Assembly: GCA_963713865.1 (NCBI GenBank)
Contig: OY970208.1
Coordinates: 896,001-960,000 of the forward strand
From: an uncultured candidate division Zixibacteria bacterium
GTDB lineage: Bacteria; Zixibacteria; MSB-5A5; RBG-16-43-9
Reading direction: 5' to 3'
DNA length: 64,000 nucleotides
This document shows, piece by piece, positions 1 through 64,000 of this stretch. The position numbers were made by a program, and so were the translations under genes. The stretch's first letter is position 1. Every line of letters begins with the position of its first letter. Below the pieces are notes generated by a model. It worked only from the letters and a program-made list of their open reading frames with translations. It did no database searches and had not been told where the DNA came from.

Positions 1-1005
1 CTTATCATACCTTTAATCGGATTAGCTTTACTTTTAGCTCTGATATACGTGGTAGTCCAGAGCCAGCAGCCTAAAGAAGTAAATAAAGTTCAGTTTGAGA
101 CTATTTTAGTTGGAAAAGGGAGTTCACCCAAGTGGTCACCAGATGGAACTAAGCTTGCTTTTTTATGCGGGGGAGGGATTTGTGTTATAGATTCATCTGG
201 AAAAGGAGAAATAAAAAAGATAAGCCCACTTAAAATCAAACACTATGAATGGCTGAGCGATAGTGAGTTAGTAGTTCGTGAGGGGGAATATGGGAGGATA
301 AAGGGCAGACAAACTTTAACAGCGCGAATAAAAAAAGCAAATTTAGATGGTAGAATAGAAACAATTAGGGAAACCCATCCCACGTTTGAGTATCCATTTC
401 CTGAGTCATTCAGTAAGTTCACTGTTTTGAAAGATGGCACAGTAGGATATTATGAAGATTTAAACGCTCTTAGAGGTGGGCCATTTTTCAAAGTTATAAG
501 AAAGGGAAGACTAAAACCAGTAGAAGCTGAAAAACAAATGATTATTGCAGGAATTAAAGGTGAGAAAGGAGTCTGGTTAGTAAGTGCAGATAGGAGTGAG
601 AAGAAAAAAATAACTGATAATGGATATAGATTTGTACAGCTTTCACCGGATGGTCATAAATTTATAGGAAATGATTCCAGAAATAATATCATTGTATTTG
701 ATACTACAGGCAATGAAATGGCTAATTTAGGAAGAGGCGAAATTTTAAGTGAAGGCTCATTGGGGAATTGGTCTCCAGATAGTAAAAAAATTACCTATCA
801 TATTTCTAAAGCAGGTGGAGAAGATGGCCAGTTTACCGTGGCTTCTGAATTATACATGGTTAACTCTGACGGGAGTGATAAAACTCAAATCACGGATACA
901 CCGGATGAGATTGAGTTTGATCCGGTATGGTCTCCAAATGGGAGCAAGATAGCTTACTGGACAGGAGAACCGAAGTGGGAAGTGTTTATTATGAGATTAA
1001 AATAA
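1..1005 (+). CDS. Secreted TolB-like/PD40 beta-propeller protein, 5' partial
   Basis: Frame is open from base 1 (LIIPLIGLALLLALIY, a signal-like stretch). Repeated PKWSPDG, LSPDG, WSPDS and WSPNG PD40 motifs. Confidence 0.85.
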   Translation, partial: LIIPLIGLALLLALIYVVVQSQQPKEVNKVQFETILVGKGSSPKWSPDGTKLAFLCGGGICVIDSSGKGEIKKISPLKIKHYEWLSDSELVVREGEYGRIKGRQTLTARIKKANLDGRIETIRETHPTFEYPFPESFSKFTVLKDGTVGYYEDLNALRGGPFFKVIRKGRLKPVEAEKQMIIAGIKGEKGVWLVSADRSEKKKITDNGYRFVQLSPDGHKFIGNDSRNNIIVFDTTGNEMANLGRGEILSEGSLGNWSPDSKKITYHISKAGGEDGQFTVASELYMVNSDGSDKTQITDTPDEIEFDPVWSPNGSKIAYWTGEPKWEVFIMRLK

Positions 1006-1028
1006 ACTTTCATTTATGGGGGTGACAG

Positions 1029-2666
1029 ATGAAAAGAAAAAAGTTGATCTTGGGTTTTATTTTTCTTGTGTTTCTCATTTTCCATGTAAGCTCTTTTGCT
1101 CAAAAAATTTGTATAGATCCCGGACACGGTGGACCTGGTGCTTCAAAGTACTGGAATAATGGTGGGGGTGGAAATGAAGGTAGGGGTGCAGTAGGTCCGG
1201 ATGGATTAACCGAACAATGGATTAACTTAGAAGTAGCTAAAGAACTAAGATGGCAAATATACTTTTATCCTAATTATCCTGTGGTAATGACCCGTGAAAC
1301 AGATACCACAGACCTTACTCCTGTGCAGAGAGCTAGAATTGCGAATGATTCACTTGCAGACTGGTTCATCTCCATCCATCACCAAGGACTGAAACCTGAT
1401 CAATTCCAAAGAACAATGGCTTTTTACTGTAGTGCCCCAAAGACGCCCGTTTACCCCTACGAGGACAGAGATACCGATTCGCTCTTGGCCAAGAAAACTC
1501 TTTTTATGGTGCAAAATAATTTTCATTATCCTGATGGTTGTAGCTCACAATGCGGGCCTACACCTGACTGTAAAGACAGGGGTATCCTTCAATGCAACAC
1601 TTGTTATGATGTACTTCACTACAGCACCATGGTATCAGTACTGTCTGAAGCATCAAACATATCTTATGACGAATATGAAGAGTGGCTTTTTGATGGCAAC
1701 AATCAACATAGGTTGGCTGAAGCCCAGGGGCTTTATCATGGGTTAATGAGTTATATAAACGGTGCCGGAATCGCTACAGTAACAACTCGATGGATTGGAG
1801 GAGATGGTGGAGTAATAAGAGTAGATGGTGAAAATGAAATTTCCCCCTTTGTTACTTGTTGGGAGCAATTTGAGCAGCATTCATTACAAGCAGATTATCA
1901 GTATCTAGGTGAATATTACTGCGTACCCCATCACTGGCTTGAAGTTGAAACTGGATATACAAGCCCAGATCCGATTTGGATTATATCTGTACCCCCTGGT
2001 GAATCTACCCACACCTACATAGCCTATTACACAGGTGGTCCTTATGAAGCCAATCTTTTTATGCCGGATGGCGGGGAAGAATGGCTGGTTGGAGATGAGG
2101 GAGCGATTATCTGGGCTGGATTTGGGCCAGTAACTTCACCCGGAGTTGATTCTACTACTCTAATTGATGTCTTTTTAGATAGAAACGGAGGGCAGGATGG
2201 CTATGGTGAGATACTTTTTACTGGAATCCCCAGAAAGGATTACATGGCGGCAGGCTGGCAGGTCACTGGTCCAGCCTCAACTAAATGCAGGATAAAGATA
2301 GTTGCTCATGACTGCGTGGATAATACTGCAACGGATGTAAGCAGTTATGATTTCACCATCAGGTTCCCGAATATTTCAGGGGATGTCAATACTGACGGAA
2401 AAGTTTCTATATCAGACGTGGTTTATCTGATAAATTATCTTTTCAAATCAGGTCCTGGGTTTGAACCCTTATGGAAAGGTGATACCAATGGCGATTGCAA
2501 AGTAAGTTTATCAGATGTAGTCTATCTGATAAACTACCTTACAAAAGGCGGTCCAGCTCCGATTTGCGATGGTAGCTGCTGGGCTTGTATGCGGGCTTCA
2601 GTTAAAGAAGATGAGAATCCTTTTGTAAAAGACCCATCCTTAACGAAAAAAATCTATAAGCAATGA
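1029..2666 (+). CDS. Secreted N-acetylmuramoyl-L-alanine amidase (Amidase_3) with Ig-like region and C-terminal dockerin-like pair
   Basis: Signal peptide. Zn-amidase motifs ICIDPGHGG, LTEQ, FISIHH and SVLSE. Duplicated GDxNxDxKVSxSDVVYLINYL at about 2379-2561. Confidence 0.88.
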   Translation: MKRKKLILGFIFLVFLIFHVSSFAQKICIDPGHGGPGASKYWNNGGGGNEGRGAVGPDGLTEQWINLEVAKELRWQIYFYPNYPVVMTRETDTTDLTPVQRARIANDSLADWFISIHHQGLKPDQFQRTMAFYCSAPKTPVYPYEDRDTDSLLAKKTLFMVQNNFHYPDGCSSQCGPTPDCKDRGILQCNTCYDVLHYSTMVSVLSEASNISYDEYEEWLFDGNNQHRLAEAQGLYHGLMSYINGAGIATVTTRWIGGDGGVIRVDGENEISPFVTCWEQFEQHSLQADYQYLGEYYCVPHHWLEVETGYTSPDPIWIISVPPGESTHTYIAYYTGGPYEANLFMPDGGEEWLVGDEGAIIWAGFGPVTSPGVDSTTLIDVFLDRNGGQDGYGEILFTGIPRKDYMAAGWQVTGPASTKCRIKIVAHDCVDNTATDVSSYDFTIRFPNISGDVNTDGKVSISDVVYLINYLFKSGPGFEPLWKGDTNGDCKVSLSDVVYLINYLTKGGPAPICDGSCWACMRASVKEDENPFVKDPSLTKKIYKQ

Positions 2667-2829
2667 ATGTTATCTTATTTTAGAGGTAAAGTGATTAAAT
2701 TCAAGAAGTTTTAATAAAAACTTAATTAAACCAACTTTCCATATCTTGTGTATAAAATTAAGTAATTTACTATATGTAGATATGAAGTGCGTTAATTTAA
2801 AAATTTAACAAAAAGTTTTAAGATTTTGC

Positions 2830-2857
2830 TTGACAATAGATTAGTGCCTGTTATCTT
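2830..2857 (+). promoter_or_regulatory. sigma70-type promoter for the micro-gene
   Basis: TTGACA (2830-2835), 16-nt spacer, extended -10 TGnTATCTT (-10 at 2852-2857). Confidence 0.55.
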
Positions 2858-3052
2858 AAACCCAAGAGGAGAGGATGGTAAGTGCTGGGTTAATCTCATT
2901 ATTTATTAACTTACCCCTCCATAGCTGCTTTTTTGAAATGGGACTGTAGATTATAATTTATTAAAGTTAGCCTGATTGAATTAATAAAAGATCAGAGTAA
3001 CTTGCTCTGTCTTTTATTGCTCAGATTTTGAACAAAACAAGGAGGTGATGTA

Positions 3053-3133
3053 ATGGAGCTGAAAAAACTAATACTAGAGGTGGAGGAGTTAGAGGAGAAG
3101 ATTGCTCCTTTATCATCTAACGGCGATCAATAG
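3053..3133 (+). CDS. 26-aa peptide MELKKLILEVEELEEKIAPLSSNGDQ, possible RiPP/secreted-peptide precursor
   Basis: Strong SD AAGGAGGTG at 3039-3047, ATG 3053, TAG 3131-3133, upstream promoter and downstream terminator. Too short for the ORF track. Confidence 0.75.
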   Translation: MELKKLILEVEELEEKIAPLSSNGDQ

Positions 3134-3186
3134 TAACTTGCTTTTTGAAGTTACTTTCTTGGACGATAATTAACACCTCCTTAAGG

Positions 3187-3221
3187 AAGACCACCCGGCT
3201 TCTGGGTGGTCTTGTTTTTTT
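3187..3221 (+). terminator. Rho-independent terminator of the micro-gene
   Basis: Stem AAGACCACCC / GGGTGGTCTT followed by GTTTTTTT. Confidence 0.85.
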
Positions 3222-3571
3222 ATATTTTTTGTCGGTGATTAAAGTTTCCTTCGTGAAGCTGATGAAAACCTTTTTGAACTGCTTCCTTTACTCCTCGTCG
3301 GGTGAGATCTTTTGGTTCTGAGTTGATGTCCTGCAGGAGCACTGATATTTATCAAGAATGATTTTCTAATGAACAGGGGGTATATCGTTATATAAATAGC
3401 GAAGAATTAAATTCTGGTGGGTTAGTTTTTAAATTTTTAGGAGGTCTAAAGGTTTCCATTATAGAATGAGTCAAACGAAAAAAAGACCCACATCGGGGAT
3501 AGCTCCCAAAATACAACCTGGGTTTTTCGGTTAGTAAGTTCTTTTCAGATTTTTTAGAAATGCGAAATCTT

Positions 3572-4339
3572 TTACTCCTCTTCTTTTTCTAAAAGGAGAT
3601 TTCTCATTAGCTCGTCGATCCTTTCGATCCTGAAGGGCTTGGCTAAATATCCATCTGCTCCCTCTATCAGGGCTTTGTCCTCCGGGTAGGCGCTTGAGTA
3701 TGCGGTTATCATAATCACCGGGGTTTTCATATCCCCTTCCTTAATCTTTTTCATCAAGCTGATTCCATCCATATAGGGCATCTTAATATCAGTGATGACT
3801 AAATCGAAATGTTCTTTCTGTAAAATCTCCCAGGCCTTTTCTCCGTCCTCTGCGGCCGTAGAGAGATAGTCTAAAGAAGAAAGGGTATCGATGAGCATAT
3901 TTCTCAATACCTCATCATCATCCACCACTAATATTCTCTTAAGGCTTTTCTTGTTTTCGTCCTCAGGTTTTTTACGACCTAATAGATTTTCAATTGCCTC
4001 TTCCATCTTGCCGATACGGAACGGCTTGGCTAAAAAACCATCCGCTCCTTTCTGCAGAGCTTGTTCCATAGTATAGTTGTAATTATAACCAGTGATTAGA
4101 AGAACTGGCAGGTTCGGGTCCTTGGATTTAATGGATTCCACCAGAGAAAAGCCGGTCATTTTGGGCATCCTTATATCAGCAATTACCAGATCCATCTTCT
4201 GCTGATCTAAAAGGGTCAAAGCCTCTTCCCCGTCCTTAGCTCCGAAAGTATTATAGCCTAAAGCGGATAAAGTATCAATCATTAACTGCCGGACCTTCTC
4301 CTCATCATCCACGATCAAAACTTTAGTCCCTTGATTCAT
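3572..4339 (-). CDS. Response regulator with two tandem receiver domains and no output domain
   Basis: Two REC domains: VLIVDD..DLVIAD..KPF and ILVVDD..DLVITD..KPF. Start placed at ATG 4339 (AGAGG SD); 4378 is an alternative. Confidence 0.9.
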   Translation of the reverse strand: MNQGTKVLIVDDEEKVRQLMIDTLSALGYNTFGAKDGEEALTLLDQQKMDLVIADIRMPKMTGFSLVESIKSKDPNLPVLLITGYNYNYTMEQALQKGADGFLAKPFRIGKMEEAIENLLGRKKPEDENKKSLKRILVVDDDEVLRNMLIDTLSSLDYLSTAAEDGEKAWEILQKEHFDLVITDIKMPYMDGISLMKKIKEGDMKTPVIMITAYSSAYPEDKALIEGADGYLAKPFRIERIDELMRNLLLEKEEE

Positions 4340-4444
4340 ACAGACCTCTACTTTGTAGGTGTAAACTTGTGTCTCCATATATTTTTATCGTATTTTTCGG
4401 GAATTACTTTAAGGAAAATAAAAGAAAATTGGGGTGGGTTTTTT

Positions 4445-5812
4445 TCAGGAACGGATAAGATTCAAAACCTCAGATTTCTTTTGTTCCATCAGCTCTTTTG
4501 TGTCTGCCTCTAAGTTCAGGCGAATCAAGGGCTCGGTGTTAGAAGGTCTCAGGTTAAACCACCAGTCCGGGTATTCTACAGTGAGTCCATCCAGGTGGTC
4601 GAACCTGGCATCTTTATAAAAAGATTCGATATTTTTAAGTTTATGGGGAATATCCTCGATCCGGGAATTTATCTCCCCGGTTCTGAAATAAGGGTCGATT
4701 GAGCTTACCAGTTGAGAGAGCGGTTTATCTTCTTCAGAGAGAAGCTCCAGACAGATCAAGAGAGCTATCATACCAGAATCAGCATAGAAATTTTTTCGGA
4801 AGTAGAAATGACCGGAGTGCTCTCCTCCGAAAATGGCGTTATATTTTTTCATCAGAGGTTTTATCAGGGCATGTCCAACCGGAGTGCGGATGCCTTTTCC
4901 ACCATTCTGCTTAATTATCTCAAGAACAGTCCTAGAACATGGAACATTGTATAATATGGTTGCACCTTTTTCCTTTTTTAATAAATTCTTGGCTACCAGA
5001 GCAGTTACTAAATCACCTCCTAAGGGAAAGGCTTTCTCATCTACCAGGAACATCCGGTCTGCATCTCCATCAAAAGCCACACCCAGGTCTGCTTTTTCCT
5101 TTAAAACTTTCTGTCTTAAGGGAGCGATATTCTCCGGCTCCATAGGGCTGGGGGGATGGTTGGGGAAAGAACCATCTAATTCAAAGAACATCGGAATAAT
5201 CTGACAGTGAAGATAAGAAAAAAGTTCTGGTAAAATCTTGCCAGCAATCCCGTTCCCCGCATCAATTGCTATCTTAAAGGGTTTGATCTTTTGTGGCTGG
5301 ATGAAAGAGAGAAGATGCTGGATATGGTCAGCCTGGACATCCTGTTTTCTTATCTCCCCTTTTTTCGTAGTAATCAGAAATCCACCTTTAAGGATAATCT
5401 CTTTGATCTGCTCAATCCCCTCTTTTCCACTTAGAGGGACCGCTTCTTTTTTACACATCTTCATACCGTTGTAATCCTTAGGATTATGAGAGGCGGTGAT
5501 CATAATCCCGGAATCGTATCCGAATTTCCCTACAGTAAAATAAAGGGCATCAGTACTGCATAAGCCGATATCTATAATATCCGAACCGGATTCAGTTATC
5601 CCCTGAACGAGACTATTTCTTAAGGTTTCTGAGGAGAGACGCATATCCCTGCCCAAAACTACCTCATCCGGCTTAAGGTGTTTGACAAAAGCTTTTCCGA
5701 TCAGGAAGGCAACCTCCTCATTTAACTCCCCAGGATATATTCCTCTTATGTCATAAGCCTTGAATATGGCCGGGTTTATCTTTCCACTAGAAGCTTTTCC
5801 TTTTAATTGCAT
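4445..5812 (-). CDS. manB: Phosphomannomutase/phosphoglucomutase
   Basis: FKAYDIRG, TASHNP (phosphoserine), FDGDADR, GGEHSGH, RPSNTEP. Confidence 0.92.
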   Translation of the reverse strand: MQLKGKASSGKINPAIFKAYDIRGIYPGELNEEVAFLIGKAFVKHLKPDEVVLGRDMRLSSETLRNSLVQGITESGSDIIDIGLCSTDALYFTVGKFGYDSGIMITASHNPKDYNGMKMCKKEAVPLSGKEGIEQIKEIILKGGFLITTKKGEIRKQDVQADHIQHLLSFIQPQKIKPFKIAIDAGNGIAGKILPELFSYLHCQIIPMFFELDGSFPNHPPSPMEPENIAPLRQKVLKEKADLGVAFDGDADRMFLVDEKAFPLGGDLVTALVAKNLLKKEKGATILYNVPCSRTVLEIIKQNGGKGIRTPVGHALIKPLMKKYNAIFGGEHSGHFYFRKNFYADSGMIALLICLELLSEEDKPLSQLVSSIDPYFRTGEINSRIEDIPHKLKNIESFYKDARFDHLDGLTVEYPDWWFNLRPSNTEPLIRLNLEADTKELMEQKKSEVLNLIRS

Positions 5813-6023
5813 CTTTTCCTCCAGACCAAAATGATTATAAAGAAAAAAATCTTCTTTGTCAAATTTTTATGTTGGGATCTTTTAAGCTGACGATTCTTCA
5901 GTGGATTAGAGAATAGATGAAACCTCTTGAAATGGCGGAAAAAGAAGAAACACTGAGATCTGTTGCTGAAAGGATAATTAAACTCAGCCTTCAGGAGAAT
6001 CGGTTTTAAATGGTTTTTTAAGA

Positions 6024-9000
6024 TTATTTACCTACCATTACCTGGGTGAGTTTTCTTATATCTATGATGAGATTAAGTTTCTCTTCCTCGTTTAGATAGC
6101 TTTGTTTAAGGTCCGGGTCTTCGATATTCTGGCTTAAATCCTTGATGAGCTTGCCAGCCATTTCATATTCCTTATAAGCGTTTTCCATATCATTCTTCGT
6201 AAAGCTGATTTTCCCTCTAAGGTAATGTATTCTCCAGACCAGCTCAAATTTATTAAGCTTTGAAGCTTTATTTAAAGCTGTTTCTGAATATCTTTGTGCC
6301 TGATCAAAATTTTCATTTTCAATTTCTTTACGGAAGAGAAGGAAATAATATTCGGGTTCAATCAAGGGAAAACTACTCTGGTCGATGATTTTCTTAGCCT
6401 TCTCCAGAAATTTTTCAAACATCTGGTATCGGCTTGAGTCCAGATAGAGCCAGGCAAAATCTAAATTTAAGTTGAGCTTATCCTCTAAAGAATTCAACTC
6501 TTCAGCCCATTCCAATGAATTCTCATGCAGTTTTAATGCTTCAGCCACTTTCTTCTTTTTCCTTAAAAATATCCCTTTTAAGCGCCCAACTGTAATCTGG
6601 GTACGTCTATCATTTATTTCTCTTGATATCTCCAAACCTTTTTCTATAAACCGATCCGCATCCTCTGAGCGGTTTAACAAGAATAACAACCTTGCCATAG
6701 AGATAAAAACCGAGGCTTTCAATTCTTTATCTTCCATCTTTTCAGAAAGCGTTAGAGACTCCTTTAATAGCTCTAAAGCTCTCTGGTAAAAGCCAGTTTC
6801 AAAATCTATATTAGCCAGATTCTTCAATAAGTATCCAACCGGGAGTAGGAAATCTATTTTCCGGGCTATCTCTAAACCCATATTGGCATAGCTGGCAGCT
6901 TTCTCATACTCCCCCAACTTGAAATAACATTCGCTAAGATTTACTGTGTTTATGGTGATCTCCTTTTTGTTCTCAATCTCCTGGTTTAATTCAAGAGACT
7001 CCATGTAGGAACTGATTGCATTTTGGAGACTTCCCATAAGATAATAAACAAATCCGATATTATTTAAACTTCGTGCTATCTCCTCTTTATTCCCCAGCTC
7101 TTTTTTTATCTGTAAAGACTCATTATGATATTCCAGTGCTCTTCTATATTGATGTTGAGAAACATAAATTGAGCCCATATTATTTAAAGTGGAGGCTATA
7201 TCAGACTTGTTCTCCAGAGCGCGTTGAATTTCCAGAGCTTCCCCAAACGCTTCTAAGGCTTTTTGATATTGAGAGTCTATCCAGTAGATATTCCCGATAT
7301 TATTAAGGGTGTGGGCGACCTCTTTATTATCCTTCAGGTCCTGGAAGATCATCTTGGCTTTAAGCAAAAATTCTAAACCTTTCTGGTGGTCATGTTTTAA
7401 CCTGAAAAGAGCTCCTAAGTCTTTATAAGTTTCAGCGATTAATCTCCTATCTTCTGAAGGATCAGCTATTTTTAGAATCTCTTCGTAATCTTTTTGAGCC
7501 TGTTTTAGTTCGCCAATGTTTTTCAGCAGGTCACCCTTCTGCATAAGGGTGTGGGAAATCCTTTTTTCTCTTTCCTTTTTTTCGGAAAATTTTCCCGCAG
7601 CTTCTAAGGTTTTATTAAGATATTTTAAGGCTTGAGGATAGTCTAAATCCTTCTGGTTTTTGACAGCACATTGAAATGAATATCCAAAAGCTTTTTGGTA
7701 ATCATCGCTTAAAATAAAATGATGGGCAACTGTCTCGGTCTCAATCTCTTCTCCCTGAGATTTTCTTTCCTCCAGATGATAAGCCAGTTTGCGATGAAGT
7801 GGCTCTTTCCCCGGGTTGAAATTCTTATAGATCAAGGACTGAAGAACAGGACTGGCAAAATTATATACCAGAAAGGAGGGTTTCTTTTGAGTCTGTATCA
7901 GGATCCTATCCTTTAAAAGGACGAAAAGTGTTTCAAAGATTTTCTCCTCATCATATCCGGTTAAGAATTTTATAGATTTCAGGTCGAATTCTATCCCGAT
8001 TAAAGCTGCCAGGTTCAGGAAGCTCAAGACCTTCTCAGGATATCTTTTTAGATTTCCCAAAATGGTCTTCTCGATATTATCCGGAATCTCAAGCTCCGCT
8101 AAGAGTTTTTTCTCTAATCTGAACGAACCTTTTTCAAAGTAGAGAACCTTCTTTTCAAAAAGGTATTTTAAAATCTCCAGAGCAAAAAGCGGAACTCCAG
8201 AAGAATTATGATAGATGAAATCAAGCAAGGATTTTGAGATAGTCTGCTCTGCTAACTTCTGGGATAAAAGCTCCTCTAATTCCTTTAGAGTCAAAGGAGG
8301 TAATCTTAGAAAGTGGAGCTGGCTTGTGCCGGTAAGTCGGTTGATCAGAGATTTAAGTTTACCCTGCGGGTCTAAATCGTTTTCCTCCAGTGTCCCGACT
8401 AAAAAGAGCTTAGATCTATCCAGGGTTTTGGTTAGCTCCTCTATGAAACTAAAACATCCTTCTCCCATCCAGTGAAGGTCTTCGAAGGCTAAAACAAAAG
8501 GGAAAAGATTAGAAGCCTCAAAAAGAAAGGATGATAGTCTATCCAGCTTTAAATTTTCCTGCTCTTCTTGATCTGGAGTTACCGTTAGGAATAATTTAAA
8601 ATCCTCCTCATATTTCTGGCACAGTGGCGGAGAGAGCTGTTGAAAGAAAGGCCAGATTTTTCTGAAAAGCTCCTTCAGGGGTTGTAAAGGATAGGTTTCT
8701 TCTTTGGGACAATTGATCTGGACAAAAAGGATCCCCTCCAGCTGACTTTCTTTTTTGAGATAATTTAACAGGGTAGACTTCCCTATTCCCAACCCTCCTT
8801 CGATTAAAAACATCCTCCCAGCATTAGAGAGAGACTCTTTTAATTCTTTTTGCAGAATCTGGTATTCTTTTTCCCGGGCAAGGATTTTGCCGTCGTAAAG
8901 CTGGTTTATATAGGAACTCTTTTCAGCTCCCCAGAGGGGAAAAGTTACGATCTGGGAGAGTTTTTCTTTTAACTCTGAGATGTTCTGGAAACGGTCTTCA

Positions 9001-9749
9001 GGTTTTTTTCGAAGAAGTTTTAACACTAAAGAGTCCAGTTCCTCAGATACTCCAGCTCTAAAGGCAGAGGGAGGAGGAGGGATTTTTTCTAAATGATTAG
9101 ATCTCAAAACCAAAGGATCTTCAGAAATAAAAGGAAGCTTGGAGGTTAAAAGCTCAAATAAGATCACTCCCAGGGAATACAGATCTGCTCGCTGGTCAAT
9201 TTTTTTGCCAAGCCAGACCTCTGGAGCCATATAATCAGGCGTTCCCTCGATTTGATCTGAAGTCTGACCAGAGGAGGTTCGAACCAACCCGAAATCCAGG
9301 ATTTTGACGGAAAAGATACCCGGAGTTAATTTGAAGTTGGACGGTTTTAAGTCAGCGTGGATTAAATTTTGTGAGTGGAGGTATTCTAAAATATCACTGA
9401 TCTGCCAGACGAGCTTGTAAAACCTATTTAAATCTTGCTGGGCAACTTCTGGAGATAACTCTTCACCTTCTACCAGCTCCATTGTGTAGAAAGCTTTTTT
9501 TTCTCTGGTATAGCCAAAATCATATACTTCCACTATCCCTGGATGAGATAGCTCTGAGGTTAGCCTGAACTCCTGCTTGAATTTCTCCAGGCCATTTTTT
9601 TCTTCGCCGCCAAAAGCAGTGTGGAGTTTCAAAGCTATCCTTTTTTCCTCCCAGAGGTCAAAAACCTCAAATACCATCCCTAAGCCACCCTGGGCTAATT
9701 TTTTTATAATCTGATATCGAGGAGTTATATACTTTTTTTCTTCTAACAT
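6024..9749 (-). CDS. Ser/Thr protein kinase fused to STAND-type AAA ATPase and TPR repeats
   Basis: Kinase motifs HADLKPSN, DFG, GTPDYMAPE. P-loop GGLGIGKST and Walker B FEDLHW. Repeated A.TLNNIG.IY TPRs. Confidence 0.9.
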   Translation of the reverse strand: MLEEKKYITPRYQIIKKLAQGGLGMVFEVFDLWEEKRIALKLHTAFGGEEKNGLEKFKQEFRLTSELSHPGIVEVYDFGYTREKKAFYTMELVEGEELSPEVAQQDLNRFYKLVWQISDILEYLHSQNLIHADLKPSNFKLTPGIFSVKILDFGLVRTSSGQTSDQIEGTPDYMAPEVWLGKKIDQRADLYSLGVILFELLTSKLPFISEDPLVLRSNHLEKIPPPPSAFRAGVSEELDSLVLKLLRKKPEDRFQNISELKEKLSQIVTFPLWGAEKSSYINQLYDGKILAREKEYQILQKELKESLSNAGRMFLIEGGLGIGKSTLLNYLKKESQLEGILFVQINCPKEETYPLQPLKELFRKIWPFFQQLSPPLCQKYEEDFKLFLTVTPDQEEQENLKLDRLSSFLFEASNLFPFVLAFEDLHWMGEGCFSFIEELTKTLDRSKLFLVGTLEENDLDPQGKLKSLINRLTGTSQLHFLRLPPLTLKELEELLSQKLAEQTISKSLLDFIYHNSSGVPLFALEILKYLFEKKVLYFEKGSFRLEKKLLAELEIPDNIEKTILGNLKRYPEKVLSFLNLAALIGIEFDLKSIKFLTGYDEEKIFETLFVLLKDRILIQTQKKPSFLVYNFASPVLQSLIYKNFNPGKEPLHRKLAYHLEERKSQGEEIETETVAHHFILSDDYQKAFGYSFQCAVKNQKDLDYPQALKYLNKTLEAAGKFSEKKEREKRISHTLMQKGDLLKNIGELKQAQKDYEEILKIADPSEDRRLIAETYKDLGALFRLKHDHQKGLEFLLKAKMIFQDLKDNKEVAHTLNNIGNIYWIDSQYQKALEAFGEALEIQRALENKSDIASTLNNMGSIYVSQHQYRRALEYHNESLQIKKELGNKEEIARSLNNIGFVYYLMGSLQNAISSYMESLELNQEIENKKEITINTVNLSECYFKLGEYEKAASYANMGLEIARKIDFLLPVGYLLKNLANIDFETGFYQRALELLKESLTLSEKMEDKELKASVFISMARLLFLLNRSEDADRFIEKGLEISREINDRRTQITVGRLKGIFLRKKKKVAEALKLHENSLEWAEELNSLEDKLNLNLDFAWLYLDSSRYQMFEKFLEKAKKIIDQSSFPLIEPEYYFLLFRKEIENENFDQAQRYSETALNKASKLNKFELVWRIHYLRGKISFTKNDMENAYKEYEMAGKLIKDLSQNIEDPDLKQSYLNEEEKLNLIIDIRKLTQVMVGK

Positions 9750-9825
9750 AACCGGAATAGTTTGTTAAAGGAGAGTGAGGGTGAAATTGTAACTTTTTTA
9801 TTGGTCTTAGACTTATAGATAAAAT

Positions 9826-11533
9826 TTAAGGAAAGATGGTAGGAAAGCTGATCAAAAAGGTGGTTCCTTTTCCTACCAGGCTTTCCACTTTTATCTCCCC
9901 TCTATGGTTTTTTATGATCTTCTGACAGGTAACCAGTCCCAGACCATGACCTTCTTTTTTGGTGGTGAAATGCGGCTCGAAGATCCGGTTTAAATTCTCC
10001 GGTGGTATTCCTAGTCCGTTGTCTTCTATTTTCACCCAGACCTTTTTCTCCAGCGGTTTATACTCACAGGAAATCAAGATCTCTCCTTTTCCCTCTGGCT
10101 TGATTCTGATGGCTTCGGCCGCATTGTTCAACAGGTTTAAGAAAACCTGCTGAATCTGTCCTCCATCTAACTCTAACAGAGGAAGCTCCGGATCAAAGTA
10201 GTGGTTTAATTTTATTCCTGAGAATTTACTCTGAGGTTTCAAGGAAAAGAGGAGGTCCTCTACTAAATTTTTCAGATCATACTTTTCCACCTGAGTTTCC
10301 AGCCTGGAGAAATCCATCAGTCCATCGGTGAAACGTTTCATAGTGTCAACGCTTTCTAAGATGGCTTTAGAATTAGCCGTGGCTTTATCCAGTTCTCCCT
10401 TCTTCAAATGCAGAGGAAGTAGCTCGGCATTATTCAGGATTATAGTAAGGTAATTATTTAACTCATGTCCGATAGAAGCCGCCATTTCCCCTGTGGCTAC
10501 AAGCTTTTCAGATTGGATCAGCCTTTTTTCTAAAAGGACCTTATCGGTAATATCCTCCACCACTAAAATTAATCCCATAATTCGATTTTCCACGTTATGC
10601 AGGGGACTAACCTTTAAGGACAGGACTAACTCTTCTTTTTCGAACTTATAAAAAGACTTAGCCTCTTCGTAAGGCTGACTGGTATAGAGAACCTGATAAC
10701 AGATCTTCTTCCATTTGTTTCTCTCTTCTGTAGGAATTAAATCTAAAATGGAGACCTGGCTTAAGGACAGATTAATTAACTCCTCTCTCCAGCCGGTCTT
10801 CTTGAAAATTTCTTTAGAGGCCTGGTTAGCTATGGTGATCTGAAGACTGTTATCCACCACGATCAGACCAATCGGGGTACGGCTGACTACGTTTTCGTTA
10901 TAAATTTTCAGAGCTAAAAGATTTTCGTAGAGCTTGGCGTTCTCGATAGCTATGGCTGCCTGTCCAGCAAAAAGCTCAAAGAGATGAAGGTCGCTCTGTA
11001 AAAACACGTTACTTTTGGAGGAGTTATCCAGGTATAAGATCCCGATGACCTTTTCCTTACTTTTAAGGGGGACGCACATAATCGATTTCAGATTGAGCTC
11101 TAAGATGCTTTTCTGTTTGGAGAACCTTTCATCGTTCAGAGCATCGCTGGTATAGGTCGACTCAGCATTTGAGGCCACCTTATTAGCGATGGACATGCTT
11201 ATCCTGAAATCCTCTTTGTTCAAGGATTCCTTGGAGATATTATGGGCGGTCTTGAACTGAAGCTCTCCCGTATCATCTAAAAGCATCAGAAAGCCTCTTT
11301 CCGCTCTTAACAGGGAAACTGCCTTTTTCATCACTGTTTGGAGGATGTCATCCAGCACCAGCGAGGAGTTGATGGCCTGGCTGACCTCCAGGAGCGCTTC
11401 TAAATCATCATTTTTGAATTTCACTGAATTGTTGTTCTGCAAACGGGGGTGTGCAGTTTGAACTTTCTGGAAGAGGCTTTCCATTTCTTCCAGTGCGGTT
11501 CTGGTTTTTTTTGGGAACCCCACTGTTACTCAT
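9826..11533 (-). CDS. GAF-PAS sensor histidine kinase
   Basis: GAF (CVPL..GILYLD), PAS-like region, H-box GHELNN, N-box NLLNNA, G boxes. Likely true start is ATG 11533 after GGAGGAGG, which needs one A fewer in an A8 run; the ORF track starts at GTG 11523. Confidence 0.88.
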
Positions 11534-11702
11534 CTTCCTCCTCCAATCCCTGCTCTAAAATCGGGGTTGTTTACGACACGGAAATTCATTTATTTTTATC
11601 GGCAGAAAATTTTTTTTTATAATCAACCAACAGCGAAAAAATCAGCCTTCCCCGATAGATATGTGATCTCAAAGATACCCCTTTGCTCCAATCGGAGATG
11701 GC

Positions 11703-12011
11703 GTAGAGACGCATCGAATGCGTCTAACAATTCTTGCATCATCACGGATGATGCACTCCATATAATCGGTAAATTCACCTTTGCCCCAAGGTAGGTTTGT
11801 TTTACTTCCCTCTCCCCTTATGGCAGATAAAAGTATTATGGTCTTACAGAGGCATTGCTCCTCGTAGAGGAGAGGAATAGGGAGAAGGAGCCATTTTATC
11901 TTCACCCTCCCCTTTATCCCCTCCCATCAAGGGAGGGGAAATAAATGTGACCGTCGGGTCCCCTGACCCGACGGAAACTATATCAGTAGACCCACCTTGC
12001 CTCAAGGTGGG
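11703..12011. repeat. Cluster of REP-like palindromes
   Basis: GTAG-AGACGCAT..ATGCGTCT (11703), TCCCCTCCC-ATCAA-GGGAGGGGA (11917), CCGTCGGGTC-ccct-GACCCGACGG (11951), GTAGA-CCCACCTTG-cct-CAAGGTGGG (11986). Confidence 0.7.
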
Positions 12012-12012
12012 A

Positions 12013-12675
12013 TTAGGTCTGATTAGAGAAATAGTCTTTCAACGCCTGACGGTGAGACTGGAAAGCGATATTTGAGGGGATATTATTTACAGGGAAAAAT
12101 TTAGTTTCAGAGGCATCGTCTCCGGGCTTAAGTTCTCCTCTTAGGATTTCTGCCAGATACACGATAAGAATTGCCCTGACTCTGGGGTCATCTGAGCCTG
12201 AGTAAACTTTGAACAGTCCTGTTAATTTCACTTCCAGGTTAGTCTCTTCTTTTGTTTCTCGCAGAGCACAGCTTTCAGGTGATTCACCATATTCTATAAA
12301 CCCAGCCGGCAGGCTCCAGTCACCTTTATAGGGATTATATCTTCTTCTGACCAATAGGACCTGACCTTCTTTTTCGATAATCACTCCTGCGGCCGGGGCT
12401 GGATTACGGTATAAGACGAATCTGCATACTGGACAGACTTTTCTCAAGTTGTGGTCTATCATCTTCTTGACTAACTCTGCACTACAACGCGGGCAATATC
12501 TAAAATCATTTTCTTTTCTCAGATATTTAGCATAAAGGAATTCTTCCTGCTCCTCTTCGTTTTTAGAAAATTTACTTTGCCTTTTATAAACTTTCCTACT
12601 TTCCTTTATCCGGGTCACAGGAGAAATAGACCAGCTTTTTCTAAGTTTGGGTTTTTTGATTTTTATTTTGTCCAT
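12013..12675 (-). CDS. NUDIX hydrolase with Zn-ribbon and a basic N-terminal extension
   Basis: CPRC..CPVC Zn ribbon. Nudix box GFIEYGESPESCALRETKEETNL. Confidence 0.88.
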   Translation of the reverse strand: MDKIKIKKPKLRKSWSISPVTRIKESRKVYKRQSKFSKNEEEQEEFLYAKYLRKENDFRYCPRCSAELVKKMIDHNLRKVCPVCRFVLYRNPAPAAGVIIEKEGQVLLVRRRYNPYKGDWSLPAGFIEYGESPESCALRETKEETNLEVKLTGLFKVYSGSDDPRVRAILIVYLAEILRGELKPGDDASETKFFPVNNIPSNIAFQSHRQALKDYFSNQT

Positions 12676-12684
12676 AGCTTATTC

Positions 12685-15348
12685 TTAATCTTTGTAAATC
12701 GGAGTATTAGTTCTCTCAGAAATCTCTTTTAAGGCATTGAAAGCAGATACTTTGACCTCACCAAATGGAAAGATTTCTTCTATATCATTTAACAATGATT
12801 TTAAACTCTCCACTGCTTTTTTATCACCAATCTCCCCTAAGGCATCTGCTGCACTCCCCCTAACCTTACTGTCTTCATCTTTCAATAGTTCAATTAGAGG
12901 CTCAACTGCTTCTTCAGCCTGGATTTCACCTAAGGCATCAGCGGCATGTCTTCTGACAACACTTTTTTTATCTTTAAGCAGTTCAATCAGGGGCTCAACT
13001 GCTTCTTCAGCCTGAGTTTCACCTAAGGCATCTGCTGCACTTCCCCTAACCTCACTGTCTTCATCTTTCAATAGATCAATCAGAGGCGAAACTGCATTCT
13101 CTGACTTTATCTGTCCTAAGGCATCTGCTGCAATCCCCCTAACCTCACTGTCTTCATCTTTCAATAGATCAATCAGAGGCGAAACTGCATTCTCTGACTT
13201 TATCTGTCCTAAGACATCTGCTGCACTCCCTCTAATCTCACTGTCTTCATCTTTCAATAGCTCAATCAGAGGCAATACCGCACTCTCTGCTTTTATCTGC
13301 CCTAAGGCATATGCAGCACACACTATTACATCAATCTCTTTATCCTTCAATAGCTCAATCAGAGGCAATACCGCACTCTCGGCTTTTATCTGCCCTAAGG
13401 CATATGCGGCACGCCCTCTTACATAGCTCTCTTCATCCTTCAATAGCTCTATCAGAGGCAATACCGCACTCTCCGCTTTTATCTGCCCTAAGGCATATGC
13501 GGCACGCCCTCTTACATCACTCTCTTTAGCCTTAGTATTTTCAATGAATTTCTGAATTATCTTCTGATCTTTAATCTCTTTTAATATTCCTAAAGCAGTT
13601 TCCCTGGAGAGGTTAAATTCCTTTGTATTCCAGTAAATATTGTATAGTGCCTTTGTGATTCGGGTTCTCATCTCAGTTGATGCTGATAAACTTTCAGCCA
13701 GACATCTTCCAGCTAAAAAGAGATTAGTATAAAATAGGTCCTCTTTTTCTTCTAAGATTTTATTTAACAGGTTGGTGGTATCTTTCATCCCGCAGTAGAG
13801 CAGGGTAACCTCTAACCAGTATTTATCCCTTTTTTTGGTTAAAAGAAAATTCTCTAAGCTATTATCTGAAATATATCTTGCGGTTAAAAACTCTTGAAAA
13901 GTTAAATGAGTGAAACCGAAATATCCTAATTTAGTTTCGACTAGAATTCCACACCTGTCTTTGATATCATTTAGTAAGTCACCAGCTTTCTCTTTAGGAA
14001 TACCTATTTTTGGTAATTCATTCTCAAGATATTCAATGACTTTTTCTCTTTTTTCTTCCCTGAGACCATTTTTATGCAAATGAAAAGCAATAGGTTGTAA
14101 AATAACTCTTTTCTGAGTTGCCTTAAGTTCTCTGGCGATCCCTTTGGCTGCATCCCAGTGAAAAAGTAGAACATCACAGCATTCATCATAAAGTTCCACT
14201 CTTCTTTCAGGAAGATGTCCTCTATATCGATGTACTAAGGAAATTATGGTTAGCAAAAGAGGATTTACAGTCAAGGCTTCTATTTTTGGATGTTCTTTTA
14301 TGGCTTTGAGCAGGTCATCTGCTTCCTTCTCTGCTTGTTTTAAAGTGAATGCACTATCATCCCCCCTCACCTTGATGTTAACGGTTCTGGTCCAGTATTT
14401 TATAAACTCCTCTATTTGCTCAAGGGCAAAATCGAGGATGTGCAGTTCTAAAAAGTCGTTATAAAGACGAGCAGTCTCATACCCATAGGGCCTGGAAGTG
14501 GCAATAAATATGTTTTTTGGATAAGCTGTTGCAAGTTCATCCACCCATTTCGCAACTTTAAACCTTTGTTCTACATCAGCTACTTCATCCAAGCCATCTA
14601 AGAGAATAAGACAGTTGCCTTCATCTAATTTTTTCTTAAAAAAATCTTCTGGGGGAGAATGTGGAAACTCTATGTAGTTATTATAATTTTCAACAAATTT
14701 TTTTATATCTAAAAATCCTCCTTTTGTTGTATCCCGCAGGTTTATAAAGATTGGTAAGAGATTATTTTCAATTCCAAAAACTTCTTTTACAGATTTTCTG
14801 GCAAATTTCAAAGCTAAGTAGTTAAGCAAAGTAGTTTTCCCGCTTCCAGGAGTTCCAATTACTATTAATCTTTTTTGGGTTAAAGTGAGAAGTTCTTTCA
14901 ATTCGTAGTTTCTTTCCGATAATAATTTTATTATTTCCATTCTTTCTAGAATTTCAAATTCATTCTTTATTTTTTCTCGAGCTTCTATAGTTTCAAGGTT
15001 TTCAGATTCACGAACAAACTCTTCGTTTTCCACTTTTGATATAAATTCCTCAAATGCCCATCGGGATTTAGGTCCCTTCACTCTTAAAAAAACAAAGACC
15101 TTTTCTAATTCAATTGCTACGGGGGCATTTGTTTTTATTCCTCTAACGTTTAAAAATTTAAATCTATTAATTAACCATTCTCTATATTTCTGCTCAAATT
15201 TTTTGGTGGCAAATAGCTTTTTTATATTTTTGCGAGTCCAACCTAAGAATCTTCTGATTGGTTTCAATATGATTTCAGCGATTATAGCGAATATGAATGC
15301 TAAGATTATTGGTATCCACTGTTCTTTAATAAAATTTTCTTTGGTCAT
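12685..15348 (-). CDS. Membrane-anchored NACHT NTPase with C-terminal HEAT repeats (NLR-like)
   Basis: N-terminal TM helix. GTPGSGKTT, LILLDGLDE, TSRP, NPLLL, FTHLTFQEFL. Eight 31-aa HEAT repeats. Confidence 0.9.
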   Translation of the reverse strand: MTKENFIKEQWIPIILAFIFAIIAEIILKPIRRFLGWTRKNIKKLFATKKFEQKYREWLINRFKFLNVRGIKTNAPVAIELEKVFVFLRVKGPKSRWAFEEFISKVENEEFVRESENLETIEAREKIKNEFEILERMEIIKLLSERNYELKELLTLTQKRLIVIGTPGSGKTTLLNYLALKFARKSVKEVFGIENNLLPIFINLRDTTKGGFLDIKKFVENYNNYIEFPHSPPEDFFKKKLDEGNCLILLDGLDEVADVEQRFKVAKWVDELATAYPKNIFIATSRPYGYETARLYNDFLELHILDFALEQIEEFIKYWTRTVNIKVRGDDSAFTLKQAEKEADDLLKAIKEHPKIEALTVNPLLLTIISLVHRYRGHLPERRVELYDECCDVLLFHWDAAKGIARELKATQKRVILQPIAFHLHKNGLREEKREKVIEYLENELPKIGIPKEKAGDLLNDIKDRCGILVETKLGYFGFTHLTFQEFLTARYISDNSLENFLLTKKRDKYWLEVTLLYCGMKDTTNLLNKILEEKEDLFYTNLFLAGRCLAESLSASTEMRTRITKALYNIYWNTKEFNLSRETALGILKEIKDQKIIQKFIENTKAKESDVRGRAAYALGQIKAESAVLPLIELLKDEESYVRGRAAYALGQIKAESAVLPLIELLKDKEIDVIVCAAYALGQIKAESAVLPLIELLKDEDSEIRGSAADVLGQIKSENAVSPLIDLLKDEDSEVRGIAADALGQIKSENAVSPLIDLLKDEDSEVRGSAADALGETQAEEAVEPLIELLKDKKSVVRRHAADALGEIQAEEAVEPLIELLKDEDSKVRGSAADALGEIGDKKAVESLKSLLNDIEEIFPFGEVKVSAFNALKEISERTNTPIYKD
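12781..13524 (-). repeat. Eight 93-bp tandem coding repeats (HEAT array)
   Basis: Period of 93 nt seen directly (CCTAAGG at 13301 and 13394). Units are near-identical at DNA level. Confidence 0.9.
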
Positions 15349-15392
15349 ATTTTAAATATAAAGATACTTTTGAAAAAGTAAAGAAATTTAAG

Positions 15393-15556
15393 CGGGCAGG
15401 GGTGCCTGTCTTATGAAAGCAATTGCGAGAGACCACCCCGGTAAAACGGGTTTCGCTTCGCTCAACAAGGGTCTCCCCTACGTTTTTAAAATCGGTAAAC
15501 TCACCTTGCCCACAAGGTGGGTTTTACTCTGGTTCGGGAAATCCAATTCCCGAACC
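15393..15556. repeat. Cluster of REP-like palindromes
   Basis: GAGACC...GGTCTC-CCCTAC element (15426-15481), CACCTTG-cca-CAAGGTG (about 15502-15519), GGTTCGGGAA..TTCCCGAACC (15531-15556). Confidence 0.7.
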
Positions 15557-15576
15557 AACAATCTAATAAAAAATCC

Positions 15577-17793
15577 TTACAAAATCTTCAATATAACCAT
15601 CGTGAAATCATCATACAACGATACACTCTGGGCGAAGCTTTCCACCTCTTTTATAATTAGCTCTTTTAATTTTTCAGGAGAGAGTTTTCTATTTTCCAAA
15701 AGGAGTTCCAAAAGCCTATCCTCTCCAAACATCTCCTGTTTTTCATTGAAATTCTCAGTCAGCCCATCCGAGTAAAAGAAAGCCAGGTCCTCCGGCTCAA
15801 GGAATATTTCTTCTCTCTTGTAAGTTGCCTCAGGGAATGCTCCCAAGATAAGACCTCCGGTCTGAAGGAATTCTATTCTCTGGTCTTTACGGATTATTAT
15901 AGGATAGTTATGCCCGGCATTGCAATAGTTGAGTTTTCGGGTAAAAGGATTAAACTCACCGTAGAACATGGTGGCAAATCTTCCGGAAGAGACTGAGGAG
16001 GTGATAAGCTGGTTTATACTGGAGATGATCTCTGAGGGCTCTAATCTATCCTTTATCACTGCCCTCAGGGATGCATGTAAAAGAGAGACCATCAATGCGG
16101 CTGGAACCCCTTTACCCGATGCATCTGCTATGGCAATCCCCAGGGAGCCATCTTCTTTTTCCAGGAAATCGTAATAATCACCCCCAACCTGATGAGCTGG
16201 CTGGGTATAAGCTGAAAGCTCAAAAGCCTTCCCTTTTGGAAAAGACTTGGGCAATAGCCCAATCTGGATCTGTCTGGCAACTAAAAGCTCTTCCTCTATT
16301 TTCTGTCTTTGCAGAGACTCCTGATAGAGCCGGGAATTTTTATAGGCAATAACGAACTGGTTGGCTAAGGTTCTTAAAAGGGTCAGGTCCTCATAGCTGA
16401 ATTTGAAACCGGTTATCTTTTTGGTCAGCCCGAAAAATCCGATGAACTCCTCCGGGCTGAAAAGGGGAACGATCAGGAATACGTCTGATTCAGATAAAGT
16501 TTTGAAAAGAGGACTTTCTTTTTCTGGCTCCAGCTCATCCAGGAAAAAGGGCCTGTCCTTATTTCTTAGATTTTCGGCCAGCGGGTCAGCTCCGGTAAAG
16601 GAAATGTTCTTTCCCTCTGAAAACAGGGAAAATCTCTCATTTTTTGAATCGCATAAACAGAGGTAAACTTCCTCCACTAACATCTCCTTTTTTAAAGTAT
16701 CGAAGATGGTCTGCTTAAGCTCATTCAGGTCCAGAATGGAGATAATCTTGCGGCTGAAAGTCTCCATCATTATGCGGTAGTCCGCTTTATCTTTCAAAAA
16801 CAATTTTTTTACCAGCTCATCCATCCACCCCATAATCGGCTGGAAAAGAAGGATAGCTAAGATCAAATAACTTATCTCTAAGATCGGAACTTTGCGTCCT
16901 AAAAGGCTCTGCATAAAATTACTCAACTGGGTTATCAGAAGAAAATAGATTCCTAAGAGAAGAGCAGAGGTCAAGGAATATACCAGGCTCTGTCTTACCA
17001 GGGTCCGGATATCCAAAAAGCGATAGCGGATAATAGCCCAGGCAATAGAACCACCGCCAACTAAAAGAGCAGTAATAGTCAGGGCATACCTTAGAGTGTC
17101 CGGAATTCTTAAATTAACCAAGGCAGGCAATATAAAAGCAAAAGCATAAAGACCGGTAGAGGACCTGATCCCCCAGGTAACCAATTTAGCCTGATTTTTT
17201 AACCTGCTCTGGGCTAATTTCTTCGTTCCCTGATAAAGGAAAAAACCCGCCAGGAAAAGATAGGTTAAGTTTACGATCGAAAAGAACTGCAGATGAAACC
17301 GGTAGAGGACCTCAATGGTTAGAGATAAAAACTTAAGAAGATAGATTAAAGGCTGCAAAAGGAAACTTCCCAATCCGGACCTGTTTTCCAGGGAGGTCAG
17401 ATCGATGATTTTTTTCGGCTCGTATAAAAACAAGACCAGCAGGATATGAAAAATATGGGGGATGAAAATCAAAATCTTCATCCGGAGATGTCTTTTAATA
17501 AAAGGATTTTCTATCGGAAATACTAAAGAGAAAAGCAGGAGCTGGGGAAAGAAAAGCTCCCACAAATAGAAAATATTGGAGTATAAAAGGGAATTGGCCG
17601 GTTGAACTCCGGTTGACCTGAGGATAGTTCCAAACGCAGCAAAGAGCGGGCCTAAACCGGCGAATAAAAGCATCAAGCTGGTTATCCGGTTTAACCTGAC
17701 CCGATAGTCCTCAGAAAGGATAGTAGCCCCTAAAAAGAAAAGGACTATCCCGCAGACAAGGTATACCCCGGCAACTAAATTCAAAAGGCTCAT
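15577..17793 (-). CDS. Membrane sensor PP2C/SpoIIE phosphatase with GAF domain (RsbU-like)
   Basis: Multi-TM N-terminus and GAF. VGGDYYD, ADASGKG, NAGH, YSDG, DDFT motifs. Confidence 0.9.
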   Translation of the reverse strand: MSLLNLVAGVYLVCGIVLFFLGATILSEDYRVRLNRITSLMLLFAGLGPLFAAFGTILRSTGVQPANSLLYSNIFYLWELFFPQLLLFSLVFPIENPFIKRHLRMKILIFIPHIFHILLVLFLYEPKKIIDLTSLENRSGLGSFLLQPLIYLLKFLSLTIEVLYRFHLQFFSIVNLTYLFLAGFFLYQGTKKLAQSRLKNQAKLVTWGIRSSTGLYAFAFILPALVNLRIPDTLRYALTITALLVGGGSIAWAIIRYRFLDIRTLVRQSLVYSLTSALLLGIYFLLITQLSNFMQSLLGRKVPILEISYLILAILLFQPIMGWMDELVKKLFLKDKADYRIMMETFSRKIISILDLNELKQTIFDTLKKEMLVEEVYLCLCDSKNERFSLFSEGKNISFTGADPLAENLRNKDRPFFLDELEPEKESPLFKTLSESDVFLIVPLFSPEEFIGFFGLTKKITGFKFSYEDLTLLRTLANQFVIAYKNSRLYQESLQRQKIEEELLVARQIQIGLLPKSFPKGKAFELSAYTQPAHQVGGDYYDFLEKEDGSLGIAIADASGKGVPAALMVSLLHASLRAVIKDRLEPSEIISSINQLITSSVSSGRFATMFYGEFNPFTRKLNYCNAGHNYPIIIRKDQRIEFLQTGGLILGAFPEATYKREEIFLEPEDLAFFYSDGLTENFNEKQEMFGEDRLLELLLENRKLSPEKLKELIIKEVESFAQSVSLYDDFTMVILKIL

Positions 17794-17795
17794 TT

Positions 17796-18236
17796 TCAGG
17801 TCTTTTTATCTTTTTTCAGATATTTGGTAAGGCGAACCACTGTTCCACCCTCTTTTTTGAAGATAAAATCGACTTTGTCCATAAGAGATCTCAGGATGAA
17901 TATACCCCGGCCCACTTCTTTAAAAAGGTTTTCCTCGGTTATGGGACAGGGCAGAGTATTTAAATCAAACCCCTTCCCCTCATCCTCTACCTCTATGGTG
18001 ATTGAGGATTCATCGGATTCAAGATGGAGAGTCACTTGCTTGGCGGGATCGTTCTTATTCCCGTGCACGATGGCATTATTGACTACCTCGGTGACCGAGA
18101 TGGCGATATCAGCTAACTGGTCTTTATTCAGACCTAATTTTTTTAACCTCTTCTCCACGAAATTGTCAACCTTAGCTAGATAGATCTGGGAGCTGGGGAT
18201 TATTATCAAATTATCTTTGCGGATTATCTTTTGCAT
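17796..18236 (-). CDS. rsbW: Anti-sigma factor Ser kinase (RsbW-like)
   Basis: EVVNNAIVHGN, DEGKGF, GRGIFIL (HATPase_c_2). Confidence 0.85.
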   Translation of the reverse strand: MQKIIRKDNLIIIPSSQIYLAKVDNFVEKRLKKLGLNKDQLADIAISVTEVVNNAIVHGNKNDPAKQVTLHLESDESSITIEVEDEGKGFDLNTLPCPITEENLFKEVGRGIFILRSLMDKVDFIFKKEGGTVVRLTKYLKKDKKT

Positions 18237-18246
18237 ATTTTAAATT

Positions 18247-18275
18247 AAAAAAGGTAGGCTTATCGACCTACCTTT
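18247..18275 (-). terminator. Intrinsic terminator after the STAS gene
   Basis: Minus strand AAAGGTAGG-tcgataag-CCTACCTTTTTT. Confidence 0.7.
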
Positions 18276-18310
18276 AGATTTTTTCAGGGGTTATTAGAAT
18301 AAAAGAGCCT

Positions 18311-18649
18311 TTATTTAAAGCTTTGAACTGCCTGCTCAACAGTATCAAAGGTCTCAAAGACAGTTATGAGTTTGGTTATGGTCAAAAGGCTCTGAATCTT
18401 TTCAGTTACATTTGCCAGTTTGAGCTCTCCGCCATTGTTACGCATAGTGGTTAGACCGGAGATCAAAATACCCAGGCCGGTGCTGTTCATCCAGTCAACT
18501 TTAGCCAGGTCGATTACAACCTTTTTCTTTCCCTGATTTATCAGCTCATGCAATGAATCGTGTAAAATTGTCGCATCCGGACCTCCCATAATCTTTCCCT
18601 TAGGTTCCAGGATCATTATCCCTTTATTCTCGCTGGAAGTCAACTTCAT
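18311..18649 (-). CDS. rsbV: Anti-sigma antagonist (STAS, RsbV-like)
   Basis: VVIDLAKVDWMNSTGLG with the phospho-Ser, 112 aa, GGAGG SD. Confidence 0.88.
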   Translation of the reverse strand: MKLTSSENKGIMILEPKGKIMGGPDATILHDSLHELINQGKKKVVIDLAKVDWMNSTGLGILISGLTTMRNNGGELKLANVTEKIQSLLTITKLITVFETFDTVEQAVQSFK

Positions 18650-18727
18650 TCTTTTCCTCCTAATTTAACTTTTACGCAGTATGAGATATTAAGTTTCAGA
18701 TAGTCTCGAACTTATTTTTTGGAAAAT

Positions 18728-19168
18728 CTATTTAAAGAGCGCCTTGATCTTTCCCCAGGTGGTAAGATTTAGCACTCCCATAGTATTTAAGTTTATATCT
18801 ACTCGCCGGTTGCCAGATGAAGCTTCGAAGAGGGTGGCACCTGAATATTCCTTAACCTTTAAGGTTATATAATCATCCTTTTCCCATCCATCTTTTCCAG
18901 GGGTAGAAGGGTTATCAGCCGGGATAGAAAGGGTATATTCTCCATTCGAAACCACAGTGTCAGCATATTGTTCCCCGCCGATATAAGCCATCACCTTACA
19001 ACCATCCGGGACAGCCTTATCTTTATATTTAACCGTGCCAAAAGGCTGGCAGAGAGAAACACTGGATTGACCGCTAACTTTTATGCTCAAGGTTATACAG
19101 AAAAGGATTATATAACCTATCCCGCTTAATCTAAAAATCCTCATTACCCCTCTCATAAAGTTCTTCAA
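18728..19168 (-). CDS. Small secreted protein with C-terminal TTWGKIKALFK motif
   Basis: Signal-like N-terminus, beta-rich body, terminal TWGxIK motif. Confidence 0.75.
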   Translation of the reverse strand: MKNFMRGVMRIFRLSGIGYIILFCITLSIKVSGQSSVSLCQPFGTVKYKDKAVPDGCKVMAYIGGEQYADTVVSNGEYTLSIPADNPSTPGKDGWEKDDYITLKVKEYSGATLFEASSGNRRVDINLNTMGVLNLTTWGKIKALFK

Positions 19169-19213
19169 CCTTGCTATTATAGAGATATTATACGATTTGT
19201 CAAGGGAAATTAA

Positions 19214-20020
19214 TCACTTTTTTAAAAAAAATCTCTGATAAACCTTCCAGAGTTTGAAGTAATTATTTGCCCCCAAGAAAGTTTTTAAAATACCCAGGAG
19301 TCTATCTTTAAGCTTCTTTTTTAAATAGAGCTTTTTGTCCATATTTACCAAAGAGATAAAATAAGAAAAAGAGTCATCAGCTCTTAATGAGACTCTCTTT
19401 AGCTCAAACGGGGCAGTCTTATTTTCATTCCAGCTGAATTCAGAAGTGCAAATCCCTTTAAAGCCAAGCTCCTTTGTAATTCTTTTTACATTAGCACTAT
19501 GGTACCCTCCAGGTAAACTCAAAAGATTAATCTCTTTTCCGATTATCTCCTCTAACATTTTTTTTGAATCCAGAAGCTCTGATTTCAGTTCATCATCATT
19601 AAGTGTAGATAAAAATTTATGAGTCTTACCATGAGAGCCGAACTCCATCCCTTCCTGGTTCATCTCTAAAATTTGGGATTTTAGCAGATGACCGGATTTT
19701 TCGATAAAATCACTGGTCAGAAAGAAAGTGGCTTTGAAACCAAATTTTTCAAGCAGAGGAAAAGCTACAGTATAATCGGTCTGGTTACCATCATCAAAAG
19801 TTATTATTAAAGTTTTATCCGGAAAAGAGGTTTTTCCCTGCAGATACTCCAATAGCTGGTTTAAATTAAGAGTTTTCCACCCGTTTGAATTTAGATACTC
19901 TAACTGTTTTGAAAACTCCTTTTCTTTTACTGAGAAAACTATCTCTTCAGGACTAACCATTGAGAGGTCATCTTCTTCAGACAAAATCCGGTGATATAGA
20001 AGTATCAATATTTTATCCAA
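19214..20020 (-). CDS. Polysaccharide deacetylase (NodB/IcaB-like)
   Basis: LLYHRI, ITFDDG, GSHGKTH. Confidence 0.88.
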   Translation of the reverse strand: MDKILILLYHRILSEEDDLSMVSPEEIVFSVKEKEFSKQLEYLNSNGWKTLNLNQLLEYLQGKTSFPDKTLIITFDDGNQTDYTVAFPLLEKFGFKATFFLTSDFIEKSGHLLKSQILEMNQEGMEFGSHGKTHKFLSTLNDDELKSELLDSKKMLEEIIGKEINLLSLPGGYHSANVKRITKELGFKGICTSEFSWNENKTAPFELKRVSLRADDSFSYFISLVNMDKKLYLKKKLKDRLLGILKTFLGANNYFKLWKVYQRFFLKK

Positions 20021-20065
20021 ATCTGCACCTTTGTAAAACCTTTAGGTCTATAAAAATTCTCTTTT

Positions 20066-20134
20066 GCGGGGCTGGGAGCCCCGCCTACAAGTTATAATCC
20101 ACTAATCCCTCGTAGGGCGAGCACCCTTGCCCGC
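20066..20134. repeat. Divergent pair of GTAG REP-like palindromes
   Basis: GCGGGGCT-ggg-AGCCCCGC-CTAC (20066-20088) and GTAG-GGCGAG..CTTGCCC (20112-20132). Confidence 0.65.
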
Positions 20135-20154
20135 CAAATCGATTTAAAAATTTT

Positions 20155-21300
20155 TCATCTCTTAGACGGCTCCCAGATTATCTCCCTTTTCCCCAGGATA
20201 AATTTTGTCCAGGCTAAAAGTAAGGCAAGATTCACCAGATAAAAATAAAAAACAGATTCAATCATAGAAAAAAACCCTGTAAGCTTTTTGTTCGCCAGAA
20301 AGAATAAATACACCAGAGCGATAAAGATTGAAAAAATCTCGATTAAAAGAGTCAGTTTAAAAATAAAATGCTGCAGTAAAAACAGATTACAAAGTACCAG
20401 AAGTAAATATAAGAAAGGGGTAAGCCATCTCAAAAGTTTATGGCTTAAAAGCTCCAGGCTGAAAAGACCATATTCAAAAGGATTTAATAAGGACAGCTCA
20501 GAGAAGAAAACCTCCAGCCCGCCTAAAGCGGTTCTCTTTCTTCTTTTAAACTCCTCCTTGAAGTTTGCCACTCTGGTTACATATGCGATCCCTTCTGGCT
20601 CAGATATTACCCTTTTCCCTTTCTTTACGACCTGAAGCGTGAGGTAAAAGTCATCAATCAAATCATTGGGAATCTGGTTCACAAGCTCCCTTCTTATGGC
20701 GTAGAGACATCCACTCACACCAGTTAAATTACAAATTATACTTTCCAGCCTTCTCAACTTCATCTCCATACCTACATAGACCCCTTCACCAGATTCACCC
20801 TTTTCCTGAAGAGCAGAAATGCTCCGGTCCTCTCCACTTACACATCCTACAAGTGTATCTGCGAAATTTTTAACTATCTTTACTAACGAATCCTTACTTA
20901 AAAGGGTGGAGGTATCAGTGAAGAAAACAAGCTCACTTTGTAATTCTCTTAAAGCCATATTTAAAGCTCTGGTCTTTCCGCTTCTTTTTTCAAGACGAAG
21001 AAGTTTTACTCCTTTATGTTCGTATGAGGAGACTATCTCCTCTGTTTTATCAGTAGAGCAGTCAGAGATAACCATAATCTCAAGCTTGTTTTTAGGATAA
21101 AAAAGGCTCAGACAGTTCTCTAATTTATCTTTGATTTGTTTCTCTCCATTATAGACTGGAATAAGAAGGGTAGCAGTAGGAACATCTTCTCCTTTTATAA
21201 CTGGATTAGATTTAAAAAAAGATACGACTCTCAAGAACAGAAAATATCCTGAAAAGGTATAGGATAGTAGCAACACCAGGATTATGAATAAAATAATCAT
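20155..21300 (-). CDS. GT2 glycosyltransferase (IcaA/PgaC-like, membrane)
   Basis: IPVYN, SDCSTD, GKTRALN, FTD, DD, RRKR, plus C-terminal TMs. Confidence 0.88.
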   Translation of the reverse strand: MIILFIILVLLLSYTFSGYFLFLRVVSFFKSNPVIKGEDVPTATLLIPVYNGEKQIKDKLENCLSLFYPKNKLEIMVISDCSTDKTEEIVSSYEHKGVKLLRLEKRSGKTRALNMALRELQSELVFFTDTSTLLSKDSLVKIVKNFADTLVGCVSGEDRSISALQEKGESGEGVYVGMEMKLRRLESIICNLTGVSGCLYAIRRELVNQIPNDLIDDFYLTLQVVKKGKRVISEPEGIAYVTRVANFKEEFKRRKRTALGGLEVFFSELSLLNPFEYGLFSLELLSHKLLRWLTPFLYLLLVLCNLFLLQHFIFKLTLLIEIFSIFIALVYLFFLANKKLTGFFSMIESVFYFYLVNLALLLAWTKFILGKREIIWEPSKR

Positions 21301-22415
21301 CTCAGGACCTTAGAATAAAGCTCCTCATAGTTTTTTATCATTACCTCTAAGGAGAATTTTTCTTTTGCCCTCTTCCTGCCTTCATCACCCATCTTTAATC
21401 TTAAATCTTCATTTTTTAAAAGAAAGATTGTCTTTTCAGCTAATTTCTCTGGCTCAGCCGGAGGAACCAGAAATCCGGTTTTTCCTTCAAGGACAAGTTC
21501 CGGATTTCCACCTACTCGGGTAGCAATAACCGGCTTGCCTGAAGCCATAGCTTCTAAAAGAGAGATAGAACAGCCTTCAGAATGAGAGGATAAGATGAAA
21601 ATATCCATAAGGCCTAAAAGCAAGTTCACATCCTCTCTATGTCCTAAGAATAAGACCCTGTTTTCGAGACCCAGTTCTGCACAAAGTTTAACCAGGCTGG
21701 ATTTCAACTCCCCTTCGCCTACAATCAATAGTTTAGCTTGAGGGGAAAAAGATGCGACTTTATGAAAGGATAAAATCAACGTATGATGGTCTTTAACCTC
21801 TCTCAAATTCCCCACATTCCCTAATATAAGCTCCTTTTCTCTCAGGTTTAACTCTTTCTTTAAAGGTTCTAAATCCATTTTGTTTTTAAATTTGTGAGTA
21901 TCAATCCCGTTATAAATCAACTTAACTTTTTGAGGGGAAAGTTTAAGCTTTTCTCTTAGCAGGTCCTGGATATCTTTTGAAACTACCACGATTTTTTTAA
22001 TCTGGCTGATGAAAACCTTGTAAGATAACCTCCTGGACCATTTCTCGAAGATATAGTAGCGATTATGGATCGTGGAAATCATTGGAATACCCAGTATTTT
22101 AGAAGCCCAGTACCCATAGAAATCAGTTCCCCAGGTATGGGAATGGATTAAGTCTATCCGATTCTGTTTTATAAGCTGAGTAATATTTTTCAAAAATTTA
22201 TAATCATAAATCTGAGTGCTCTCTTTAAACCAGAGGAATTTGATATTCCTTTTTCTTAATTCTGAGGTAAGTTCACCTTCTCTGAACACCCCCACATAGG
22301 ACTTGAATTTGTCCGGGTTGATAAAATCTGCCAGGTTTATAAACATCTGTTCAGCCCCACCTATGAAGCTGGTGTTGTGCAGATGAAGGATTTTTCTAAC
22401 CTTGCTCATACTCAA
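21297..22415 (-). CDS. GT4 glycosyltransferase
   Basis: GGAE; SEGCSISLLEAMASG (Ex7E motif). Confidence 0.9.
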   Translation of the reverse strand: MSMSKVRKILHLHNTSFIGGAEQMFINLADFINPDKFKSYVGVFREGELTSELRKRNIKFLWFKESTQIYDYKFLKNITQLIKQNRIDLIHSHTWGTDFYGYWASKILGIPMISTIHNRYYIFEKWSRRLSYKVFISQIKKIVVVSKDIQDLLREKLKLSPQKVKLIYNGIDTHKFKNKMDLEPLKKELNLREKELILGNVGNLREVKDHHTLILSFHKVASFSPQAKLLIVGEGELKSSLVKLCAELGLENRVLFLGHREDVNLLLGLMDIFILSSHSEGCSISLLEAMASGKPVIATRVGGNPELVLEGKTGFLVPPAEPEKLAEKTIFLLKNEDLRLKMGDEGRKRAKEKFSLEVMIKNYEELYSKVLR

Positions 22416-23533
22416 TCTAAAATCTCTTTATAAAGTTCAACTATACTTTTAACCCTCTTCTCTAAGGAAAAATTCTCCAGGACGAATTTTCGGGCACTCT
22501 CTATTAAAGCTCCTCTCATATTCTCATCGGTTAAAAGCATCATTATCGTCTGAGCTAAAGAAATTGGATCTTCAGGCGGGACTAATATCCCTGTATTTTT
22601 ATCCATTATCACCTCAGGCATTCCACCCACCTCTGTTCCTATAACCGGCTTTTTAAAAAACATCCCCTCTAAAGCTACAACTGGCATCCCCTCTGAAAGA
22701 GAAGGGAGGACAATCAGGTCTAACGATTTATAAATTGAGGTTATGTCCTTCTGGTAACCGGTGAAGATGACTTTGTAATTCAGTTTTTTCAAAGTACAAT
22801 ATTCCCTTAATTTTTTCTCATCCGGCCCCTCTCCTACAATCAAAGCAGTTACCTGAGGGAAATTTTTTATAACCTCGGAAAATGCCTGAAGAAAATAGAT
22901 CTGCCCCTTTTCCGGGCTTAACCTTCCAATGACTCCTAAGAGCTTGTCTCCCTCAGGAACCTTGAATTCCCTTCTAACTTCTAAAGGAGGGTTTTCTTCA
23001 AGCATACCCTTTTCATAGACCGCATTGTAAATAACTTTAATCTTTCTCTCTGGAATCCCCAGAGGATTTAGTTTAGAGGCTAATTCTTTTGAAACCGCCA
23101 CTACCCTATCTGGAAAATTAAGCAGGAATTTATCCAGCCGATTATAAACCCTGATCTTCCAGTCCTCATCCGTCCAGCCATGCACATATGCAATCCATGG
23201 TTTATCTATAAACCTTTTCAAGACGAAAGCAATAAAATTAGCTTTATGTCCATGAGTTTCCAGAATATCAGCTTTATGTTCTCTCAAAAGGGAGGAGAAT
23301 TGAACAATCGGTGCTGGATCATATCGGAAACGATGTCTGACACTCAGGACTTTTATCTTCCTTTTACTGGCTTCTTCGATGAACGGGGTAGTCTCTTTTT
23401 TGCCTACGGTAAATCCTACTAAAATCGGTTCACACCCATAGTCCGGGGCGATCTCACAAAAATCAAAGAGCAGTTTCCCTGGTCCTCCTATTCGATAGGT
23501 GGCAATTAGAATTATAACCTTTATCCTTTTCAT
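22412..23533 (-). CDS. GT4 glycosyltransferase
   Basis: GRLSPEKG; SEGMPVVALEGM. Confidence 0.9.
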   Translation of the reverse strand: MKRIKVIILIATYRIGGPGKLLFDFCEIAPDYGCEPILVGFTVGKKETTPFIEEASKRKIKVLSVRHRFRYDPAPIVQFSSLLREHKADILETHGHKANFIAFVLKRFIDKPWIAYVHGWTDEDWKIRVYNRLDKFLLNFPDRVVAVSKELASKLNPLGIPERKIKVIYNAVYEKGMLEENPPLEVRREFKVPEGDKLLGVIGRLSPEKGQIYFLQAFSEVIKNFPQVTALIVGEGPDEKKLREYCTLKKLNYKVIFTGYQKDITSIYKSLDLIVLPSLSEGMPVVALEGMFFKKPVIGTEVGGMPEVIMDKNTGILVPPEDPISLAQTIMMLLTDENMRGALIESARKFVLENFSLEKRVKSIVELYKEILD

Positions 23534-23566
23534 ATTAAAATTTCAAACATTATTAAAAGCCTGCTT

Positions 23567-24754
23567 TTATTGTTTGATTGTTCTCAGGTATATTTCCTCT
23601 AATTTCCAAGTTATCTTCTCCCAATCATATTTTTCCTGAACCAATCCTCTTCCCTTCTGGCTTAATTTCTTACTTAAATCGGGATCGGTTAGAACCTCCA
23701 CCACTGAGTCAGCAAAAGACTCTGGAGTATCGGCAATTAATATTTCTTCTCCAGAATGAACCTCAATACCTTCACATCCCAATGATGTCGAAACAACCGG
23801 TTTCCCCATAGCAAAAGCTTCCAGTATTTTTATCCTGGTTCCTCCCCCATAGCGAAGTGGAACTACCATGACCGCACAGCCTGACAATACCTTCCTTATA
23901 TCCTCCACGTAACCTTTTAGTATCACATTCCTGGATTTTAAAGAATTTCTTAAATTTTCCGGTAAGTCCTTTCCTACAACTACGAATTTTGCTTCGGGTA
24001 TTTTTTCGATTAGCCGTGGCCAGATCTTCTCCATAAAATAAACCAGCGCATCCACATTGGGCCTGTAATCCAATTTCCCTAAAAATAAAAGGGTTGAAGG
24101 GTCTGCTTCAACTCCTGCTGGTGTGAAATAGGATAAGTTCACACCATTGGGAATTACCTCCATAATTTTCGGTTGGGCAAAAAGTTGAAAGGTTTTCAAA
24201 TCTTTTTCTGAAACGGCAAGACAGATATCGAATTTCTTAGAATTTGTGACCTCATACTTTTTGAGCTTTCCGGCAGTTAAAGAGGCGTAATATTTTTTAA
24301 AGACGTTCTTTTCTATTTCTGAAAACCTTTCAAGATACTCTGATTCCACATTATGCATATCCAGTATCTTCAGACCTGAACAATCCCAAGGTAGATACTG
24401 AGACATATGAATATCTTCTACCTGAATAACATCATACTTTCTTGAGCTTATAATCTCCTTAGCTTTTTTCTCCATCTTTCTGGACCGGTAATTCCAGATG
24501 CTAAAGGGGATGCGGGTGAACATTCCCTTTACCAGGTCAAGAGGATTATAGGATGAGGACCTTTTAAGAGGATAAATTTCAGAACAATGCTTTGTAAGCT
24601 CAGAAAAGTTTGCTAGATTATCCTTCTCGGTATAAAAAGAAAGCAACGTAATTCGGTGTCTTTCAGATAGAAACCGGATGAAATTAAAGACCCTTATATT
24701 CCAGCCAGAATCAGGGGGGAAGGGGAATTGGCTGGTAATGAAAAGGATTTTCAT
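23567..24754 (-). CDS. GT4 glycosyltransferase (PEP-CTERM-system type)
   Basis: PFPPDSG..IR, DMHNVE, YRPNVDA, GGGTRIKILEAFA. Confidence 0.88.
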   Translation of the reverse strand: MKILFITSQFPFPPDSGWNIRVFNFIRFLSERHRITLLSFYTEKDNLANFSELTKHCSEIYPLKRSSSYNPLDLVKGMFTRIPFSIWNYRSRKMEKKAKEIISSRKYDVIQVEDIHMSQYLPWDCSGLKILDMHNVESEYLERFSEIEKNVFKKYYASLTAGKLKKYEVTNSKKFDICLAVSEKDLKTFQLFAQPKIMEVIPNGVNLSYFTPAGVEADPSTLLFLGKLDYRPNVDALVYFMEKIWPRLIEKIPEAKFVVVGKDLPENLRNSLKSRNVILKGYVEDIRKVLSGCAVMVVPLRYGGGTRIKILEAFAMGKPVVSTSLGCEGIEVHSGEEILIADTPESFADSVVEVLTDPDLSKKLSQKGRGLVQEKYDWEKITWKLEEIYLRTIKQ

Positions 24755-24763
24755 AAAAAACCT

Positions 24764-25234
24764 TTAGCCAAGTTTATTTTTATCCTTAATTTTGACTGCC
24801 GGCACACCTCCCACTACCGTATAAGGTTCAACATCTTTGGTTACTACAGATCCAGCCGCCACCACTGCTTCCTCTCCAATCACCACGCCTGGCAGAATCA
24901 AGGAGCAAGCTCCTAAGAAAGCTTTTCTTTTTATATGCACCGGGGCAACGATTCCCCTAATGGCATCATGGGCTACGATAGTTACTCGAAAAGATATGCA
25001 GACACCATCCTCTATAGTTATCAATTCAGGGTATTCGTCATCTAATAGACAATCCCTTCCTATATAGATCTCAGATCTCCCTAATTTCACACCCATTAAC
25101 CTGTAACAAGAATTCCTGAGCTGATAACTTAAAACCTGAGGAGTGATTAACGAAAGAAACTTACCGAAAAGACGAGAGGAAAATCTTAATCGCTTTTTTC
25201 TTTTATATTCCTTCATATCCATAGGTTTTAACAT
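24764..25234 (-). CDS. Hexapeptide-repeat O-acetyltransferase
   Basis: ILPGVVIGEEAVVAAGSVVTKDV..VVGGVPA. Confidence 0.88.
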   Translation of the reverse strand: MLKPMDMKEYKRKKRLRFSSRLFGKFLSLITPQVLSYQLRNSCYRLMGVKLGRSEIYIGRDCLLDDEYPELITIEDGVCISFRVTIVAHDAIRGIVAPVHIKRKAFLGACSLILPGVVIGEEAVVAAGSVVTKDVEPYTVVGGVPAVKIKDKNKLG

Positions 25235-25237
25235 AAG

Positions 25238-26422
25238 TTATTTTCCTCCCTCTCTCATAGCTTTTATTATCTCGGTTAAGTTATTTTTTGAAAGAAATTG
25301 GTGAGTGGGTAAAGTCAACAGTATTCTCTCTACTGAATTACTATTCAAAAGGTCTGAAGAGCCAGGCACAAGATAACTCTCTATTCCCGATATTTTTTCC
25401 AGAGAAGTTGGATACATTTTGGAGACCCCTAAATTTTTTCTTCTCAAAGACTGAAAAGCTTTCTCCCTTTCAATGCTATCTTTAAATAATATCGGCAGAC
25501 GCAGGTAGATTGAATAAGCATCTTTGGAAGTAGGCAGAAGCGATATTCTGTCAAAATCTTTCAAAGCGGAAATCAAATATTGAGCATTCTTTATCCTGAT
25601 CTGATTGATCTCATCTAACCTTTTTAAAAGAAACGAGCCAAGCTTTGCCTGGTATTCAGAAAGTGAAAAAAGATCAAATTCTAATGAAAATTTTGATTCG
25701 CCCAACTCCAGAGCCGGGATTTTCTCCGGAATCCAGAAAAGATAAGGGTTAAGGAAGATTTTATAGAAAAGCGTTTTCAAGAAAAATTCTATACTGTTTC
25801 CTTTTTTAAGATGTATGATCTCTTCCTGGAGCAAAAAAGATATTTCCTTATTCTGACTCAGGATAACCCCTCCTTCAATCGTGGTGATATTCTTGCCCCG
25901 GCCCAGGCTAAAAAAACCTACATCCCCCAAAGTGCCTAAATAATTATTTCCAAATCTGGCTCCCATCCCTTGAGCTACATCCTCTATCACAAAAACAGAC
26001 TTTTCCCTGCAAAGCTTGATTATCTCGGAAATATCGTGAGCTAATCCGAAATGATAAACCGGTAAAACTGCCAGGGTATTTTTATTAATAAGCTTTGAAA
26101 GTTTTTGCACATCAAGGTCTAATGTTTCCAGGGAGATGTCACATAGACAAATCTTTAACCCAGCTTTAGCTATGGCGGATGGAACAGAGAAACAAGTATA
26201 AGCCGGGATTATCACCTCATCTTTATCCCTCATTTTTTTCAGGACTTTTAAAATTAAAGTTAAAACCGCCCTCCCAGAAGAGACCAGGAAACATTCCTTT
26301 ACCTTAAAATATTCACCAAGCTCTTTTCTGAATCTCTCACTGGATTGATCCTTAGATAAAAAGCTTGAGAAAATCTCATTGAATCTGATTTTTGTACCTG
26401 CAGGTGGAATCGATTTGAACAT
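25238..26422 (-). CDS. DegT/DnrJ/EryC1/StrS-family PLP protein
   Basis: SSGR, IEDVAQ, FSLGRGK (PLP Lys), EGG, LTLPTH. Confidence 0.85.
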   Translation of the reverse strand: MFKSIPPAGTKIRFNEIFSSFLSKDQSSERFRKELGEYFKVKECFLVSSGRAVLTLILKVLKKMRDKDEVIIPAYTCFSVPSAIAKAGLKICLCDISLETLDLDVQKLSKLINKNTLAVLPVYHFGLAHDISEIIKLCREKSVFVIEDVAQGMGARFGNNYLGTLGDVGFFSLGRGKNITTIEGGVILSQNKEISFLLQEEIIHLKKGNSIEFFLKTLFYKIFLNPYLFWIPEKIPALELGESKFSLEFDLFSLSEYQAKLGSFLLKRLDEINQIRIKNAQYLISALKDFDRISLLPTSKDAYSIYLRLPILFKDSIEREKAFQSLRRKNLGVSKMYPTSLEKISGIESYLVPGSSDLLNSNSVERILLTLPTHQFLSKNNLTEIIKAMREGGK

Positions 26423-26428
26423 AAGCTC

Positions 26429-27466
26429 TCAGGGTAGGTTTCTGACGATTCTGGGTCCCAAAAAGTTAGCCCAGGCTAAAGGTAGCTTTTTCCAGAGCTT
26501 TATCCCCAAACTAAACTTCGGACTTTCTGGATTAAGTTCGGGCAGATCTTTTACTTTATTCAGATAATATTGCCAGAAAAGCTGGGTCGGCTCTTTAACC
26601 CATTGTTTTTTAAAGTTAAAAGTTCCTGAATTCCAGCTCGATCTTCCGAAATTGAATTTTTTGAACCCTTTTAAACAACCTCGTTTGATTATCTCCCAGT
26701 AAAGGATATTATTCGGGCAATAGCTTAAAAATGAGATTAAAGAAGAAGCAGAAGGAACGGTTAACATATCTTTGAAATATAAAATTAAAGCACCTCCAAT
26801 TACTTTATTCTCCAATTTCACCAGGGCTATCTCACTTTTATCCGGGAAATAAGTTAAGATGTTTTTAAACAGCTCTTTGGTCCAGACCGGGGTTCCCAGA
26901 TCCCGCATATTTAAAGAGAAGACGGAGTAAAATTGATCCAGGTTTTCTTCTCTGCCAAAAATAACTTCAAGGTTTGATTTCTGAGCCTTTCTAACCTGAT
27001 TCCGTGCCTTAGAATCTATTTTTTTCCATACTTTCTCTGGATCAGGTTCAAGCTCTAATATAAAAGTAACCTTTGAGGTTTTGGTAATTAATCTTTTATC
27101 CTCAAAATTCACACTTCTGAGCTCTAAGAACTTACACTTTTTACGTTGAGCAATCTCAACAGCTTTATCGATGAGCTTCTTCTGGATCTCAATTGAATCA
27201 GCATGGACTCCTCCATAATCCAACCAGGGTAAGGAAACTGAAAACTTTCCAAAAAGTAGGCTGGAATAATATAATAAAGGCAAAATACCCACTATCCGGT
27301 CTTCATCCACTGCTATAAGATAAACAGGCTTCTGATTGAAACTTTTCTCCAGGATGGTTTTCCATTCGATTTGATGGGCAAAAGAAGTTGAACTATTTTT
27401 CTCTACGTAGTTTTTCCATTCGCCTTCAAATTTTTCAGCGTATTCAATAATCTCCATAACCTTCAT
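26429..27466 (-). CDS. FemAB-related GNAT protein (PEP-CTERM/EPS-associated type)
   Basis: SLPWLDYGG, RNQVRKA, NMRDLGTP, FNFGRS, FKKQW. Confidence 0.85.
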   Translation of the reverse strand: MKVMEIIEYAEKFEGEWKNYVEKNSSTSFAHQIEWKTILEKSFNQKPVYLIAVDEDRIVGILPLLYYSSLLFGKFSVSLPWLDYGGVHADSIEIQKKLIDKAVEIAQRKKCKFLELRSVNFEDKRLITKTSKVTFILELEPDPEKVWKKIDSKARNQVRKAQKSNLEVIFGREENLDQFYSVFSLNMRDLGTPVWTKELFKNILTYFPDKSEIALVKLENKVIGGALILYFKDMLTVPSASSLISFLSYCPNNILYWEIIKRGCLKGFKKFNFGRSSWNSGTFNFKKQWVKEPTQLFWQYYLNKVKDLPELNPESPKFSLGIKLWKKLPLAWANFLGPRIVRNLP

Positions 27467-27490
27467 CTTTCCTTCTACTTTTTTCTATGG

Positions 27491-28870
27491 TCAAGTAACT
27501 TCTGTTTTTTTAAAAGTCTTAACCAATACTACGATCCCTAAAAGAAGATAGAGATGGGGATAATATCCCACTGAGAGAAAGAAACTTCCAACTGCATAAG
27601 CTAAAAGAGCCCCTTTTAAACCAAAAGAGATGGATTTAAGATAATTTTCCTCTCTGGTGTTTTTTATTAAAAGGGTTGCTTGCCTGAAAATATAGAATAT
27701 CAAGCCTAAATAAAATAATATCCCCAAAATCCCTGTCTCTGCAGCAATCTGGATATAGGTATTATGAGGAGCAAACCAGGGCCCGCTCTGCCCTCCAAAT
27801 TTCACTCCATAAGCCACCTCATAAGCTCCTGTTCCTACACCCCATAAGGGTCGGTCAGTAAACATTTTGATCCCAACTTTCCAAGCATGAATCCTTCCCA
27901 TGGATGATTCATCCTGCTGGTATGAGGTTATGGTCATCTGTCTTTCCCAGTATTCCCGGGGAGCGAAGAAAAAGATTGATATGAAGACAAGAACGATGGA
28001 GAAGATACCAACTAACTTCTGTTTACTTTTGAGGATGAAATAGAAAAAGACAATAAATAAAGTTATAAACCCTCCCCGGGAGGCAGTGGAGATAACCCCT
28101 AAGGTGAAAAGGAGTAAGAAAAGAAGGTAGAACAACTTTAAGATTTTCTTTTTCTCAGCTAAAAGTTGATAAAAGGTGAAAGGAAGAGCAACATTCAAAG
28201 CTAAGGCAAAATCATTTGCATCCCCCAGGAATCCTTCACCTCCACCCCCGATTCTGGTTGATACCGCAGTTGATCCCAGGAGTATAAAATCCTTAATGGC
28301 GTTAAAGGCTAAAAAGCTATTAACAATTAAGAAAACCCAGAGGAAACTCTTCAATTTTTTCTGGGAGTCAATTAAATGGATAAAAAGGATGGTGAACACC
28401 AAAATCTTTAGCATATCCACAAAGGTGTTAAAAGACCTGGTAGGCCAGAAGCTGAAAGGGATGGAAAAAGCCAGCATCAAAAAGAACAGATATAGAAGGA
28501 TAAGACCTTTTTCCTGCAAGTAGAGTTTAGATTTGGTAATTGCTGAGCGGATAGCCCAGACTACAATCAGGGCAATTGCCAATAGTCTGGTTAAATGCAG
28601 ATTCCCTAAGGCAGGGACAGTCTCCTCAAAACGCAAATAGCTCAAGATTAAATAGACCAAAACCCCTAAATAAGGGTAGAACAAAAAGGTCAGACCTATA
28701 ATCACCACTATAGCTAAGGCTGGCACGATCTCCGGTCTGGGAGAGATTAGAAGCAAATAGCCAGCGATAATAGATATAAGGATCAGCAGAAAATACCAGA
28801 GCTTTTCAGAGGTAATCCAGGAAAAGGTTTCACCCCTTTTAGAGAAGACTTTACCTTTAGACTGTTCCAT
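27491..28870 (-). CDS. O-antigen ligase/Wzy-like membrane protein
   Basis: Many TM helices; DAND, SRGG, SMGRIHAW, GVGTG, PHNTY. Confidence 0.85.
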   Translation of the reverse strand: MEQSKGKVFSKRGETFSWITSEKLWYFLLILISIIAGYLLLISPRPEIVPALAIVVIIGLTFLFYPYLGVLVYLILSYLRFEETVPALGNLHLTRLLAIALIVVWAIRSAITKSKLYLQEKGLILLYLFFLMLAFSIPFSFWPTRSFNTFVDMLKILVFTILFIHLIDSQKKLKSFLWVFLIVNSFLAFNAIKDFILLGSTAVSTRIGGGGEGFLGDANDFALALNVALPFTFYQLLAEKKKILKLFYLLFLLLFTLGVISTASRGGFITLFIVFFYFILKSKQKLVGIFSIVLVFISIFFFAPREYWERQMTITSYQQDESSMGRIHAWKVGIKMFTDRPLWGVGTGAYEVAYGVKFGGQSGPWFAPHNTYIQIAAETGILGILFYLGLIFYIFRQATLLIKNTREENYLKSISFGLKGALLAYAVGSFFLSVGYYPHLYLLLGIVVLVKTFKKTEVT

Positions 28871-29037
28871 ATTTATAAGATAGTAATTTTTTAAACAGAT
28901 AAAATAGATTTTTTAGGTATTATCCTATTTTAATTAAATCGATAATTTAGGGTAAAAATTTTTGTACAAGAAGAAATATGGAGGGTATGGTCCGAGACGA
29001 AGCTGCATCCATAGGATGCCTTCCATAGATAATAAAG

Positions 29038-31664
29038 CTATTTTATGATGGCTAACTTTCCACTTGTGCTCCCGGAGGGAAAATCGACCCGGTAATAGTA
29101 AGCTCCGGAGGCTAAGGACCCTCCCCGCTGATTTTTAACATCCCAGACCACATCCGTAGAAGTGTTACCAGAAAGCTCCCGAATTAATTCACCTGATAAA
29201 GTAGTGATAATTATCTTCGAATTTAAAGGGATATTTCGAAAAGTAATAAAACTATCACCCTGAGAAGGTTTAAAAGGATTTGGAAAAACATGAATTGAAC
29301 CGGTGAAAAAAGAGGCTGGATCACTTATTGCAACTAATAAGTCTAAATCGTATACATTGACTCTCCAGAAATATCTCTTCCCCTCTTTTAAATCCCAGTT
29401 AGTTGTCCAGAAGATTACAAGGTCTTCCGGAATGTTTACATAGGGGGAGATAATTGTCCTGCCAGTGCTAAAGGATGCCTCTTCACTGATCTCAAATTTT
29501 GTTCTGATCCTTTCCCGGTCAAAACCGTTATGGATGAACTGAGCATTCAAAGTCGGACGAAGAGAAGTAACTAAATCATCTCCCACCGGTGAAAAAAGGT
29601 AAAGAGCATAGAGTGAATCTCCAATTCCAGTGGAAAGCTGGAAATGATACACCGTAGAGGTCTGGCTAGTATCGGTGGGGTAGGTATTGGTATAAGCCCG
29701 ACTTCTCCAGTAATAGACCCCAGAAGAGAGCTGGGTTGGAACAGTCCATTTGGTGGTACTGTCCTGGCCCGTTTCTAATTCAAACGGAGTGGACTCCTTT
29801 TTAAGTTGAGAGTCAAACTGGGTATTAGAATCCAGCTCGAAGTAGTAAAGCAAAGGCCTGCCTTCAGGATCCCGAGTGTTCTGGATGATAAGAGTTGGCT
29901 GGGTAGTATCCACAGTTGCACCGTTCTGCGGGGATAAAGGTTGTGGAGGATCAATTTGAGATGGAACCTCTCCACCAGTTGTCTTTATACCTATAAAACT
30001 CTCTGCATTCATTAATGAAATAGTATTAACTGAATCACCAGTTGAATTACCGTTAATGGTTAGCTTATAATAATATCCACCAAGAGGAATCCCTGAAGTA
30101 ACATCAGTATAATTAGAACCGTTTTCAGGTCTGGGTTTCCAAACAATGATACCATTACTAAATGGTCGCTTCCAGATAGTTGCTCCACTAACTGTAGTAG
30201 CTTTGGCAGTATCAGAAGGCACTCCTATATTCCTACCCATAATCCCAAACCACCATTTAGTAGTATCACCTAAAGCTATACCATAAGCAGGTTCGGTATC
30301 ATATAGGAAATAAATGGAATCACCATACATCAATAAATACTGACTATAAGAATTCATCCTATGTCTATTAGCATCACCATTAGTAGTCCCACCTACAGCG
30401 TGCATAAAGTGAAGGTTATAGCTATAAGGAGATTTTTCATATTTTCTTATACTCCCATATTTCGTTGCCCAATTATCAACATAATCATTACCATCCAGCC
30501 AAAATTCGTGCCACAAGCCATCAACTGAGCCACCATAGAGAATAGTATCCCAGCCAGCATGAACTTCATAGTTGTTAACAATTAAAAAACCATCAGTGCC
30601 CAGAACTGTCTTTTATCTGTTTTAAATAAGTTCTCTGTGCTGGTCGCCAGATATCATCGTCATCTAGACCTTCCTGACAAGCACCACCCATAACTATATC
30701 ATCCCACCAGCCAGAGCCAGAACTCCAGGTGCAACAGCTTTTTAGAACATCATCCGGGTATATGTCGGCTGGCTGTCTCGGTCGTGATTTAACTCTGGAG
30801 TGAAATAATCTACCCGCAAACTCTCTCATTTTCCAATGACGACAATTTATCAGGTAATAATCCCAGCTTACCGATGTTCTAATCCTTGCACAGGTATCCC
30901 GCATAGCAACCGCATTATGATTTGTAGCAGAAGGATTATCTACTATAAACCAGAGATAGGTATGAGAAGAAGGCTGGGTATGTAAATAAAGTCTTGTAGT
31001 AGTCGAACTGTCAACAGTTGTGCTAAAAGTATCAGCATTAGCATTCCAGCCCATTTTGACATAAGCATTCTGCCATTTATTAGCAGACCAGGAAATTCTC
31101 GATTGACCACCACCTGCATCCTGAATATAGTAGGGTGCAGAAGTCCTCTGAACGGTAAAATTTGTAGTGGCATTGTTATAGTCATAATCAGCATCCCAAT
31201 CTCTCTGCCAGTTACCATTAACATCGTTGGCTTTATCCCAGCCAGGCACTAATCGGTAACCATCATTTTGGTCGGGGTCGTTTTTGGGATGATAATAAGT
31301 GTTCTGAATAAAATGAGCCATTCCTGAATCTCTATGAACCGAGCCTGAATCAAAATAAGCATATAACCACGCTAAATCACTGCCAGTAAAAATATGGGCT
31401 AATTCATAATCACCAATTACCTGGTTTCTGGTAGAATGATTATAATACCAGTCCTTACCAGTTGTCTGCCAGTCTATATGTTCATCCCAAAAAGTAAACC
31501 AGAACACCTGTTGTTTCCGACCAATCTGGTGTCGAATGGCCATATAGATTGTAAGCACTCTTGTCTGTCCCCCCCAAAGCGATGACAGTGCTAAAAATGA
31601 TAAGTCCTAAACCCAAAAATGTTATAGTCAACATTCGCTTCTTTTCAAACGAGCCTATACGCAT
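29038..31664 (-). CDS. Large secreted glycanase-like protein (about 875 codons) with Ig/FN3-like domains and a T9SS-like C-terminal domain, split by two apparent +1 frameshifts
   Basis: Three ORF-track pieces join if one T is removed near 31490 (YFWDEH) and one A near 30612 (IKTVLG). Signal peptide. WKRPFSNGIIV..P motif. Terminal VFPNPF..LASGAYYY..GKLAIIK. Confidence 0.75.
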
Positions 31665-32028
31665 AATTTATTACCTCCTGTGTAAAAATAAGGAATCGTT
31701 ATTCAATATTACGCAAAAATAATGCCAGTTGTCAAGTAGTTGATTTTTAGCATCTTATAAAAGTTTAATCCTAAATGTTTGTTCAATTTTTATACAAAAA
31801 AATCTAATTCGACTCAAATCCTCCTCTAACCGTTGGAAATATCATCACTTGACCCGATCATTTGAAAATTGAGCTTTTTATCAAATTTCATCAAACAATT
31901 TACTCTGGATAAATAGGAATAGCAACTCGTTCCTATAAAAATTGAAAAAAAGAATATCTTGAAGTTTGACTTAACGAGATTGAGATAGATAATTTCGCTA
32001 TAAAATATTTTCAGCATAGAACCCTAAT

Positions 32029-33396
32029 TTATCTTTGAGTTATACATTTCTCAAAAACAGAACTGAGCTTATGGGTTAGTCTTTTTCTTTCAAATTCCTG
32101 GATGAAGAGCTTATCCTGTTCCACTTTTAACTCACCTTTCAGGAACAATTCATAAGACTCTTTTAGCTTATTTTTAATCCCCTGGTGGTCCTGGGGGTTA
32201 AATACCCAGCCGGATTTTGCTTGCTGGATTATCTTCTCCACCTCCCCCTGGGGTGGGGCTAGGGATAAAATCGGTTTTCCGCTGGCCAGATATTCAAAGA
32301 GCTTTCCGGTCACTACCCCCTTCCAGAAATTTCCATTTGATCCTATGAGATGAAGAAGGAGGTGGCTTTTCAGCAAAAAATTTATGGATGAGTTGTGCTC
32401 CCTATATCCCCAGGATTTGATAACTCCTCCAAGTTGATTCTGAATAATCCAGTCTTTGTATTCTTCCTCTAAGTAACCGACTAAGTCAACCTGAATTTTT
32501 TCTCTTAAACCCGGGTTCTCAGCAAAAAATTCTCTTAATATCTCAAACAGGGGAAAGGCGGTATTTGGGTAGAAATAACCGCAATGACATATATGAAACT
32601 TGCCATCCAGCCATTTATCCTCCTTTTCTCGAGCCCTATCTAAATCTTCGATATCATATCCATTATAGATGACCTCAATCCTCTTAGCCTGAGGATAATT
32701 TTCTTGATGGGTCTTTTTTTGAAATTCGTTTATGGCTATGATGAAGGAGGTATTTGAAAATGCTTTATCCGCTAACGATCTTTCCAATCTCAAGCGCAAG
32801 CTGGAATAAACTTTTCTCATTTTTTCGTACTCCAGCCAATCGTCCCGAATATCCGCCACCCAGGGTTTTTGGGTAAGCTTACTTAAAGCCCAACCCACTA
32901 AATGCGAGGAATGAGGGGGCGAGGTTACATAGATCAAATCAATCTTCTGTGAGTTAATCAGAGAAAAGCCCCTTAGCACTGCAAAAGGGACCCAGCCGAC
33001 TTTTTCGTCTGGAATCCTCAGACCGGAGGTTAGAAATATATATATTCTTTTCAGGAAGTTTCTGAGTTTAGAACCTTGAGAGCTTACCTTTTCAGTTGAA
33101 TGAGACTTATCCTGATTTCCCCCTTTTTTTAACCTTAAAACATGCTTAATCAGGTATAGAAATTTCCTCTCCCATCGAGTGAACTCAAAAGCTGGAGCCC
33201 GATAAACCGGTATGTCAGAAGGAAGCTCTTTTAAAAGGGAATAATCCCAGACCGGGGAGTCAGGATTGGAAACCGAAAGGATTATTGGTTCCCATCCAAA
33301 AAGAGGTAAGTATTTAGCGAACTTTAAGGTCCGATAAACACCCCCTCCTCCTAAGGGAGGGAAATGGTAGGCTATGATCAAAACCTTTTTTCTCAT
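32029..33396 (-). CDS. GT4 glycosyltransferase
   Basis: YHFPP..GGV.R, TSPP, DIRD.W, GKLFEY. Confidence 0.88.
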   Translation of the reverse strand: MRKKVLIIAYHFPPLGGGGVYRTLKFAKYLPLFGWEPIILSVSNPDSPVWDYSLLKELPSDIPVYRAPAFEFTRWERKFLYLIKHVLRLKKGGNQDKSHSTEKVSSQGSKLRNFLKRIYIFLTSGLRIPDEKVGWVPFAVLRGFSLINSQKIDLIYVTSPPHSSHLVGWALSKLTQKPWVADIRDDWLEYEKMRKVYSSLRLRLERSLADKAFSNTSFIIAINEFQKKTHQENYPQAKRIEVIYNGYDIEDLDRAREKEDKWLDGKFHICHCGYFYPNTAFPLFEILREFFAENPGLREKIQVDLVGYLEEEYKDWIIQNQLGGVIKSWGYREHNSSINFLLKSHLLLHLIGSNGNFWKGVVTGKLFEYLASGKPILSLAPPQGEVEKIIQQAKSGWVFNPQDHQGIKNKLKESYELFLKGELKVEQDKLFIQEFERKRLTHKLSSVFEKCITQR

Positions 33397-34875
33397 CTTT
33401 TTTTAAGCTTGAGTTTCTCTAAAAGCTCCGGGATGAAATCTTTAGCCCTTTTCATCTCACCTGAAGTAAAGAAGCCTGATACCCATAGAAGTAAAGGAAA
33501 AATGAAAAGCAAAAGGAATTTGTATAGCAATTCCCTTTTCCAGGAACTGACCTGGACCTGATTAATGATAAAAAGTGATAAAATTGTAACTGAGATTATC
33601 TTTAAAATCCTTATCCACTCATAAGGTATAGGATAGACTCGGACATTGATTATATAAGCTAAAAGGTCCATCAGAAGATAAGAGAAAAAGGTGGCATAAG
33701 CCGCACCCAACATACCGTAAGGCGGTATCAAAAGGAAGTTGAGTAAAAGGTTGAAGATGGCGGCGATACCTATGATCAATGGATTATATTTGGTTTTACT
33801 CTGGATAAATATCCCTACGTTCAAAAGGCTGAAAAACCCATACAACAGGACCGAGAATACTAAAAGAGGTATAACCTTATATGTACCCCAATACTGGGGG
33901 TCTGCCATAATTTTGATGGCTGGATTAGATAGGGCGATTATCCCCAAACTAAAGAAACTACCGATTAAAAGGAAATAGGTGGTCAAGCGGGAAAAGGTTA
34001 AAGGAGCATCCTTCTCCTTGGCTAAAGGGAAATAGATTGAAGGCCAGGTAGTTAAAAAAGGCTGGATTATCAAGAATTCCAAGATGCCGGAGAATCTACT
34101 CCCTAAAGAATACAGACCAAGCTCAGTAGTAGTGGAAAACCTTTCTAAAAAATACCGGTCAGCCACTGAAAGAACCCAGATGGAAAGCCCACCCGGGATT
34201 AAAGGGAGACCATAATTTAACATATTTTTCAATTTGTAAATAGAGATTTTCAAGGAGAGGTTTTTATAGATTAAGAAGAAAGTTAGAATTGAGATCAAAA
34301 TGGAAGTATATAGATTGCCATAGACGACGCCAGAGAGTCCCATTTTAAGTTTTAAGATGAAGTAGATATTGAAAGAGACATTTAATAAAAACCTCAAGAT
34401 AGATACTAAGCTGAATTTTACTGACTGAAGCTTAGCCCGAAAAAGCTGAAAGGTGATGGTGGAGAGGGTATTAAAGAACCCAGTATAAATGGTTAACCGC
34501 ACTAGGAGGGTATAGTCTTTAGATTGAAAAAGTAGATTATTTATCTGTTCTGGCGAAAAGGGAGATGGCTCCTAAGAAAATAAAAGTGGACAGAAGAAGA
34601 TAAAGATAAGAGGTGCTGATCACCTCCTTTTTCTCCTCCTCACTATCTTTATAATCAAAAGAGTAAGCCCGGAAGAAGGAGGTCTGCATACCCTGTTGCA
34701 CCAATATTATGATTATGGTTAAACTTACAGATAGAAGTTCTAAGATCCCGTAATCTGCCGGACTTAAATAGCGGGTATATATAGGCAGAAGGAAAAATCC
34801 AACTGCTTTAGCTAAGAGGTCTGCAGTGCTGTAAATAGCAGTATGTTTGGCTATGGTCTTTAAGGTCCTATACAT
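33393..34875 (-). CDS. wzx: Wzx-type polysaccharide flippase, split by one apparent +1 frameshift
   Basis: LLPIYTRYLSPADYG N-terminus and DRYFL..GLYSLG. Deleting one base near 34550 restores ARQINNLLFQSKDYTLLVRL. Confidence 0.8.
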
Positions 34876-34876
34876 A

Positions 34877-35800
34877 TTAGCAATTTCGGTAAATTGAAAG
34901 GCATTTTAGAGCTATCTTTTGAATATCATGATAGTTTTCTACGTAAATCCTGCCTTTTCCCCCTAACTCTTTCCTTAACTTCTCATCCTCAATCAGTTTT
35001 TTAAGATTTTCCTTCAAATTATCCGTACAGGTGTTCATCACTGGAAGCTCCTTCGGATATAATGAGGAAACCTCTTCCTTAATAAACACACAGACTGGCT
35101 TTTTCAAAGCCATCCCCTCAACTGCAAAGTTACCATAAGCTCCTATGATGATCTGATCCATAAAGATATCCCCTTTTTGATAATAAGATTTTAAACTCTC
35201 ATAAGATTTCCCCTCAATTAAAGAAAGCTCCACCGGGTAACCTTCTCTTTTCAATTCCTCTATAGTTGAGATGATTAAGTCAGTACCTTTCTTTTTTCGA
35301 TGGCTTGGAGCATGGATTATGATGACGGCTCTCTCCTTTTTCTCAATTGATAGAGGTTTCCAGTAGTCCAGATCGATTGGCTGGGGTATCCAGATCCCAT
35401 CCGGAACATACTCAAGCAGGTCCGGAGTAGAGACCAGATGAGCATCTGCAAATTTTATGCGGGGATGCATCTTTTTAACTCTAATCTCGCTTCCATGAAA
35501 ATGAAAGATAACCTTTTTACCTAACTTTTTTAATAGAGGGATATCCTTGAATTCCGCGGCGAAAATAGATTCTGAATGAAAATGGAAGATGTCATAGTCC
35601 TGCAGGCATTTTAATAGGAAAAAAAGTTTTTTGGTTCGAGACCAACCACCTTTTTCATCCCTCAAAACGAAATCTACAGGGAAACGTAAGTAAGAGGAAC
35701 GGAAAACTGCAAAGTCACTTCTGTGCCCTAATTTCCTCTGAGCCCGCGATATCTTAGATCCCTGTCCCCCATAATCATGGGGACCGTGTAGAATTCTCAT
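34877..35800 (-). CDS. GT4-like glycosyltransferase
   Basis: HFHGSE, HAPS..KKGT, DQ..GAYG..AVEGMAL. Confidence 0.82.
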   Translation of the reverse strand: MRILHGPHDYGGQGSKISRAQRKLGHRSDFAVFRSSYLRFPVDFVLRDEKGGWSRTKKLFFLLKCLQDYDIFHFHSESIFAAEFKDIPLLKKLGKKVIFHFHGSEIRVKKMHPRIKFADAHLVSTPDLLEYVPDGIWIPQPIDLDYWKPLSIEKKERAVIIIHAPSHRKKKGTDLIISTIEELKREGYPVELSLIEGKSYESLKSYYQKGDIFMDQIIIGAYGNFAVEGMALKKPVCVFIKEEVSSLYPKELPVMNTCTDNLKENLKKLIEDEKLRKELGGKGRIYVENYHDIQKIALKCLSIYRNC

Positions 35801-36105
35801 CTTTTTACCCTGGATATTCCTGGCAAAACCAAGCTGACAAGTTTTCTAATTTTGTCAATCAGTTACCAATTTGAAGTTCTCTTCATTTCTGCCTTTCGAT
35901 TTCTTAAAACGTTCGATGGCTTTTGCATTAGGAAACGAAATCCAGCAATAAATCTTGGTGCACGAGTGCTTTTTTCTAGGTATAAGGTAAAGCCGACTTT
36001 CTTTTGAATCAAGTCCTTTTTTAGTTGAATTAGAGGTCGGTTATAGATTGAAATTGCCACACACATACAATATATATAAAAGACTTTCTTTTCAACTTTC
36101 CAAGA

Positions 36106-37140
36106 CTAACATAATAAAAGCTCCCTGACGATCAGGGATTTCCATGCGGACATTGGCAAAGTCGTCCTTCTCAAGAAAAAAGGATCAAAATTGGATAAGT
36201 TCACCCTCCTCCAGCCAGCACAGGCACATTCATATTTTAAATTGATTAAAATAGGTCTAACCCGAAGGTGTGTTTCAAAATGGGCCTCGACGGGATAAGC
36301 AAAACTAACCACCTTGACTTTAATGTTATCTTCAATAATCTCTTTGGATTTAGCTAATTCCTCCTTAACCCTTTCCAGGGAGGCAAATTTAAGGTTCAGA
36401 TGAGAACAGGTATGAGACCCGAAACTGATACCTTGCCGGGACATCTCCACTATTTGATCCCAGCTTAAGTTTCTTGGTTTTGCTAATTTCACATGCTGAT
36501 CTGTCAGCAGGAGTTCTTTAAGTTTTTCGATCTTTTCCTGTCTTAATCCCTCCTCGATGCTCTTTAAATAGAACTCCAGAGATTCCAGAAATTGTTCTCT
36601 ACGTTTAAAATCTTTCTCTGTTTCATTGAACTGTTTTGCCAGTTTCTCTCCAATAACAGGAATCAAAACGGATGCGGATTCACCTGACGGAACAGCATAA
36701 GCTATGACCTGATGCAACTCATCCCACCAAAATATTCTCTGGTTGTTGATAAAATCGGTGGGCAAAAACACGGTAGCTGGGAAATTATATTTTTTTAGCA
36801 GGGGAAAGGCTATGGTGTAAAAGGATTCATAACTATCATCGAAGGTAATCGCTATAAACTTATCCTTCAACTCTTTTCCCCTTTTCAAAAACTTTATGCC
36901 CTCTTCCAGCGATACAACCTGGTAGGACTTCTTCAAAATCTCCAGTTGGAGTTCGAGTTGCTGGGCAGTGATCTCGGGCCTGAGGTTAACAGGATGACTG
37001 GCTCCATCCGAGATGTTGTGATAGGCCAGAATTATCAATTTCCCTTCCTCCGGATTGTTCAATTTCTCCCAGAACCTAACAAGGTGGTAATATCCAGAGT
37101 AGTATAGAATACTTTTAGCTAAATTTTTAATTTTCTCCAT
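36106..37140 (-). CDS. Polysaccharide deacetylase
   Basis: LAYH, ITFDDSY, GSHTCSH, FAYP. Confidence 0.88.
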   Translation of the reverse strand: MEKIKNLAKSILYYSGYYHLVRFWEKLNNPEEGKLIILAYHNISDGASHPVNLRPEITAQQLELQLEILKKSYQVVSLEEGIKFLKRGKELKDKFIAITFDDSYESFYTIAFPLLKKYNFPATVFLPTDFINNQRIFWWDELHQVIAYAVPSGESASVLIPVIGEKLAKQFNETEKDFKRREQFLESLEFYLKSIEEGLRQEKIEKLKELLLTDQHVKLAKPRNLSWDQIVEMSRQGISFGSHTCSHLNLKFASLERVKEELAKSKEIIEDNIKVKVVSFAYPVEAHFETHLRVRPILINLKYECACAGWRRVNLSNFDPFFLRRTTLPMSAWKSLIVRELLLC

Positions 37141-37207
37141 AGCTTAGCAACAGCCAAACGAAATCAGAGGTACGGTTAATAATGGTCGAAAAAAAGGTGT
37201 TTTTTGA

Positions 37208-38344
37208 TCAAGCTTCTAAGTCCCTTTCTACCTCGCTATTGTTTCTGAAAATCCCTCTCAGGCTTCGCAGGAAGGGTAAGGCTTTGTTCTTTGCAAACAT
37301 AACTACCCTTCCTTTAATATTTTGGTTCCCGAGCGTGACAGTCACATGTTTGCGGATTTTCCGACACCATTCCATCTTATAGGGGTCATCGTCACCCCCC
37401 ATGTCGTATTCGCAAGTTTCAGGTTTACTAAACAGATCTTTAACTATCGCGATTCTCAAACTGTTGCCCGGTGAATAATAATTGTATTCCTCATTATAAT
37501 CACATCTCAGCAGTAAATACTTATTGTTGTCCCTTAATAGATACTCGAAACCGATGAGCTCCTTATTGATCCTGATAGTGTATAGTGTGATCCAGTCATG
37601 TACCAAGCCGATCGGGGTAAAATTGACATAGAGTTGGCCCTGCGCAGAATCAAAAGTAAGATGATCGCCGAAATCCGCCTTCCAGCTTTTACGGGAAATA
37701 TCAAACATATCCTGAAGAAACATCTTGAACGCCTCAGGTGTAGCGATTCGGTTGATTTCGTACGAGTCCGCCTTCTCAAGGCGTCTCAAGCACATACGGT
37801 TGAGGTATTTCCGGCGTTCTGGCGATAGCTGGTTCCAATAATCCTCCCAGCTACCTTCAGTCGTCAAAAACGGAGAATTGAATCCTCTGGTAATTTGACA
37901 GTTGTACTTGTTCAGGTGGTGGTTCACCAGTCCAAGAAAGTTGCGGGTAGTCTCGATATCTGTATATAAGTTCTCCGCCACAAAAACATCCCAGCAGTCA
38001 AGTTGTAAAATATGCGTCACCAGCTCCGCCACAAGAGCCGGATCAGCGGTTATGAAGTTTACTGTCAGACCGAGATCAGAAGCCAGAAAACCGATTCCAT
38101 TAGTCTTAATTTTTCTAAAGAGAAAAGATTTTCTGAATATCGGTGCAACAGCAGTCAGTAGGCCGTCAACCCAGATAGCGATAATCGACAATGAGCTTTC
38201 CAGGCGATAAGCCTTTATAAACTCCGCAAACCACTGGTGTTTCATGAAAATATGAGAAACTTCGGAGTTGATAACCAGTTCATTCCAGGCCTGCTCAAGC
38301 TCCAAAAACTTATCAAATGCTGTAATAACTTTGTATGTAACCAA
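37208..38344 (-). CDS. GNAT acetyltransferase (CelD/BcsL, Acetyltransf_6-like)
   Basis: WNEL..FMKHQW, SWEDYW, YSPG, YDMGG..YK.EW. Confidence 0.8.
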   Translation of the reverse strand: MVTYKVITAFDKFLELEQAWNELVINSEVSHIFMKHQWFAEFIKAYRLESSLSIIAIWVDGLLTAVAPIFRKSFLFRKIKTNGIGFLASDLGLTVNFITADPALVAELVTHILQLDCWDVFVAENLYTDIETTRNFLGLVNHHLNKYNCQITRGFNSPFLTTEGSWEDYWNQLSPERRKYLNRMCLRRLEKADSYEINRIATPEAFKMFLQDMFDISRKSWKADFGDHLTFDSAQGQLYVNFTPIGLVHDWITLYTIRINKELIGFEYLLRDNNKYLLLRCDYNEEYNYYSPGNSLRIAIVKDLFSKPETCEYDMGGDDDPYKMEWCRKIRKHVTVTLGNQNIKGRVVMFAKNKALPFLRSLRGIFRNNSEVERDLEA

Positions 38345-38816
38345 AGGACTCCCTTTACTAAGTAATTTAACCCATCTTGATTATCCTAATGTCTATATTC
38401 AATATCTACCTTTAGTGACTAATACCTTTAGATTCCTCAAAAGTTACTTCATCTTATTTACATAAGACAGTCAGGCTCTTCCGATAAGACGCGACTTCCT
38501 GCCTTTGAATTACCAGTTTGGTTACTCAAAAACGTTACCACACTGCTGAAGCGCGGGTTCCTGAAAACAGTCCCCCCCACCAAGAACCACTCGTCCAACT
38601 CGATAAGGGGTAGCCCGGAGAAGATCCATAGTCATTGAGATACCACCTTTGCGCTGTTCTCCTGCCATTACCCTCCAAAACCCGGTTTCCTTCTTTAGCT
38701 TCCATTCATAACTTTGATTGGTCTTTTCTTTCGAATGCTTACTATAGAATCCTTTCTCATACTAAAATCCTGTATCATATGGTCACGAGTAGTTCTACTA
38801 AATACTTGGGAGAATT

Positions 38817-39854
38817 TCATATATCTCTATCCCCTTCCAACAGAAACCAATTACTTTTATTCAAAATAAGCTCGGCGTATGGAGAATTTTTATCAAGATA
38901 AACCATGATCCTCGACTCCTCCTCGCGACAAAAAAACCCAAAGCTTCTTAACTTTTTAACCAAAGTGGGACAACCAAAAAGAAAGATGGATATAGATTCA
39001 ACCTCTTGACCTCTTGAGTAAAGAATAAACTCTGTTAATAAGGTCTCAAAGGTTGGATCGAAATTAAGAAATAACATGTCGATGATAAAACAGACCTGAT
39101 CCTGAAGATAGTAAACTATATATCCCCAGATCTCCTGGTTATCTTTCTGGGTTAGCGAAAAAATATGATAGTGTCTGTGTGGAGATTTTCCATATCTCCA
39201 GTTTAGATATTCTTTAGATCTTTCGCTAATTATGTTAAACTGCTTTGAGGCTTTTTCCCATAAATGATCAAACCTTTGATCAAAAGAGTTTAAACTCTGG
39301 ATAGCGTAGTCTTTCCCTCTTCGGTATCTTGCTTCTTTGGAGAGAATCTTCATTATAAAATCTAAAGGTTTTGACACCAGCCAATGGAGGGCTGAAGCCT
39401 TGAAGTATCTTCTGGTCTTCAGCAATTTCGCCCATCTATCGATTTTGCCCAATAGAAGGTATCCCACTCTAAGCTGGACCAGTTCTGCCTTTCGATTCGA
39501 GATGCCAAAAATGAATTCGAAGTTATTTTGATTCAGGCTGGCAGTAACTGCCCTCTGTAATTTTATAGCGACATTGGAGCCTCTGTGCTCCCGGTTAACT
39601 GTAAAATCCCCGGCTATTCCCACCCATACCTCCCTACCCATTATCCTCATCTTCCGAGGGAATAAGCTCACCGTGCCAACGGATGTTCCTTTTTCGGTCT
39701 CAAGTGCAATCCAGCTTAAAACCTTTCCATCTGGATTTTGTTGATAAATCCAGTCATATCTTTCCTGGGGCAGATGTGGAAAATTATTTTTCCAAAGCAA
39801 AAGAATATCATTCTTATCTCTTTCTAAATCTACACTTACTACTGAATAATTCAT
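38817..39854 (-). CDS. GNAT-family acyltransferase
   Basis: W.YQQNP.G, DFTV..HRG, RS.EYLNWRY, C-terminal GD.D. Start at MNYS (39854) assumed. Confidence 0.78.
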   Translation of the reverse strand: MNYSVVSVDLERDKNDILLLWKNNFPHLPQERYDWIYQQNPDGKVLSWIALETEKGTSVGTVSLFPRKMRIMGREVWVGIAGDFTVNREHRGSNVAIKLQRAVTASLNQNNFEFIFGISNRKAELVQLRVGYLLLGKIDRWAKLLKTRRYFKASALHWLVSKPLDFIMKILSKEARYRRGKDYAIQSLNSFDQRFDHLWEKASKQFNIISERSKEYLNWRYGKSPHRHYHIFSLTQKDNQEIWGYIVYYLQDQVCFIIDMLFLNFDPTFETLLTEFILYSRGQEVESISIFLFGCPTLVKKLRSFGFFCREEESRIMVYLDKNSPYAELILNKSNWFLLEGDRDI

Positions 39855-39875
39855 AGAAAAACACCAGTTCACAGG

Positions 39876-40877
39876 TTAGATTGAGGTAAGTCCCAACTTA
39901 CTTCTCACCTGTTCAACTGTATTAAGGTCTTCAGGAAGATTTATCCTTTTTAAAGCTTCCTGGCGGTCCAGATAACCCTCTCGAACTAATTTTGCCAACT
40001 CAAAGGCATAGGGATGAAAGCCGAACCTTTGTTTATGCACTAAGTTGGCAAATGAATTCAAAAGGCAGTTGGTTGAATTCGAATCTGTGTCAACCGGCAT
40101 ATTCCAACCTAACTCTTCGATCTTTTTGAAAATCTTCTTCTCGTCATATTCCAGAAAGGCTAAAGGGCTGATATTATAAGGAAAAACCTCTTTCTTTTGG
40201 AAATCGTTCTCCTCTAAGAAATATGGATTAATCTTTTCACCTGCGATCTCGACCAGTGGTCCTTTTATAACTTCCTGCATCTGTTTTAGCATAGAGGGGT
40301 TATTCTTAAAAATCGAAGCAGAGATTGGAGCCTGACCTGGCGACCAGCCATAGGTTATAAAGGGTATTTTCTTTTCCAGGGCCAATCTTAGTGTAGTGAA
40401 CTTGACTATCCCCATACAAGATGTGCAGATGGTGCTTGCCCGATCTAAGGTTTTACGGGAGAAGATATCCTCCCTTGTCCCGGTTAAAAAGATTTTTTTT
40501 AAGAGTGCGAAGTTCGGTTTAAAAAATATATGGTCAACTCCTAAATTTTCCACCACTTCACGGATATTCCTTAGAGCCTGTTCTGAAAGGAAACCGTTAT
40601 CAAAGGTTAAGGCTAAGACTTTTAAGTCATATTTTTCTTTTAAAATATATAAAGTATAAGTACTGTCTTTTCCACCGGAATAAGCCATCAGGGTATCGTA
40701 AGAAGAGGAACCTTTATATTTACTCAGAAGCTCATCGAATCGCTGTCTGTATTTCTCCTTCTCCTTTTCCAGATGCTCTTTCCCCTTAAATTCCTGACAG
40801 AAATTACAAACCCCATCTGAATTAAAACTGATACCCGGAAAGGTTTCCGGTAACACGCAATTGCTGCAGATTTTCAT
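39876..40877 (-). CDS. PP-loop N-acetyl-sugar amidotransferase-like (WbpG/PseA-like)
   Basis: CSNC..CNFC; AYSGGKDS PP-loop. Confidence 0.78.
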   Translation of the reverse strand: MKICSNCVLPETFPGISFNSDGVCNFCQEFKGKEHLEKEKEKYRQRFDELLSKYKGSSSYDTLMAYSGGKDSTYTLYILKEKYDLKVLALTFDNGFLSEQALRNIREVVENLGVDHIFFKPNFALLKKIFLTGTREDIFSRKTLDRASTICTSCMGIVKFTTLRLALEKKIPFITYGWSPGQAPISASIFKNNPSMLKQMQEVIKGPLVEIAGEKINPYFLEENDFQKKEVFPYNISPLAFLEYDEKKIFKKIEELGWNMPVDTDSNSTNCLLNSFANLVHKQRFGFHPYAFELAKLVREGYLDRQEALKRINLPEDLNTVEQVRSKLGLTSI

Positions 40878-40928
40878 AACCTTTTCCTCGATTACTCAGG
40901 CAGTTGCTTAATTTGTTAAGTATCTTTT

Positions 40929-40952
40929 TGCTCGATAAATCGAGCAACTACA
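40929..40952 (-). repeat. GTAG REP-like palindrome
   Basis: Minus strand TGTAGTTGCTCGATTTATCGAGCA, one mismatch to the copy at 44991. Confidence 0.75.
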
Positions 40953-40957
40953 GATTC

Positions 40958-41926
40958 TCAGCCAAGCAGATTTGGAGCAGTCTGGTCAAGATGAGCAGAA
41001 GCTTTCCTTTTCTGGTCAAAATCCCTGTAAGCTCTTTTTACCTGTTCCTCTGAAAGGTTTAAAGCCTGGCTTACCTTATCCAGGAGGATTTTGTTCTCCT
41101 GGGCATACAAGAGCAGGTCTAAAAGGTCATACGGGATGCAGAAATAAAATTCCTGATCACTTACCACTGCAGAGAAAGTATCCGGGCTGGGTTCTCTCCT
41201 GATTATTTCCTCAGGGATATCCAAAAATTCAGCCAGTTGATAAACCTGAGTCTTATAAAGATGAGCTATCGGCTCTAAATCTACCCCTCCATCCCCGAAT
41301 TTCACATAAAATCCTTGAGCATATTCGCTATAGTTAGTCGTGCCGATAACTAAATAGTTATTTTTCTCTGCATAGTAGTAGAGCTGAGTCATCCTCGTCC
41401 GCTGTTTCATATCCGTAGCTGCAATAATTCCTAAAAGCTGGTCTTTGGATAGCCGGAATCTTTTTTCATCCCCTTTGGGATCTATTATTTTCAAGCTGAA
41501 ATAGTTAAGCCGGTCCCTTTCCAAGAGGTCCTGAGGAAGCCCGATCTTGATCTTATAGTTGCTGTCATATTCCGGGAAAATCTTTTTTATTATCTCGTCC
41601 CTTCTTCCATAAGCTCCCAGATTCTCTAAGGCTGAAGATATATCAACTTTTTCACTTTTTATGCCAAGTTTTTTGACTAAAATCTCTCCGTAGGTAAGGC
41701 TTATCGGGTTCGACTCTTTCTCCGGCAAAAAGACTCCAAAGACCTTGTCCTTACCTAAAGCTCTAACTGTTAAAGCCGCTGTCAAAGCTGAGTCAATCCC
41801 GCCACTTATCCCGACCACCCCCCCCTCTCTTCTGAAATGTAAAAAGACCTGCTCTTTTATAAATTCGCAAATCCTGTTGCATTCCTTTTCAGGGTCTATG
41901 TCCAGTATATTTTTATGAAACTCCAT
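40958..41926 (-). CDS. NH3-dependent NAD+ synthetase-like (NadE family) enzyme inside the EPS locus
   Basis: GISGGIDS, KQRTRM, GTTN.SE, KFGDG, LYKTQV, PSPD. Confidence 0.85.
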   Translation of the reverse strand: MEFHKNILDIDPEKECNRICEFIKEQVFLHFRREGGVVGISGGIDSALTAALTVRALGKDKVFGVFLPEKESNPISLTYGEILVKKLGIKSEKVDISSALENLGAYGRRDEIIKKIFPEYDSNYKIKIGLPQDLLERDRLNYFSLKIIDPKGDEKRFRLSKDQLLGIIAATDMKQRTRMTQLYYYAEKNNYLVIGTTNYSEYAQGFYVKFGDGGVDLEPIAHLYKTQVYQLAEFLDIPEEIIRREPSPDTFSAVVSDQEFYFCIPYDLLDLLLYAQENKILLDKVSQALNLSEEQVKRAYRDFDQKRKASAHLDQTAPNLLG

Positions 41927-41935
41927 TTCCCTCCT

Positions 41936-43477
41936 TTATTTCAAACCAATTTTTCTGATTTTCCCTGATTCAGTCTTAGGCAAGGTCTCAACTATTTCCA
42001 CATATTTGGGAACCATAAAGTCCTCTAAATTCTTTGAACAATACCTCAAAATATCTTTTTCTGAAAGGTTCACCCCTTCTTTTAAGACCACAAATGCCTT
42101 AATGGCCTGCCCTAAGATCTCATCTGGTACTCCTACCACTTTAGTCTCTAATACACCTCCTAGGTTATATAAAACGTTCTCTATCTCTTTAGGGCTAACC
42201 TTCTCACCCCGGCATTTGATTATATCATCCTTTCTCCCTACAAAATACAAGAAACCTTCCTCATCCATCTTAAATAAATCTCCGGTATATAAAATCCTTT
42301 CCCAGGGCAATGAACCTATCTTTAAAACCCTAGCAGTCTCCTCCGGGAGTTCCCAGTAACCAAGCATTACATTAGAGCCCCTTACTATCAATTCTCCTAC
42401 TTCTCCCGGACCAATTCTTTCTCCATCCTCATTCACTATGTAAACTTCTTCATTTGGCATTCCTTTGCCTATGGAGGTAGGTCTTCTATCAAGCTCCTCT
42501 GGAGGAAGGTAAGATACCCTTTTGCATTCGGTTAAACCATACATTGAATAAAGTCTGGCATTAGGGAAAGTCTCCCGTATTTTTTTTATGAAAGAGACCG
42601 GTAAAGCTGCAGCAGTGTTGGTGATATATTTTAAGGAATCGAAATTCTGCTTTTTCAAATCCTCTAATTGCAGAAGTATGGCGAAGATAGTTGGAACACC
42701 TGGGAATCCGGTTACCTTCTCCTTTAACATAAGATCGATTATCACATAAGGGTATAAAAAGCTTTTCTCTAAGATTACCCTTCCTCCGATTTTGAACCCC
42801 ATCAGAACCTGATAGAGCCCGTAATCGAAAGATAAGGGCAAAACGTCAAGGATTATATCATCGCTGGTATTTTCTAAATACTGGGTGATAGAGTTTGCTG
42901 CAGAGACCATATTCAGATGGGAAAGCATCACCCCTTTGGGGTTCCCGGTTGTGCCTGAGGTGTAGATGATACTGGCTAAATCTATGTCGATATTTCTATT
43001 TACAGGAGGATTATCCGGATAGGAGCTTACGAGTTCTTTAAAATTAAAGACTTTTTTATCATCAAAAACCCTTTCTTCAGTTTTAAGCTCCCCAGCCAGA
43101 GCTACAAATTTAACCCAGGGAGTTTTTTGTAAAACTTCTTTGATCAGCTCCCATTTATCAGAGCTGGTGATCAGGGCTTTAACCCGACAGTTGTTCAAGA
43201 TATAAATTAGTTTATCCTTTTTAGTGGTGGAGTTTATAACCACAAAAACTACATCGGCTTTCAAGACCCCGAAGATGGATATAACTGATTCAACTGAGTT
43301 CTCTGAGAAAATTGCGATCCGCTCACCTCTTTCCAATCCCATATCTTTTAATCCCTGAGCTAATCTATTAGCGGATTTATCAATTTCCTGATAAGTCAAC
43401 CTTCCTTTTTGAAAGACCAAGGCAACTTTATCTGGAAATTTTTCTGCACTATTTTCTAAGAAATGGTTTAAGAGCAT
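41936..43477 (-). CDS. AMP-dependent acyl/aminoacyl ligase (adenylate-forming)
   Basis: YTSGTTGNPKG, MYGLTEC, TGD, GRKDD, LPKTESGKI. Confidence 0.92.
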   Translation of the reverse strand: MLLNHFLENSAEKFPDKVALVFQKGRLTYQEIDKSANRLAQGLKDMGLERGERIAIFSENSVESVISIFGVLKADVVFVVINSTTKKDKLIYILNNCRVKALITSSDKWELIKEVLQKTPWVKFVALAGELKTEERVFDDKKVFNFKELVSSYPDNPPVNRNIDIDLASIIYTSGTTGNPKGVMLSHLNMVSAANSITQYLENTSDDIILDVLPLSFDYGLYQVLMGFKIGGRVILEKSFLYPYVIIDLMLKEKVTGFPGVPTIFAILLQLEDLKKQNFDSLKYITNTAAALPVSFIKKIRETFPNARLYSMYGLTECKRVSYLPPEELDRRPTSIGKGMPNEEVYIVNEDGERIGPGEVGELIVRGSNVMLGYWELPEETARVLKIGSLPWERILYTGDLFKMDEEGFLYFVGRKDDIIKCRGEKVSPKEIENVLYNLGGVLETKVVGVPDEILGQAIKAFVVLKEGVNLSEKDILRYCSKNLEDFMVPKYVEIVETLPKTESGKIRKIGLK

Positions 43478-43498
43478 AAGGATAGTCTTTTTAAAATC

Positions 43499-43753
43499 TT
43501 AACTTATAGACCCGTTTTTTCTTTTTATATAGGCCACTAAGTTCTTAAGGGAATCCAAGTTCTCCGGGATAAGCTCCTCATCTTCCACCTTAATCTTATA
43601 GGTTTCCTCGATAAAATTGACCAGCTCTAAGACCCCGGTTGAATCTATTATCCCTCCCTTAAGAAAGGACTCATCCTCTTTTATGACTTTCTTTTTATCC
43701 CCTAAAAGGAAATTGTCCTGAATGAAACTTTTTACCTTCTCTTCTATTAACAT
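43499..43753 (-). CDS. Acyl carrier protein
   Basis: 84 aa, acidic, GIIDSTG phosphopantetheine site. Confidence 0.9.
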   Translation of the reverse strand: MLIEEKVKSFIQDNFLLGDKKKVIKEDESFLKGGIIDSTGVLELVNFIEETYKIKVEDEELIPENLDSLKNLVAYIKRKNGSIS

Positions 43754-43930
43754 TTGTTCTCCTTAGGTTTGACCAGTCAATATAAAAACCATTAATCTTT
43801 ATCGGAACATTTCTCACTGATTTAACTTATACGTCAGGAGATTAAATTTGTCAAGATTTTTAAATAGGTTTTTAAAAAAGGAACTGGAGTGTAAAGCCTT
43901 AGCTTCACAGTATATCACATAGATACTCTT

Positions 43931-44944
43931 TCAATAATTGCAGTACATCAAAATACCACCGGAGATTTTCGTAACCTCAGCACAATATGCCAGATTGCAG
44001 TTTTCCATTACATCCTTCTCTGTAAAAGTATAAGGATTGAAATGAAATTCTTCAAAGAATATCGCGGGACAACCTGTCTTGCAAAAATAATAGGCATCTG
44101 TGTAATTTATATGGTCATTTGTGTCCACGGGAGTGATTTTAGTATATTTTTCGCAAATGCTGTGAGCTAAACCAGTTACCCATTCAGAACCGGGGTAATT
44201 TTGGAAATCGAGCTTCCACATCTCTGAAGGAGGAGAATAGCTGATTTGATTATTATCGATCATCAGCTTTATCGTTTGATTAGATTTAGAAATTTGATTA
44301 ACGTAATGTTCGCTTCCACTTTTCCCCTCTACAAAAAGGGTCATAAATTCCTCAGCTCCGAAAGCTACGAATTTAATTGAGGATTTTGGCTTAAAATCTT
44401 TTTTCTTCATAACCCTAGCTATCTCCAGACAGGCGGCAACCCCTGAGGCATTATTATTGGCACCAGGAGAGAACTTGAACGGATCTGTCTCTGGACCCAT
44501 TATAAAACAATCATAGTGAGCTCCAAGTATATAAATATCATCAGGATTTTTAATCCCTTTTAAAGTCGCGATCACATTATACTGCCAGGTGGCGTGAAGA
44601 TTTTTTGATCCTGGAGGGAACTCAATTGTATTTTGAAAAGAGTCAATCACCACATCTGTATATCCTAAGGATTCAAATCTGTCCTTGATCCAAACCGCTA
44701 TATCCCTGCGATTATCCGCCAGCATGAACCTGGTCTTAAAATTTACCAATCCCTGGATGAGATATTTAATGCTATCTGGATTAATCTCCTTAAGATAATC
44801 TGCGATCAGGCTGTCAATGCCGGGCTCATCCGCAAAGCGCCTGTCAATATCATCAGCACGGGGAGATACCTTTTTCTCTGAATGAACAAGTATTGCCAAG
44901 ACTGTTATTAAGCTTAAAAATAAAATTGTGAATTTTCCTTTCAT
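43931..44944 (-). CDS. Secreted M28-family metallopeptidase
   Basis: GAHYD, PGANNNASG, FGAEE. Start MKGKF follows a GAGGAG SD. Some metal-ligand positions look divergent. Confidence 0.8.
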   Translation of the reverse strand: MKGKFTILFLSLITVLAILVHSEKKVSPRADDIDRRFADEPGIDSLIADYLKEINPDSIKYLIQGLVNFKTRFMLADNRRDIAVWIKDRFESLGYTDVVIDSFQNTIEFPPGSKNLHATWQYNVIATLKGIKNPDDIYILGAHYDCFIMGPETDPFKFSPGANNNASGVAACLEIARVMKKKDFKPKSSIKFVAFGAEEFMTLFVEGKSGSEHYVNQISKSNQTIKLMIDNNQISYSPPSEMWKLDFQNYPGSEWVTGLAHSICEKYTKITPVDTNDHINYTDAYYFCKTGCPAIFFEEFHFNPYTFTEKDVMENCNLAYCAEVTKISGGILMYCNY

Positions 44945-44990
44945 AGTATCGTTCTCCTCTTTCTTCAAGGGATGTTATAATCACGGCTTT

Positions 44991-45097
44991 TGTAGTTGCT
45001 CGATTCATCGAGTCTGTAGCGGCCGGTCCTACGGATCCGTTTCTCGGAGTTTATCCCGGACGTTTCCTTTTTCGTCAGGCATAAAACCTGACGCTAC
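44991..45097. repeat. REP-like palindrome cluster
   Basis: TGTAGTTGCTCGATTCATCGAG (44991) and CGTCAGG..CCTGACG-CTAC (45073-45097). Confidence 0.7.
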
Positions 45098-45117
45098 GAA
45101 TTGGAATCTTGGTCTAT

Positions 45118-45903
45118 CTATTCTCCTTCCGCCGGAGTAAATTCGATCACCTTACTCCCAAATTGCGTGTAAATCGAAAAATTATAATTGTAGTGCTCTG
45201 GTTCGATAAGGTCTTCTTCTACGTAGGGGTAGAAGGGGGTTGTATGTTTAGTTTTAGGAAGAGGAAAATATACGTACCCATTAACACTTTCACCTGGAAA
45301 AATTGTATTGCGTCGTAAGATTCCAGTATTTATGCTATTCATAAACATATCGTATAGAATAGTTGTATTTACCATTGAAGTCATTGTTCTTGACTCAATA
45401 GCATCTACTTTAGTATCTCTATCATTTACGACCCATTTATCTCCTTTTGGGCTTGTTATTGTAGTTGGCTGCGCAGACATTGCTTTCAACGTTCCACCTA
45501 TTGCCTGTGCTATCAAGCTTACTGTTTTTTCATTTTTTATGTGTGCTAAGATTTTTGTTGGTGATTCAGGAGTTATGTCATCAAAGGATTTCCTATCTCC
45601 CTTAATGCTAAGAATGCTAAGTTTTACTGCTTTTAAAGGTTCTAAGAGGTACGGTGTATTGGAATTGTTTTTATAAAGCAACCATAACCTCATATAATCT
45701 GTGTCGCCTACATCAGTTGGTTCCAACAAAACTATGATGAATGAACTATCTGTGTTCACTACCCCAATAGGAAGACCATTTCTATAAAAAGACATTACCT
45801 CAGAATTCTGAGTGGGCAAATAAATTACTGGTGGTTTTGTACTGGCACAACTAGAAATTATCAAAGTTGTTAGAACTAAGATCAATAAATCTATTCGTCT
45901 CAT
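45118..45903 (-). CDS. Hypothetical lipoprotein
   Basis: Lipobox ISSC after a hydrophobic stretch, AGGAG SD, 261-aa ORF. Confidence 0.75.
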   Translation of the reverse strand: MRRIDLLILVLTTLIISSCASTKPPVIYLPTQNSEVMSFYRNGLPIGVVNTDSSFIIVLLEPTDVGDTDYMRLWLLYKNNSNTPYLLEPLKAVKLSILSIKGDRKSFDDITPESPTKILAHIKNEKTVSLIAQAIGGTLKAMSAQPTTITSPKGDKWVVNDRDTKVDAIESRTMTSMVNTTILYDMFMNSINTGILRRNTIFPGESVNGYVYFPLPKTKHTTPFYPYVEEDLIEPEHYNYNFSIYTQFGSKVIEFTPAEGE

Positions 45904-46157
45904 ATCCTATCTCCTTATTTGTTTTAAATGTATCGTAAATCCATTACAGCCTTAATAAAAGGTTGCCACGTAATGCAGAGAGGCATACAGCGAAAGTTTA
46001 ATTACATTATCAAAATCGTTTCTAAAATTAAGTTAGAAGATATTTTAAATCTGTCAAGAGAAAAGTAATTCTTTTTAAAATCAGCTCCGCTAAATTTCTC
46101 TTGACTTACCCTTTTTCTTATTACTAAATATGATCGCGTAGGATGAGGTAAAGAATA

Positions 46158-46283
46158 GAGATTCTTCGGTCATCTCGCCAAAGGCGGACTCCCTCAGAAT
46201 GACAGAAAAGGATCGAAGAATCAACTTCGGGCGGAGACCCTGTAAAGCTGGGTTTCGCAAAGCTCAACGAGCTCCGCCCCTAC
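46158..46283. repeat. REP-like elements upstream of the M50-HlyD gene
   Basis: GAGATTCTTCG..CTCAGAATGACA. GGGCGGAG..CTCCGCCC-CTAC shares the GTAAA..GGGTTTCGC...GCTCAAC core with 15426-15481. Confidence 0.7.
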
Positions 46284-46315
46284 GCGAATTACGCGGATTT
46301 TCAAACCGAGGGATT

Positions 46316-48631
46316 ATGACTGGGGAATATCCGAAGTTCAGGCAAGATTTAATCATAAGCCAGCAGGAATTTGAGGGGAAGACTTACTATGTTATCAAAG
46401 ACCCCCTCACCAGGAAATTCTTCAGACTAAAAGAGCCTGAATATTTTATCACCCGGAATTTAGACGGGGAGAAATCAAATCAAGATATAGTTGAAGAATT
46501 TGAGAAAAAATTCCAGATAAAATTAGATTTACCCACTTTAGAGAATTTCCTTTCCCAGTTAGAGAAATTGGGTTTTTTAGAGGGGGAGATTTCTCAAAGG
46601 GAACTTTCCAGGTTACAATACAGGGCAGAAAAGGAAAAAACTCTTATCAGGAAAATCCTCTTCATAAAGCTCAAAGCTTTTGATCCGGACAAATTCTTAA
46701 ATAAGCTATTGAAGAAATTCAAATTCCTTTATACCAAAGGATTTTTGTACTTCTCCCTTTTCATAATCTTTTTAGCTTTGGTGATTACCATCTCCAACTG
46801 GGGAGACTTAGGATACAGTTTCAAAGGGTTATTCCGCCTGACCACTATTGTCAAGCTCTGGTTAGCTATTTTCTTGATCGCTTTAGTACATGAGTTGGGA
46901 CATGCACTAACCTGCAAATATTTCGGGGGGGAAGTCCACGAGATGGGGTTTTTATTGATCTATTTCCAGCCCGCTTTCTTCACCAACGTCTCGGATGCCT
47001 GGATGTTCAAGGAAAAAAAGAAAAAGCTTTTGGTTTCCTGGGCAGGGATTTATATTCACCTTTTCCTCTGGGCAACTGCCACCCTTTTGTGGAGAATAAC
47101 CGATCTGGAGACCCAGCTTAGCTCTTTTCTTTTTGTGGTTATGATTGTCTCCGGGGTCTTAATCATCTTCAACTTCAATCCCCTGATAAAGTTAGATGGT
47201 TATTATCTTTTATCCGACTGGCTGGAGATACCCAATCTGCGTAAAAAAGCTTTTGGATACCTGGGATCTTTTTTTAAAAGTAAAATTATTAAGACCGGAG
47301 AGAAGACAGTTGAAGCTTCACCAAGAGAAAAAAAGATTTTTCCCTGGTACGGAACCCTGTCCATACTTTACTCTTTTCTCTTGATCTTCTATTTTTTCAT
47401 AAGAGCGGGTAACTTTTTGGTTTCCAGGTATCAGGGTTATGGATTTGCCTTGTTTTTGGTTATCCTTTATTTTATCTTTCAACAGCCGCTGAAAATTGTT
47501 CTGGCTGGTGGCTTTCATCTTTTTTTAATAAAGAAAGAAGGATTTATGAAGCCAAAAAAACTCTTCACCTATACGGGCATAGTTCTCGTTCTCCTGATCT
47601 TATTATTCGTGGTGAAGCTGGATTTGAAGATCAGCCAGGAATGTGAATTCGCTGCCCTGGAGACCTATTCCATAATCAATAGCCCCTCGACCGAGTTTTT
47701 AGAGGAACAGCTCTATCAGGAAGATAAGGAAGAAAAAAGGCAGGTTAATATCCTGAGGATGATCTCCTCCACCTACGGGATTGTGAATTTGGAACCGGTG
47801 GTAAAGGAAGGGCAGAGGGTAAAAAAGGACGAGGTTATCATCCGCCTGCTCTCCAATCAATACACCAATGAACTGGAGGAGACTGAAGCAGCTATCCGAA
47901 AGGAGAAGGCTAATTTAGAGCTTCTGATTAAAGGTGCCAGACCCGAGGAGATCGAGCAGGCAGAGGAGCAGGTTAGAAAAGCGGAAACGAAACTGCAGTC
48001 CAGCGAAAAAGAGCTTAACCGGCTGAAGGAACTTAACTCGCAGGATCTTATCTCCAAAGAGGAGTGGGAGAAGAAAGAATCCGATAACAATGTTCTGGTT
48101 TCAGAACTTAATATCGTCCGGAACAACCTGAAGATACTTAAGAAAGGTGCCAAAGAAGAAGAGATCGAGATGTCCAAGGCAGAGATCAGTGGCCTGGAGG
48201 CGAAAGCGAAATTTTTCAAAGACCAGGTATCAGCCTCGGATTTAAAAACCCCGATCTCCGGAATAGTAACCCAGGTAATGCCTGCCGGGGAAATACTAAG
48301 CATTGCTAACTACGATACGATGAGGGTATTAATCCCGGTATCTGAAAAAGATTTAGATGTCATCAAATTAGGTCAGAAGGTAAAAGCCAAGGTGAGGAGC
48401 TTCCCTTTTAAGTCCTGCTCCGGGGTTGTAACCAGGATTGCTCATCAGGGGGAAAAATATAAATCCCGCCTGATTTTTTTGGTCACCAGCAAAATAGATA
48501 ACACCCAGTCTCTTCTGAAGCCGGGGATGACCGGACAGGCAAAAATCTACTGCGGTAAAAGAAGCATTATCTCACTTATACTGCGCAGGATAATCCGCTG
48601 GCTCAGGGTCGAGGTCTGGTCCTGGTTCTAA
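46316..48631 (+). CDS. PqqD/RRE-like domain + M50 intramembrane metalloprotease + HlyD-type membrane fusion protein
   Basis: N-terminal YYVIKDP..FFRL..LDG..FLSQLEKLGFL; HELGH and NPLIKLDG; coiled coil GARPEEI..TPISGIV..LKPGMTG. Start moved to ATG 46316 because the upstream part is REP DNA. Confidence 0.85.
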   Translation: MTGEYPKFRQDLIISQQEFEGKTYYVIKDPLTRKFFRLKEPEYFITRNLDGEKSNQDIVEEFEKKFQIKLDLPTLENFLSQLEKLGFLEGEISQRELSRLQYRAEKEKTLIRKILFIKLKAFDPDKFLNKLLKKFKFLYTKGFLYFSLFIIFLALVITISNWGDLGYSFKGLFRLTTIVKLWLAIFLIALVHELGHALTCKYFGGEVHEMGFLLIYFQPAFFTNVSDAWMFKEKKKKLLVSWAGIYIHLFLWATATLLWRITDLETQLSSFLFVVMIVSGVLIIFNFNPLIKLDGYYLLSDWLEIPNLRKKAFGYLGSFFKSKIIKTGEKTVEASPREKKIFPWYGTLSILYSFLLIFYFFIRAGNFLVSRYQGYGFALFLVILYFIFQQPLKIVLAGGFHLFLIKKEGFMKPKKLFTYTGIVLVLLILLFVVKLDLKISQECEFAALETYSIINSPSTEFLEEQLYQEDKEEKRQVNILRMISSTYGIVNLEPVVKEGQRVKKDEVIIRLLSNQYTNELEETEAAIRKEKANLELLIKGARPEEIEQAEEQVRKAETKLQSSEKELNRLKELNSQDLISKEEWEKKESDNNVLVSELNIVRNNLKILKKGAKEEEIEMSKAEISGLEAKAKFFKDQVSASDLKTPISGIVTQVMPAGEILSIANYDTMRVLIPVSEKDLDVIKLGQKVKAKVRSFPFKSCSGVVTRIAHQGEKYKSRLIFLVTSKIDNTQSLLKPGMTGQAKIYCGKRSIISLILRRIIRWLRVEVWSWF

Positions 48632-48632
48632 A

Positions 48633-48659
48633 AATATTTTTCAAAAAAGTCCTTGACAA
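48633..48659 (+). repeat. 27-bp direct repeat, left copy
   Basis: AATATTTTTCAAAAAAGTCCTTGACAA, 26/27 identical to 54197-54223. Confidence 0.8.
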
Positions 48660-48682
48660 TTTTTTCAGGGGGGGGGTATAAT
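48653..48682 (+). promoter_or_regulatory. Consensus sigma70 promoter with a G9 tract in the spacer
   Basis: TTGACA 48653-48658, 18-nt spacer with G9 (48668-48676), TATAAT 48677-48682. Confidence 0.8.
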
Positions 48683-48811
48683 AACCATTGCTAGGTTTTT
48701 ATTTGGCTAATTAAAAAGAAATAATTACTTAATTTTTAGATAGAATATACTTATTTCAGACTAAATTCACCAGAGGGTTATGTCTTAATATTTTGACAGG
48801 GGAGGATAAAG

Positions 48812-49453
48812 ATGCTTAAAAATTGTTTCAAGATAGTTATAATATTAAGTATCATCCTGCTTTTTTGTTTTAATTTAGCTTCTTCCCAGCATTTTGTAAA
48901 GATGAATGACCAGCAATGGATTGAGCTGGCTGTTGATATGATCAGGAAGGGGGTTCAACAGCAGGATACTTTAAAGATCGCGATGGTTTCTGCTCCTACA
49001 GTATTGGTGAAACAAAATAGATTTGAACTTAATGGTGTTTTGACTAAAAAGTTTCAGGATATTTTTAACAACTCCTCTAAAAGGAAACTCTCCCTTCAAA
49101 AACCTTTATTCAATCAGCCAAATCCTCTTACTTATTCAAATTTCTGGGATTTTGATATAGTGAACCTGGAAACAAAAATAATAGGAGATAGTGCAGTGGT
49201 GGATTGTGAGCTGGTTTTATGGGGTGCCCCGCCTGTGACCGGAAGCAAGGAAACTGGACGAAGGGCTCAGGAAAGATTCATTTTCAAATCCCCTCCTCGG
49301 ATGCTGAGTGTGTCATCTGACAAAGATGAGGGAGGAATGTTTTCTAACAAAGGAGCAAAACCAAATCGAACCTGGCAATTGGTGAGGTTTGAAAAACTAC
49401 TGGATTTCATGAATCTAACAATCGAGAATTTTGTAGATGAGAAGCAAAAATAA
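48812..49453 (+). CDS. Secreted hypothetical protein (possibly NTF2-like fold)
   Basis: GGGAGG SD and signal peptide. The fold guess comes only from the KIIGDSAVV..F.F..WQLV pattern. Confidence 0.7.
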   Translation: MLKNCFKIVIILSIILLFCFNLASSQHFVKMNDQQWIELAVDMIRKGVQQQDTLKIAMVSAPTVLVKQNRFELNGVLTKKFQDIFNNSSKRKLSLQKPLFNQPNPLTYSNFWDFDIVNLETKIIGDSAVVDCELVLWGAPPVTGSKETGRRAQERFIFKSPPRMLSVSSDKDEGGMFSNKGAKPNRTWQLVRFEKLLDFMNLTIENFVDEKQK

Positions 49454-49472
49454 TAGAGGGGGGAGGTCAGAA

Positions 49473-50225
49473 ATGAATACAAAATTAAAGCTTTTAATAC
49501 TTATAATGTTATCTATTTTTACATTTAATGTCACTTGCTGGTTAGACTGGCCTGGTATACCGACAGAAACCCCAGAAGATACCTGTCCAAGCTGGGATAC
49601 CGATTGTGATAGTATCAGTAATGCAGTGGAAACAAATAGTGCTAATTCATATCTGGGATTAAACCCTAACTCAGTCGATGACAACCCAAGTATCGCCCAT
49701 GGTTCGCCTGGCGATGGCTGGATTGAGAAAGCACTAAACTTAGTCGACGCTGGAACAGGATATTGGCACAATAGGGGTTCTGATCCAATAGACACTGATG
49801 ACTGGGGCGTATTACATTTGATTAATATGATAGAAGGAGCTGGACGAGATTGGTATGGCAACGGTTATACTACTCCAAGGATTACAGCCAACGATTTGAG
49901 CCAAGGAAATGCCCAGACACAAGAATTTGGCGGATATTGGGAAGATCATTCTTGTCATCAAAATGGACTCGAAGTAGATATAAGATATGTGAGAAATGAT
50001 GGACAAGAAATTGGGCTGAATATTGCAGGTCCGGACTCTATTTACTATGATGTTGATGCCACAATAGATCTAATGAATTTTCTAATCGATAATGCTAATG
50101 TCACGATTATCTATGTTGACACGGTTCACGCTTGGATTGTAGTTTCTGATCCAATCGTACATTTGCCGGGCCATAGTGATCATTTCCACGTTAGAATTGA
50201 AGACCCGGATGGAACTGGTAATTAA
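49473..50225 (+). CDS. Secreted MepA-like (penicillin-insensitive, LAS-type) murein endopeptidase
   Basis: GGAGG SD and signal peptide; NDLS..GG, HSCHQNGLEVD (H-x6-D) and HSDHFHVR (HxH). Confidence 0.8.
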   Translation: MNTKLKLLILIMLSIFTFNVTCWLDWPGIPTETPEDTCPSWDTDCDSISNAVETNSANSYLGLNPNSVDDNPSIAHGSPGDGWIEKALNLVDAGTGYWHNRGSDPIDTDDWGVLHLINMIEGAGRDWYGNGYTTPRITANDLSQGNAQTQEFGGYWEDHSCHQNGLEVDIRYVRNDGQEIGLNIAGPDSIYYDVDATIDLMNFLIDNANVTIIYVDTVHAWIVVSDPIVHLPGHSDHFHVRIEDPDGTGN

Positions 50226-50255
50226 ATATCATTTACTGAAAGGAGGAAAATAAAA

Positions 50256-51314
50256 ATGCTAAAATTAGTAACTTACTGGATAGTTATAACGACACTCTTT
50301 TTATCGTTAATTTTTGCTGCTTCAAGAAAGACTATCACCACAGATGAAAGTTGTATGGCAAGGTTGGAGAAGGGGAATTGGATCACTAAATTAAATATAT
50401 CAACAAGGCAACCCCAAAAAATATATAAATCTGATAAATACTGGGTTCATAGTCTCACTGTTTCTCCTGATAATAAATATATCGCTTTTATCGAGGAGAC
50501 ACAACCAAAATATACAAGAAATGGTTATGAAGTTGCACCTCATTATAGTCTAGCAGTAATAAATACAGAAGGCAAGCTAATAAGTCGAGTGGAGCAAGAT
50601 GTGAAAAAGTATGTATGGAATCCACAAGGGGATAAAATAGCTTTTCTAACTTTTGCTCCTAAAGACCCGGACTACGAGTTCAAATATCCAACAGGTGTAT
50701 GGATTTTTGATATATCTACACTGAAGAAAAAGAAGATTGCTGAAAAAGGGATAGAAATAAACTGGGCAAACTTCGATAAGAATATCTACTTTTTAGATAG
50801 AAAGAAGGTTTTTAGGTGGAATCCAAATACGGAACAACTCGATTCTACTAAATTTCAGGATATATATTTCTCACCAGATGGGAAATATTACCTAAGACTT
50901 TGGAAAGATGAAGGCAAACCTATTCAACTCTTTGAGACAAGTTCCAATAAAGAAATCTTTACTATAAAAGCTTACAAAAAACTTCTCCCAGCAGGAGATA
51001 CTACTGAATCTTTCCCAAAAAATATTGGAGATCTCTGGAGTTCACACGACCTCGACACCCCCCATAGCTGGGTTTTCAACCAGGGACACTATCTATTATT
51101 TACAAAAGCAGAAGTAATCATCGAGACAAAAGGAGAAGGTCCTGTTAAGGCAATTAAGTCACGCGAAGTTAAAGACATAAGAAATTTCATTTACGACCCC
51201 GAACAAAGAAGAGTCATTAAGGAATTCGAAGGCTCTATTAGTTCTTGGATCGGGGATGGAAGCCGAATAATATTAGAACATAAAGGGGAAATTATATTCG
51301 AGGAAATTAAATAA
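50256..51314 (+). CDS. Secreted TolB-like beta-propeller protein
   Basis: Signal peptide; VSPDNKYIAF, WNPQGDKIAF, FSPDGKYY. Confidence 0.8.
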   Translation: MLKLVTYWIVITTLFLSLIFAASRKTITTDESCMARLEKGNWITKLNISTRQPQKIYKSDKYWVHSLTVSPDNKYIAFIEETQPKYTRNGYEVAPHYSLAVINTEGKLISRVEQDVKKYVWNPQGDKIAFLTFAPKDPDYEFKYPTGVWIFDISTLKKKKIAEKGIEINWANFDKNIYFLDRKKVFRWNPNTEQLDSTKFQDIYFSPDGKYYLRLWKDEGKPIQLFETSSNKEIFTIKAYKKLLPAGDTTESFPKNIGDLWSSHDLDTPHSWVFNQGHYLLFTKAEVIIETKGEGPVKAIKSREVKDIRNFIYDPEQRRVIKEFEGSISSWIGDGSRIILEHKGEIIFEEIK

Positions 51315-51363
51315 GATAGTTTGCTTGAATACAATTTTTCTCTATCAAAGAGAAGATTCTACT

Positions 51364-52332
51364 ATGGAGAAAAAGTTTTATTTGATCTGTCTTTTCTTGT
51401 TAATTACATTATTTCCTCTCAAAATCGGTGTGAATAGGACGTCGCTATCATATTTATATTTCATTGACAGTAAAGGTATCCATAGGCTAGATACTACCAG
51501 TAATGAAAAAAAGGTTATTTTCAATACTGTAGGGATCTATCAGGTGTCGCTTTCACTTTCACCGTCAGACACAGTAATTGCTTTATTGGTTACGAAAGAA
51601 GGTGTGACCCTACCAGGAGAGCACGACTATTCTGTTTTGCCAAGGAATTCGGTAATCTTTATAACCCCAGAGGGGAAAGAGATAGCAAAATTGGAAGAGG
51701 ATGTCCGGGAATTCTCATGGAGCCCGGATGGAGAGGAGATTGCTTATATCACGGGAACTTACTACGAAGGAGGTGTAGGATTCAAAACAACAGGGGTATA
51801 TATTTTCGACCTAAAAGATGGGAGCAAGAATCAGATTGTTAAAGAATTTACACATCCTACAATAAAAGATTACGAAGGTGGAGGATACGATTTAAATTGG
51901 GCTGTGCACGACAGCAATATCTATATTCAAGAATTTGATTACTTAGGGGGGAATTATATGTATAACTCAAAGACTGGAAGAACTGAAAAAGTGCCTTATA
52001 AGGGTGTTCATTTTTCACCCGATGGGAATTATTACCTCGCCCTTCCTTCAGAAGATTTTCCTCGCCTTTATGTTTCCACTAACAACAGAGAGATAACAGA
52101 ACAGGTAAAATTAAAAATTGGTTATCTCCCCCAGAGTTGGATGGTGGACCAGAAACACCATATGCTTGTGGAGAAAGTTGACTTTGAACCAAGCTTCGAA
52201 GATACAGTTAAACAAGGTAAACCAAAAGTAATGGTGAAGGGTGAAAGAAAAATCAGACTGAAGACATTTTTCATATACGATGTAGAAAAAGATCAAATAA
52301 TAAAAGAGTGGATTGAAAAACCTGAGAAATAA
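51364..52332 (+). CDS. Secreted TolB-like beta-propeller, paralog of the upstream gene
   Basis: MEKKFY signal; WSPDGEEIAY, TGVYIFD, FSPDGNYY and FIYD.E...IKE are all shared with 50256-51314. Confidence 0.8.
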   Translation: MEKKFYLICLFLLITLFPLKIGVNRTSLSYLYFIDSKGIHRLDTTSNEKKVIFNTVGIYQVSLSLSPSDTVIALLVTKEGVTLPGEHDYSVLPRNSVIFITPEGKEIAKLEEDVREFSWSPDGEEIAYITGTYYEGGVGFKTTGVYIFDLKDGSKNQIVKEFTHPTIKDYEGGGYDLNWAVHDSNIYIQEFDYLGGNYMYNSKTGRTEKVPYKGVHFSPDGNYYLALPSEDFPRLYVSTNNREITEQVKLKIGYLPQSWMVDQKHHMLVEKVDFEPSFEDTVKQGKPKVMVKGERKIRLKTFFIYDVEKDQIIKEWIEKPEK

Positions 52333-52376
52333 AATATGTGAACTCTTGACTACTATAGCTTTTTAGGAGGTAAATT

Positions 52377-54059
52377 ATGACAAGAAAAATAAGTATAGTT
52401 ATAATTATTTTTTTGCTTTTTTCTGTATCTTCTGAGATAGGTCAATGTCAAAGCCCCAGTCAATATGCTTTAATTCAGCGCCCAGTTATGGAAAATCCTC
52501 TAATATGGAAGTTAACCAAATTTCAAACTGATAGCCTATGGAGTAAGAGTCTATTTTACAATCCCGTGTCCGCCTCTCAGTCCTATATTATGGATCCAAC
52601 ATATTATCTTTATAGTGGAATGGCATTTGAACTTGATATGGGCTGGAACAGGATGTTGTATTCGGAGTGTTTGGATGACTGGATAAGAGCTTATGGGACT
52701 TATGGCTCTGGTAGCGGGCAATTTAGCTGGCCCAAAAGATTGGATTGTGAGGCAGTCTGTAATCAAGATTTCTTTAGTGCTTATTACCGTATCTTTATTG
52801 CAGATGCATCCAATAACCGTATAGTAAAGTTAAGATATGACTGGCGTTTTGAAAATCAGACCATAATCAATGATGGGGTAATAAGCGGAAATGGATTAGA
52901 ACTGCCTCTGGATATTGACATAAATAACGGATTTGACTTTTACCCGGTGACTAATGACTATCTCTGGGTTTTAAATGGAAATTCACAGATTAAAAGATTT
53001 ACTTTCGATGGAACTTTAAAGAACACCTATGGTAGCTATGGATCTGGCGTAGATCAATTCTGCAGACCCACTGCTATAGTCAGTGGTAGACATTATGCTC
53101 TTTCCTATCCTTATGAGCCGTTTGCCAATACGAATTATTTCTATGTTGCTGATCGGGGTAACAACCGGATTGTATGGCTTTACAAAAATCCCGGGAGTGA
53201 GGCGATAACCTGGATTAGTGAAACAAATACAGACCGGGACATTGTCGATTTAGAAACGGATAATTTTGGTCATATCTGGGCAGTTGATAGAACGAATGGT
53301 CAAGTTATTAAATATTTAATGCAGGCTGGAGGGATCCTGTTTCCATTATGTACCTTTGGGAGTTCAGGCTTTGGTGAGAATCAGTTCTATCATCCGGTAA
53401 GCTTATCTAATACCGGTGGATATTTAGGCTGTGGCAATGTTTATGTGCTTGAATCCTGGACCGATTCAAGCGGAGGACAATATTTTACAATTGCCACTGA
53501 TATAGTTGATTACAACGTCTATTCAGACAGTAACCATTTCACTCACTGTGCTAATTATATATTAGTTGATCCAGCCGGGATTTACTTTAAAATTTACAAC
53601 GAATCAGGAAATCTTATCAGAACAGTTCAACCGGTTTATGTTTATTATTCAGGTCCTATTTCACATTGGTGGGATGGAAAAGATGATGCCGGGCAAAAAG
53701 TTGCCAGTGGCAATTATTTGATGAAAGTTAGTGCTGTATCGGTTTATGTTAATATTAATGAACCTGGAAATCCACCTGCTGATTCTATTACCAAAGAGGG
53801 CTGGGTATGTAACGTGCATCCCAATGATATTTTAGGTGATGTCAATAGTAATCTTACAGTTGAAAGCGCAGATATCGTTTATTTAATCAACTATATATTT
53901 AAAGGCGGGCCTGGATTTGCTCCTTTCTGGAAAGGTGATACCAATGGAGATTGCAAGGTTTCACTAGGTGATATAGTCTATCTGATAAATTATCTTTTTA
54001 AAGGTGGACCTGCCCCACAGTTAAACTTCAGTTGTTCTCCCTGGAGATGTCAGTCTTAA
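52377..54059 (+). CDS. Secreted NHL-repeat protein with FlgD-Ig domain and dockerin-like pair
   Basis: GSGSGQFSWP and ADxxNNRI repeats; WDGKDDAGQKVASGNY; dockerin-like pair at about 53835-54017. Confidence 0.85.
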   Translation: MTRKISIVIIIFLLFSVSSEIGQCQSPSQYALIQRPVMENPLIWKLTKFQTDSLWSKSLFYNPVSASQSYIMDPTYYLYSGMAFELDMGWNRMLYSECLDDWIRAYGTYGSGSGQFSWPKRLDCEAVCNQDFFSAYYRIFIADASNNRIVKLRYDWRFENQTIINDGVISGNGLELPLDIDINNGFDFYPVTNDYLWVLNGNSQIKRFTFDGTLKNTYGSYGSGVDQFCRPTAIVSGRHYALSYPYEPFANTNYFYVADRGNNRIVWLYKNPGSEAITWISETNTDRDIVDLETDNFGHIWAVDRTNGQVIKYLMQAGGILFPLCTFGSSGFGENQFYHPVSLSNTGGYLGCGNVYVLESWTDSSGGQYFTIATDIVDYNVYSDSNHFTHCANYILVDPAGIYFKIYNESGNLIRTVQPVYVYYSGPISHWWDGKDDAGQKVASGNYLMKVSAVSVYVNINEPGNPPADSITKEGWVCNVHPNDILGDVNSNLTVESADIVYLINYIFKGGPGFAPFWKGDTNGDCKVSLGDIVYLINYLFKGGPAPQLNFSCSPWRCQS

Positions 54060-54196
54060 AAAAAGTATAATAATTACACTTTATTTCGTATATTAATTTG
54101 AAAAGTTGAAAAATTTGTGTTTTAGCTTCTGAGCTATAGATAAAATAAGGGGTTCCCTCTCTTAAATAATATCAATATAATAATATCTTTGATTAC

Positions 54197-54244
54197 AATA
54201 TTTTTTAAAAAAGTCCTTGACAAAGAAGACTTTACCGATATATT
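54197..54244 (+). promoter_or_regulatory. Right copy of the 27-bp repeat, overlapping a sigma70-like promoter
   Basis: AATATTTTTTAAAAAAGTCCTTGACAA (54197-54223); TTGACA 54217-54222, 16 nt, TATATT 54239-54244. Confidence 0.65.
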
Positions 54245-54455
54245 AGCTTAATTTATTTTAGGAGAATAGAGAGGTTTAAAATATTCCCCGGTTAAAGATA
54301 AATCAAGAAAATGTTTAAATATATTTATAAATACGAGATGATCTTCAATAGCTGGAATAGACCTCCCCCATAAAAAAGGAGGAGTAGAAATTTTTGTTAA
54401 TGCTTTTTTTAAAGAAAACTTTAAAAATCAAAGTAGGAAAGGAAAAAAAAACAAA

Positions 54456-55004
54456 ATGTTAAAGAATAGATTTTTCGGGATAAGCTTACTTCTCGTCTTG
54501 GGAATGGTACTATTAAGCTCCTGCGCCAAGCCTCCGGAACAGGAGATGCAGGCGGCCAGGGATGCAATCGCCAATGCTACTAACGCAGAAGCCAACCTTT
54601 ATGCGGCTGATCTTCTCACTCTCGCTCAGGATTCCTTAACTCAGGCTGAGACCTTCTTCGGAGAGAAGAAATTTGCAGATGCAAAAAGATTAGCCCTTTT
54701 TACCAAGAGTTGGGCTGACTCCGCCGCTGCTATGGCTGTAACCAATAAAGAGCAGATGAAAACCACTGCAGAAACTGCAGTAAACGACGCCAGCGCTAAG
54801 CTTGAGACTTTGAAAAAAGGTAAGATTCCTCCGAAGATGAAGGCTGAGGTAAAGACTTGCGATACCAATCTGGCTGAGGCGAAAACTGCCTTAGGAGCTG
54901 GGGATTATAAGAAAGCCTCGGATCTGGCAACTGATGTAACCACCAAGATAACTGCCATTGAAGAAGGGATGAAAAAGCCGGCAGGAGGGACAAAAAAGAA
55001 ATAA
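54456..55004 (+). CDS. Helical lipoprotein (DUF4398-like)
   Basis: Lipobox LSSC followed by KPPEQE..A..AI..A..AEA..YA. Confidence 0.8.
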   Translation: MLKNRFFGISLLLVLGMVLLSSCAKPPEQEMQAARDAIANATNAEANLYAADLLTLAQDSLTQAETFFGEKKFADAKRLALFTKSWADSAAAMAVTNKEQMKTTAETAVNDASAKLETLKKGKIPPKMKAEVKTCDTNLAEAKTALGAGDYKKASDLATDVTTKITAIEEGMKKPAGGTKKK

Positions 55005-55038
55005 AACCTTTTTGTTTCAAATTGGATGAGGTGAAAAG

Positions 55039-55092
55039 ATGCCCAAAGTAAAAAAGAAAAAGGGCAGTTGCAAAACCAAAAAGCCCTGTTAA
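55039..55092 (+). CDS. 17-aa basic micro-peptide MPKVKKKKGSCKTKKPC
   Basis: GAGGTG SD, ATG 55039, TAA 55090-55092, upstream of the terminator. Confidence 0.5.
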   Translation: MPKVKKKKGSCKTKKPC

Positions 55093-55109
55093 GAAAAAGG
55101 GCTGGTTTT

Positions 55110-55140
55110 AAAAAACCCCGCCAGAGGCGGGGTTTTTTTT
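55110..55140. terminator. Intrinsic terminator (possibly bidirectional)
   Basis: AAAAAACCCCGCC-aga-GGCGGGGTTTTTTTT. Confidence 0.9.
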
Positions 55141-55222
55141 GTAAAAAATCAATTTTATTATTGCATTTTAAAAACTAATAATAGATATTAAAAACCACTT
55201 TTTAGCATAAAGGAGGTGGAAT

Positions 55223-55777
55223 ATGATCATAGTTCCCAATGAAGTTTTTTTGACCAAGGGGGTGGGAAGGCACACTGAAAAACTTTCCAGCTTTGAACTG
55301 GCTTTAAGAAATGCCGGGATAGCCCGCTTCAACATCGTAAGCGTCTCCTCAATTTTTCCACCAGGATGCAAGCTAATTACCAGAGCTCAAGGGATGAAGA
55401 AGCTGCAGGATGGTCAGATAATCTTCTGTGTGATGAGCCGTAACTCAACCAATGAGCCCAATCGTTTGATCTCTGCTTCGGTAGGTTTAGCCATCCCCAA
55501 GGAAAAACAGTATTATGGATTTCTCTCTGAGCACTCCGCCTTCGGGCAGACCGAGAAAAAGGCTGGAGATTATGCAGAGGATTTAGCCGCCTCTATGCTG
55601 GCTACGACCCTGGGGTTAGATTTTGATGTGGATAAAAATTATGACATGAGAAAGGAGATCTGGAAGATCTCTGGCAAGATAGTCCGTACTATGAATGTCA
55701 CCCAGTCAGCCGAAGGGGATAAGAATGGACTGTGGACAACGGTGCTTGCAGCTGCTATCTTTATAACCCAGGAATAG
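55223..55777 (+). CDS. pdaD: Pyruvoyl-dependent arginine decarboxylase
   Basis: SFELALRNAGI..NIVSVSSIFPP (Ser-Ser autocleavage site); YGFLSEH. Confidence 0.9.
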   Translation: MIIVPNEVFLTKGVGRHTEKLSSFELALRNAGIARFNIVSVSSIFPPGCKLITRAQGMKKLQDGQIIFCVMSRNSTNEPNRLISASVGLAIPKEKQYYGFLSEHSAFGQTEKKAGDYAEDLAASMLATTLGLDFDVDKNYDMRKEIWKISGKIVRTMNVTQSAEGDKNGLWTTVLAAAIFITQE

Positions 55778-55810
55778 TTCTAATAAGTTAGTTTGAGGAG
55801 GTATTTCAAA

Positions 55811-56842
55811 ATGGATAAATTCTTGAGAAATCCTACCCATCCGGTTGAGATCGAAAATATTAAAGACATAGCTCAGCTTTTAGAAAAGATGAGCGGAATA
55901 TCGTTTCAGGGAAGAAATTTGTCCACAGCTCTCTCTATCTGGAAAGAGATGTTGAAAGATAATCTGGTTATCTTTTTTGGTTTAGCCGGGGCGATGGTTC
56001 CTGGAGGCTTAAGGCAGGTTCTCGTCTATCTCATTAAAAACCGGTTGGTCGACTGTTCTGGTCTCCACTGGTGCCAATCTTTTTCATGACCTGCATGAAA
56101 GCCTGGGTAAATACCACTGGATAGGAAATCACAACATAAGCGACCTTAAGTTAAGAAAGGCAGGGATCGACCGGATTTACGATACCTATGCCTTAGAAAC
56201 TGAGTTCAGACAAGTAGATAATTTTATCAAAGAATTTGCCCTTTCTTTCGATTTTGGGAAAAATTATTCTACCAGGGAATTTTTCTATTCCTTGGGGAAA
56301 AAACTGTCTAAAATAAAGAAAAAAGAAGGGTTGATAAGCTCAGCTTATGCTAATGAAGTTCCAATCTTCTGTCCGGCTATAGGTGATTCATCTTACGGGA
56401 TTGCCTTAGTTGAGCTGGCTAAGACAAAAGGTAAAAGATTTCAATTTGATGTGATCAAAGATGCAGAGGAGATTCCAACTTAGTTTTGTGGGCTAAATCA
56501 ACCGGGGTTATTTATATAGGAGGAGGGACACCCAAGAATTTCATCCAGCAGGCTGAGGTCATAGCCTCCCTCCAGAGGAAAAGTAAAAATTCCGGGCATA
56601 AGTATGCTATCCAGATAGCGGTGGATGCACCTCACTGGGGAGGGCTTTCCGGATGCACTTTTACTGAGGCACAATCTTGGGGCAAAATTCATCCCCGGGC
56701 TAAGATGGTAACGGTCTATTCAGATGCTACCATCGCATTGCCTTTTTTGGTCGCTGCTCTCTCACAAGGGTCAAAAGATTTAATCCGAAAAAGAAAAAAA
56801 CCTGAATTCAAGTTTGGAAAAGAACTTTTGATGGAAAGGTAA
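55811..56842 (+). CDS. Deoxyhypusine synthase-like (SpeY/Dhs), split by two apparent frameshifts
   Basis: GAMVPGG; VSTGANLFHD restored by removing one base near 56055; DRIYD, DSSYG; one base missing near 56475; GGGTPKN, GGLSG, EAQSWGK. Confidence 0.85.
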
Positions 56843-56847
56843 AGATC

Positions 56848-57756
56848 TTGTTAGACAATAAACTTTTTCTACCACATAATTTCTTAGGCATTCCTCGGAT
56901 CTACTCAGATTATAAGAGGTCAAAATTTGTCATCCTGCCAGTTCCGTATGAACAGACCACCACCTACAAAGGGGGAACCAGGGAAGGTCCTCAGGCGATT
57001 ATTTCAGCCTCAAAGCAGGTTGAGCTTTTTGACGAGGAGCTGAAATCCGAACCTTATAAGGTTGGAATCTATACTTCAGATGAGTTAGAGTCCACCTCCA
57101 AAGGGGCTGAGGAGATGATTGAAAAAATCTACAAAGTCGGTCGAAGTTTTCTCAAAAATAATAAGATAATAGTTATGTTAGGTGGCGAACACACCATCTC
57201 TATCGGGATGATTAAAGCATTTAAGGAGAAATATAAAGACCTTTCGGTCCTGCAACTGGATGCGCATGCAGATTTAAGGGAAAATTATCAGGAAAACCGG
57301 TTCAGCCATGCCTGCACTATGAGGAGAGTAAGGGAGTTTGTCCCGGCAGTTGGTGTGGGGATAAGAAACTTAAGCCGGGAGGAGCATAACTGGATAAAGA
57401 AAAATAAGATCAACCTTTTCTATGCCCAAAAAAGGGAGAAGGATTGGAGCGATAAGGTCTTGAGCTCTCTTTCAGATGAGGTCTATCTCTCCTTTGACTT
57501 GGATTTTCTTGACCCTTCGATTATGCCTTCAGTAGGAACGCCAGAGCCGGGAGGTTTATTATGGTACGAGACCTTAGATTTTCTTAAGACTTTGACTTTA
57601 AAGAAAAAAATAGTTGGTTTCGATATAGTTGAACTATGTCCCCAGCCCGGAAATGTTGCTCCGGATTTTCTGACGGCTAAATTGATTTATAAACTAATTG
57701 GATATATAGTAACAGAGAATGAAAAAAGGAAGAAGGGAAAAAGAAAGAATCTCTAA
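56848..57756 (+). CDS. speB: Agmatinase
   Basis: GGEH, DAHAD, SHA, DLDFLDP, GTPEPGG. Confidence 0.92.
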   Translation: MLDNKLFLPHNFLGIPRIYSDYKRSKFVILPVPYEQTTTYKGGTREGPQAIISASKQVELFDEELKSEPYKVGIYTSDELESTSKGAEEMIEKIYKVGRSFLKNNKIIVMLGGEHTISIGMIKAFKEKYKDLSVLQLDAHADLRENYQENRFSHACTMRRVREFVPAVGVGIRNLSREEHNWIKKNKINLFYAQKREKDWSDKVLSSLSDEVYLSFDLDFLDPSIMPSVGTPEPGGLLWYETLDFLKTLTLKKKIVGFDIVELCPQPGNVAPDFLTAKLIYKLIGYIVTENEKRKKGKRKNL

Positions 57757-57779
57757 AAAAACAGAGGGAGATAGAAAAA

Positions 57780-58517
57780 ATGAAATGGTGGGAAAAACTT
57801 TTTGACGAATATTATCCAAAGACTTATGCACCTTTAGATGCTTCAGCCTCCCGGGAAATAGATGGAGTGATAAGGATGCTGGGGCTTAAGCCCCCAAAAA
57901 AAATTTTAGATTTGTGCTGCGGATATGGAAGACACTTGGTGGAATTGGCCCGTAAAGGTTTCAGGGTCACAGGATACGATCTCTCCTCTCATTTTCTGGA
58001 TAGAGCAAGAATAGAAGCTGTCCGGCTTAAATTAAAAGTGAAGCTTGTGCGGGGGGATATGAGGGAAATCCCTTTCAAAAAAGAATTCGATGCAGTTATA
58101 AATCTCTTTACCTCTTTTGGTTATTTCCAGAACGAAAAAGAAGATTTACAGGTTTTAAAGGGAATCAACCGGGCTTTGAAGGAAAAGGGGTTATGCCTTA
58201 TTGATACTGCTAACCGAGAATTTCTGTTAAAGAATTTTCAGAGGAGAATGTGGTACCCTCGAGAGGGGTTTTTCATGTTAGACGAGTCCATCTTCGACCC
58301 TTTTACCAGTCGAGTTGAAACTACCCGTACCCTCCTTTTCGAAAATCAACCCAAAAGGGAATATTTCTTCTCCTTCCGAGCTTACACCCTCACCGAGATG
58401 ATCTCCAACCTGAAAAAAACAAGTTTTATAACCGAGCAGGTTTTTGGTGATTATGAATTAAAGGATTATACCATACAAAGCCCTCGAATGATAATCCTGG
58501 CTAAGAAGATAAGCTAA
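57780..58517 (+). CDS. Class I SAM-dependent methyltransferase
   Basis: ILDLCCGYGRH, GDMR, FTSFGYF. Confidence 0.9.
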   Translation: MKWWEKLFDEYYPKTYAPLDASASREIDGVIRMLGLKPPKKILDLCCGYGRHLVELARKGFRVTGYDLSSHFLDRARIEAVRLKLKVKLVRGDMREIPFKKEFDAVINLFTSFGYFQNEKEDLQVLKGINRALKEKGLCLIDTANREFLLKNFQRRMWYPREGFFMLDESIFDPFTSRVETTRTLLFENQPKREYFFSFRAYTLTEMISNLKKTSFITEQVFGDYELKDYTIQSPRMIILAKKIS

Positions 58518-58590
58518 AAGGGTTTTTCTATCCAATTTTTTCTTTAAACTTATCGTTTTAAATTATTGGGTTTTAGAAAGAGACCAAGAA

Positions 58591-61500
58591 ATGTCCTTGT
58601 CTATATTGCTGGAGCAGGCTCATAGATCGCATAGCTTCTCTATTCTGGCGGAAAAGATCGCAGAAGGTAAAAAGTCCCTTGCTTTATCCGGCCTGGTAGG
58701 TTCTGGAAAATCTTTTCTTTTGGCTTATTTAGAGAAAAAACTCAGCCTTCCGTTTTTGATTTTGTCCTATCATCCGGAGGAAGCCATAAAGCTTTTTGAG
58801 GACCTGCAATCTTTTTTGGGAGAAGGGGAAGTTCTGTTTTTCCCCAGCCGGGAGATCTTGCCTTACGAGCTTCAAGTTCCTCATTCAGAGGTCTTGGGTG
58901 CCAGGCTTTCCTGTTTACATAACCTCCTGTTCCGCAAAAATAACGTAGTTGTAACCCACGTCCGTGCAATTATTGAAAAGACTATTCCCCGGGACGAGTT
59001 GAAAAACAAAACCGTCCAGCTGAAAACCGGAGATGAGCTGGAATTAGAAAACCTGATCCTGAAAATATCAGAATTAGGATTTAAAAGATTTCCTCAGGTG
59101 GAAGAGGTAGGAACTTACAGCCAGAGGGGCGGGATTCTGGACCTTTTCCCTTATACTTCAGAGAACCCTTTAAGGTTAGAGTTCTTCGGGGATAAGATCG
59201 AATCGATAAGGGAGTTTTCCGTTTTTAATCAGAGAACTATTAACAAAAAAGATGGGGTTATCCTTCTTCCTAAAAGGGAGTTTCATCTTAAAGATGAGGA
59301 GCTTGAAAAATATCTTGGCAGGATAGAAGAAAAAGAAGCTCAAAGATTAAGAGGAAGAATAAATTTTTATCAGGAGATCCCGGGTTTGGAATGGATGGCA
59401 CCTCTTTTAGAATTACCCCAGGGCGAGCTTTTTGATTACCTCCCTGAAGAGAGTTTAGTCTTTATGGATGAGCCAGAGCTTATCCGAAAGGAGATAGATT
59501 ATATCCGGGAAGAGGCTCAGAGAAGATATGAAGAGGCAAGTCTGAAAAAGGAGTTAGTCCCTCAACCATCTTTTCTTTTCAGGGATGTCGCCTCCTTTGA
59601 GAGGAAGATTGAAAGTTTTCAGGTTTTGAAAAATTTCTATTTGAGGAAGGAAAACTTAGATTTTGATCTGGGTATGTGCGAGCCTGAAAGCGCTGTCTCC
59701 AATTTCCCCTTGTTGAAGAAAACCCTGAAAGAAGAAGAAAAAATGGGGAAAAAGGTCTATATCTCCTGTGAGAATTCAGGCCAAAAGGAAAGGCTGGAGG
59801 AACTCTTAGAAAAAGAGGTTGAAAAGGTTGTCTTTTTATTAGACAACCTGAGCTCCGGCTTTATCTATCCGGAGCTGGAATTAGTTGTTTTACCAGAGCA
59901 CCAGATCTTTAGTCGTTATTTGAGGAGAAGAAGGAAGAGGAAATTTAAAGAGGGGTTGCCTCTATCTAATTACGCCAGCCTTTCCTCAGGTGATTTTGTA
60001 GTGCATGTCGATTTCGGGATAGGGAGATATTCCGGTCTGCAAAATCTTTTGATTGATGGAAGAAAAAGAGATTGTCTGCTCCTCTTATACAAGGATGAGG
60101 ATAAGTTATACGTACCGGTAGAGGAATTCAACCGAATCCAGAAATATATAGGAAAAGATGGAGAGCCGATACTTTCCAGATTGGGTTCGCCTTTATGGGA
60201 GAAAAACAAGGAGAAAACCAAGAAAGCTTTAAAGGAGATGGCTGAGGATCTTATCCAGCTTTATGCTGAGAGGAAGGCAAAGCCGGGATTTGCTTTTTCT
60301 GCAGATACTCCCTGGCAAAAAGAGCTGGAATCCTCCTTCATCTATGAGGAGACTCCGGACCAGTTTGAAGCAATTGAATCTATTAAAACAGACATGGAGA
60401 AACCTGTACCTATGGACCGTTTGGTGTGTGGAGATGTGGGTTATGGTAAAACCGAGGTGGCTATAAGGGCTGCTTTTAAGTCGGTTATGGACGGGAAGCA
60501 GGTAGCAATTTTGGTCCCCACAACGATTTTAGCACAGCAGCATTACACCACTTTTTCAGAAAGGCTAAAAGATTATCCGGTTAGAATCGAAGTCCTCTCC
60601 CGTTTCAAATCTTCAAAAGAGCAAAAAGAGATAATAAAATCCTTAGAACAGGGGAAAATCGATATAGTGATTGGAACTCACAAATTGCTCCAAAAAGATG
60701 TTAAGTTTAAAGACTTAGGGCTTTTGATAATCGATGAAGAACAAAGGTTCGGAGTAGCTCACAAAGAAAAGCTGAAAAAAGTTAAAAGCACCGTAGATTG
60801 CCTGACCTTAACTGCCACACCCATCCCCAGAACCCTGCAGCTCTCCTTGTTAGGGGCTAAAGATATGTCCATAATCAATACCTCTCCTAAGGATCGTCTT
60901 CCGATCCAGACCATAATCTCCGAGTTCGATAAGGAATTAATAGCTGAGGCAACCTTAAGAGAAGTGGATCGGGGCGGACAGGTCTATTTTGTGCATAACC
61001 GGGTAGAATCTATAGGTTCTATGTATAATTTTTTAAAAAAACTACTTCCAGAGTTGAGGTTGGGAATAGCTCATGGTCAGATGGAGGAAAAGGTTTTAGA
61101 GAAGATCATGCTGGCATTTTTAGATGGCAAGTATGATTGCCTTCTCTGTAGCAATATAATTGAATCTGGATTGGATATACCCAGCGTCAATACCATTATC
61201 ATCAACCGGGCAGATCGGTTCGGTCTGGCACAGCTCTATCAACTAAGAGGCAGGGTAGGAAGGTCTAATCATAAAGCTTATGCCTATCTTTTAGTCCCGC
61301 CTTTTGAGAATTTAAATCCGCAAGCCCAAAAAAGGATAAGAGCAATTCAGCAATATACCGAATTAGGCTCAGGCTTCTATTTAGCCTTGAGGGATTTAGA
61401 GATCAGGGGTACAGGTAATATCCTGGGACCCCAGCAGCATGGTTTTATAGAGGAGATCGGTTTTGACCTCTATTGCCAGCTTTTAGAGGAAGCAGTAAGA

Positions 61501-61962
61501 GAACTAAAAGGGGAAGAGATAAAAAAATCACCAGAGGTGAAATTGGAGATAGATTCAGATCTTTACCTTCCATCAGATTATATAGAAGATGGACAACAGA
61601 GGATGGAAATCTATAAAAAGCTATCAGAGATAAAAAGAGAAGAGCAAATAAAGGACTTGCAGGTGGAGTTAAGGGATAGATTCGGGCTCCTTCCCAGGGA
61701 GGCAGAGGAGCTTTTAAAAGTAGCTGAGCTTAAGCTCATTTGTCAGGGAAAAGAGGTGTCTAAGCTTACACTTAAGGGGGTAAGGGTGAAACTTGAGTTC
61801 AGCCTGAGTAAAAAGACTGGAAAAGAAGAGATAAAAAAATACCGGCAGACAATCGATTTCCCTTTGGAGTTTTCCGTTGTTGGAAATTTCAAAATGGAAA
61901 TAGACTTAAAGGGTGTAAAAAATCGACTGGAAGAGTTGAAAAAACTCTTGCTAAAATTATAG
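58591..61962 (+). CDS. mfd: Transcription-repair coupling factor
   Basis: UvrB-like N-terminus, CarD-like VVHVDFGIG, GDVGYGKT, DEEQRFG, TATPIPR, QLRGRVGR, TRCF C-terminus. Confidence 0.97.
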   Translation: MSLSILLEQAHRSHSFSILAEKIAEGKKSLALSGLVGSGKSFLLAYLEKKLSLPFLILSYHPEEAIKLFEDLQSFLGEGEVLFFPSREILPYELQVPHSEVLGARLSCLHNLLFRKNNVVVTHVRAIIEKTIPRDELKNKTVQLKTGDELELENLILKISELGFKRFPQVEEVGTYSQRGGILDLFPYTSENPLRLEFFGDKIESIREFSVFNQRTINKKDGVILLPKREFHLKDEELEKYLGRIEEKEAQRLRGRINFYQEIPGLEWMAPLLELPQGELFDYLPEESLVFMDEPELIRKEIDYIREEAQRRYEEASLKKELVPQPSFLFRDVASFERKIESFQVLKNFYLRKENLDFDLGMCEPESAVSNFPLLKKTLKEEEKMGKKVYISCENSGQKERLEELLEKEVEKVVFLLDNLSSGFIYPELELVVLPEHQIFSRYLRRRRKRKFKEGLPLSNYASLSSGDFVVHVDFGIGRYSGLQNLLIDGRKRDCLLLLYKDEDKLYVPVEEFNRIQKYIGKDGEPILSRLGSPLWEKNKEKTKKALKEMAEDLIQLYAERKAKPGFAFSADTPWQKELESSFIYEETPDQFEAIESIKTDMEKPVPMDRLVCGDVGYGKTEVAIRAAFKSVMDGKQVAILVPTTILAQQHYTTFSERLKDYPVRIEVLSRFKSSKEQKEIIKSLEQGKIDIVIGTHKLLQKDVKFKDLGLLIIDEEQRFGVAHKEKLKKVKSTVDCLTLTATPIPRTLQLSLLGAKDMSIINTSPKDRLPIQTIISEFDKELIAEATLREVDRGGQVYFVHNRVESIGSMYNFLKKLLPELRLGIAHGQMEEKVLEKIMLAFLDGKYDCLLCSNIIESGLDIPSVNTIIINRADRFGLAQLYQLRGRVGRSNHKAYAYLLVPPFENLNPQAQKRIRAIQQYTELGSGFYLALRDLEIRGTGNILGPQQHGFIEEIGFDLYCQLLEEAVRELKGEEIKKSPEVKLEIDSDLYLPSDYIEDGQQRMEIYKKLSEIKREEQIKDLQVELRDRFGLLPREAEELLKVAELKLICQGKEVSKLTLKGVRVKLEFSLSKKTGKEEIKKYRQTIDFPLEFSVVGNFKMEIDLKGVKNRLEELKKLLLKL

Positions 61963-62019
61963 AATGATTTATATTTAAAACTTGAGTATTTAAACTAAAC
62001 CCTAATTAAGGAGGTAGAG

Positions 62020-63774
62020 GTGAAAAGAGTAGTTGTAATCTTGGCGGTGTTGGCACTTAGCCTGGTTTGGATAACCGGCTGCGCTTCAAAACAAAGTAAG
62101 ATAGTCGCACAGATAGGAAAGGATAAAATAACTGTGGGAGGGCTGGCAGGAGATTATATAGAAATGAAGAAAAATGCCCAAATACAAACAATATCCGACC
62201 TTCCTCTATATGACCAGTTTAAAGAATTTTTAGACCAGAGAATCGATAGCCGGCTTCTGGTTCAGGCAGCTTATGAAAAAGGTTTTGATAAAGATCCTCA
62301 AATTGAAGGCCGGCTCGAACCGGAAAAGGAGAAACTTTTGATGAATGAGCTTTTCCGCAGAGAGGTTTTGAGCAAAGTCAAAGTTACCGATAAGGACGTG
62401 GCTGATTTCTATAAAAAATTAGGTGAGAGTATCAAGGTAAGACATATATTGGTAAAGACCAAAAAGGAAGCAGATCAAATCTACCGCGATCTTAAGAAAG
62501 GAGCAGATTTCGATACCCTGGCAAAGGAGAAATCAATCGATACACGAACTAAAGATAAGGGAGGGGACCTGGGTTTCATCAGCTGGCGAGGTATGGCAGG
62601 TGCGGCTTCATTTAAGGAAGTAGCCTTCAAATTAAAGCCCCAGGAGTTCTCCCGCCCGGTCAAGACCCTGGCAGGCTGGCATATAATCAAATTGGATGAA
62701 AGAAAAAAGGAAACCCAGAGAAGCTTTGAGGAAGAAAAGGAAAATCTGAAGACGAGTTTGCAGACGATGAATCAGCAGGAGATCGGGATAAACTATATGG
62801 TCAATTTAATGGAGCAATCCGACCTTAAAATGGTTAGCTCCACTATAAAGATGTTAGAGGAAAAGACCAACGCTTTAGCTGTTACAGATACTCTTAAATC
62901 ACCAATGCAGGGTTTAAACTTAGACCCTGCCCAGCTCACCGAAGAGGAGAAATCCTTAGCAGTTATTAACTATAAGGGTGGAGAGTTAAAGGTATCAGAG
63001 TTCCTTCCCTTCTATAACCGCTGGCCCTCTTTCCAGAGACCAACTTTAAATGATGAGGAAAATATCAAAGGTTTAGTTTTCAATTATCTTTTAGCTCCAG
63101 AGATATTAAAAAAGTTAGCCCTTAAGAAAAAGATCGACCAGAGCAAGGAATATAAGGATAAGCTTACTCGTACCAAAGAGGCGATGATTGCGGATAAATA
63201 CCGGAGTGAGATTATCTGGAAAGATTTAGCTGTAGATTCAGCCGATCTGGAGAATTTCTATCAAATAAATAAGGAGAAATATATTACTCCAGCTCAGGTA
63301 CATGTCTTAGAGATTATGGTCAAAACCGAGGGGGAAGCCAAGCAAGTTCTCAAACAGCTTCGCGCCGGTGCTGATTTCAAAAAGCTGGCTGAGGAGAAAA
63401 CGATCCGGACTTATGCAAAACAAAGCGGAGGAGACCTGGGCAGAATTATGAAAAGCAATTATCCAGAGCTTTTCGATGCAGCCTTCAAGCTCAAGAAGAA
63501 CGAGACCGGAGGTCCTATTCATCTTTTACAGAGTCCGGTGGGTGAAGGATATTCGGTCATAAAGTTATTAGAAAAAACGGAGCAGAAACAGAAAACCTTG
63601 GCAGAGGTAGAACCTATGGTGCGAAACGCAGTTACCTACGAGAAGAAAAATAGCGTTTCTCGAAAGTGGGTGGAGGAGGCTCGTGCGAAAACCGAGATCA
63701 AAATCAACGAACCGGCCCTGCAGGAGGCTTTTGGGATAGTTCAAAAGGAACTTCCACCCCAGGAGAAAATGTGA
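62020..63774 (+). CDS. Lipoprotein peptidyl-prolyl isomerase with two parvulin domains (PrsA/SurA-like)
   Basis: Lipobox ITGC; RHILV..F..LAKE.S..GGDLG pattern occurs twice. Confidence 0.9.
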   Translation: MKRVVVILAVLALSLVWITGCASKQSKIVAQIGKDKITVGGLAGDYIEMKKNAQIQTISDLPLYDQFKEFLDQRIDSRLLVQAAYEKGFDKDPQIEGRLEPEKEKLLMNELFRREVLSKVKVTDKDVADFYKKLGESIKVRHILVKTKKEADQIYRDLKKGADFDTLAKEKSIDTRTKDKGGDLGFISWRGMAGAASFKEVAFKLKPQEFSRPVKTLAGWHIIKLDERKKETQRSFEEEKENLKTSLQTMNQQEIGINYMVNLMEQSDLKMVSSTIKMLEEKTNALAVTDTLKSPMQGLNLDPAQLTEEEKSLAVINYKGGELKVSEFLPFYNRWPSFQRPTLNDEENIKGLVFNYLLAPEILKKLALKKKIDQSKEYKDKLTRTKEAMIADKYRSEIIWKDLAVDSADLENFYQINKEKYITPAQVHVLEIMVKTEGEAKQVLKQLRAGADFKKLAEEKTIRTYAKQSGGDLGRIMKSNYPELFDAAFKLKKNETGGPIHLLQSPVGEGYSVIKLLEKTEQKQKTLAEVEPMVRNAVTYEKKNSVSRKWVEEARAKTEIKINEPALQEAFGIVQKELPPQEKM

Positions 63775-64000
63775 AAAAGGTTACGTTCTTTCTATTATTC
63801 TTATGTCTAATAATTCTTTTAAGCTGTAAGAGCTCAAAGTTAGAGAATAAGGGGAAGGCGCTGGTTGAGGTTAATGGTCAGAAATTAACCGAGGAGGCTA
63901 TAAACGCTGAGCTTTCCTTAGCCTTTGAAGATAGTATCCCCCGGAGGGCAAAACTGGACTATCTGAATCGCTGGATCGAGAATGAACTTTTGTACCAGGA
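63771..64000 (+). CDS. Second PPIase-like lipoprotein, 3' partial
   Basis: GTG overlaps the upstream stop. Translation MKKVTFFLLFLCLIILLSC..VEVNGQKLT..LNRWIENELLYQ runs off the window. Confidence 0.75.
   Translation, partial: MKKVTFFLLFLCLIILLSCKSSKLENKGKALVEVNGQKLTEEAINAELSLAFEDSIPRRAKLDYLNRWIENELLYQ

Follow-up and report, generated by a model that had tools for sequence, protein, structure and literature searches.

A 26-residue peptide encoded by a Zixibacteria bacterium is well supported in silico as the product of a real gene, one that is under purifying selection and retained by most members of the phylum. We consider it probable that the gene encodes a daptide-like ribosomal precursor, from which an RRE-guided protease cut would free a short core for HlyD-mediated export and use in a regulatory circuit. 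The gene lies in the window (the whole 64,000-nucleotide stretch of DNA that was analysed), which comes from a genome assembled as one contig (2.72 Mb, 40% G+C, 94% complete). The initial annotation had described a stand-alone gene with a Shine–Dalgarno (SD) sequence, a promoter-like site and a terminator, and all of these elements were located as first described. The list also gives the two hairpins upstream of the SD and the anti-SD, which are additions to that description:

2830–2857, forward strand: promoter-like TTGACA-16 nt-TATCTT, TG-extended (TG before the second hexamer), found by pattern scan.
2866–2919, forward strand: hairpin GAGGGG...CCCCTC in the presumed 5′ untranslated region (UTR), followed by a T run (minimum-free-energy (MFE) fold and family alignment).
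2993–3009, forward strand: small terminator-like hairpin with a T run, between promoter and SD, found by pattern scan.
3039–3047, forward strand: SD sequence AAGGAGGTG, 5 nt before the ATG.
3053–3133, forward strand: open reading frame (ORF) of 26 amino acids, reading MELKKLILEVEELEEKIAPLSSNGDQ.
3053–3109, forward strand: leader-coding part of 19 codons, MELKKLILEVEELEEKIAP, assigned from codon statistics and a daptide-like register.
3110–3133, forward strand: core-coding part, LSSNGDQ (derived relative to the xGxSxGGQ consensus of the phylum) and the stop codon.
3174–3182, forward strand: anti-SD sequence CACCTCCTT in the 3′ UTR, the exact complement of the SD, just before the terminator.
3187–3221 (stem 3187–3213), forward strand: intrinsic terminator with a 12-bp stem (seven G-C pairs) and a T run, found by pattern scan.

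The peptide is conserved well beyond its own genus. A protein search recovered it with SD and ATG in 30 of 41 related genomes, with positives in all four families of the window's order but in none of the seven families sampled outside it. A profile built from 29 of the order's peptides (A1) and run over 285 Zixibacteria genomes matched in 223 of them (105 of 130 genera), mostly once per genome, and all 40 distant loci that were extracted held a short ORF of 21–34 amino acids with the leader motif; a contig scan gave six confirmed loci, none of them additional. Paralogs in the window's own genome were found neither by tblastn (next best E value, 0.17) nor by the profile, which returned a single match. 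Among rows of the window's order, every one with a full MEL... start has an SD of the GGAGGTG type, as do 38 of 41 distant rows; 39 of 40 distant loci have a GGAGG-type or GGGAGG SD, the one poor SD belonging to a second copy in locus L081. Homologs keeping SD, ATG and leader, whose absence the initial annotation had named among the refutations of its claim, are present across the phylum.

The codon pattern is that of a protein-coding sequence. The last 12 leader codons, compared across 66 distinct DNA versions, gave a pN/pS of 0.20 in frame (pS, 0.81; pN, 0.16) versus 1.28 and 2.39 in the other two frames, and the invariant L(−7) and P(−1) are written with all six Leu codons and all four Pro codons, respectively. 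Rfam models searched over 2600–3600 (E values up to 10) gave matches at chance level only (best, 23 bits versus a gathering score of 55). Pfam returned no matches for five peptides, and no NCBIfam model matched the peptide at its cut-off, the sole sub-threshold match being the pearlin scaffold model NF033737 (E values, 0.0018–0.03). This match is the one trace of the resemblances raised in the initial annotation, to planctomycete ExLExR leaders and to the IEVIESK end of TglA.

The leader follows the motif L-x-[VI]-E-x-L-E-E-[KR]-[IV]-A-P; in an alignment of 50 peptides, the residues E, L, E and P never change, and L, A and S hardly ever do. Among 66 distinct peptides, the core has 7–8 residues in 52; 58 cores contain GG, 64 contain Ser and a single one contains Cys, with Gly making up 37% of tail residues and Thr approximately 0%. 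GGQ ends 23 of these peptides and many others end in GGR, GGRP or GG, the last residue being Q, G, R, P, S or others. The two other species of the window's genus have the cores LSSAGGQ and LASASGQ, and some lineages have Ser-free cores (AGYAGGGL, LGARVGGA). Of the conserved leader with variable tails that had been predicted, the leader held and free variation of the tail within Zixibacteria did not: tails are constrained inside the phylum, in contrast to the hypervariable tails seen solely in a wider metagenome family. A double-glycine leader was considered separately and dropped by eye, as the hydrophobic and acidic positions before GG misfit the consensus; it would also leave a cargo of only 0–3 residues.

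The flanking elements are conserved to different degrees. The −35 box and a TAnnnT −10 box are present in nine of nine aligned loci of the same family, and 2830–2857 is a promoter-like, candidate promoter, the RNA contig described below beginning only at 2997. The pattern scan was weak on its own, with 2 promoter-like sites versus 4.2 expected and 4 terminator-like sites versus 1.1 expected, and the extended −35 motif TTGCTTGACA was uninformative (9 occurrences versus 6.3 expected). Both arms of the 2866–2919 hairpin are conserved in the family alignment and the hairpin at 2993–3009 is poorly conserved; the fold of the 5′ UTR (2862–3010) was no better than that of shuffled sequences (z = −0.47). 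A 24-amino-acid ORF at 2875–2949 behind a second SD was rejected, being unconserved, with relatives reading ATG TAA. The stem sequence of the terminator is conserved in nine of nine family loci.

In the predicted fold of 2997–3222 (MFE, −65.4 kcal/mol; z = −3.2), the SD pairs with the 3′ segment CACCUCCUU and the whole ORF is enclosed, in both the MFE and the centroid structure. ACCTCC lies within 130 nt past the stop codon in 28 of 33 loci of the window's order and in four of four loci of family f13, compared with 0 of 36 other loci and 3.6% of random windows, and its pairing with the SD appeared in 26 of 31 folds. These models suggest that in the window's clade the 3′ anti-SD may close the ribosome-binding site, with translation gated in this way. 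Both SD and anti-SD are invariant, hence there is no covariation to assess.

A contig of 185 nt from a sediment metatranscriptome (word depth, 73.7) covers 2997–3180 and is approximately 97% identical to the window, with six differences; the two listed within the ORF (3064 and 3076) are at third positions and synonymous (codons read by eye). As RNA contigs carry no strand, ends or level, and RNA libraries can contain DNA, we take this contig as a hint of expression in a close relative. RNA run X1 yielded no contig over 2505–2908 or 3212–4524, gaps that carry no weight; weak RNA contigs at 2408–2444 and 4607–4854 are 89–92% alike and perhaps come from other organisms.

A presumed processing and export partner is encoded elsewhere in the window:

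46316–48631, forward strand: RRE-M50 (site-2 protease)-HlyD fusion protein, from matches to NF041824, PF02163 and HlyD models.

The first ATG of this gene is at 46199 and the alignments of relatives begin at 46316. The N-terminal 360–400 residues match NF041824, a daptide intramembrane metalloprotease model (daptide_HExxH), with E values of 5.7e-63 (213 bits; the window's protein) and 1.6e-56 (192 bits), below the cut-off of 300 bits. The protein also matches PF02163 (M50) and, weakly, NF058609 (E = 8.5e-14), and its C-terminal part matches the adaptor models HlyD/RND_mfp and HlyD_D23. Six hydrophobic, putative transmembrane (TM) segments are followed by a coiled coil and a barrel-sandwich adaptor, and the H-E-x-x-H and N-x-x-P-x-x-x-L-D-G motifs are invariant in 19 fusion sequences. 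Residues 1–120 have a predicted fold (pLDDT, 88) of three strands plus helices, whose best match in the PDB is TbiB1 with its leader peptide (E = 4.7e-4; probability score, 1.0), followed by further RRE matches to lasso peptide B1, TruD/LynD, PqqD, CteB and SkfB. The product is the sole strong match in its own genome; databases name such proteins 'putative peptide zinc metalloprotease protein' (JGI) or 'efflux RND transporter periplasmic adaptor subunit' (NCBI). In the window, no ABC or other transporter gene lies beside the fusion gene.

Peptide and fusion genes are linked in position and in occurrence. In 20 of the 40 loci that represent other families, the fusion gene directly precedes the peptide gene on the same strand; it usually has approximately 770 codons and ends 230–640 bp before the peptide gene. 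At least 33 genomes have the two within approximately 1.1 kb (where both coordinates are listed); seven genomes of family f16 keep a constant distance of 20–22.5 kb. Such adjacency is found in none of 33 loci of the window's own order, and in the window the two genes are 43 kb apart. Fusion genes were detected in 239 of the 285 phylum genomes: both genes are present in 219, the peptide without the fusion in 4, the fusion without the peptide in 20 and neither in 42. Both are missing in families f5 (0 of 3 genomes) and f6 (0 of 5), and genera g36 and g37 of family f10 are mixed, with species that carry the pair alongside species that lack both genes. The co-occurrence with RRE-M50-HlyD genes for which the initial annotation had proposed to look is borne out by these counts, for which no statistic is given because the genomes are related, and so not independent, and many are incomplete.

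To relate leader and protease, a complex was modelled from the cognate pair of locus L083 (protease residues 1–440 and a 32-amino-acid peptide, each with its own alignment). Its ipSAE was 0.70 (runs, 0.71, 0.70 and 0.68) versus 0.01 for the best of three controls, a mark reached for 58 of the 80 solved complexes, compared with 2 of the 110 mismatched pairs; the modelled pair is a relative's rather than the window's, and the score may reflect solved RRE–leader complexes. The runs share at least 76% of contacts, with a partner pLDDT of at least 54. In the model, peptide residues 6–13 run along RRE residues 33–38, and residues 14–20 (R-I-A-P-V-G-L) contact H191 and E192 of the HExxH motif and K291–D293 of the LDG motif. 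Strand addition is the classic mode by which RREs bind leaders, and the model supports a leader on the RRE strand with the A-P junction placed at the active site.

On the reading that we favour, the partner is a single membrane protein: its cytoplasmic RRE domain would capture the leader by strand pairing, its M50/site-2 zinc protease would cut after A-P to yield the seven-residue core LSSNGDQ (xGxSxGGQ elsewhere) and its periplasmic HlyD-type part may hand the core on towards the outer membrane, with the 3′ anti-SD perhaps gating translation of the precursor in the window's clade. The cut after IAP that had been proposed from the window alone fits both the daptide P(−1) register and the L083 model; we infer cleavage, export and a signalling role. 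Several observations run counter to this reading: the wide separation of the two genes here and their lack of adjacency throughout the window's order, the conservation of the core within the phylum, which is unusual for secreted RiPPs, the 20 genomes with a protease and no detected peptide, the lack of a transporter gene beside the window's fusion gene and the failure of all NCBIfam models to reach their cut-offs on the peptide.

The regulatory part of the proposal comes from the genes around the peptide:

1029–2666, forward strand: amidase_3-dockerin protein.
3572–4378, reverse strand: double-REC response regulator.
4445–5812, reverse strand: phosphoglucomutase.
6024–9749, reverse strand: Ser/Thr kinase (Pkinase)-AAA_16-TPR protein without a TM segment, the usual convergent neighbour in relatives.
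9826–11523, reverse strand: GAF-PAS histidine kinase, encoded upstream of, and codirectionally with, the Ser/Thr kinase.

The flanking genes bear out the earlier remark that no modifying enzyme lies beside the peptide gene. The peptide and kinase genes of the window's genus have the genes for the response regulator and the phosphoglucomutase between them; across 73 loci, a kinase or TPR regulator lies within the first two downstream ORFs in 60 (25 of 33 in the order and 35 of 40 distant loci). In distant loci, a convergent Pkinase-TPR gene of 1,000–1,290 codons has its stop approximately 25–80 bp past that of the peptide, and a histidine kinase gene stands behind the Ser/Thr kinase gene in most. 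Five loci of the order have instead a TPR–sigma-54 activator, behind a protein of approximately 100 amino acids of unknown family. The kinases match generic kinase and TPR models alone, below the cut-offs of those models. The link between kinase and peptide is strong as a neighbourhood, and a functional tie is putative. Because this kinase-TPR and histidine kinase neighbourhood is constant, we would place the peptide in a regulatory or signalling circuit rather than an antibiotic pathway.

The same neighbourhood could point to a different role, which we regard as unlikely but the most serious competitor: the peptide may be an intracellular ligand, pseudo-substrate or substrate of the cytoplasmic kinase-TPR protein, with the conserved, helix-prone leader bound by the TPR sensor, the near-invariant Ser serving as phospho-acceptor and the M50 protease merely switching the peptide off or releasing it by regulated proteolysis. 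Retention of the kinase/TPR neighbour (60 of 73 loci) exceeds that of the protease neighbour: it stays even where the protease gene has moved away, and the TPR–sigma-54 activator takes over in loci that lack the kinase. No TM segment is present in the kinase, Ser is found in nearly all cores and conservation spans the whole peptide, beyond the leader. However, peptide and kinase genes are convergent and not co-transcribed, TPR-kinase proteins are common regulators whose task may be just to control the locus, Ser-free cores occur in some lineages (AGYAGGGL and LGARVGGA), and the daptide register of the leader and its modelled placement on the RRE are left unexplained.

The boldest reading, to which as a whole we give about one chance in several, joins these elements into a phylum-wide circuit. 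The leader-guided protease-HlyD fusion would make, and perhaps export, a 7–8-residue xGxSxGGQ peptide without an ABC pump; the cytoplasmic kinase-STAND-TPR protein would serve as a dedicated sensor or modifier that binds this peptide or the freed leader, or that phosphorylates the near-invariant Ser; the anti-SD would gate translation; and the leader would be a general address for export or processing in many soil phyla. Such a circuit, if true, would have no known counterpart among diderm bacteria.

It is decidedly less probable that the peptide gives rise to a modified product (a RiPP or a PqqA/MftA-like cofactor), with xGxSxGGQ as the substrate of tailoring enzymes encoded elsewhere. In favour are the small size of the precursor, its single-copy presence throughout the phylum, its conserved core and its RRE partner, and small precursors with RRE partners are found in PqqA/PqqD and MftA/MftB. 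Ser-directed kinases occur in class III/IV lanthipeptide clusters and some daptide clusters, PF00069 being listed in a figure legend of the daptide paper (10.1101/2023.03.08.531785). Against it, no tailoring enzyme is a conserved neighbour across the 73 loci, 65 of 66 cores have no Cys, and the kinase has the layout of a PknB-type N-terminal kinase with AAA/TPR and scores far under the cut-offs of the LanL and LanKC models (72 and 36 bits versus 650 and 575).

A C-terminal carrier—either a pearlin-type scaffold for an aminoacyl-tRNA ligase or a Pup-like modifier—is very improbable and close to refuted. Pup ends in GGQ or GGE, and 23 of 66 peptides end in GGQ, but the window's peptide ends in GDQ and many others in GGR, GGRP or GG. 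The Pup-type modifier was rejected on the absence of the Pup ligase/Dop family from the genome (PF03136, 0 matches), the control genome of Corynebacterium glutamicum being positive. M50 proteases (TglG and TmoG) act in pearlin pathways (excerpts of PMC10885120), and NF033737 gave the sub-threshold matches mentioned above; the pearlin scaffold was rejected with these at 14–18 bits versus a cut-off of 30 and the LanB/PEARL-type family PF04738 unmatched in the genome, a model that was silent in the control genomes too. Finally, a chance ORF within a conserved non-coding RNA or regulatory region, to which the predicted structure of the transcript (z = −3.2) and the lack of annotation in the region might point, is refuted because of the codon pattern, in which third positions vary while amino acids stay fixed, with SD and ATG kept phylum-wide and all Rfam families below threshold, and its probability is negligible.

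Beyond Zixibacteria, the profile gave 137 matches (E values up to 0.001) among 1.84 billion representative proteins. They include the same leader followed by hypervariable tails of 30–55 residues, proteins with 2–4 leader-like units each followed by a G..NHNETL stretch and one protein of 241 residues; their source names are all 'hypothetical protein', and one member is labelled Limnocylindrales. A metagenome scan gave 36 loci, with an RRE-M50 homolog in 13, directly downstream on the same strand in 10; the contigs are mostly 1–3 kb, and absence of the protease means little. One of these loci includes the HlyD part as well, together with a convergent kinase. As this leader also precedes hypervariable tails in soil metagenomes, the leader–protease pair may represent a large and so far unstudied way to produce or export peptides. 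Annotation mostly overlooks genes of 21–40 codons; in this candidate phylum, few small genes are as widely conserved as this one, and it has an identifiable partner. The favoured reading, if true, would extend the RRE and site-2-protease logic of daptides to a pump-less protease-adaptor fusion in diderms, with a near-minimal product that has no tailoring enzymes and is tied to Ser/Thr kinase signalling. The pair would be a simple tag-and-protease system that is testable in E. coli.

Full-text searching (supplementary files aside) returned no published description of a system of leader peptide and RRE-M50-HlyD protein, and several known systems share parts of it. PqqA and MftA are single-copy and conserved across lineages; as in PqqA/PqqD and MftA/MftB, a small precursor with a conserved core would be bound by an RRE protein, PqqD itself being among the fold matches, whereas the radical-SAM enzymes required there have no linked counterpart here. 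In Firmicutes, the site-2 protease Eep processes peptide pheromones that are detected by TPR-type receptors in the cytoplasm (Rgg/SHP, RRNPP). The Zixibacteria locus resembles these systems in a tiny peptide gene beside a cytoplasmic TPR regulator and in the putative role of a site-2 protease in maturation, but its candidate receptor is a Ser/Thr kinase rather than a DNA-binding protein, and an RRE with leader recognition takes the place of their signal-peptide-like segment. The epipeptide system EpeX with EpeP/YydH likewise has a membrane M50 protease and a small ribosomal peptide, EpeP being thought both to cut and to export its peptide (PMC10885120), and the weak NF058609 match of the fusion protein is a further likeness; unlike here, EpeX needs a radical-SAM epimerase, with none linked in Zixibacteria, and EpeP has no HlyD fusion.

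The closest likeness is to daptides (MpaA/DapA with MpaP/DapP). Excerpts of Ren et al. (10.1101/2023.03.08.531785) give their precursors a leader motif ELExMEAP, with P at −1 and L(−7) and M(−4) essential, that is removed by an RRE-fused intramembrane site-2 protease. The Zixibacteria leader, E-L-E-E-K-I-A-P, is in the same register (E(−8), L(−7), an acidic residue at −6, A(−2) and P(−1)), and its putative leader peptidase is likewise an M50 protease with an N-terminal RRE. Membership of the daptide class itself was rejected: the Thr that invariably ends daptide cores is missing, scans of the neighbouring genes showed no tailoring enzymes and the protease is below the equivalog cut-off. With Pfam and NCBIfam models, DapB (DUF-RRE), the DapC dehydrogenase, the aminotransferase and the methyltransferase (DapB/C/D/M) were not found among representative neighbours of the peptide or the fusion gene. 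A core of 7–8 residues further differs from the long aliphatic stretch of daptides, the protease is HlyD-fused and under the NF041824 cut-off (213 versus 300 bits), and the precursor is single-copy and conserved across its phylum. The hosts also differ, Zixibacteria being diderms of the FCB group and daptide clusters belonging to Actinomycetota and Bacillota. The system is best filed as the leader and RRE-site-2-protease module known from daptides, here in a distinct variant marked by its HlyD fusion, minimal conserved core, phylum-wide conservation and link to a kinase-TPR protein.

The 26-aa peptide gene (3053–3133, forward strand), which encodes a leader ending in A-P and a short Gly/Ser core, is enclosed in its entirety between the SD (3039–3047) and, in the 3′ UTR, an anti-SD (3174–3182) that is the perfect complement of the SD. 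The anti-SD is retained within the order of the window's bacterium and in the Zixibacteria family f13, and is absent from the remaining phylum. Further upstream lies a second element:

2866–2940: conserved hairpin (GAGGGG...CCCCTC), then CTTTTTGAAA, downstream of the TTGACA box and ahead of the small gene

The hairpin and CTTTTTGAAA could act as an attenuator, or be a small RNA in their own right. A 24-aa ORF (2875–2949) that overlaps this region is not conserved.

At the related locus L081 (genome G176), the peptide gene is present as a tandem duplicate with copies approximately 475 bp apart, both of which carry a Trp/Gly-rich extension beyond GGQ (..GGQNLWGGGGWG and ..GGQNLWGGFGGG); similar extensions were found at L073, L082 and L083. 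The usual convergent neighbour, a Ser/Thr kinase–TPR gene, is replaced downstream of the peptide gene at five loci (L034, L033, L035, L018 and L012) by a gene for a protein of approximately 100 aa that matches no Pfam family; next, on the strand of the peptide gene, comes a TPR–sigma-54 activator.

For the RRE-M50-HlyD fusion gene, the presumed processing and export partner, the longest ORF begins 39 codons upstream of the start in all relatives (46199–46315), and the ATG at 46316 is the likely true start. Elsewhere in the window, two proteins (1029–2666 and 52377–54059) contain dockerin type I domains, one as an N-acetylmuramoyl-L-alanine amidase fusion and the other fused to NHL/FlgD-Ig modules.

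Among the environmental proteins matched by the peptide profile, six (P0122, P0125, P0127, P0131, P0141 and P0177; 74–135 aa) contain 2–4 tandem units, each consisting of a leader copy (..EELE.KIAPG), a few residues and then NHNETL(V/L). Each of these proteins could be a multi-unit precursor for a protease of the same kind.
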